UHGV virus genome: UHGV-0228494
Direction: 5' to 3' (one strand)
Source of the DNA: a virus
Length of the DNA stretch: 45,812 bases
Below the pieces are notes generated by a model, which was not told the DNA's origin, made no database searches, and worked only from the letters and a program-made list of their open reading frames with translations. Position 1 is the first letter of the stretch, and each line of letters starts with the position of its first letter. The position numbers and the translations under genes were made by a program. Below, piece after piece: positions 1-45,812 of the stretch.

Positions 1-447
1 GTTTTACATGCCTTGACTTATCGGATGAAATTCTCTTACTAAATTTAACGGCAGTTTAATAGCCGTACAACTCGTGGTAGCCAGGGAAATATCCCAGTCG
101 TGGTTAAGGTTGTACTTGACGGCTATTATTTCAACAATGCTTAAAGTGAGAGCTTAAGGTTATGCGTATGTTTTACAGTCCGAGTAGATTCTGACCAATA
201 GCTTCTTTGTATAATTCTGTCAGAAATAAATCTTGGCTTGCATGAAGTTTGAGACCTTATCTTGTTTGATTATGAATAATCAATTCGCCATAATTGTATC
301 ACCGGAGCCTGAACAACTCCGGTGACTTCTGCGCTAAACGGGGACGTTTATGCGCACACACAATCCAAACTCTCTTCTCCCTTCACAGATGCAGAAATGC
401 ACCTGCGTTTTTTTGCATCTAGCGTCTGACCTCTGTGGAGGTGAAGC

Positions 448-903
448 GTGAACCTACCACAAGATGGCATCAAACTGCATCGCGGTAACTTCATCGCTAT
501 CGGCCAGCAGATCCAGCCTTATCTGGAGAACGGAAAATGCTTTCGCATGGTGCTTAAACCGTGGCGTGAGAAACGCAGTCTTTCCCAGAATGCACTCAGC
601 CACATGTGGTACAGCGAAATCAGTGAATACCTCATCAGCAGGGGGAAATCGTTCGCTACCGCAGCATGGGTAAAAGATGCTCTCAAACACACATACCTCG
701 GTTATGAAACCAAGGACCTGGTTGATGTCGTAACCGGCGAAATCACTACTATCCAGTCGTTACGCCATACCTCCGATCTCGATACCGGAGAGATGTATGT
801 CTTCCTGTGTAAGGTTGAAGCCTGGGCGGTGAATATTGGCTGCCACCTGACTATTCCGCAGAGCTGCGAGTTCCAGCTGCTGCGCGACAAGCAGGAGGCG
901 TAA
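448..903 (+). CDS. ybcN: NinB-family recombination/DNA-binding protein (YbcN-like)
   Basis: 151 aa ORF starting [15 protein letters not shown], matches DLP12 YbcN as recalled; GTG start; first gene of a nin-region cluster. Confidence 0.8.
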
Positions 904-1073
904 TGGCTACACCGCTTATTCGTGTCATGAACGGACACATCTACAGAGTACCAAATCGTCGTAAGCGTAAGCCTGAGCTGAAACCATCCGAAATACCAAC
1001 ACTGCTCGGATATACCGCCAGCCTGGTTGATAAAAAATGGTTGCGACTGGCAGCAAGGAGGAATCATGGCTGA
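903..1073 (+). CDS. ninE: NinE family protein
   Basis: 56 aa ORF found by manual translation (below the ORF-track size cutoff): [27 protein letters not shown]...; start overlaps ybcN stop (TAATG), end overlaps ybcO start. Confidence 0.7.
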   Translation: MATPLIRVMNGHIYRVPNRRKRKPELKPSEIPTLLGYTASLVDKKWLRLAARRNHG

Positions 1074-1356
1074 CTTGAGAAAAGCAGCGCGTGGTCGGGA
1101 ATGCCAGGTAAGAATCCCTGGCGTATGTAATGGCAATCCTGAAACGTCAGTACTGGCACATATCCGGCTGGCTGGATTGTGCGGTACCGGTATCAAACCG
1201 CCAGACCTGATTGCCACCATTGCATGTTCTGCCTGCCACGACGAAATCGACCGTCGCACGCATTTTGTTGACGCTGGATATGCAAAAGAATGTGCGCTGG
1301 AAGGTATGGCGAGAACACAGGTTATCTGGCTGAAAGAGGGGGTAATTAAGGCGTGA
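1066..1356 (+). CDS. ybcO: DUF1364 putative nuclease (YbcO-like)
   Basis: Internal start [32 protein letters not shown]; Cys-rich; conserved position upstream of rusA. Confidence 0.8.
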
Positions 1357-1715
1357 ATACTTACTGCATCACACTACCCTGGCCGCCGAGCAATAATCGC
1401 TATTACCGCCATAATCGCGGACGCACGCATATCAGCGCAGAGGGGCAGGCATACCGCGATAATGTCGCCCGAATCATTAAAAACGCAATGCTGGATATCG
1501 GCCTGGCTATTCCTGTGAAAATCAGCATTGAGTGCCACATGCCGGATCGCCGTCGCCGTGACCTTGATAATCTGCAAAAGGCCGCTTTTGACGCACTCAC
1601 CAAAGCAGGTTTCTGGCTGGATGATGCTCAGGTCGTTGATTACCGCGTTGTGAAGATGCCCGTTACCAAAGGTGGGAAGCTGGAGCTGACTATCACTGAA
1701 CTGGGAGATGAATGA
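1353..1715 (+). CDS. rusA: Holliday junction resolvase RusA
   Basis: 120 aa, [28 protein letters not shown]..., RusA family; start overlaps ybcO stop. Confidence 0.9.
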
Positions 1716-1852
1716 TGTTTGAGTCTTATATGGCAGAACGTCTTCGCCGCCGCTGGGTGCGCCTGCGCTTATATCGTTTTCCTAGTTCTGTTTTGACCGA
1801 TTACCGGATACTGAAGAATTACGCCAAAACACTGAAAGGAGCTGCCGCATGA
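1712..1852 (+). CDS. ylcG: YlcG family small protein
   Basis: 46 aa ORF found by manual translation: [46 protein letters not shown]; overlaps rusA stop and Q start. Confidence 0.65.
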
Positions 1853-2538
1853 ATACCCAATATTTACAGTATGTCCGCGAGCAACTCATTGTGGCTACCG
1901 CTGATTTGAGCGGAGCAACGAAAGGACAGCTTGAAGCCTGGCTGGAGCATGCACAATTTGATACTGGTACATACAAACGAAAGAAGCCGCGCATTCTGGA
2001 TGAGGTAACTGGCAGGATGATTACGCTGGATAATCCGCCGATTTCCGGTAAGCAGTTGTACGCAAAAGGTTCATCCATTGCACTGGTCAGCCAGGTTGAG
2101 TTCTCAACCTCGTCATGGCGCCGCGCGGTTCTGTCTCTCGAAGAACATCAGAAAGCGTGGTTGCTGTGGAGTTACAGCGAAAGTGTTCGCTGGGAACATC
2201 AGGTCACCATAACGCAGTGGGCATGGAGCGAGTTTAAGACTCTGTTGGGTACCAGGAAAATTGCAGGTAAAACACTGGAACGTTTGAAGAAGTTGATCTG
2301 GCTGGCGGCACAGGATGTGAAGAACGAGCTGGCAGGGCGTAAGACCTATGAATACCAGGAGCTGGCATCACTGGTGGGAGTGACATCAAAAAACTGGTCT
2401 GAGACATTTACTGAACGCTGGGTTGCAATGAAGCACATTTTTCTACAGCTTGATAGCCAAGCTTTATTGCTTTTAACGAAAACACGTTCAAAACAAAAGA
2501 CCATATTTTCACAGCAAGATATTGCAAAACTGGATTAA
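1849..2538 (+). CDS. Late-gene antitermination protein Q (non-lambda Q family, QuuQ-like size)
   Basis: 229 aa ORF in the position of Q, between the nin region and the pR'-like promoter/terminator/holin; family assigned by position and size, not by a recognised motif. Confidence 0.55.
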   Translation: MNTQYLQYVREQLIVATADLSGATKGQLEAWLEHAQFDTGTYKRKKPRILDEVTGRMITLDNPPISGKQLYAKGSSIALVSQVEFSTSSWRRAVLSLEEHQKAWLLWSYSESVRWEHQVTITQWAWSEFKTLLGTRKIAGKTLERLKKLIWLAAQDVKNELAGRKTYEYQELASLVGVTSKNWSETFTERWVAMKHIFLQLDSQALLLLTKTRSKQKTIFSQQDIAKLD

Positions 2539-2568
2539 AAATCATATATTTTATGTAAATCTGATATT

Positions 2569-2597
2569 TTGCCAATGTTGTACGCACTGGCAGTAAT
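2569..2597 (+). promoter_or_regulatory. Candidate late promoter pR' (-35 TTGCCA, 17 bp spacer, -10 AGTAAT)
   Basis: Sigma70-like hexamers read directly, ~30 bp downstream of the Q stop and upstream of the lysis cassette. Confidence 0.35.
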
Positions 2598-2605
2598 CCA
2601 AATTC

Positions 2606-2640
2606 AAGCCCGAGGTTTAAAGCCTTGGGCTTTTCTGTTT
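2606..2640 (+). terminator. Hairpin plus T-run just downstream of putative pR' (pause/qut-region structure or early terminator)
   Basis: Stem AAGCCCGAGG / CCTTGGGCTT with 7-nt loop, followed by TTTTCTGTTT. Confidence 0.35.
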
Positions 2641-2719
2641 CTGAACGGTGAGTAGCCTTCCAACCTACCCCAGCCAGGGTGTCTTCAGCTGTTGAGTTGA
2701 TATTGCTTAACCCTCTGTT

Positions 2720-2745
2720 GCCAGCTACATGCTGGCTTTTTTATT
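2720..2745 (+). terminator. Rho-independent terminator, tR'-like (end of a 6S-like leader RNA)
   Basis: GCCAGC-TACAT-GCTGGC followed by TTTTTT, located between Q and the holin. Confidence 0.4.
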
Positions 2746-2847
2746 CCAGGCTTGCGGGGAGCATCAACTCCGTGCTTTGTCGTTAAATTACCCCGTGAGC
2801 CTGATTTCTGACATTTAACGTCCCGGCCTTTTGTCGGCGGCGAAACA

Positions 2848-3165
2848 TTGGCTATTCATATGCACGAAAAAGAGAGCCTTGCCGGAGCGTTCTGGCTCGT
2901 TTTGCTGATCATCGCAGGTTGGGGCGGTCTGGTCCGCTACCTGATAGATGTGAAGCAGAGTAAAGCAACGTGGAGTTGGATAAATGCTCTGGCTCAAATA
3001 GTGGTATCAGGATTCACCGGTGTTATTGGTGGCCTGATCAGCATCGAAAGTGGATTCAGTATTTACATGATTCTCGCGACAGCGGGGATTAGTGGTGCGA
3101 TGGGTTCGGTTGCACTGACGTACTTCTGGGAACGACTGACAGGGGTGAAAAATGCAAAATCTTAA
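2848..3165 (+). CDS. S: Class I holin (lambda S-type, three TMDs, possible dual start M1/M5)
   Basis: 105 aa with three hydrophobic segments; immediately upstream of and overlapping the endolysin gene. Confidence 0.8.
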   Translation: MAIHMHEKESLAGAFWLVLLIIAGWGGLVRYLIDVKQSKATWSWINALAQIVVSGFTGVIGGLISIESGFSIYMILATAGISGAMGSVALTYFWERLTGVKNAKS

Positions 3166-3628
3166 TCCTCAGCGTAAAGCCTTCCTCGATATGTTGGCGT
3201 GGTCAGAAGGAACGGATAACGGGCGACAACCGACACGTAACCACGGTTATGATGTTATTGTTGGCGGCGAACTGTTTACTGATTACTCCGATCACCCTCG
3301 CAAACTTGTCACGCTACACCCCAAACTCAAATCAACAGCCGCCGGACGTTATCAGCTTCTTTCACGCTGGTGGGATGCTTACCGTAAACAGCTTGGTTTG
3401 AAAGACTTCTCCCCCAAAAGCCAGGACGCAGTGGCATTACAGCAGATTAAAGAGCGTGGTGCTTTACCGATGATTGATCGCGGTGATATCCGTCAGGCAA
3501 TCGACCGTTGCAGCAATATCTGGGCTTCACTGCCGGGCGCTGGTTATGGTCAGTTCGAGCATAAGGCTGACAGCCTGATTGCAAAATTCAAAGAAGCTGG
3601 CGGAACGCTCAGAGAGAGTGAGGTATGA
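3152..3628 (+). CDS. R: Endolysin, lambda R-type lytic transglycosylase
   Basis: 158 aa, [39 protein letters not shown]..., near-identical to lambda R as recalled. Confidence 0.95.
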
Positions 3629-4086
3629 GCAGAATAACCGCGATTATCTCCGCTCTGGTTATCTGCGTCATCGTCTGCCTTTCATGGGCGGTTAATCATT
3701 ACCGCGATAACGCGATTACCTACAAAGCCCAGCGCGACAAAAATGCCAGAGAACTGACGCTGGCGAACGCGGCAATTACTGACATACAGATGCGTCAGCG
3801 TGATGTTGCTGCGCTCGATGCAAAATACACGAAGGAGTTAGCTGATGCGAAAGCTGAAAATGATGCTCTGCGTGATGATGTTGCCGCTGGTCGTCGTCGG
3901 TTGCACATCAAAGCAGTCTGTCAGTCAGTGCGTGAAGCCACCACCGCCTCCGGCGTGGATAATGCAGCCTCCCCCCGACTGGCAGACACCGCTGAACGGG
4001 ATTATTTCACCCTCAGAGAGAGGCTGATCACTATGCAAAAACAACTGGAAGGAACCCAGAAGTATATTAATGAGCAGTGCAGATAG
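3625..4086 (+). CDS. Rz: Spanin inner-membrane subunit Rz
   Basis: 153 aa, N-terminal TMD then coiled coil; near-identical to lambda Rz as recalled. Confidence 0.95.
3845..4027 (+). CDS. Rz1: Spanin outer-membrane lipoprotein Rz1 (embedded in Rz in another frame)
   Basis: 60 aa, lipobox LVVVGC, proline-rich; wholly embedded in Rz. Confidence 0.9.
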
Positions 4087-4117
4087 AGCTGCCCATATCG
4101 ATGGGCAACTCATGCAA

Positions 4118-4411
4118 TTATTGTGAGCAATACACACGCGCTTCCAGCGGAGTATAAATGCCTAAAGTAATAAAACCGAGCAATCCATTTACGAATGTTT
4201 GCTGGGTTTCTGTTTTAACAACATTTTCTGCACCACCACAAATTTTTGCTGCATCGACAGTTTTCTTCTGCCCAATTCCCGAAACGAAGAAATGATGGGT
4301 GATGGTTTCCTTTGGTGTTACTGCTGTAGGTTTGTTTCCAACAGTAAACGTCTGTTGAGCACATCCTGTAATAAGCATTGCCAGAGCGGCAGAAAACAAC
4401 ATTTTTTTCAT
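4118..4411 (-). CDS. bor: Bor lipoprotein (serum-resistance moron)
   Basis: Internal start MKKMLFSAALAMLITGCAQQTFTV... with lipobox; near-identical to lambda Bor as recalled; opposite strand to late genes, as in lambda. Confidence 0.9.
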   Translation of the reverse strand: MKKMLFSAALAMLITGCAQQTFTVGNKPTAVTPKETITHHFFVSGIGQKKTVDAAKICGGAENVVKTETQQTFVNGLLGFITLGIYTPLEARVYCSQ

Positions 4412-4891
4412 CTTATTATCCTGCATTGTTAAAAACGGCAGAATCCTATGTGACAACAATTAAACGATAGTTAAATGGATTGATGAAAATTAAAACTACA
4501 CAGGTGGGCTCAGACTATTGGAGGAAGTTGGGGACACTCAGAATCCTGTGGAATGAAATAAACCGGTCTATCCGTCCATTACCCTTTTAGCTGCGCTGTA
4601 TCGTCGCCGTATTCCCGCATTAACCATGACCGTAGCCCGACGGGGAATTCCTTCTGCGTGAGTGTGCGGGAATAATTAAAAACGATGCACACCGGGTTTT
4701 TACCGCGTTAATGATTCGCGGGTTTATCCCGGTGCGATGGTGGAAGAAACAGGAAGCTGTATTACAGAAAGTGCTACTACTGTATCCCGATGCGATGTAT
4801 GTAATGTGAGTCAGATAATGGCACAGGATGTGGTGATGTGGCAGTCTGGAACACAGGATATATTGTCAGAATAAGACCCGTAGGAATAAAA

Positions 4892-5218
4892 ATGAAAAGA
4901 CGCCTTTTACTACTTTTTCTGTTATCTGTCCTGGCAGTGGGATGCTCGCAGCAAAAAGCTGATGAGCCCCGGCAATTAGTGACGGTGTATCCACGATATC
5001 CGGAATATGCTGCAGCAAATTATATCAAGGGGCTGGTTGAGGTTAAGTTCGATATTGGTGCTGATGGGACTGTGACACGGATCGTTTTTCTCCGCTCAGA
5101 GCCTCATAATTTGTTTCGTGATGAAGTGGTGAAGGCCATGGCGAAATGGCGATTTGAAAAGAATCGCCCCTGTCAGGGAGTGAAGAGACAATTTATCTTT
5201 ACGCCGTCACGTCCTTGA
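4892..5218 (+). CDS. Lipoprotein with TonB C-terminal-like domain (moron)
   Basis: MKRRLLLLFLLSVLAVGCSQQ signal/lipobox, then YPRYPEYAAANYIKGLVEVKFDIGADGTVTRIVFLRSEPHNLFRDEVVKAMAKWRF resembling the TonB C-terminal fold; AGGA RBS 6 nt upstream of ATG. Confidence 0.6.
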   Translation: MKRRLLLLFLLSVLAVGCSQQKADEPRQLVTVYPRYPEYAAANYIKGLVEVKFDIGADGTVTRIVFLRSEPHNLFRDEVVKAMAKWRFEKNRPCQGVKRQFIFTPSRP

Positions 5219-5340
5219 TGCTTCCAGGTAGAGAGGGGCTGGAAGCAGGAGAAAAATGAAAGAGCCAGCGGTTATATTTTTGTCATGGCTGACGAGGAAT
5301 GATGGAAGAAGGCGTTGTATGCCACACAACGCCTCACTGT

Positions 5341-5694
5341 TCATTTCTTCTTTTTCTCTGGTGGAACCCGATGAATAAGAGTTGCACTGGTTTCCGATGA
5401 GATGGCGATATACTCGGGCAAAGTATGCTGGCAGTTTTCCAACTGGTCAAAAATACCTGCTCTCGTCTGTTGCAATGCCTGCAGCATGCGGCGGCAATGC
5501 GCCTTGCTTTTACTAACCATCTTTCCTTCCTCTATCAGTCGCTGCGTGAACTCATCATGGAATACCAGGTAAATGCGGATGTTATCGGTTTTGGCTACGC
5601 AGCATAGTACAAAACGGACAGGTGCATCCCGGGACGGGGGAGGCGTCACATGTCCCTGTGATGGTTGTTCCGGGTAATGTACTGTGTGGGGCAT
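5341..5694 (-). CDS. Hypothetical protein (possibly the C-terminal frame of a disrupted gene)
   Basis: 117 aa ORF convergent with the TonB-like gene; a bidirectional hairpin at ~5311-5333 separates them; overlaps the next ORF in another frame. Confidence 0.3.
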   Translation of the reverse strand: MPHTVHYPEQPSQGHVTPPPSRDAPVRFVLCCVAKTDNIRIYLVFHDEFTQRLIEEGKMVSKSKAHCRRMLQALQQTRAGIFDQLENCQHTLPEYIAISSETSATLIHRVPPEKKKK

Positions 5695-5833
5695 AAAAAT
5701 GTCCGATAATTTTACTTTCTACCGCAGTTAGTTGATTCGTTGGTCCTGGTAGCACATTGGGCGAGGATTTAAATGCCAGGCAACTGAAGGATGATGTCGC
5801 AAGGGAGATAGCGAGAATATTTCTGATTTTCAT
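5582..5833 (-). CDS. Hypothetical secreted protein (signal peptide MKIRNILAISLATSSFSCLA), possibly frameshifted with 5341..5694
   Basis: Internal Met followed by a typical signal peptide; overlaps the neighbouring ORF by 113 nt in a different frame, suggesting a frameshift or pseudogene. Confidence 0.3.
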   Translation of the reverse strand: MKIRNILAISLATSSFSCLAFKSSPNVLPGPTNQLTAVESKIIGHFYAPHSTLPGTTITGTCDASPVPGCTCPFCTMLRSQNR

Positions 5834-5981
5834 TTGATGATGCCTCTGTGTGAAATGACGGTAAACGACGCACTTGTGCCGGCACATAATAGCAAGCACC
5901 ATAATAGATCAGATTCGATTCTTGCTGTAAGTGATAATTATTCTCGTTTTCGGGTCCTTTCCGTCGATCCAACAGGTTACG

Positions 5982-5993
5982 GGGCGGCGACCT
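5982..5993 (+). other. cos: cosN cohesive-end site (lambda type, GGGCGGCGACCT), with cosB-like sequence downstream up to Nu1
   Basis: Exact 12-nt lambda cohesive-end sequence followed by lambda-like CGCGGGTTTTCGCTATTTATGAAAATTTTCCGG, ~180 bp upstream of Nu1. Confidence 0.85.
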
Positions 5994-6170
5994 CGCGGGT
6001 TTTCGCTATTTATGAAAATTTTCCGGTTTAAGGCGTTTCCGTTCTTCTTCGCCGTAACTTAATGTTTTTATTTAAAACACTCCCTGAAAAGAAAGGAAAC
6101 GACAGGTGCTGAAAACGGGCTTTTTGGCCTCTGTCGTTTCCTTTCTCTGTTTTTGTCCGTGGAATGAACA

Positions 6171-6690
6171 ATGGAAGTCAACAAAAAGCAGCTGGCTGAC
6201 ATTTTCGGCGCGAGTATCCGTACTATTCAGAACTGGCAGGAGCAGGGAATGCCCGTTCTGCGAGGCGGTGGGAAGGGTAATGAGGTGCTTTATGACTCTG
6301 CCGACGTCATAAAATGGTATGCCGAAAGGGATGCTGAAATTGAGAACGAAAAGCTGCGCCGGGAGGTTGAAGAACTGCGACAGGCCAGCGAGACAGATCT
6401 CCAGCCAGGGACTATTGAGTACGAACGCCATCGACTTACGCGTGCGCAGGCCGACGCACAGGAGCTGAAAAATGCCAGAGACTCCGCTGAAGTGGTGGAA
6501 ACCGCATTCTGTACTTTCGTGCTGTCGCGGATCGCAGGTGAAATTGCCAGTATTCTCGACGGGATCCCCCTGTCGGTGCAGCGGCGTTTTCCGGAACTGG
6601 AAAACCGACATGTTGATTTCCTGAAACGGGATATCATCAAAGCCATGAACAAAGCAGCCGCGCTGGATGAACTGATACCGGGGTTGCTGA

Positions 6691-6716
<26 letters not shown>
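6171..6716 (+). CDS. Nu1: Terminase small subunit Nu1
   Basis: 181 aa, MEVNKKQLADIFGASIRTIQNWQEQGMPV..., near-identical to lambda Nu1 as recalled. Confidence 0.97.
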
Positions 6717-10397
<3,681 letters not shown>

Positions 10398-10417
<20 letters not shown>

Positions 10418-11717
10418 TCTCCCGCATATTGCCAGTATGGCCTTTAATGAGCCGCTGATGCTTGAACCCGCCTATGCGCGGGTTTTCTTTTGTGCGCTTG
10501 CAGGCCAGCTTGGGATCAGCCGCCTGACGGATGCGGTATCCGGCGACAGCCTGACTGCCGGAGAGGCACCCGCGGCGCTGGCGTTATCCGTTGATGATGA
10601 CGGACCACGACAGGCCCGCAGTTATCAGGTCATGAACGGCATCGCCGTGCTGCCGGTGTCCGGCACGCTGGTCAGTCGGACGCGAGCGCTGCAGCCGTAT
10701 TCGGGGATGACCGGTTACAACGGCATTATCGCCCGTCTGCAACAGGCTGCCAGCGACCCGATGGTGGACGGCATTCTGCTCGATATGGATACGCCAGGCG
10801 GGATGGTGGCAGGGGCATTTGACTGCGCTGACATCATCGCCCGTGTGCGTGACATAAAGCCGGTATGGGCGCTGGCCAACGACATGAACTGCAGTGCAGG
10901 TCAGTTGCTTGCCAGCGCCGCCTCCCGACGTCTGGTCACGCAGACCGCCCGGACAGGCTCCATCGGCGTCATGATGGCTCACAGTAATTACGGTGCTGCG
11001 CTGGAGAAACAGGGCGTGGAAATCACGCTGATTTACAGCGGCAGCCATAAGGTGGATGGCAACCCCTACAGCCATCTACCGGATGATGTCCGGGAAACAC
11101 TGCAGTCCCGGATGGATGCAACCCGCCGGATGTTTGCACAGAAGGTGTCGGCATATACCGGCCTGTCCGTGCAGGCTGTGCTGGATACCGAGGCTGCAGT
11201 GTACAGCGGTCAGGAGGCCATTGATGCCGGACTGGCTGATGAACTTGTTAACAGTACCGATGCGATCACCGTCATGCGTGATGCACTGGATGCACGTAAA
11301 TCCCGTCTCTCAGGAGGGCGAATGACCAAAGAGACTCAATCAACAACTGTTTCAGCCACTGCTTCGCAGGCTGACGTTACTGGCGTGGTGCCAGCGACGG
11401 AGGGCGAGAACGCCAGCGCTGCGCAGCCGGACGTGAACGCGCAGATCACCGCAGCGGTTGCGGCAGAAAACAGTCGCATTATGGGGATCCTCAACTGTGA
11501 GGAAGCTCACGGACGCGAAGAACAGGCACGCGTGCTGGCCGAAACCCCTGGTATGACCGTGGAAACGGCCCGCCGCATTCTGGCAGTTGCACCACAGAGT
11601 GCACAGGCGCGCAGTGACACTGCGCTGGATCGTCTGATGCAGGGGGCACCGGCACCGCTGGCTGCAGGTAACCTGGCATCTGATGCCGTTAACGATTTGC
11701 TGAACACACCAGTGTAA
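10398..11717 (+). CDS. C: Prohead protease / minor capsid protein C (GTG start)
   Basis: In-frame GTG at 10398 gives VTAELRNLPHIASMAFNEPLMLEP..., the lambda gpC N-terminus; S49-type protease. Confidence 0.9.
11322..11717 (+). CDS. Nu3: Scaffold protein Nu3 (in-frame C-terminal part of C)
   Basis: Internal start MTKETQSTTVSATASQ... as in lambda Nu3, same frame as C. Confidence 0.85.
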   Translation: MTKETQSTTVSATASQADVTGVVPATEGENASAAQPDVNAQITAAVAAENSRIMGILNCEEAHGREEQARVLAETPGMTVETARRILAVAPQSAQARSDTALDRLMQGAPAPLAAGNLASDAVNDLLNTPV

Positions 11718-11726
11718 GGGATGTTT

Positions 11727-12059
11727 ATGACGAGCAAAGAAACCTTTACCCATTACCAGCCGCTGGGCAACAGTGACCCGGCTCATACCGCAACCGCGCC
11801 CGGCGGATTGAGTGCGAAAGCGCCTGCAATGACCCCGCTGATGCTGGACACCTCCAGCCGTAAGCTGGTTGCGTGGGATGGCACCACCGACGGTGCTGCC
11901 GTTGGCATTCTTGCGGTTGCTGCTGACCAGACCAGCACCACGCTGACGTTCTACAAGTCCGGCACGTTCCGTTATGAGGATGTGCTCTGGCCGGAGGCTG
12001 CCAGCGACGAGACGAAAAAACGGACCGCGTTTGCCGGAACGGCAATCAGCATCGTTTAA
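11727..12059 (+). CDS. D: Head decoration protein D
   Basis: [27 protein letters not shown]..., 110 aa. Confidence 0.95.
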
Positions 12060-12114
12060 CTTTACCCTTCATCACTAAAGGCCGCCTGTGCGGCTTTTTT
12101 TACGGGATTTTTTT

Positions 12115-13140
12115 ATGTCGATGTACACAACCGCCCAGCTGCTGGCGGCAAATGAGCAGAAATTTAAGTTTGATCCGCTGTTTCTGCGTCTCTTTTTCCG
12201 TGAGAGCTATCCCTTCACCACGGAGAAAGTCTATCTCTCACAAATTCCGGGACTGGTAAACATGGCGCTGTACGTTTCGCCGATTGTTTCCGGTGAGGTT
12301 ATCCGTTCCCGTGGCGGCTCCACCTCTGAATTTACGCCGGGATATGTCAAGCCGAAGCATGAAGTGAATCCGCAGATGACCCTGCGTCGCCTGCCGGATG
12401 AAGATCCGCAGAATCTGGTGGACCCGGCTTACCGCCGCCGTCGCATCATCATGCAGAACATGCGTGACGAAGAGCTGGCCATTGCTCAGGTCGAAGAGAT
12501 GCAGGCAGTTTCTGCCGTGCTTAAGGGCAAATACACCATGACCGGTGAAGCCTTCGATCCGGTTGAGGTGGATATGGGCCGCAGTGAGGAGAATAACATC
12601 ACGCAGTCCGGCGGCACGGAGTGGAGCAAGCGTGACAAGTCCACGTATGACCCGACCGACGATATCGAAGCCTACGCGCTGAACGCCAGCGGTGTGGTGA
12701 ATATCATCGTGTTCGATCCGAAAGGCTGGGCGCTGTTCCGTTCCTTCAAAGCCGTCAAGGAGAAGCTGGATACCCGTCGTGGTTCTAATTCCGAGCTGGA
12801 GACAGCGGTGAAAGACCTGGGTAAAGCGGTGTCCTATAAGGGGATGTATGGCGATGTGGCCATCGTCGTGTATTCCGGACAGTACGTGGAAAACGGCGTC
12901 AAAAAGAACTTCCTGCCGGACAACACGATGGTGCTGGGGAACACTCAGGCACGCGGTCTGCGCACCTATGGCTGCATTCAGGATGCGGACGCACAGCTCG
13001 AAGGCATTAACGCCTCTGCCCGTTACCCGAAAAACTGGGTGACCACCGGCGATCCGGCGCGTGAGTTCACCATGATTCAGTCAGCACCGCTGATGCTGCT
13101 GGCTGACCCTGATGAGTTCGTGTCCGTACAACTGGCGTAA
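12115..13140 (+). CDS. E: Major capsid protein E
   Basis: MSMYTTAQLLAANEQKFKFDPLFLRLFFRESYPF..., 341 aa. Confidence 0.97.
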   Translation: MSMYTTAQLLAANEQKFKFDPLFLRLFFRESYPFTTEKVYLSQIPGLVNMALYVSPIVSGEVIRSRGGSTSEFTPGYVKPKHEVNPQMTLRRLPDEDPQNLVDPAYRRRRIIMQNMRDEELAIAQVEEMQAVSAVLKGKYTMTGEAFDPVEVDMGRSEENNITQSGGTEWSKRDKSTYDPTDDIEAYALNASGVVNIIVFDPKGWALFRSFKAVKEKLDTRRGSNSELETAVKDLGKAVSYKGMYGDVAIVVYSGQYVENGVKKNFLPDNTMVLGNTQARGLRTYGCIQDADAQLEGINASARYPKNWVTTGDPAREFTMIQSAPLMLLADPDEFVSVQLA

Positions 13141-13181
13141 TCATGGCCCTTCGGGGCCATTGTTTCTCTGTGGAGGAGTCC

Positions 13182-13580
13182 ATGACGAAAGATGAACTGA
13201 TTGCCCGTCTCCGCTCGCTGGGTGAACAACTGAACCGTGATGTCAGCCTGACGGGGACGAAAGAAGAACTGGCGCTCCGTGTGGCAGAGCTGGAAGAGGA
13301 GCTTGATGACACGGATGAAACTGCCGGTCAGGACACCCCTCTCAGCCGGGAAAATGTGCTGACCGGACATGAAAATGAGGTGGGATCAGCGCAGCCGGAT
13401 ACCGTGATTCTGGATACGTCTGAACTGGTCACGGTCGTGGCACTGGTGACGCTGCATACTGATGCACTTCACGCCACGCGGGATGAACCTGTGGCATTTG
13501 TGCTTCCGGGAACGGCGTTCCGTGTCTCTGCCGGTGTGGCAGCCGAAATGACAGAACGTGGCCTGGCCAGAATGCAATAA
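13182..13580 (+). CDS. Fi: DNA packaging protein Fi
   Basis: MTKDELIARLRSLGEQLNRDVSLTGTKEELA..., 132 aa. Confidence 0.93.
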   Translation: MTKDELIARLRSLGEQLNRDVSLTGTKEELALRVAELEEELDDTDETAGQDTPLSRENVLTGHENEVGSAQPDTVILDTSELVTVVALVTLHTDALHATRDEPVAFVLPGTAFRVSAGVAAEMTERGLARMQ

Positions 13581-13591
13581 CGGGAGGCGCT

Positions 13592-13945
13592 GTGGCTGAT
13601 TTCGATAACCTGTTCGATGCTGCCATTGTCCGCGCCGATGAAACGATACGCGGGTACATGGGAACGTCAGCCACCATGACATCCGGTGAGCAGTCCGGCG
13701 CAGTAATACGTGGTGTTTTTGATGACCCTGAAAATATCAGCTATGCCGGACAGGGCGTGCGCGTTGAAGGCTCCAGCCCGTCCCTGTTTGTCCGGACTGA
13801 TGATGTGCGGCAGCTGCGGCGCGGCGACACGCTGACCATCGGTGAGGAAAACTTCTGGATAGACCGGATTTCGACGGATGATGGCGGAAGCTGTCATCTC
13901 TGGCTTGGGCGTGGCGTGCCGCCTGCCGTTAACCGTCGTCGCTGA
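13592..13945 (+). CDS. FII: Head-tail connector FII
   Basis: MADFDNLFDAAIVRADETIRGYMGTSATMTSGEQ..., 117 aa. Confidence 0.95.
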   Translation: MADFDNLFDAAIVRADETIRGYMGTSATMTSGEQSGAVIRGVFDDPENISYAGQGVRVEGSSPSLFVRTDDVRQLRRGDTLTIGEENFWIDRISTDDGGSCHLWLGRGVPPAVNRRR

Positions 13946-13956
13946 AGGGGGGATGT

Positions 13957-14535
13957 ATGGCCATAAAAGGTCTTGAGCAGGCCGTTGAAAACCTCAGCCG
14001 TATCAGCAGAACGGCGGTGCCCGGTGCCGCCGCAATGGCCATTAACCGCGTTGCTTCATCCGCGATATCGCAGTCGGCGTCACAGGTTGCCCGTGAGACA
14101 AAGGTACGCCGGAAACTGGTAAAGGAAAGGGCCAGGCTGAAAAGGGCCACGGTCAAAAATCCGCAGGCCAGAATCAAGGTTAACCGGGGGGATTTGCCCG
14201 TAATCAGGCTGGGTAACGCGCGGGTTGTCCTGTCCCGACGCAGGCGTCGTAAAAAGGGGCAGCGTTCATCCCTGAAAGGTGGCGACAGCGTGCTTGTGGT
14301 GGGAAACCGTCGTATTCCCGGCGCGTTTATTCAGCAACTGAAAAATGGCCGATGGCATGTCATGCAGCGTGTGGCCGGGAAAAACCGTTACCCCATTGAT
14401 GTGGTGAAAATCCCGATGGCAGTGCCGCTGACCACGGCGTTTAAACAGAATATTGAGCGGATACGGCGTGAACGTCTTCCGAAAGAGCTGGGCTATGCGC
14501 TGCAGCATCAACTGAGGATGGTAATAAAGCGATGA
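13957..14535 (+). CDS. Z: Tail completion protein Z
   Basis: MAIKGLEQAVENLSRISRTAVPGAAAMAINRV..., 192 aa. Confidence 0.95.
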   Translation: MAIKGLEQAVENLSRISRTAVPGAAAMAINRVASSAISQSASQVARETKVRRKLVKERARLKRATVKNPQARIKVNRGDLPVIRLGNARVVLSRRRRRKKGQRSSLKGGDSVLVVGNRRIPGAFIQQLKNGRWHVMQRVAGKNRYPIDVVKIPMAVPLTTAFKQNIERIRRERLPKELGYALQHQLRMVIKR

Positions 14536-14927
14536 AACATACAGAACTCCGTGCAGCCGTACTGGATGCACTGGAAAAACATGACACCGGGGCGACGCTT
14601 TTTGATGGTCGCCCCGCTGTTTTTGATGAGGAGGATTTTCCGGCAGTTGCCGTTTATCTCACCGGCGCTGAATACACGGGCGAAGAGCTGGACAGCGATA
14701 CCTGGCAGGCGGAGCTGCATATTGAAGTTTTCCTGCCTGCTCAGGTGCCGGATTCAGAGCTGGATTCGTGGATGGAGTCCCGGATTTATCCGGTGATGAG
14801 CGATGTCCCGGCACTGTCAGATTTGATCACCAGTATGGTGGCCAGTGGCTATGACTACCGGCGCGACGATGATGCGGGCCTGTGGAGTTCAGCCGATCTG
14901 ACTTATGTCATTACCTATGAAATGTGA
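14532..14927 (+). CDS. U: Tail terminator protein U
   Basis: [37 protein letters not shown]..., 131 aa. Confidence 0.95.
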
Positions 14928-14934
14928 GGACGAT

Positions 14935-15675
14935 ATGCCTGTACCAAATCCAGTAATGCCGGTGAAAGGGGCCGGGACCACCCTGTGGGTTTATAAGGGG
15001 AACGGTGACCCTTATGCGAACCCGCTTTCAGACGTTGACTGGTCGCGTCTGGCTAAAGTTAAAGACCTGACGCCCGGCGAACTGAGCGCTGAGTCCTATG
15101 ACGACAGCTATCTCGATGATGAAGATGCGGACTGGACTGCGACCGGGCAGGGGCAGAAATCTGCCGGAGATACCAGCTTCACGCTGGCGTGGATGCCCGG
15201 AGAGCAGGGGCAGCAGGCGCTGCTGGCGTGGTTTAATGAAGGGGATACCCGTGCCTATAAAATCCGCTTCCCGAACGGCACGGTCGATGTGTTCCGCGGC
15301 TGGGTCAGCAGTATCGGTAAGGCGGTGACGGCGAAGGAAGTGATCACCCGCACGGTGAAAGTCACCAACGTGGGACGTCCGTCGATGGCAGAAGATCGCA
15401 GCACGGTGACGGCGACAACCGGCATGACGGTGACACCCGCCAGTGCTTCCGTAGTGAAAGGGCAGAGCACTACGCTGACCGTGGCATTCCAGCCGGAGGG
15501 CGCAACCGACAAGAGCTTCCGTGCGGTGTCTGCGGATAAAACAAAAGCCACCGTGTCGGTCAGCGGTATGACCATCACCGTGAACGGCGTTGCTGCAGGC
15601 AAGGTCAACATTCCGGTTGTATCCGGTAATGGTGAGTTTGCTGCGGTTGCAGAAATCACCGTCACCGCCAGTTAA
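14935..15675 (+). CDS. V: Major tail protein V (with C-terminal Ig-like domain)
   Basis: Internal start [31 protein letters not shown]..., 246 aa. Confidence 0.95.
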
Positions 15676-15690
15676 TCCGGAGAGTCAGCG

Positions 15691-16113
15691 ATGTTCCTGA
15701 AAACCGAATCATTTGAATATAACGGCGTGACCGTCACGCTTTCTGAACTGTCAGCCCTGCAGCGTATTGAGCATCTTGCCCTGATGAAACGGCAGGCAGA
15801 ACCGGCGGGATCCGACAGCAACCGGCAGGTTACTGTGGAAGACGTCATCAGAACCGGCGCGTTTCTGGTGGCGATGTCCCTGTGGCATAACCATCCGAAG
15901 AAGACGCAGATGCCGTCCATGAATGAAGCCGTTAAACAGATTGAGCAGGAAGTGCTTACCACCTGGCCCACAGAGGCAATTTCTCATGCTGAAAACGTGG
16001 TGTACCGGCTGTCCGGTATGTATGAGTTTGTGGTGAATAATGCCCCCGAACAGGCAGAGGACGCCGGGCCTGCAGAGCCTGTTTCTGCGGGAAAGTGTTC
16101 GACGGTGAGCTGA
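15691..16113 (+). CDS. G: Tail assembly chaperone G
   Basis: MFLKTESFEYNGVTVTLSELSALQRIEHLALMKRQ..., 140 aa. Confidence 0.95.
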   Translation: MFLKTESFEYNGVTVTLSELSALQRIEHLALMKRQAEPAGSDSNRQVTVEDVIRTGAFLVAMSLWHNHPKKTQMPSMNEAVKQIEQEVLTTWPTEAISHAENVVYRLSGMYEFVVNNAPEQAEDAGPAEPVSAGKCSTVS

Positions 16114-16529
16114 GTTTTGCCCTGAAACTGGCGCGTGAGATGGGGCGACCCGACTGGCGTGCCATGCTTGCCGGGATGTCATCCACGGAGTATGCCGACT
16201 GGCACCGCTTTTACAGTACCCATTATTTTCATGATGTTCTGCTGGATATGCACTTTTCCGGGCTGACGTACACCGTGCTCAGCCTGTTTTTCAGCGATCC
16301 GGATATGCATCCGCTGGATTTCAGTCTGCTGAACCGGCGCGAGGCTGACGAAGAGCCTGAAGATGATGTGCTGATGCAGAAAGCGGCAGGGCTTGCCGGA
16401 GGTGTCCGCTTTGGCCCGGACGGGAATGAAGTTATCCCCGCTTCCCCGGATGTGGCGGACATGACGGAGGATGACGTAATGCTGATGACAGTATCAGAAG
16501 GGATCGCAGGAGGAGTCCGGTATGGCTGA
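15691..16529 (+). CDS. T: Tail assembly chaperone G-T fusion made by programmed -1 ribosomal frameshift
   Basis: T frame (16095..16529) overlaps the G 3' end; slippery heptamer GGGAAAG at 16088-16094 as in lambda. Confidence 0.85.
16088..16094 (+). other. -1 programmed frameshift slippery site G_GGA_AAG (G to G-T)
   Basis: Heptamer read directly in GCGGGAAAGTG near the 3' end of G. Confidence 0.85.
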
Positions 16530-19083
16530 ACCGGTAGGCGATCTGGTCGTTGATTTGAGTCTGGATGCGGCCAGATTTGACGAGCAGATGGCCAGAGTCA
16601 GGCGTCATTTTTCCGGTACGGAAAGTGATGCGAAAAAAACAGCGGCAGTCGTTGAACAGTCGCTGAGCCGACAGGCGCTGGCTGCACAGAAAGCGGGGAT
16701 TTCCGTCGGGCAGTATAAAGCCGCCATGCGTATGCTGCCTGCACAGTTCACCGACGTGGCCACGCAGCTTGCAGGCGGGCAAAGTCCGTGGCTGATCCTG
16801 CTGCAACAGGGGGGGCAGGTGAAGGACTCCTTCGGCGGGATGATCCCCATGTTCAGGGGGCTTGCCGGTGCGATCACCCTGCCGATGGTGGGGGCCACCT
16901 CGCTGGCGGTGGCGACCGGTGCGCTGGCGTATGCCTGGTATCAGGGCAACTCAACCCTGTCCGATTTCAACAAAACGCTGGTCCTTTCCGGCAATCAGGC
17001 GGGTCTGACGGCAGATCGTATGCTGGTCCTGTCCAGAGCCGGGCAGGCGGCAGGGCTGACGTTTAACCAGACCAGCGAGTCACTCAGCGCACTGGTTAAG
17101 GCGGGGGTAAGCGGTGAGGCTCAGATTGCGTCCATCAGCCAGAGTGTGGCGCGTTTCTCCTCTGCATCCGGCGTGGAGGTGGACAAGGTCGCTGAAGCCT
17201 TCGGGAAGCTGACCACAGACCCGACGTCGGGGCTGACGGCGATGGCACGCCAGTTCCATAACGTGACGGCGGAGCAGATTGCGTATGTTGCTCAGTTGCA
17301 GCGTTCCGGCGATGAAGCCGGGGCATTGCAGGCGGCGAACGAGGCCGCAACGAAAGGGTTTGATGACCAGACCCGCCGCCTGAAAGAGAACATGGGCACG
17401 CTGGAGACCTGGGCAGACAGGACTGCGCGGGCATTCAAATCCATGTGGGATGCGGTGCTGGATATTGGTCGTCCTGATACCGCGCAGGAGATGCTGATTA
17501 AGGCAGAGGCTGCGTTTAAGAAAGCAGACGACATCTGGAATCTGCGCAAGGATGATTATTTTGTTAACGATGAAGCGCGGGCGCGTTACTGGGATGATCG
17601 TGAAAAGGCCCGTCTTGCGCTTGAAGCCGCCCGAAAGAAGGCTGAACAGCAGAGTCAACAGGACAAAAATGCGCAGCAGCAGAGCGATACCGAAGCGTCA
17701 CGGCTGAAATATACCGAAGAGGCGCAGAAGGCTTACGAACGGCTGCAGACGCCGCTGGAGAAATATGCCGCCCGTCAGGAAGAACTGAATAAGGCCCTGA
17801 AAGACGGAAAAATCCTGCAGGCAGATTACAACACGCTGATGGCGGCAGCGAAAAAGGACTATGAAACGACACTGAAAAAGCCGAAGCAGTCCGGCGTGAA
17901 GGTGTCTGCGGGCGATCGTCAGGAAGACAGTGCTCATGCTGCCCTGCTGACGCTTCAGGCTGAACTCCGGACGCTGGAGAAGCATGCCGGAGCAAATGAG
18001 AAAATCAGCCAGCAGCGCCGGGATTTGTGGAAGGCGGAGAGTCAGTTCGCGGTACTGGAGGAGGCGGCGCAACGTCGCCAGCTGTCTGTACAGGAGAAAT
18101 CCCTGCTGGCGCATAAAGATGAGACGCTGGAGTACAAACGCCAGCTGGCTGCACTTGGCGACAAGGTTACGTATCAGGAGCGCCTGAACGCGCTGGCGCA
18201 GCAGGCGGATAAATTCGCACAGCAGCAACGGGCAAAACGGGCCGCCATTGATGCGAAAAGCCGGGGGCTGACTGACCGGCAGGCAGAACGGGAAGCCACG
18301 GAACAGCGCCTGAAGGAACAGTATGGCGATAATCCGCTGGCGCTGAATAACGTCATGTCAGAGCAGAAAAAGACCTGGGCGGCTGAAGACCAGCTTCGCG
18401 GGAACTGGATGGCAGGCCTGAAGTCCGGCTGGAGTGAGTGGGAAGAGAGCGCCACGGACAGTATGTCGCAGGTAAAAAGTGCAGCCACGCAGACCTTTGA
18501 TGGTATTGCACAGAATATGGCGGCGATGCTGACCGGCAGTGAGCAGAACTGGCGCAGCTTCACCCGTTCCGTGCTGTCCATGATGACAGAAATTCTGCTT
18601 AAGCAGGCAATGGTGGGGATTGTCGGGAGTATCGGCAGCGCCATTGGCGGGGCTGTTGGTGGCGGCGCATCCGCGTCAGGCGGTACAGCCATTCAGGCCG
18701 CTGCGGCGAAATTCCATTTTGCAACCGGAGGATTTACGGGAACCGGCGGCAAATATGAGCCAGCGGGGATTGTTCACCGTGGTGAGTTTGTCTTCACGAA
18801 GGAGGCAACCAGCCGGATTGGCGTGGGGAATCTTTACCGGCTGATGCGCGGCTATGCCACCGGCGGTTATGTCGGTACACCGGGCAGCATGGCAGACAGC
18901 CGGTCGCAGGCGTCCGGGACGTTTGAGCAGAATAACCATGTGGTGATTAACAACGACGGCACGAACGGGCAGATAGGTCCGGCTGCTCTGAAGGCGGTGT
19001 ATGACATGGCCCGCAAGGGTGCCCGTGATGAAATTCAGACACAGATGCGTGATGGTGGCCTGTTCTCCGGAGGTGGACGATGA
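16522..19083 (+). CDS. H: Tail tape measure protein H
   Basis: 853 aa, same length as lambda gpH; MAEPVGDLVVDLSLDAARFDEQMARVRRH... Confidence 0.97.
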   Translation: MAEPVGDLVVDLSLDAARFDEQMARVRRHFSGTESDAKKTAAVVEQSLSRQALAAQKAGISVGQYKAAMRMLPAQFTDVATQLAGGQSPWLILLQQGGQVKDSFGGMIPMFRGLAGAITLPMVGATSLAVATGALAYAWYQGNSTLSDFNKTLVLSGNQAGLTADRMLVLSRAGQAAGLTFNQTSESLSALVKAGVSGEAQIASISQSVARFSSASGVEVDKVAEAFGKLTTDPTSGLTAMARQFHNVTAEQIAYVAQLQRSGDEAGALQAANEAATKGFDDQTRRLKENMGTLETWADRTARAFKSMWDAVLDIGRPDTAQEMLIKAEAAFKKADDIWNLRKDDYFVNDEARARYWDDREKARLALEAARKKAEQQSQQDKNAQQQSDTEASRLKYTEEAQKAYERLQTPLEKYAARQEELNKALKDGKILQADYNTLMAAAKKDYETTLKKPKQSGVKVSAGDRQEDSAHAALLTLQAELRTLEKHAGANEKISQQRRDLWKAESQFAVLEEAAQRRQLSVQEKSLLAHKDETLEYKRQLAALGDKVTYQERLNALAQQADKFAQQQRAKRAAIDAKSRGLTDRQAEREATEQRLKEQYGDNPLALNNVMSEQKKTWAAEDQLRGNWMAGLKSGWSEWEESATDSMSQVKSAATQTFDGIAQNMAAMLTGSEQNWRSFTRSVLSMMTEILLKQAMVGIVGSIGSAIGGAVGGGASASGGTAIQAAAAKFHFATGGFTGTGGKYEPAGIVHRGEFVFTKEATSRIGVGNLYRLMRGYATGGYVGTPGSMADSRSQASGTFEQNNHVVINNDGTNGQIGPAALKAVYDMARKGARDEIQTQMRDGGLFSGGGR

Positions 19084-19409
19084 AGACCTTCCGCTGGAAA
19101 GTGAAACCCGGTATGGATGTGGCTTCGGTCCCTTCTGTAAGAAAGGTGCGCTTTGGTGATGGCTATTCTCAGCGAGCGCCTGCCGGGCTGAATGCCAACC
19201 TGAAAACGTACAGCGTGACGCTTTCTGTCCCCCGTGAGGAGGCCACGGTACTGGAGTCGTTTCTGGAAGAGCACGGGGGCTGGAAATCCTTTCTGTGGAC
19301 GCCGCCTTATGAGTGGCAGCAGATAAAGGTGACCTGCGCAAAATGGTCGTCGCGGGTCAGTATGCTGCGTGTTGAGTTCAGCGCAGAGTTTGAACAGGTG
19401 GTGAACTGA
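19080..19409 (+). CDS. M: Minor tail protein M
   Basis: 109 aa, MKTFRWKVKPGMDVASVPSVRKVRFGDGYSQRAP... Confidence 0.95.
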   Translation: MKTFRWKVKPGMDVASVPSVRKVRFGDGYSQRAPAGLNANLKTYSVTLSVPREEATVLESFLEEHGGWKSFLWTPPYEWQQIKVTCAKWSSRVSMLRVEFSAEFEQVVN

Positions 19410-20107
19410 TGCAGGATATCCGGCAGGAAACACTGAATGAATGCACCCGTGCGGAGCAGTCGGCCAGCGTGGTGCTCTGGGAAATCGACCTGACAGAGGT
19501 CGGTGGAGAACGTTATTTTTTCTGTAATGAGCAGAACGAAAAAGGTGAGCCGGTCACCTGGCAGGGGCGACAGTATCAGCCGTATCCCATTCAGGGGAGC
19601 GGTTTTGAACTGAATGGCAAAGGCACCAGTACGCGCCCCACGCTGACGGTTTCTAACCTGTACGGTATGGTCACCGGGATGGCGGAAGATCTGCAGAGTC
19701 TGGTCGGCGGAACGGTGGTCCGGCGTAAGGTTTACGCCCGTTTTCTGGATGCGGTGAACTTCGTCAACGGAAACAGTTATGCCGATCCGGAGCAGGAGGT
19801 GATCAGCCGCTGGCGCATTGAGCAGTGCAGCGAACTGAGCGCGGTGAGTGCCTCCTTTGTACTGTCCACGCCGACGGAAACGGATGGCGCTGTTTTTCCG
19901 GGACGTATCATGCTGGCCAACACCTGCACCTGGACCTATCGCGGTGACGAGTGCGGTTATAGCGGTCCGGCTGTCGCGGATGAATATGACCAGCCAACGT
20001 CCGATATCACGAAGGATAAATGCAGCAAATGCCTGAGCGGTTGTAAGTTCCGCAATAACGTCGGCAACTTTGGCGGCTTCCTTTCCATTAACAAACTTTC
20101 GCAGTAA
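19409..20107 (+). CDS. L: Minor tail protein L
   Basis: 232 aa, MQDIRQETLNECTRAEQSASVVLWEIDLTEVGG...; Cys cluster near C-terminus. Confidence 0.95.
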   Translation: MQDIRQETLNECTRAEQSASVVLWEIDLTEVGGERYFFCNEQNEKGEPVTWQGRQYQPYPIQGSGFELNGKGTSTRPTLTVSNLYGMVTGMAEDLQSLVGGTVVRRKVYARFLDAVNFVNGNSYADPEQEVISRWRIEQCSELSAVSASFVLSTPTETDGAVFPGRIMLANTCTWTYRGDECGYSGPAVADEYDQPTSDITKDKCSKCLSGCKFRNNVGNFGGFLSINKLSQ

Positions 20108-20111
20108 TCCC

Positions 20112-20855
20112 ATGACACAGACAGAATCAGCGATTCTGGCGCACGCCCGGCGATGTGCGCCAGCGGAGTCGTGTGGCTTCGTGGTGAGAACGCCGAAGGG
20201 GGAAAGATATTTTCCCTGCGTGAATATCTCCGGTGAGCCGGAGGCGTATTTCCGGATGTCGCCGGAGGACTGGCTGCGGGCAGAGATGCAGGGTGAGATT
20301 GTGGCGCTGGTCCACAGCCACCCCGGTGGTCTGCCCTGGCTGAGTGAGGCTGACAGGCGGCTGCAGGTGCAGAGCGATTTGCCGTGGTGGCTGGTCTGCC
20401 GGGGTGAGATTCATAAATTCCGCTGTGTGCCGCATCTTACCGGGCGGTGCTTTGAGCACGGGGTGACGGACTGTTACACGCTGTTCCGGGATGCTTATCA
20501 TCTGGCGGGGATTGAGATGCCGGATTTTCATCGCGGGGATGACTGGTGGCGTCACGGTCAGAATCTCTATCTGGATAATCTGGAGGCCACAGGGCTGTAT
20601 CAGGTGCCGTTGTCATCAGCACAACCGGGCGATGTGCTGCTGTGCTGTTTTGGTTCATCGGTGCCGAATCATGCCGCCATTTACTGTGGTGATGGCGAGC
20701 TGCTGCACCATATTCCTGAACAACTGAGCAAACGAGAGAGGTATACCGACAAATGGCAGCGACGCACACACTCCCTCTGGCGTCACCGGGCATGGCGCGC
20801 ATCTGCCTTTACGGGGATTTACAACGATTTGGCCGCCGCATCGACCTTCGTGTGA
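20112..20855 (+). CDS. K: Tail tip assembly protein K (NlpC/P60-type fold; longer start than the classical lambda annotation)
   Basis: MTQTESAILAHARRCAPAESCGFVV... begins 5 nt after the L stop; 3' end overlaps I. Confidence 0.9.
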   Translation: MTQTESAILAHARRCAPAESCGFVVRTPKGERYFPCVNISGEPEAYFRMSPEDWLRAEMQGEIVALVHSHPGGLPWLSEADRRLQVQSDLPWWLVCRGEIHKFRCVPHLTGRCFEHGVTDCYTLFRDAYHLAGIEMPDFHRGDDWWRHGQNLYLDNLEATGLYQVPLSSAQPGDVLLCCFGSSVPNHAAIYCGDGELLHHIPEQLSKRERYTDKWQRRTHSLWRHRAWRASAFTGIYNDLAAASTFV

Positions 20856-21394
20856 AAACGGGGGCTGAAGCCATCCGGGCGCTGGCCACACAGCTCCCGG
20901 CGTTTCGTCAGAAACTGAGCGACGGCTGGTATCAGGTACGGATTGCCGGGCGTGATACAGGTGAAACGGAATTATCAGCCCGTCTTAATGAACCGCTGGC
21001 AAATGGTGCTGTGATCCATATCGTGCCGCGTCTGGCAGGAGCCAAAAGTGGCGGTGTGTTTCAGGCTGTGCTGGGGGCGGCTGTTATGGCGGTTGCTATA
21101 TGGATGCCGGGGGTAGGAATTATGGCGAGTAATCTGCTGTTTTCTCTCGGTGCCAGTATGACGCTTGGCGGTGTTGCACAGATGCTGGCCCCTAAACCCA
21201 GAACCCCCCGCACACAGACAACGGATAACGGCAAACAGAACACCTATTTTTCTTCACTGGATAATATGGTTGCCCAGGGCAATGTTCTGCCCGTTCTGTA
21301 CGGTGAAATGCGCGTGGGATCACGTGTGGTATCTCAGGAGATCAGCACAGCAGATGAAGGTGATGGTGGTCAGGTTGTGGTGATTGGTCGCTGA
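20753..21394 (+). CDS. I: Tail tip assembly protein I
   Basis: 213 aa, MAATHTLPLASPGMARICLYGDLQRFGRRIDL... Confidence 0.93.
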   Translation: MAATHTLPLASPGMARICLYGDLQRFGRRIDLRVKTGAEAIRALATQLPAFRQKLSDGWYQVRIAGRDTGETELSARLNEPLANGAVIHIVPRLAGAKSGGVFQAVLGAAVMAVAIWMPGVGIMASNLLFSLGASMTLGGVAQMLAPKPRTPRTQTTDNGKQNTYFSSLDNMVAQGNVLPVLYGEMRVGSRVVSQEISTADEGDGGQVVVIGR

Positions 21395-21454
21395 TGAAAA
21401 ACGTTTTATGTGAAACCGCCTCCGGGCGGTTTTATCGTTTATGGAGCATGACGA

Positions 21455-26114
<4,660 letters not shown>

Positions 26115-26181
26115 CATGCCCACCGATAATCCTGTTGGTTAAAACCGGTAATGGCATAAAAATTCTGAATATCTTCACATT

Positions 26182-26209
26182 TTCACACACTGACTGTGGC
26201 GCTTATAAT
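26182..26209 (+). promoter_or_regulatory. Candidate sigma70 promoter TTCACA-N16-TATAAT (+ strand, within I-J intergenic insert)
   Basis: Near-consensus -10 TATAAT at 26204-26209 with -35 TTCACA 16 bp upstream. Confidence 0.35.
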
Positions 26210-26215
26210 TTCGCT

Positions 26216-26313
26216 GCGTTAGTGTTTTTTTGCCCGAGTAACAAAAACAACTCCTTAACATTGATCTTCATTTGTCTGTCCCCGCAGCTCCGCGATCACT
26301 GCGGGATTTTTTT
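26216..26313 (+). ncRNA. Candidate small RNA (~95-100 nt) from the putative promoter to an intrinsic terminator (CCCGCAG-loop-CTGCGGG + TTTTTTT)
   Basis: Promoter-like element followed ~70 nt later by a GC stem (26281-26305) and T7 run; no convincing ORF with RBS inside. Confidence 0.2.
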
Positions 26314-26318
26314 ATGTT

Positions 26319-26999
26319 TTATCCCTGTCGCCCGATAACCACGACCGTTCCGCCCCCGCCTTCATCACGGGTGCTGATGTCCTGGGATATACGGCGGGAG
26401 CCAACCAGCATTTCCCCGTAAGGCACCGGCATCGGGTTCCCCTGGGCAATCATGTTATCCAGCGAGGAAAAGTACGTGTTCTGTCTGCCGTTATCCGTTG
26501 CGCGGTAATCCGGTGTTTTTGCCTTCGGGGCCAGCATCTGGGCCACACCGCCCAGAATCATGCTGGCTCCAAGTGAAAACAGCATCGTGGTGGCAGAAAA
26601 ACCACCGGCTGCCAGGGCTGAACCCCATAACGCCATTGATGCCCCGGCAGTGAAGAAAGAGCCCACGATGGCTGCCGCCCCCAGCACAATCTGCAGTCCA
26701 CCCTTTCCGGCCCCGGCCAGTCGCGGCACAATATGGATGACCGTTCCCTCACCCAGCTGTTCGTGAAGACGGGCGTACACCGCCTCCGGTGCCGTGTCAT
26801 AACCGGCAATACGTATCTGGTACCAGCCTTCGTTCATCTGACGGCGAAAGCCCGGCACCTGTAACGACAGCGCCCGGATGGCTTCCGCTGCCGTGTTCAC
26901 ATACAGGCTGAGGCGGCGGCCAAATCGTTGTAAATCCCCGTGAAGGCAGATGCGTGCCAGTGGCGGTGACGCCAGACAGAATGCGTTCGTCGTTGCCAT
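26319..26999 (-). CDS. I: Tail tip assembly protein I (prophage B)
   Basis: 226 aa, MATTNAFCLASPPLARICLHGDLQRFGRR..., homolog of lambda I; overlaps K 3' end as in lambda. Confidence 0.9.
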   Translation of the reverse strand: MATTNAFCLASPPLARICLHGDLQRFGRRLSLYVNTAAEAIRALSLQVPGFRRQMNEGWYQIRIAGYDTAPEAVYARLHEQLGEGTVIHIVPRLAGAGKGGLQIVLGAAAIVGSFFTAGASMALWGSALAAGGFSATTMLFSLGASMILGGVAQMLAPKAKTPDYRATDNGRQNTYFSSLDNMIAQGNPMPVPYGEMLVGSRRISQDISTRDEGGGGTVVVIGRQG

Positions 27000-27640
27000 T
27001 TTTCGGAATACCTCTCCCGTTTACTCAGTTGTTCAGGCAGATGGTGAAGCAGCTCACCGTTGCCGCAGTAAATGGCGGCATGGTTCGGTACCGAAGCACC
27101 AAAGCAGCACAGCAGAATATCGCCCGCCTGTGCAGAGGACAGGGGCACCCGGTAAAAGCCGGTGACCGCCATATTGTCCAGGTAAAGGTTCTGACCGTTG
27201 CGCCACCAGTCATCCTCGCGATGAAAATCCGGCATTTCAGTCCCCGCCAGATGATAAGCATCCCGGAACAGCGTGTAACAGTCCGTCACCCCGTGCTCAA
27301 AGCGCCGTCCTGTCAGATGTGGCACACAGCGGAATTTGTGAATGTCACCCCGGCAGACCAGCCACCAGGGCAGTGCGCTTTTTATCTGCAGCCGCCGGTC
27401 AGCCTCGCTCAGCCAGGGCAGCCCACCGGGATGACTGTGGACCAGTGCCACAATCTCCCCCTGCATCTCTGCCCGCAGCCAGTCTTCCGGTGCGATACGA
27501 AAATACGCCTCCGGCTCTGCAGAAATATTCACACAAGGGATATACCACTCCCCCTCCGACGTGCTTATCACGAAGCCGCACGACTCCGCAGGCGCACACC
27601 GCCGGGCATGCGCCAGAATCGCTGATTCAGTCTGTGTCAT
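26897..27640 (-). CDS. K: Tail tip assembly protein K (prophage B)
   Basis: Internal start MTQTESAILAHARRCAPAESCGFVISTSEGEWYIPCVN...; same length as the prophage A K. Confidence 0.9.
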   Translation of the reverse strand: MTQTESAILAHARRCAPAESCGFVISTSEGEWYIPCVNISAEPEAYFRIAPEDWLRAEMQGEIVALVHSHPGGLPWLSEADRRLQIKSALPWWLVCRGDIHKFRCVPHLTGRRFEHGVTDCYTLFRDAYHLAGTEMPDFHREDDWWRNGQNLYLDNMAVTGFYRVPLSSAQAGDILLCCFGASVPNHAAIYCGNGELLHHLPEQLSKRERYSEKWQRRTHSVWRHRHWHASAFTGIYNDLAAASACM

Positions 27641-27650
27641 AAACCGGGAT

Positions 27651-45812: not shown

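What the first reader, a model, noticed from the sequence alone, without database searches (positions are those of the whole stretch)
4892..5218. Prophage lipoprotein with a TonB C-terminal-like domain next to bor
A 108-aa ORF with a lipoprotein signal (LLFLLSVLAVGCSQQ) carries a segment YPRYPEYAAANYIKGLVEVKFDIGADGTVTRIVFLRSEPHNLFRDEVVKAMAKWRF that resembles the TonB C-terminal domain, without the proline-rich spacer or N-terminal anchor of real TonB. A free periplasmic TonB-like domain could compete for TonB boxes of outer-membrane transporters. That would be a plausible superinfection-exclusion or colicin-protection function, by analogy with known phage lipoproteins that block FhuA (Cor, Llp). 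It sits among morons between Rz and cos.
Basis: partly seen in the sequence, partly recalled or inferred. Interest (0 to 1): 0.6.

Follow-up and report, generated by a model that had tools for sequence, protein, structure and literature searches.

The report
Prophage lipoprotein carrying a TonB end-domain
A lambdoid prophage gene, found in about 30% of complete E. coli genomes, encodes the outer-membrane-docking end of the TonB energy-coupling protein fused to a lipid anchor; it probably acts as a decoy on TonB-dependent outer-membrane gates, but this has never been tested.

Summary
Window 4892-5218 (+) encodes a 108-aa protein with a lipoprotein signal (Cys18) and one complete TonB C-terminal domain. 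It scores 49.2 bits on Pfam TonB_C (cut-off 24.6). The AlphaFold model superposes on transporter-bound E. coli TonB at 0.9-1.0 Å. It has no membrane anchor for ExbB/ExbD and no proline-rich rod.

The gene lies after Rz/Rz1 and bor/iss, 764 nt before cosN. It is identical to phage 21 gene CPT_21_73, already annotated "TonB C-terminal domain protein", so the observation itself is not new.

It is not a decaying tonB fragment:
- dN/dS between the two E. coli alleles is 0.11-0.13.
- The lipid-anchor cysteine is invariant in 29 relatives (31-85% identity) across Enterobacterales, some in prophages and some chromosomal.
- The identical copy in strain LF82 is transcribed in the lysogen.

Best explanation (confidence 0.42): an outer-membrane-tethered decoy that occupies TonB boxes, or TonB itself, and damps TonB-dependent entry of phages, colicins and microcins. 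Engineered periplasmic TonB fragments are reported to inhibit TonB-dependent iron import. I found no experimental test of this protein. Strong constitutive inhibition seems unlikely, because lineages I recall as siderophore-dependent carry it.

Verdict: a new variant of a known kind; interest moderate.

The parts
4892..5218 (+). Coding sequence of the 108-aa lipoprotein with a TonB C-terminal domain (stop codon included)
   Evidence: ORF list and sequence. Identical to phage 21 CPT_21_73 / UMO75484.1 and RefSeq WP_000830178.1 'TonB family protein'. dN/dS 0.11-0.13 against the 72%-identical allele.
4883..4886 (+). Ribosome-binding site AGGA, 5 nt before the ATG
   Evidence: Read from the sequence. 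An RBS is annotated at the equivalent place in phage 21.
4892..4945 (+). Lipoprotein signal peptide and lipobox (aa 1-18, MKRRLLLLFLLSVLAVGC); Cys18 is the predicted acylated first residue of the mature protein, and +2 is Ser
   Evidence: Sequence. Cys18 is invariant in 29 homologues of 31-85% identity, and +2 is S/T/A/V, never D. Lipoboxes are also present in the Klebsiella, Raoultella, Erwinia and Sodalis copies.
4946..4966 (+). Short, variable tether (aa 19-25, SQQKADE) between the lipid anchor and the folded domain
   Evidence: Low pLDDT in the model. High column entropy in the family, 2.21 bits.
4967..5200 (+). TonB C-terminal domain (aa 26-103, equivalent to E. coli TonB 153-230): short strand, helix 1, strands 1 and 2, helix 2, strand 3
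   Evidence: Pfam and TIGRFAM hits above cut-off. PDB sequence match. AlphaFold2 pLDDT above 95. Foldseek TM 0.88-0.92 to 1u07, 2gsk_B and 2grx_C.
5171..5200 (+). Predicted edge strand beta-3 (aa 94-103, CQGVKRQFIF), equivalent to TonB 221-230, the strand that pairs with the TonB box in the solved complexes; followed by a Pro-containing 5-residue tail (TPSRP) instead of TonB's last 9 residues
   Evidence: Secondary structure of the model. Alignment to TonB. The role of TonB beta-3 in TonB-box pairing is stated in PMC11658791 and PMC5413942.
3625..4086 (+). Context: Rz (i-spanin), with Rz1 (o-spanin) embedded at 3845-4027; end of the lysis cassette
   Evidence: ORFs. Phage 21 annotation of 99.66%-identical DNA.
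4118..4411 (-). Context: bor/iss lipoprotein moron on the opposite strand
   Evidence: ORF. Annotated 'outer membrane lipoprotein complement inhibitor' in phage 21 and 'Iss' by PGAP.
5982..5993 (+). Context: cosN cohesive-end sequence GGGCGGCGACCT; the phage 21 genome record ends at window 5981
   Evidence: Alignment of the end of the phage 21 record to the window. cosQ is annotated 23-29 nt upstream in phage 21.

Best explanation
[quoted passage not shown] There a tether of about 7-9 residues holds one complete TonB C-terminal domain directly under the outer-membrane barrels.

The protein has no transmembrane helix to engage ExbB/ExbD and no periplasm-spanning rod. It therefore cannot deliver energy. 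I propose it acts as a dominant-negative decoy. [quoted passage not shown] In both cases real TonB engages the transporters less often.

The expected consequence is partial or selective protection against agents that need TonB to enter: phages such as T1 and phi80, group B colicins, catecholate microcins and sideromycins. It would be a moron that benefits the lysogen.

Shown here: the architecture, the fold, the conserved lipid anchor, purifying selection, the position after the lysis cassette, and (from a paper) lysogenic transcription of the identical gene. Inferred: outer-membrane location, binding to TonB boxes, and the protective phenotype.
For: Fold and homology: Pfam TonB_C at 49.2 bits against a cut-off of 24.6; PDB sequence match to E. 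coli TonB 151-230 at E=1.4e-14; model pLDDT 87; rmsd 0.9-1.0 Å to the FhuA-bound and BtuB-bound forms of TonB.

No energy-coupling parts: full-length TonB models match only at their C-terminal end and far below cut-off.

Lipid anchor is a family trait: Cys18 is invariant in 29 sequences and +2 is never Asp. It is kept in the Klebsiella phage, Sodalis prophage and chromosomal Raoultella, Klebsiella and Erwinia copies.

The gene is functional, not a remnant: dN/dS is 0.11-0.13 at dS of about 1.4. It is present in 1617 of 5426 complete E. coli genomes.

Moron behaviour: it sits just after Rz/Rz1 in lambdoid backbones with different terminases, with or without bor. It holds the same position in a Klebsiella phage and a Sodalis prophage. 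The identical gene in prophage Perceval is transcribed 8-fold above prophage background in an LF82 lysogen (PMC9928086 Table 1).

Mechanistic precedent: overexpressed periplasmic TonB domain inhibited iron import through TonB-dependent transporters, and a TonB-box pentapeptide reduced colicin killing and phi80 infection (PMC9841981 citing Howard et al. 2001 and Tuckman & Osburne 1992). The TonB box pairs with TonB beta-3 by strand addition. The outer-membrane lipoprotein Llp excludes T5 by docking on the periplasmic face of FhuA, which bound TonB also occupies.
Against: No experiment on this protein was found in eight full-text searches. Binding and phenotype are entirely inferred.

The gene is carried by strains such as ST131-type isolates and LF82. 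From my own knowledge, these lineages depend on TonB-driven siderophore uptake, so a strong constitutive block of TonB would be costly. Any effect must be partial, selective or conditional.

Three TonB residues that I recall as implicated in TonB-box contacts are replaced: R158 by T, Q160 by Y, R166 by Y (alignment).

Beta-3 is the most variable structured element of the family. This could mean partner-specific adaptation, or that beta-3 is not the functional surface.

Chromosomal, non-phage members exist, so the ancestral role need not be anti-phage. There is no PADLOC defence-model hit. No sigma-70 promoter or Fur box was recognisable upstream.
Confidence: 0.42

Rival explanations
1. It is an outer-membrane lipoprotein whose TonB-like domain binds something other than TonB boxes, for example peptidoglycan or another envelope protein. 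It would then serve envelope stability or host interaction, as a fitness or virulence moron like its neighbour bor/iss, with no effect on TonB-dependent entry.
For: Chromosomal members of the family sit in ordinary metabolic neighbourhoods: lacZ/lacI in Klebsiella and Raoultella, araA and an ABC transporter in Erwinia. The gene lies next to the serum-resistance lipoprotein gene bor/iss. R158, Q160 and R166 equivalents are not conserved. Beta-3 is the most variable strand. Carriage by siderophore-dependent lineages argues against strong TonB inhibition. From my own knowledge, the TonB C-terminal domain has been reported to have affinity for peptidoglycan.
Against: The domain keeps the whole TonB C-terminal fold, including the edge strand, at 0.9-1.0 Å from the transporter-bound conformations. 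It also keeps the PxYP motif and the aromatic residues equivalent to TonB F180, F202, W213, Y215 and F230. The only documented partners of this fold in the papers read are TonB boxes. A short tether places it exactly where TonB boxes emerge.
Confidence: 0.25
2. Its main role is in the lytic cycle. It lies on the late transcript between the lysis genes and cos, so it would be made late in infection. It could then modify the envelope to help lysis or release, or protect progeny from adsorbing to debris (the second role of T5 Llp), rather than serving the lysogen.
For: It has the same orientation as, and lies directly downstream of, S-R-Rz/Rz1 with no recognisable promoter of its own. The position after the lysis cassette is conserved across genera. 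Its PHROG (1267) is labelled 'Rz-like spanin'.
Against: Canonical Rz/Rz1, or separate spanin genes, are present in every phage context examined, so a spanin role is redundant. The protein is a globular domain, not a short proline-rich o-spanin. It is transcribed in the lysogen. Non-phage chromosomal copies exist. After lysis there is no proton-motive force, so blocking TonB would add nothing (inference).
Confidence: 0.13
3. It is a functionless leftover: a fragment of a tonB gene picked up by a phage and carried along passively, as annotations such as 'TonB fragment' and 'partial tonB-like membrane protein' suggest.
For: It covers only the last third of TonB. Several database records call it partial or a fragment.
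Against: dN/dS is 0.11-0.13 across two alleles with saturated synonymous divergence. It has acquired a lipoprotein signal, and that signal is invariantly kept. It is closer to the lipoprotein family of other Enterobacterales (45-49% identity) than to E. coli TonB (38-40%). It is intact in 1612 genomes and transcribed.
Confidence: 0.03

Closest known systems
TonB (E. coli), C-terminal domain, residues ~150-239 (PDB 1U07, 1XX3, 2GRX, 2GSK)
   Same: Homologous domain with the same fold (38-40% identity; TM 0.88-0.92; rmsd 0.9-1.2 Å). The PxYP motif, the aromatic core residues and the beta-3 edge strand are retained.
   Different: It lacks the N-terminal transmembrane helix that couples to ExbB/ExbD, and lacks the proline-rich rod. 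A lipoprotein signal anchors it to the opposite (outer) membrane. R158, Q160 and R166 equivalents are T, Y and Y. It ends 4 residues short of TonB's C-terminus, and its last 5 residues (TPSRP) are unrelated to TonB's last 9. It fails the full-length TonB equivalog models.
Engineered periplasmic TonB fragments (Howard et al. 2001, as cited in PMC9841981)
   Same: A TonB periplasmic or C-terminal domain uncoupled from the energy source and placed in the periplasm. It is reported to inhibit iron import through TonB-dependent transporters. This is the closest analogue for how the protein would work.
   Different: Those were artificial, soluble, overexpressed constructs. This protein is natural, lipid-tethered, under selection and phage-borne. 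Its inhibition has not been tested.
Llp (phage T5) and Cor (phi80, N15, HK022): exclusion lipoproteins that inactivate FhuA
   Same: Small phage-encoded outer-membrane (inner-leaflet) lipoproteins. Llp acts on the periplasmic face of a TonB-dependent transporter and shares that docking surface with TonB.
   Different: There is no sequence or fold relationship: Pfam returns only TonB_C and the viral fold library returns nothing. Llp and Cor are specific for FhuA and act allosterically on its surface loops. A TonB decoy would act on the common TonB box, so potentially on many transporters, and only on TonB-dependent steps.
Bor / Iss lipoprotein (lambda bor)
   Same: The neighbouring moron in the same gap between the lysis genes and cos. 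It is also a small outer-membrane lipoprotein expressed from the prophage.
   Different: Unrelated sequence, on the opposite strand, with a serum-resistance function.
Rz1-type o-spanins (the label carried by PHROG 1267)
   Same: Small phage lipoproteins encoded at the end of the lysis cassette. The protein matches PHROG 1267 at E=5e-43.
   Different: It is a globular TonB_C domain rather than a short proline-rich peptide. It is not embedded in or paired with an i-spanin gene. A canonical Rz/Rz1 pair is present upstream. The PHROG label looks like an annotation error.

Membership tests
TonB_C domain family (Pfam PF03544 / TIGR01352) | Profile score above the curated cut-off | tested here: met
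   PF03544: 49.2 bits against 24.6, E=7.3e-13. TIGR01352: 47.4 bits against 27.1.
TonB_C domain family (Pfam PF03544 / TIGR01352) | [quoted passage not shown] | tested here: met
   AlphaFold2 model with domain pLDDT above 95. Foldseek top 11 hits are all TonB or FusB C-terminal domains, with TM 0.76-0.92 for 10 of them.
TonB energy transducer (NCBIfam equivalogs NF008080-NF008084) | Full-length match above the equivalog cut-off: N-terminal transmembrane helix, proline-rich spacer and C-terminal domain | tested here: not met
   Scores are 45-69 bits against cut-offs of 265-448. Only model positions ~150-240 align. The 25 residues ahead of the domain are a signal peptide plus a 7-residue linker.
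TonB energy transducer (NCBIfam equivalogs NF008080-NF008084) | Binding of transporter TonB boxes through strand beta-3 | not testable with these tools
   Beta-3 is predicted (aa 94-103). No complex prediction or binding assay was possible.
Bacterial outer-membrane lipoproteins | Signal peptide with a lipobox ending in Cys; residue +2 not Asp | tested here: met
   MKRR, then a hydrophobic core, then A-V-G-C18-S19. Cys is invariant, and +2 is S/T/A/V in 29 homologues. Lipidation and localisation themselves were not tested.
Morons of lambdoid phages | Accessory gene in a conserved slot between essential modules, present or absent among related phages, and expressed from the prophage | tested here: met
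   The slot after Rz/Rz1 is conserved across backbones. The gene is absent from 20 related sit-carrying lambdoid phages. Lysogenic transcription is 8-fold above background for the identical gene in Perceval. An own promoter and terminator were not identified.
Superinfection-exclusion lipoproteins Cor / Llp | Sequence or fold relationship to Cor or Llp | tested here: not met
   The Pfam scan at E up to 10 returns only TonB_C. There is no hit at E<=1e-3 in the viral structure library, whereas Llp-like folds are reported there.
Superinfection-exclusion lipoproteins Cor / Llp | Blocks infection through a TonB-dependent transporter | not testable with these tools
   Needs plating assays; no published test was found.
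Rz1-like o-spanins (label of PHROG 1267) | Short proline-rich lipoprotein encoded within or beside an i-spanin gene and required for outer-membrane disruption | tested here: not met
   It matches the PHROG at E=5e-43, but it is a folded TonB_C domain. It lies 805 nt downstream of Rz with bor in between, and Rz1 is already present at 3845-4027.
Known anti-phage defence systems (PADLOC-DB) | Match to a defence-system protein model | tested here: not met
   No hit at E<=0.01 for this protein or its small neighbours.

The most novel reading that the evidence does not exclude
Lipidated stand-alone TonB C-terminal domains would be a natural class of 'anti-TonB' brakes. Tethered under the outer membrane, they would occupy TonB boxes in general and close many TonB-dependent gates at once. 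Lambdoid prophages, including phage 21 and the icd-integrated prophage seen in ST131-type strains, would have borrowed one to give lysogens broad, tunable tolerance to TonB-dependent phages, group B colicins, catecholate microcins and siderophore-conjugated antibiotics such as cefiderocol. The co-carried SitABCD importer would compensate for lost iron by a TonB-independent route.
Probability: 0.25. Interest if true: 0.8.

Novelty: new variant of a known kind. Interest (0 to 1): 0.5.

Why it matters
If the decoy model holds, one small prophage gene would modulate every TonB-dependent gate of the cell, not a single receptor as Cor and Llp do. The gene is present in about 30% of complete E. coli genomes, including phage 21 and pandemic-lineage strains.

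That would bear on three practical matters:
- phage-therapy host ranges, because many coliphages use FhuA, FepA, BtuB or other TonB-dependent transporters;
- colicin and microcin competition in the gut;
- susceptibility to siderophore-conjugated drugs.

It would also show that bacteria and phages use a detached TonB domain as a regulator. That gives TonB researchers a natural dominant-negative tool, and it gives a function to an unstudied family of chromosomal lipoproteins in Klebsiella, Raoultella, Erwinia and Pantoea. The test is cheap: one clone plus standard phage, colicin and iron-uptake assays. If it fails, the gene is still a widespread, selected, expressed lipoprotein of unknown role.

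Tried and rejected
- First structure prediction, with a 7-sequence alignment, gave a poor model (pLDDT 58.9). It was replaced by a 29-sequence alignment (pLDDT 87.1).
- The genome-collection scan with the 12-sequence alignment failed because no stretch was conserved enough. It was repeated with 5 sequences.
- The afdb50 fold library was unavailable.
- Fur-box search: no match with 3 or fewer mismatches anywhere in the window, and at most 11/19 upstream of the gene. The best Fur-like matches (14-15/19 at 5927-5951) lie beside cosQ/cosN and are probably part of the AT-rich cos region. Iron regulation is therefore unsupported.
- Promoter scan: no plus-strand sigma-70-like site upstream at the tool's threshold, and only weak 8/12 matches with a relaxed scan.
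- Rfam scan of 4000-6300: nothing above noise.
- PADLOC: nothing.
- Viral fold library: nothing.
- Link to sitABCD: all six distinct phages with the identical allele carry sitABCD. However, 20 sit-carrying records lack the gene and the allele-2 phages lack sit. The link is explained by shared descent and is not independent evidence.
- Receptor of the carrier phages: the phage 21 J C-terminus is only ~55% identical to lambda-type J proteins, and I could not assign a receptor. In the window itself J is truncated. Self-exclusion versus exclusion of other phages is unresolved.
- The Howard et al. 2001 paper could not be read and is cited only through PMC9841981.
- The 'decaying tonB fragment' and 'spanin' readings were considered and rejected (see rivals and membership test).
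Full report

Yes. An ORF runs from the ATG at 4892 to the stop at 5216-5218 on the + strand (108 aa), preceded by AGGA at 4883-4886. An upstream GTG at 4838 would add 18 residues ahead of the signal peptide, but no homologue has them.

The N-terminus MKRRLLLLFLLSVLAVGC-S has a positively charged start, an uncharged hydrophobic core and an A-V-G-C lipobox. Ser at +2 (not Asp) predicts outer-membrane sorting under the established Lol rules.

The rest of the protein is one TonB C-terminal domain:
- Pfam TonB_C: E=7.3e-13, 49.2 bits against a gathering score of 24.6.
- TIGR01352: 47.4 bits against 27.1.
- phmmer against solved structures: E. coli TonB C-terminal domain (1U07) at E=1.4e-14, with residues 24-103 aligned to TonB 151-230 without gaps.

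Full-length TonB equivalog models align only with their last ~90 positions and score 45-69 bits against cut-offs of 265-448. The membrane anchor and proline-rich rod are therefore absent.

**2. Structure**

A first AlphaFold2 run on seven close sequences was poor (pLDDT 58.9). With a 29-sequence family alignment the model reached mean pLDDT 87.1, and above 95 throughout residues ~28-103. The order of elements is: short strand 28-30, helix 38-42, strands 47-55 and 61-70, helix 76-83, strand 94-103.

Foldseek against the PDB returns only TonB-type C-terminal domains at the top:

| PDB chain | Description | TM (target-normalised) | rmsd |
|---|---|---|---|
| 1U07 | E. coli TonB C-terminal domain | 0.88-0.90 | 1.2-1.3 Å |
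| 2GSK_B | BtuB-bound TonB | 0.92 | 1.0 Å |
| 2GRX_C | FhuA-bound TonB | 0.92 | 0.9 Å |

Relative to E. coli TonB (position offset +127):
- The PxYP motif is kept (P34, Y36, P37).
- The aromatic residues equivalent to F180, F202, W213, Y215 and F230 are kept.
- R158, Q160 and R166 are replaced by T31, Y33 and Y39.
- The chain ends in TPSRP, four residues short of TonB's C-terminus.

**3. Context**

The gene lies after Q (1849-2538), S (2848-3165), R (3152-3628), Rz (3625-4086) with Rz1 (3845-4027), and bor/iss (4118-4411, minus strand). It lies 764 nt before the cohesive end GGGCGGCGACCT at 5982-5993, which is followed by nu1 (6171-6716) and the large terminase (6691-8616).

Window 3625-5981 is 99.66% identical to the right end of phage 21. 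There the gene is CPT_21_73, annotated "TonB C-terminal domain protein". RefSeq calls it "TonB family protein" (WP_000830178.1). In strain 4/1-1 it sits in a prophage integrated next to icd.

The resemblance to TonB is already recorded in public annotation, including "TonB fragment" in phage Perceval and [quoted passage not shown] in ev017.

**4. A selected gene family, not a fragment**

The gene occurs in 1617 of 5426 complete E. coli genomes, with up to four copies per genome. In 1202 of them it is ≥99% identical, and in 392 it is a second allele at 60-80% DNA identity. The two alleles differ at 30 of 108 residues, with dS about 1.4 and dN/dS of 0.11-0.13. That is clear purifying selection.

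An exhaustive profile search finds thousands of TonB_C proteins. The best full-length matches are short (104-135 aa) proteins with the same layout. They come from:
- a Klebsiella phage;
- a Sodalis prophage;
- the chromosomes of Klebsiella, Raoultella and Erwinia, plus relatives that their sources label Rahnella, Pantoea and Salmonella.

In a 29-sequence alignment (31-85% identity to the window protein) the lipobox Cys is invariant and +2 is S/T/A/V, never D. The window protein is closer to these lipoproteins (45-49% to the Klebsiella and Raoultella copies) than to E. coli TonB (38-40%). "Fragment of host tonB" is therefore a misleading description.

In the Klebsiella phage and the Sodalis prophage the gene again sits between the lysis genes and the terminase. 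Among E. coli prophages it follows Rz/Rz1 in backbones with lambda-type, divergent or unrelated terminases, with or without bor.

The Klebsiella sp., Raoultella and Erwinia copies lie beside lacZ/lacI, araA or transporter genes with no phage genes nearby. The family is therefore not phage-specific.

**5. Expression**

A published transcriptome of E. coli LF82 lists the identical gene of prophage Perceval (LF82_160, "TonB fragment") among prophage genes transcribed in the lysogen. It is 8-fold above the local prophage background, alongside sitABCD and nmpC (PMC9928086, Table 1).

I could not find a convincing sigma-70 promoter or Fur box upstream. The gene has the same orientation as the late operon, so it should also be made late in lytic growth.

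**6. How it most likely works**

What is shown:
- a lipoprotein signal fused by a short variable tether to a complete TonB C-terminal domain;
- no parts that could connect to ExbB/ExbD;
- conservation and selection;
- lysogenic transcription.

Established knowledge from the papers read:
- TonB's C-terminal domain binds the TonB box of ligand-loaded transporters by adding the box as a strand next to beta-3 (PMC11658791; PMC5413942).
- Overexpressing the periplasmic domain of TonB inhibited iron import through TonB-dependent transporters, and a TonB-box pentapeptide reduced colicin killing and phi80 infection (same paper, citing Howard et al. 2001 and Tuckman & Osburne 1992).
- T5 Llp is an outer-membrane lipoprotein that blocks FhuA from the periplasmic side, on a surface that bound TonB also occupies.

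Inference: a TonB C-terminal domain held by lipid in the inner leaflet of the outer membrane is concentrated exactly where TonB boxes emerge, and it cannot pull. It should compete with real TonB, either for TonB boxes or by pairing with TonB's own C-terminal domain. That would damp TonB-dependent uptake and protect against agents that need TonB. I give this 0.42.

**7. Arguments against the decoy model**

- Nothing here or in the literature I could search tests the protein. Eight full-text searches found no such test. One of the papers they surfaced, a 2024 review of superinfection exclusion, lists Cor but no TonB decoy.
- The gene is common in lineages that, to my knowledge, rely on TonB-dependent siderophore uptake for fitness. 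A strong constitutive block is therefore unlikely, and any effect should be partial, selective or conditional.
- Three residues I recall as TonB-box contacts are changed.
- Beta-3 is the most variable structured element of the family (mean column entropy 1.98 bits against ~1.0-1.25 for the other strands and helix 2).
- Between the two E. coli alleles, substitutions are enriched in the segments equivalent to TonB 158-166 and 221-232 (9 of 21 positions against 10 of 62; one-sided Fisher p=0.016). This fits partner-driven diversification. It equally fits an exposed edge under weak constraint, so I count it as ambiguous.
- Chromosomal members suggest an ancestral housekeeping role that is unknown.

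**8. Rivals**

| Rival | Confidence | Main objection |
|---|---|---|
| Envelope or virulence lipoprotein with a different partner | 0.25 | The only documented partners of this fold in the papers read are TonB boxes |
| Primarily lytic-cycle role, including the "Rz-like spanin" label of PHROG 1267 (E=5e-43) | 0.13 | Canonical spanins are present in every phage context; the protein is a globular domain |
| Inert remnant | 0.03 | Effectively refuted by dN/dS, the conserved lipobox and transcription |

**9. A lead that did not hold as evidence**

Phage 21 also carries sitABCD, a TonB-independent Fe/Mn importer. All six distinct phages with the identical TonB_C allele carry it. However, 20 sit-carrying phage records lack the TonB_C gene, and the allele-2 carriers (Stx1a phages, JLK-2012) lack sit. 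The pairing is best explained by common descent. It remains a tidy hypothesis, a decoy plus a compensating importer, but it is not support.

**10. Comparison with known systems and novelty**

The protein is a member of the TonB_C domain family (tests met). It is not a TonB energy transducer (test failed). It is a predicted outer-membrane lipoprotein and a moron.

It would work like the engineered periplasmic TonB fragments, and would resemble Llp and Cor in purpose and location, without being related to either. No characterised system consists of a lipid-tethered stand-alone TonB C-terminal domain, so I rate it a new variant of a known kind.

Interest is moderate (0.5). The annotation is already public and the hypothesis is one a TonB or phage specialist would readily form. 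Against that, the gene is very widespread, sits in a classical phage, is unstudied, and can be tested with one clone and standard assays. The result could matter for phage, colicin and sideromycin susceptibility.

Noticed in passing
window 21455-23647 (+) and 23493-25976 (-): Two N-terminal portions of tail-tip J genes (730 and 827 aa ORFs, each with FNIII-A_GpJ, Phage-tail_3 and Ig_J domains) meet head-on at about 23641. The tail modules of two different lambdoid prophages converge here: tape measure of 853 aa at 16522-19083 (+) and of 1080 aa at 28683-31925 (-). No complete E. coli genome among 5426 has this junction contiguous. It is either a strain-specific deletion or rearrangement, or an assembly chimera. 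As a result, neither prophage has a J receptor-binding end in the window.
   Followed up: partly
window 4892-5218 (PHROG 1267): The PHROG family that this TonB_C lipoprotein matches at E=5e-43 is labelled 'Rz-like spanin', although canonical Rz/Rz1 lie upstream. The label is probably an annotation error and will spread through PHROG-based phage annotation.
   Followed up: partly
L100 7468-10917 (phage 21 record 21967-25416): Phage 21, Perceval, ev017 and three PhiR phages carry the identical TonB_C gene, and all also carry the sitABCD Fe/Mn ABC importer as a moron after the side tail fibre genes. Twenty other sit-carrying phage records lack the TonB_C gene. This could be functional pairing (a TonB-independent iron route) or simply shared descent.
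   Followed up: partly
window 4737-4874 (+): A 45-aa ORF ends 17 nt before the TonB_C start. It is annotated hypothetical in phage 21 (CPT_21_72) and is 98-100% conserved wherever allele 1 occurs, but absent from allele-2 loci. It has no family hit. It could be a co-transcribed partner or may not be a gene.
   Followed up: no
window 5582-5833 (-): An unannotated minus-strand ORF starts MKIRNILAISLATSSFSCLA (signal-peptide-like) and has a Cys-rich C-terminal part. It lies between the TonB_C gene and cos. It has no Pfam or PADLOC hit, and public annotations place small plus-strand ORFs here instead.
   Followed up: no
window 5927-5951: The best Fur-box-like matches of the whole 45.8-kb window are here: 14/19 and 15/19, overlapping with a 6-nt shift. 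They lie immediately next to cosQ/cosN, about 710 nt downstream of the TonB_C gene. They probably reflect the AT-rich cos region rather than iron regulation.
   Followed up: no
window 4590-4735: The segment upstream of the gene is conserved between the two otherwise divergent alleles and contains inverted repeats (CCCGCA...TGCGGG, CCGCG...CGCGG). It has no Rfam match. It could be a regulatory or terminator-like element.
   Followed up: no
L085 (Modestobacter excelsi contig NZ_SJEX01000172.1, 418 nt): A 418-nt contig in an actinobacterial genome assembly is 100% identical at protein level to the first 67 residues of this E. coli prophage gene. This is almost certainly E. coli contamination in that assembly.
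   Followed up: no
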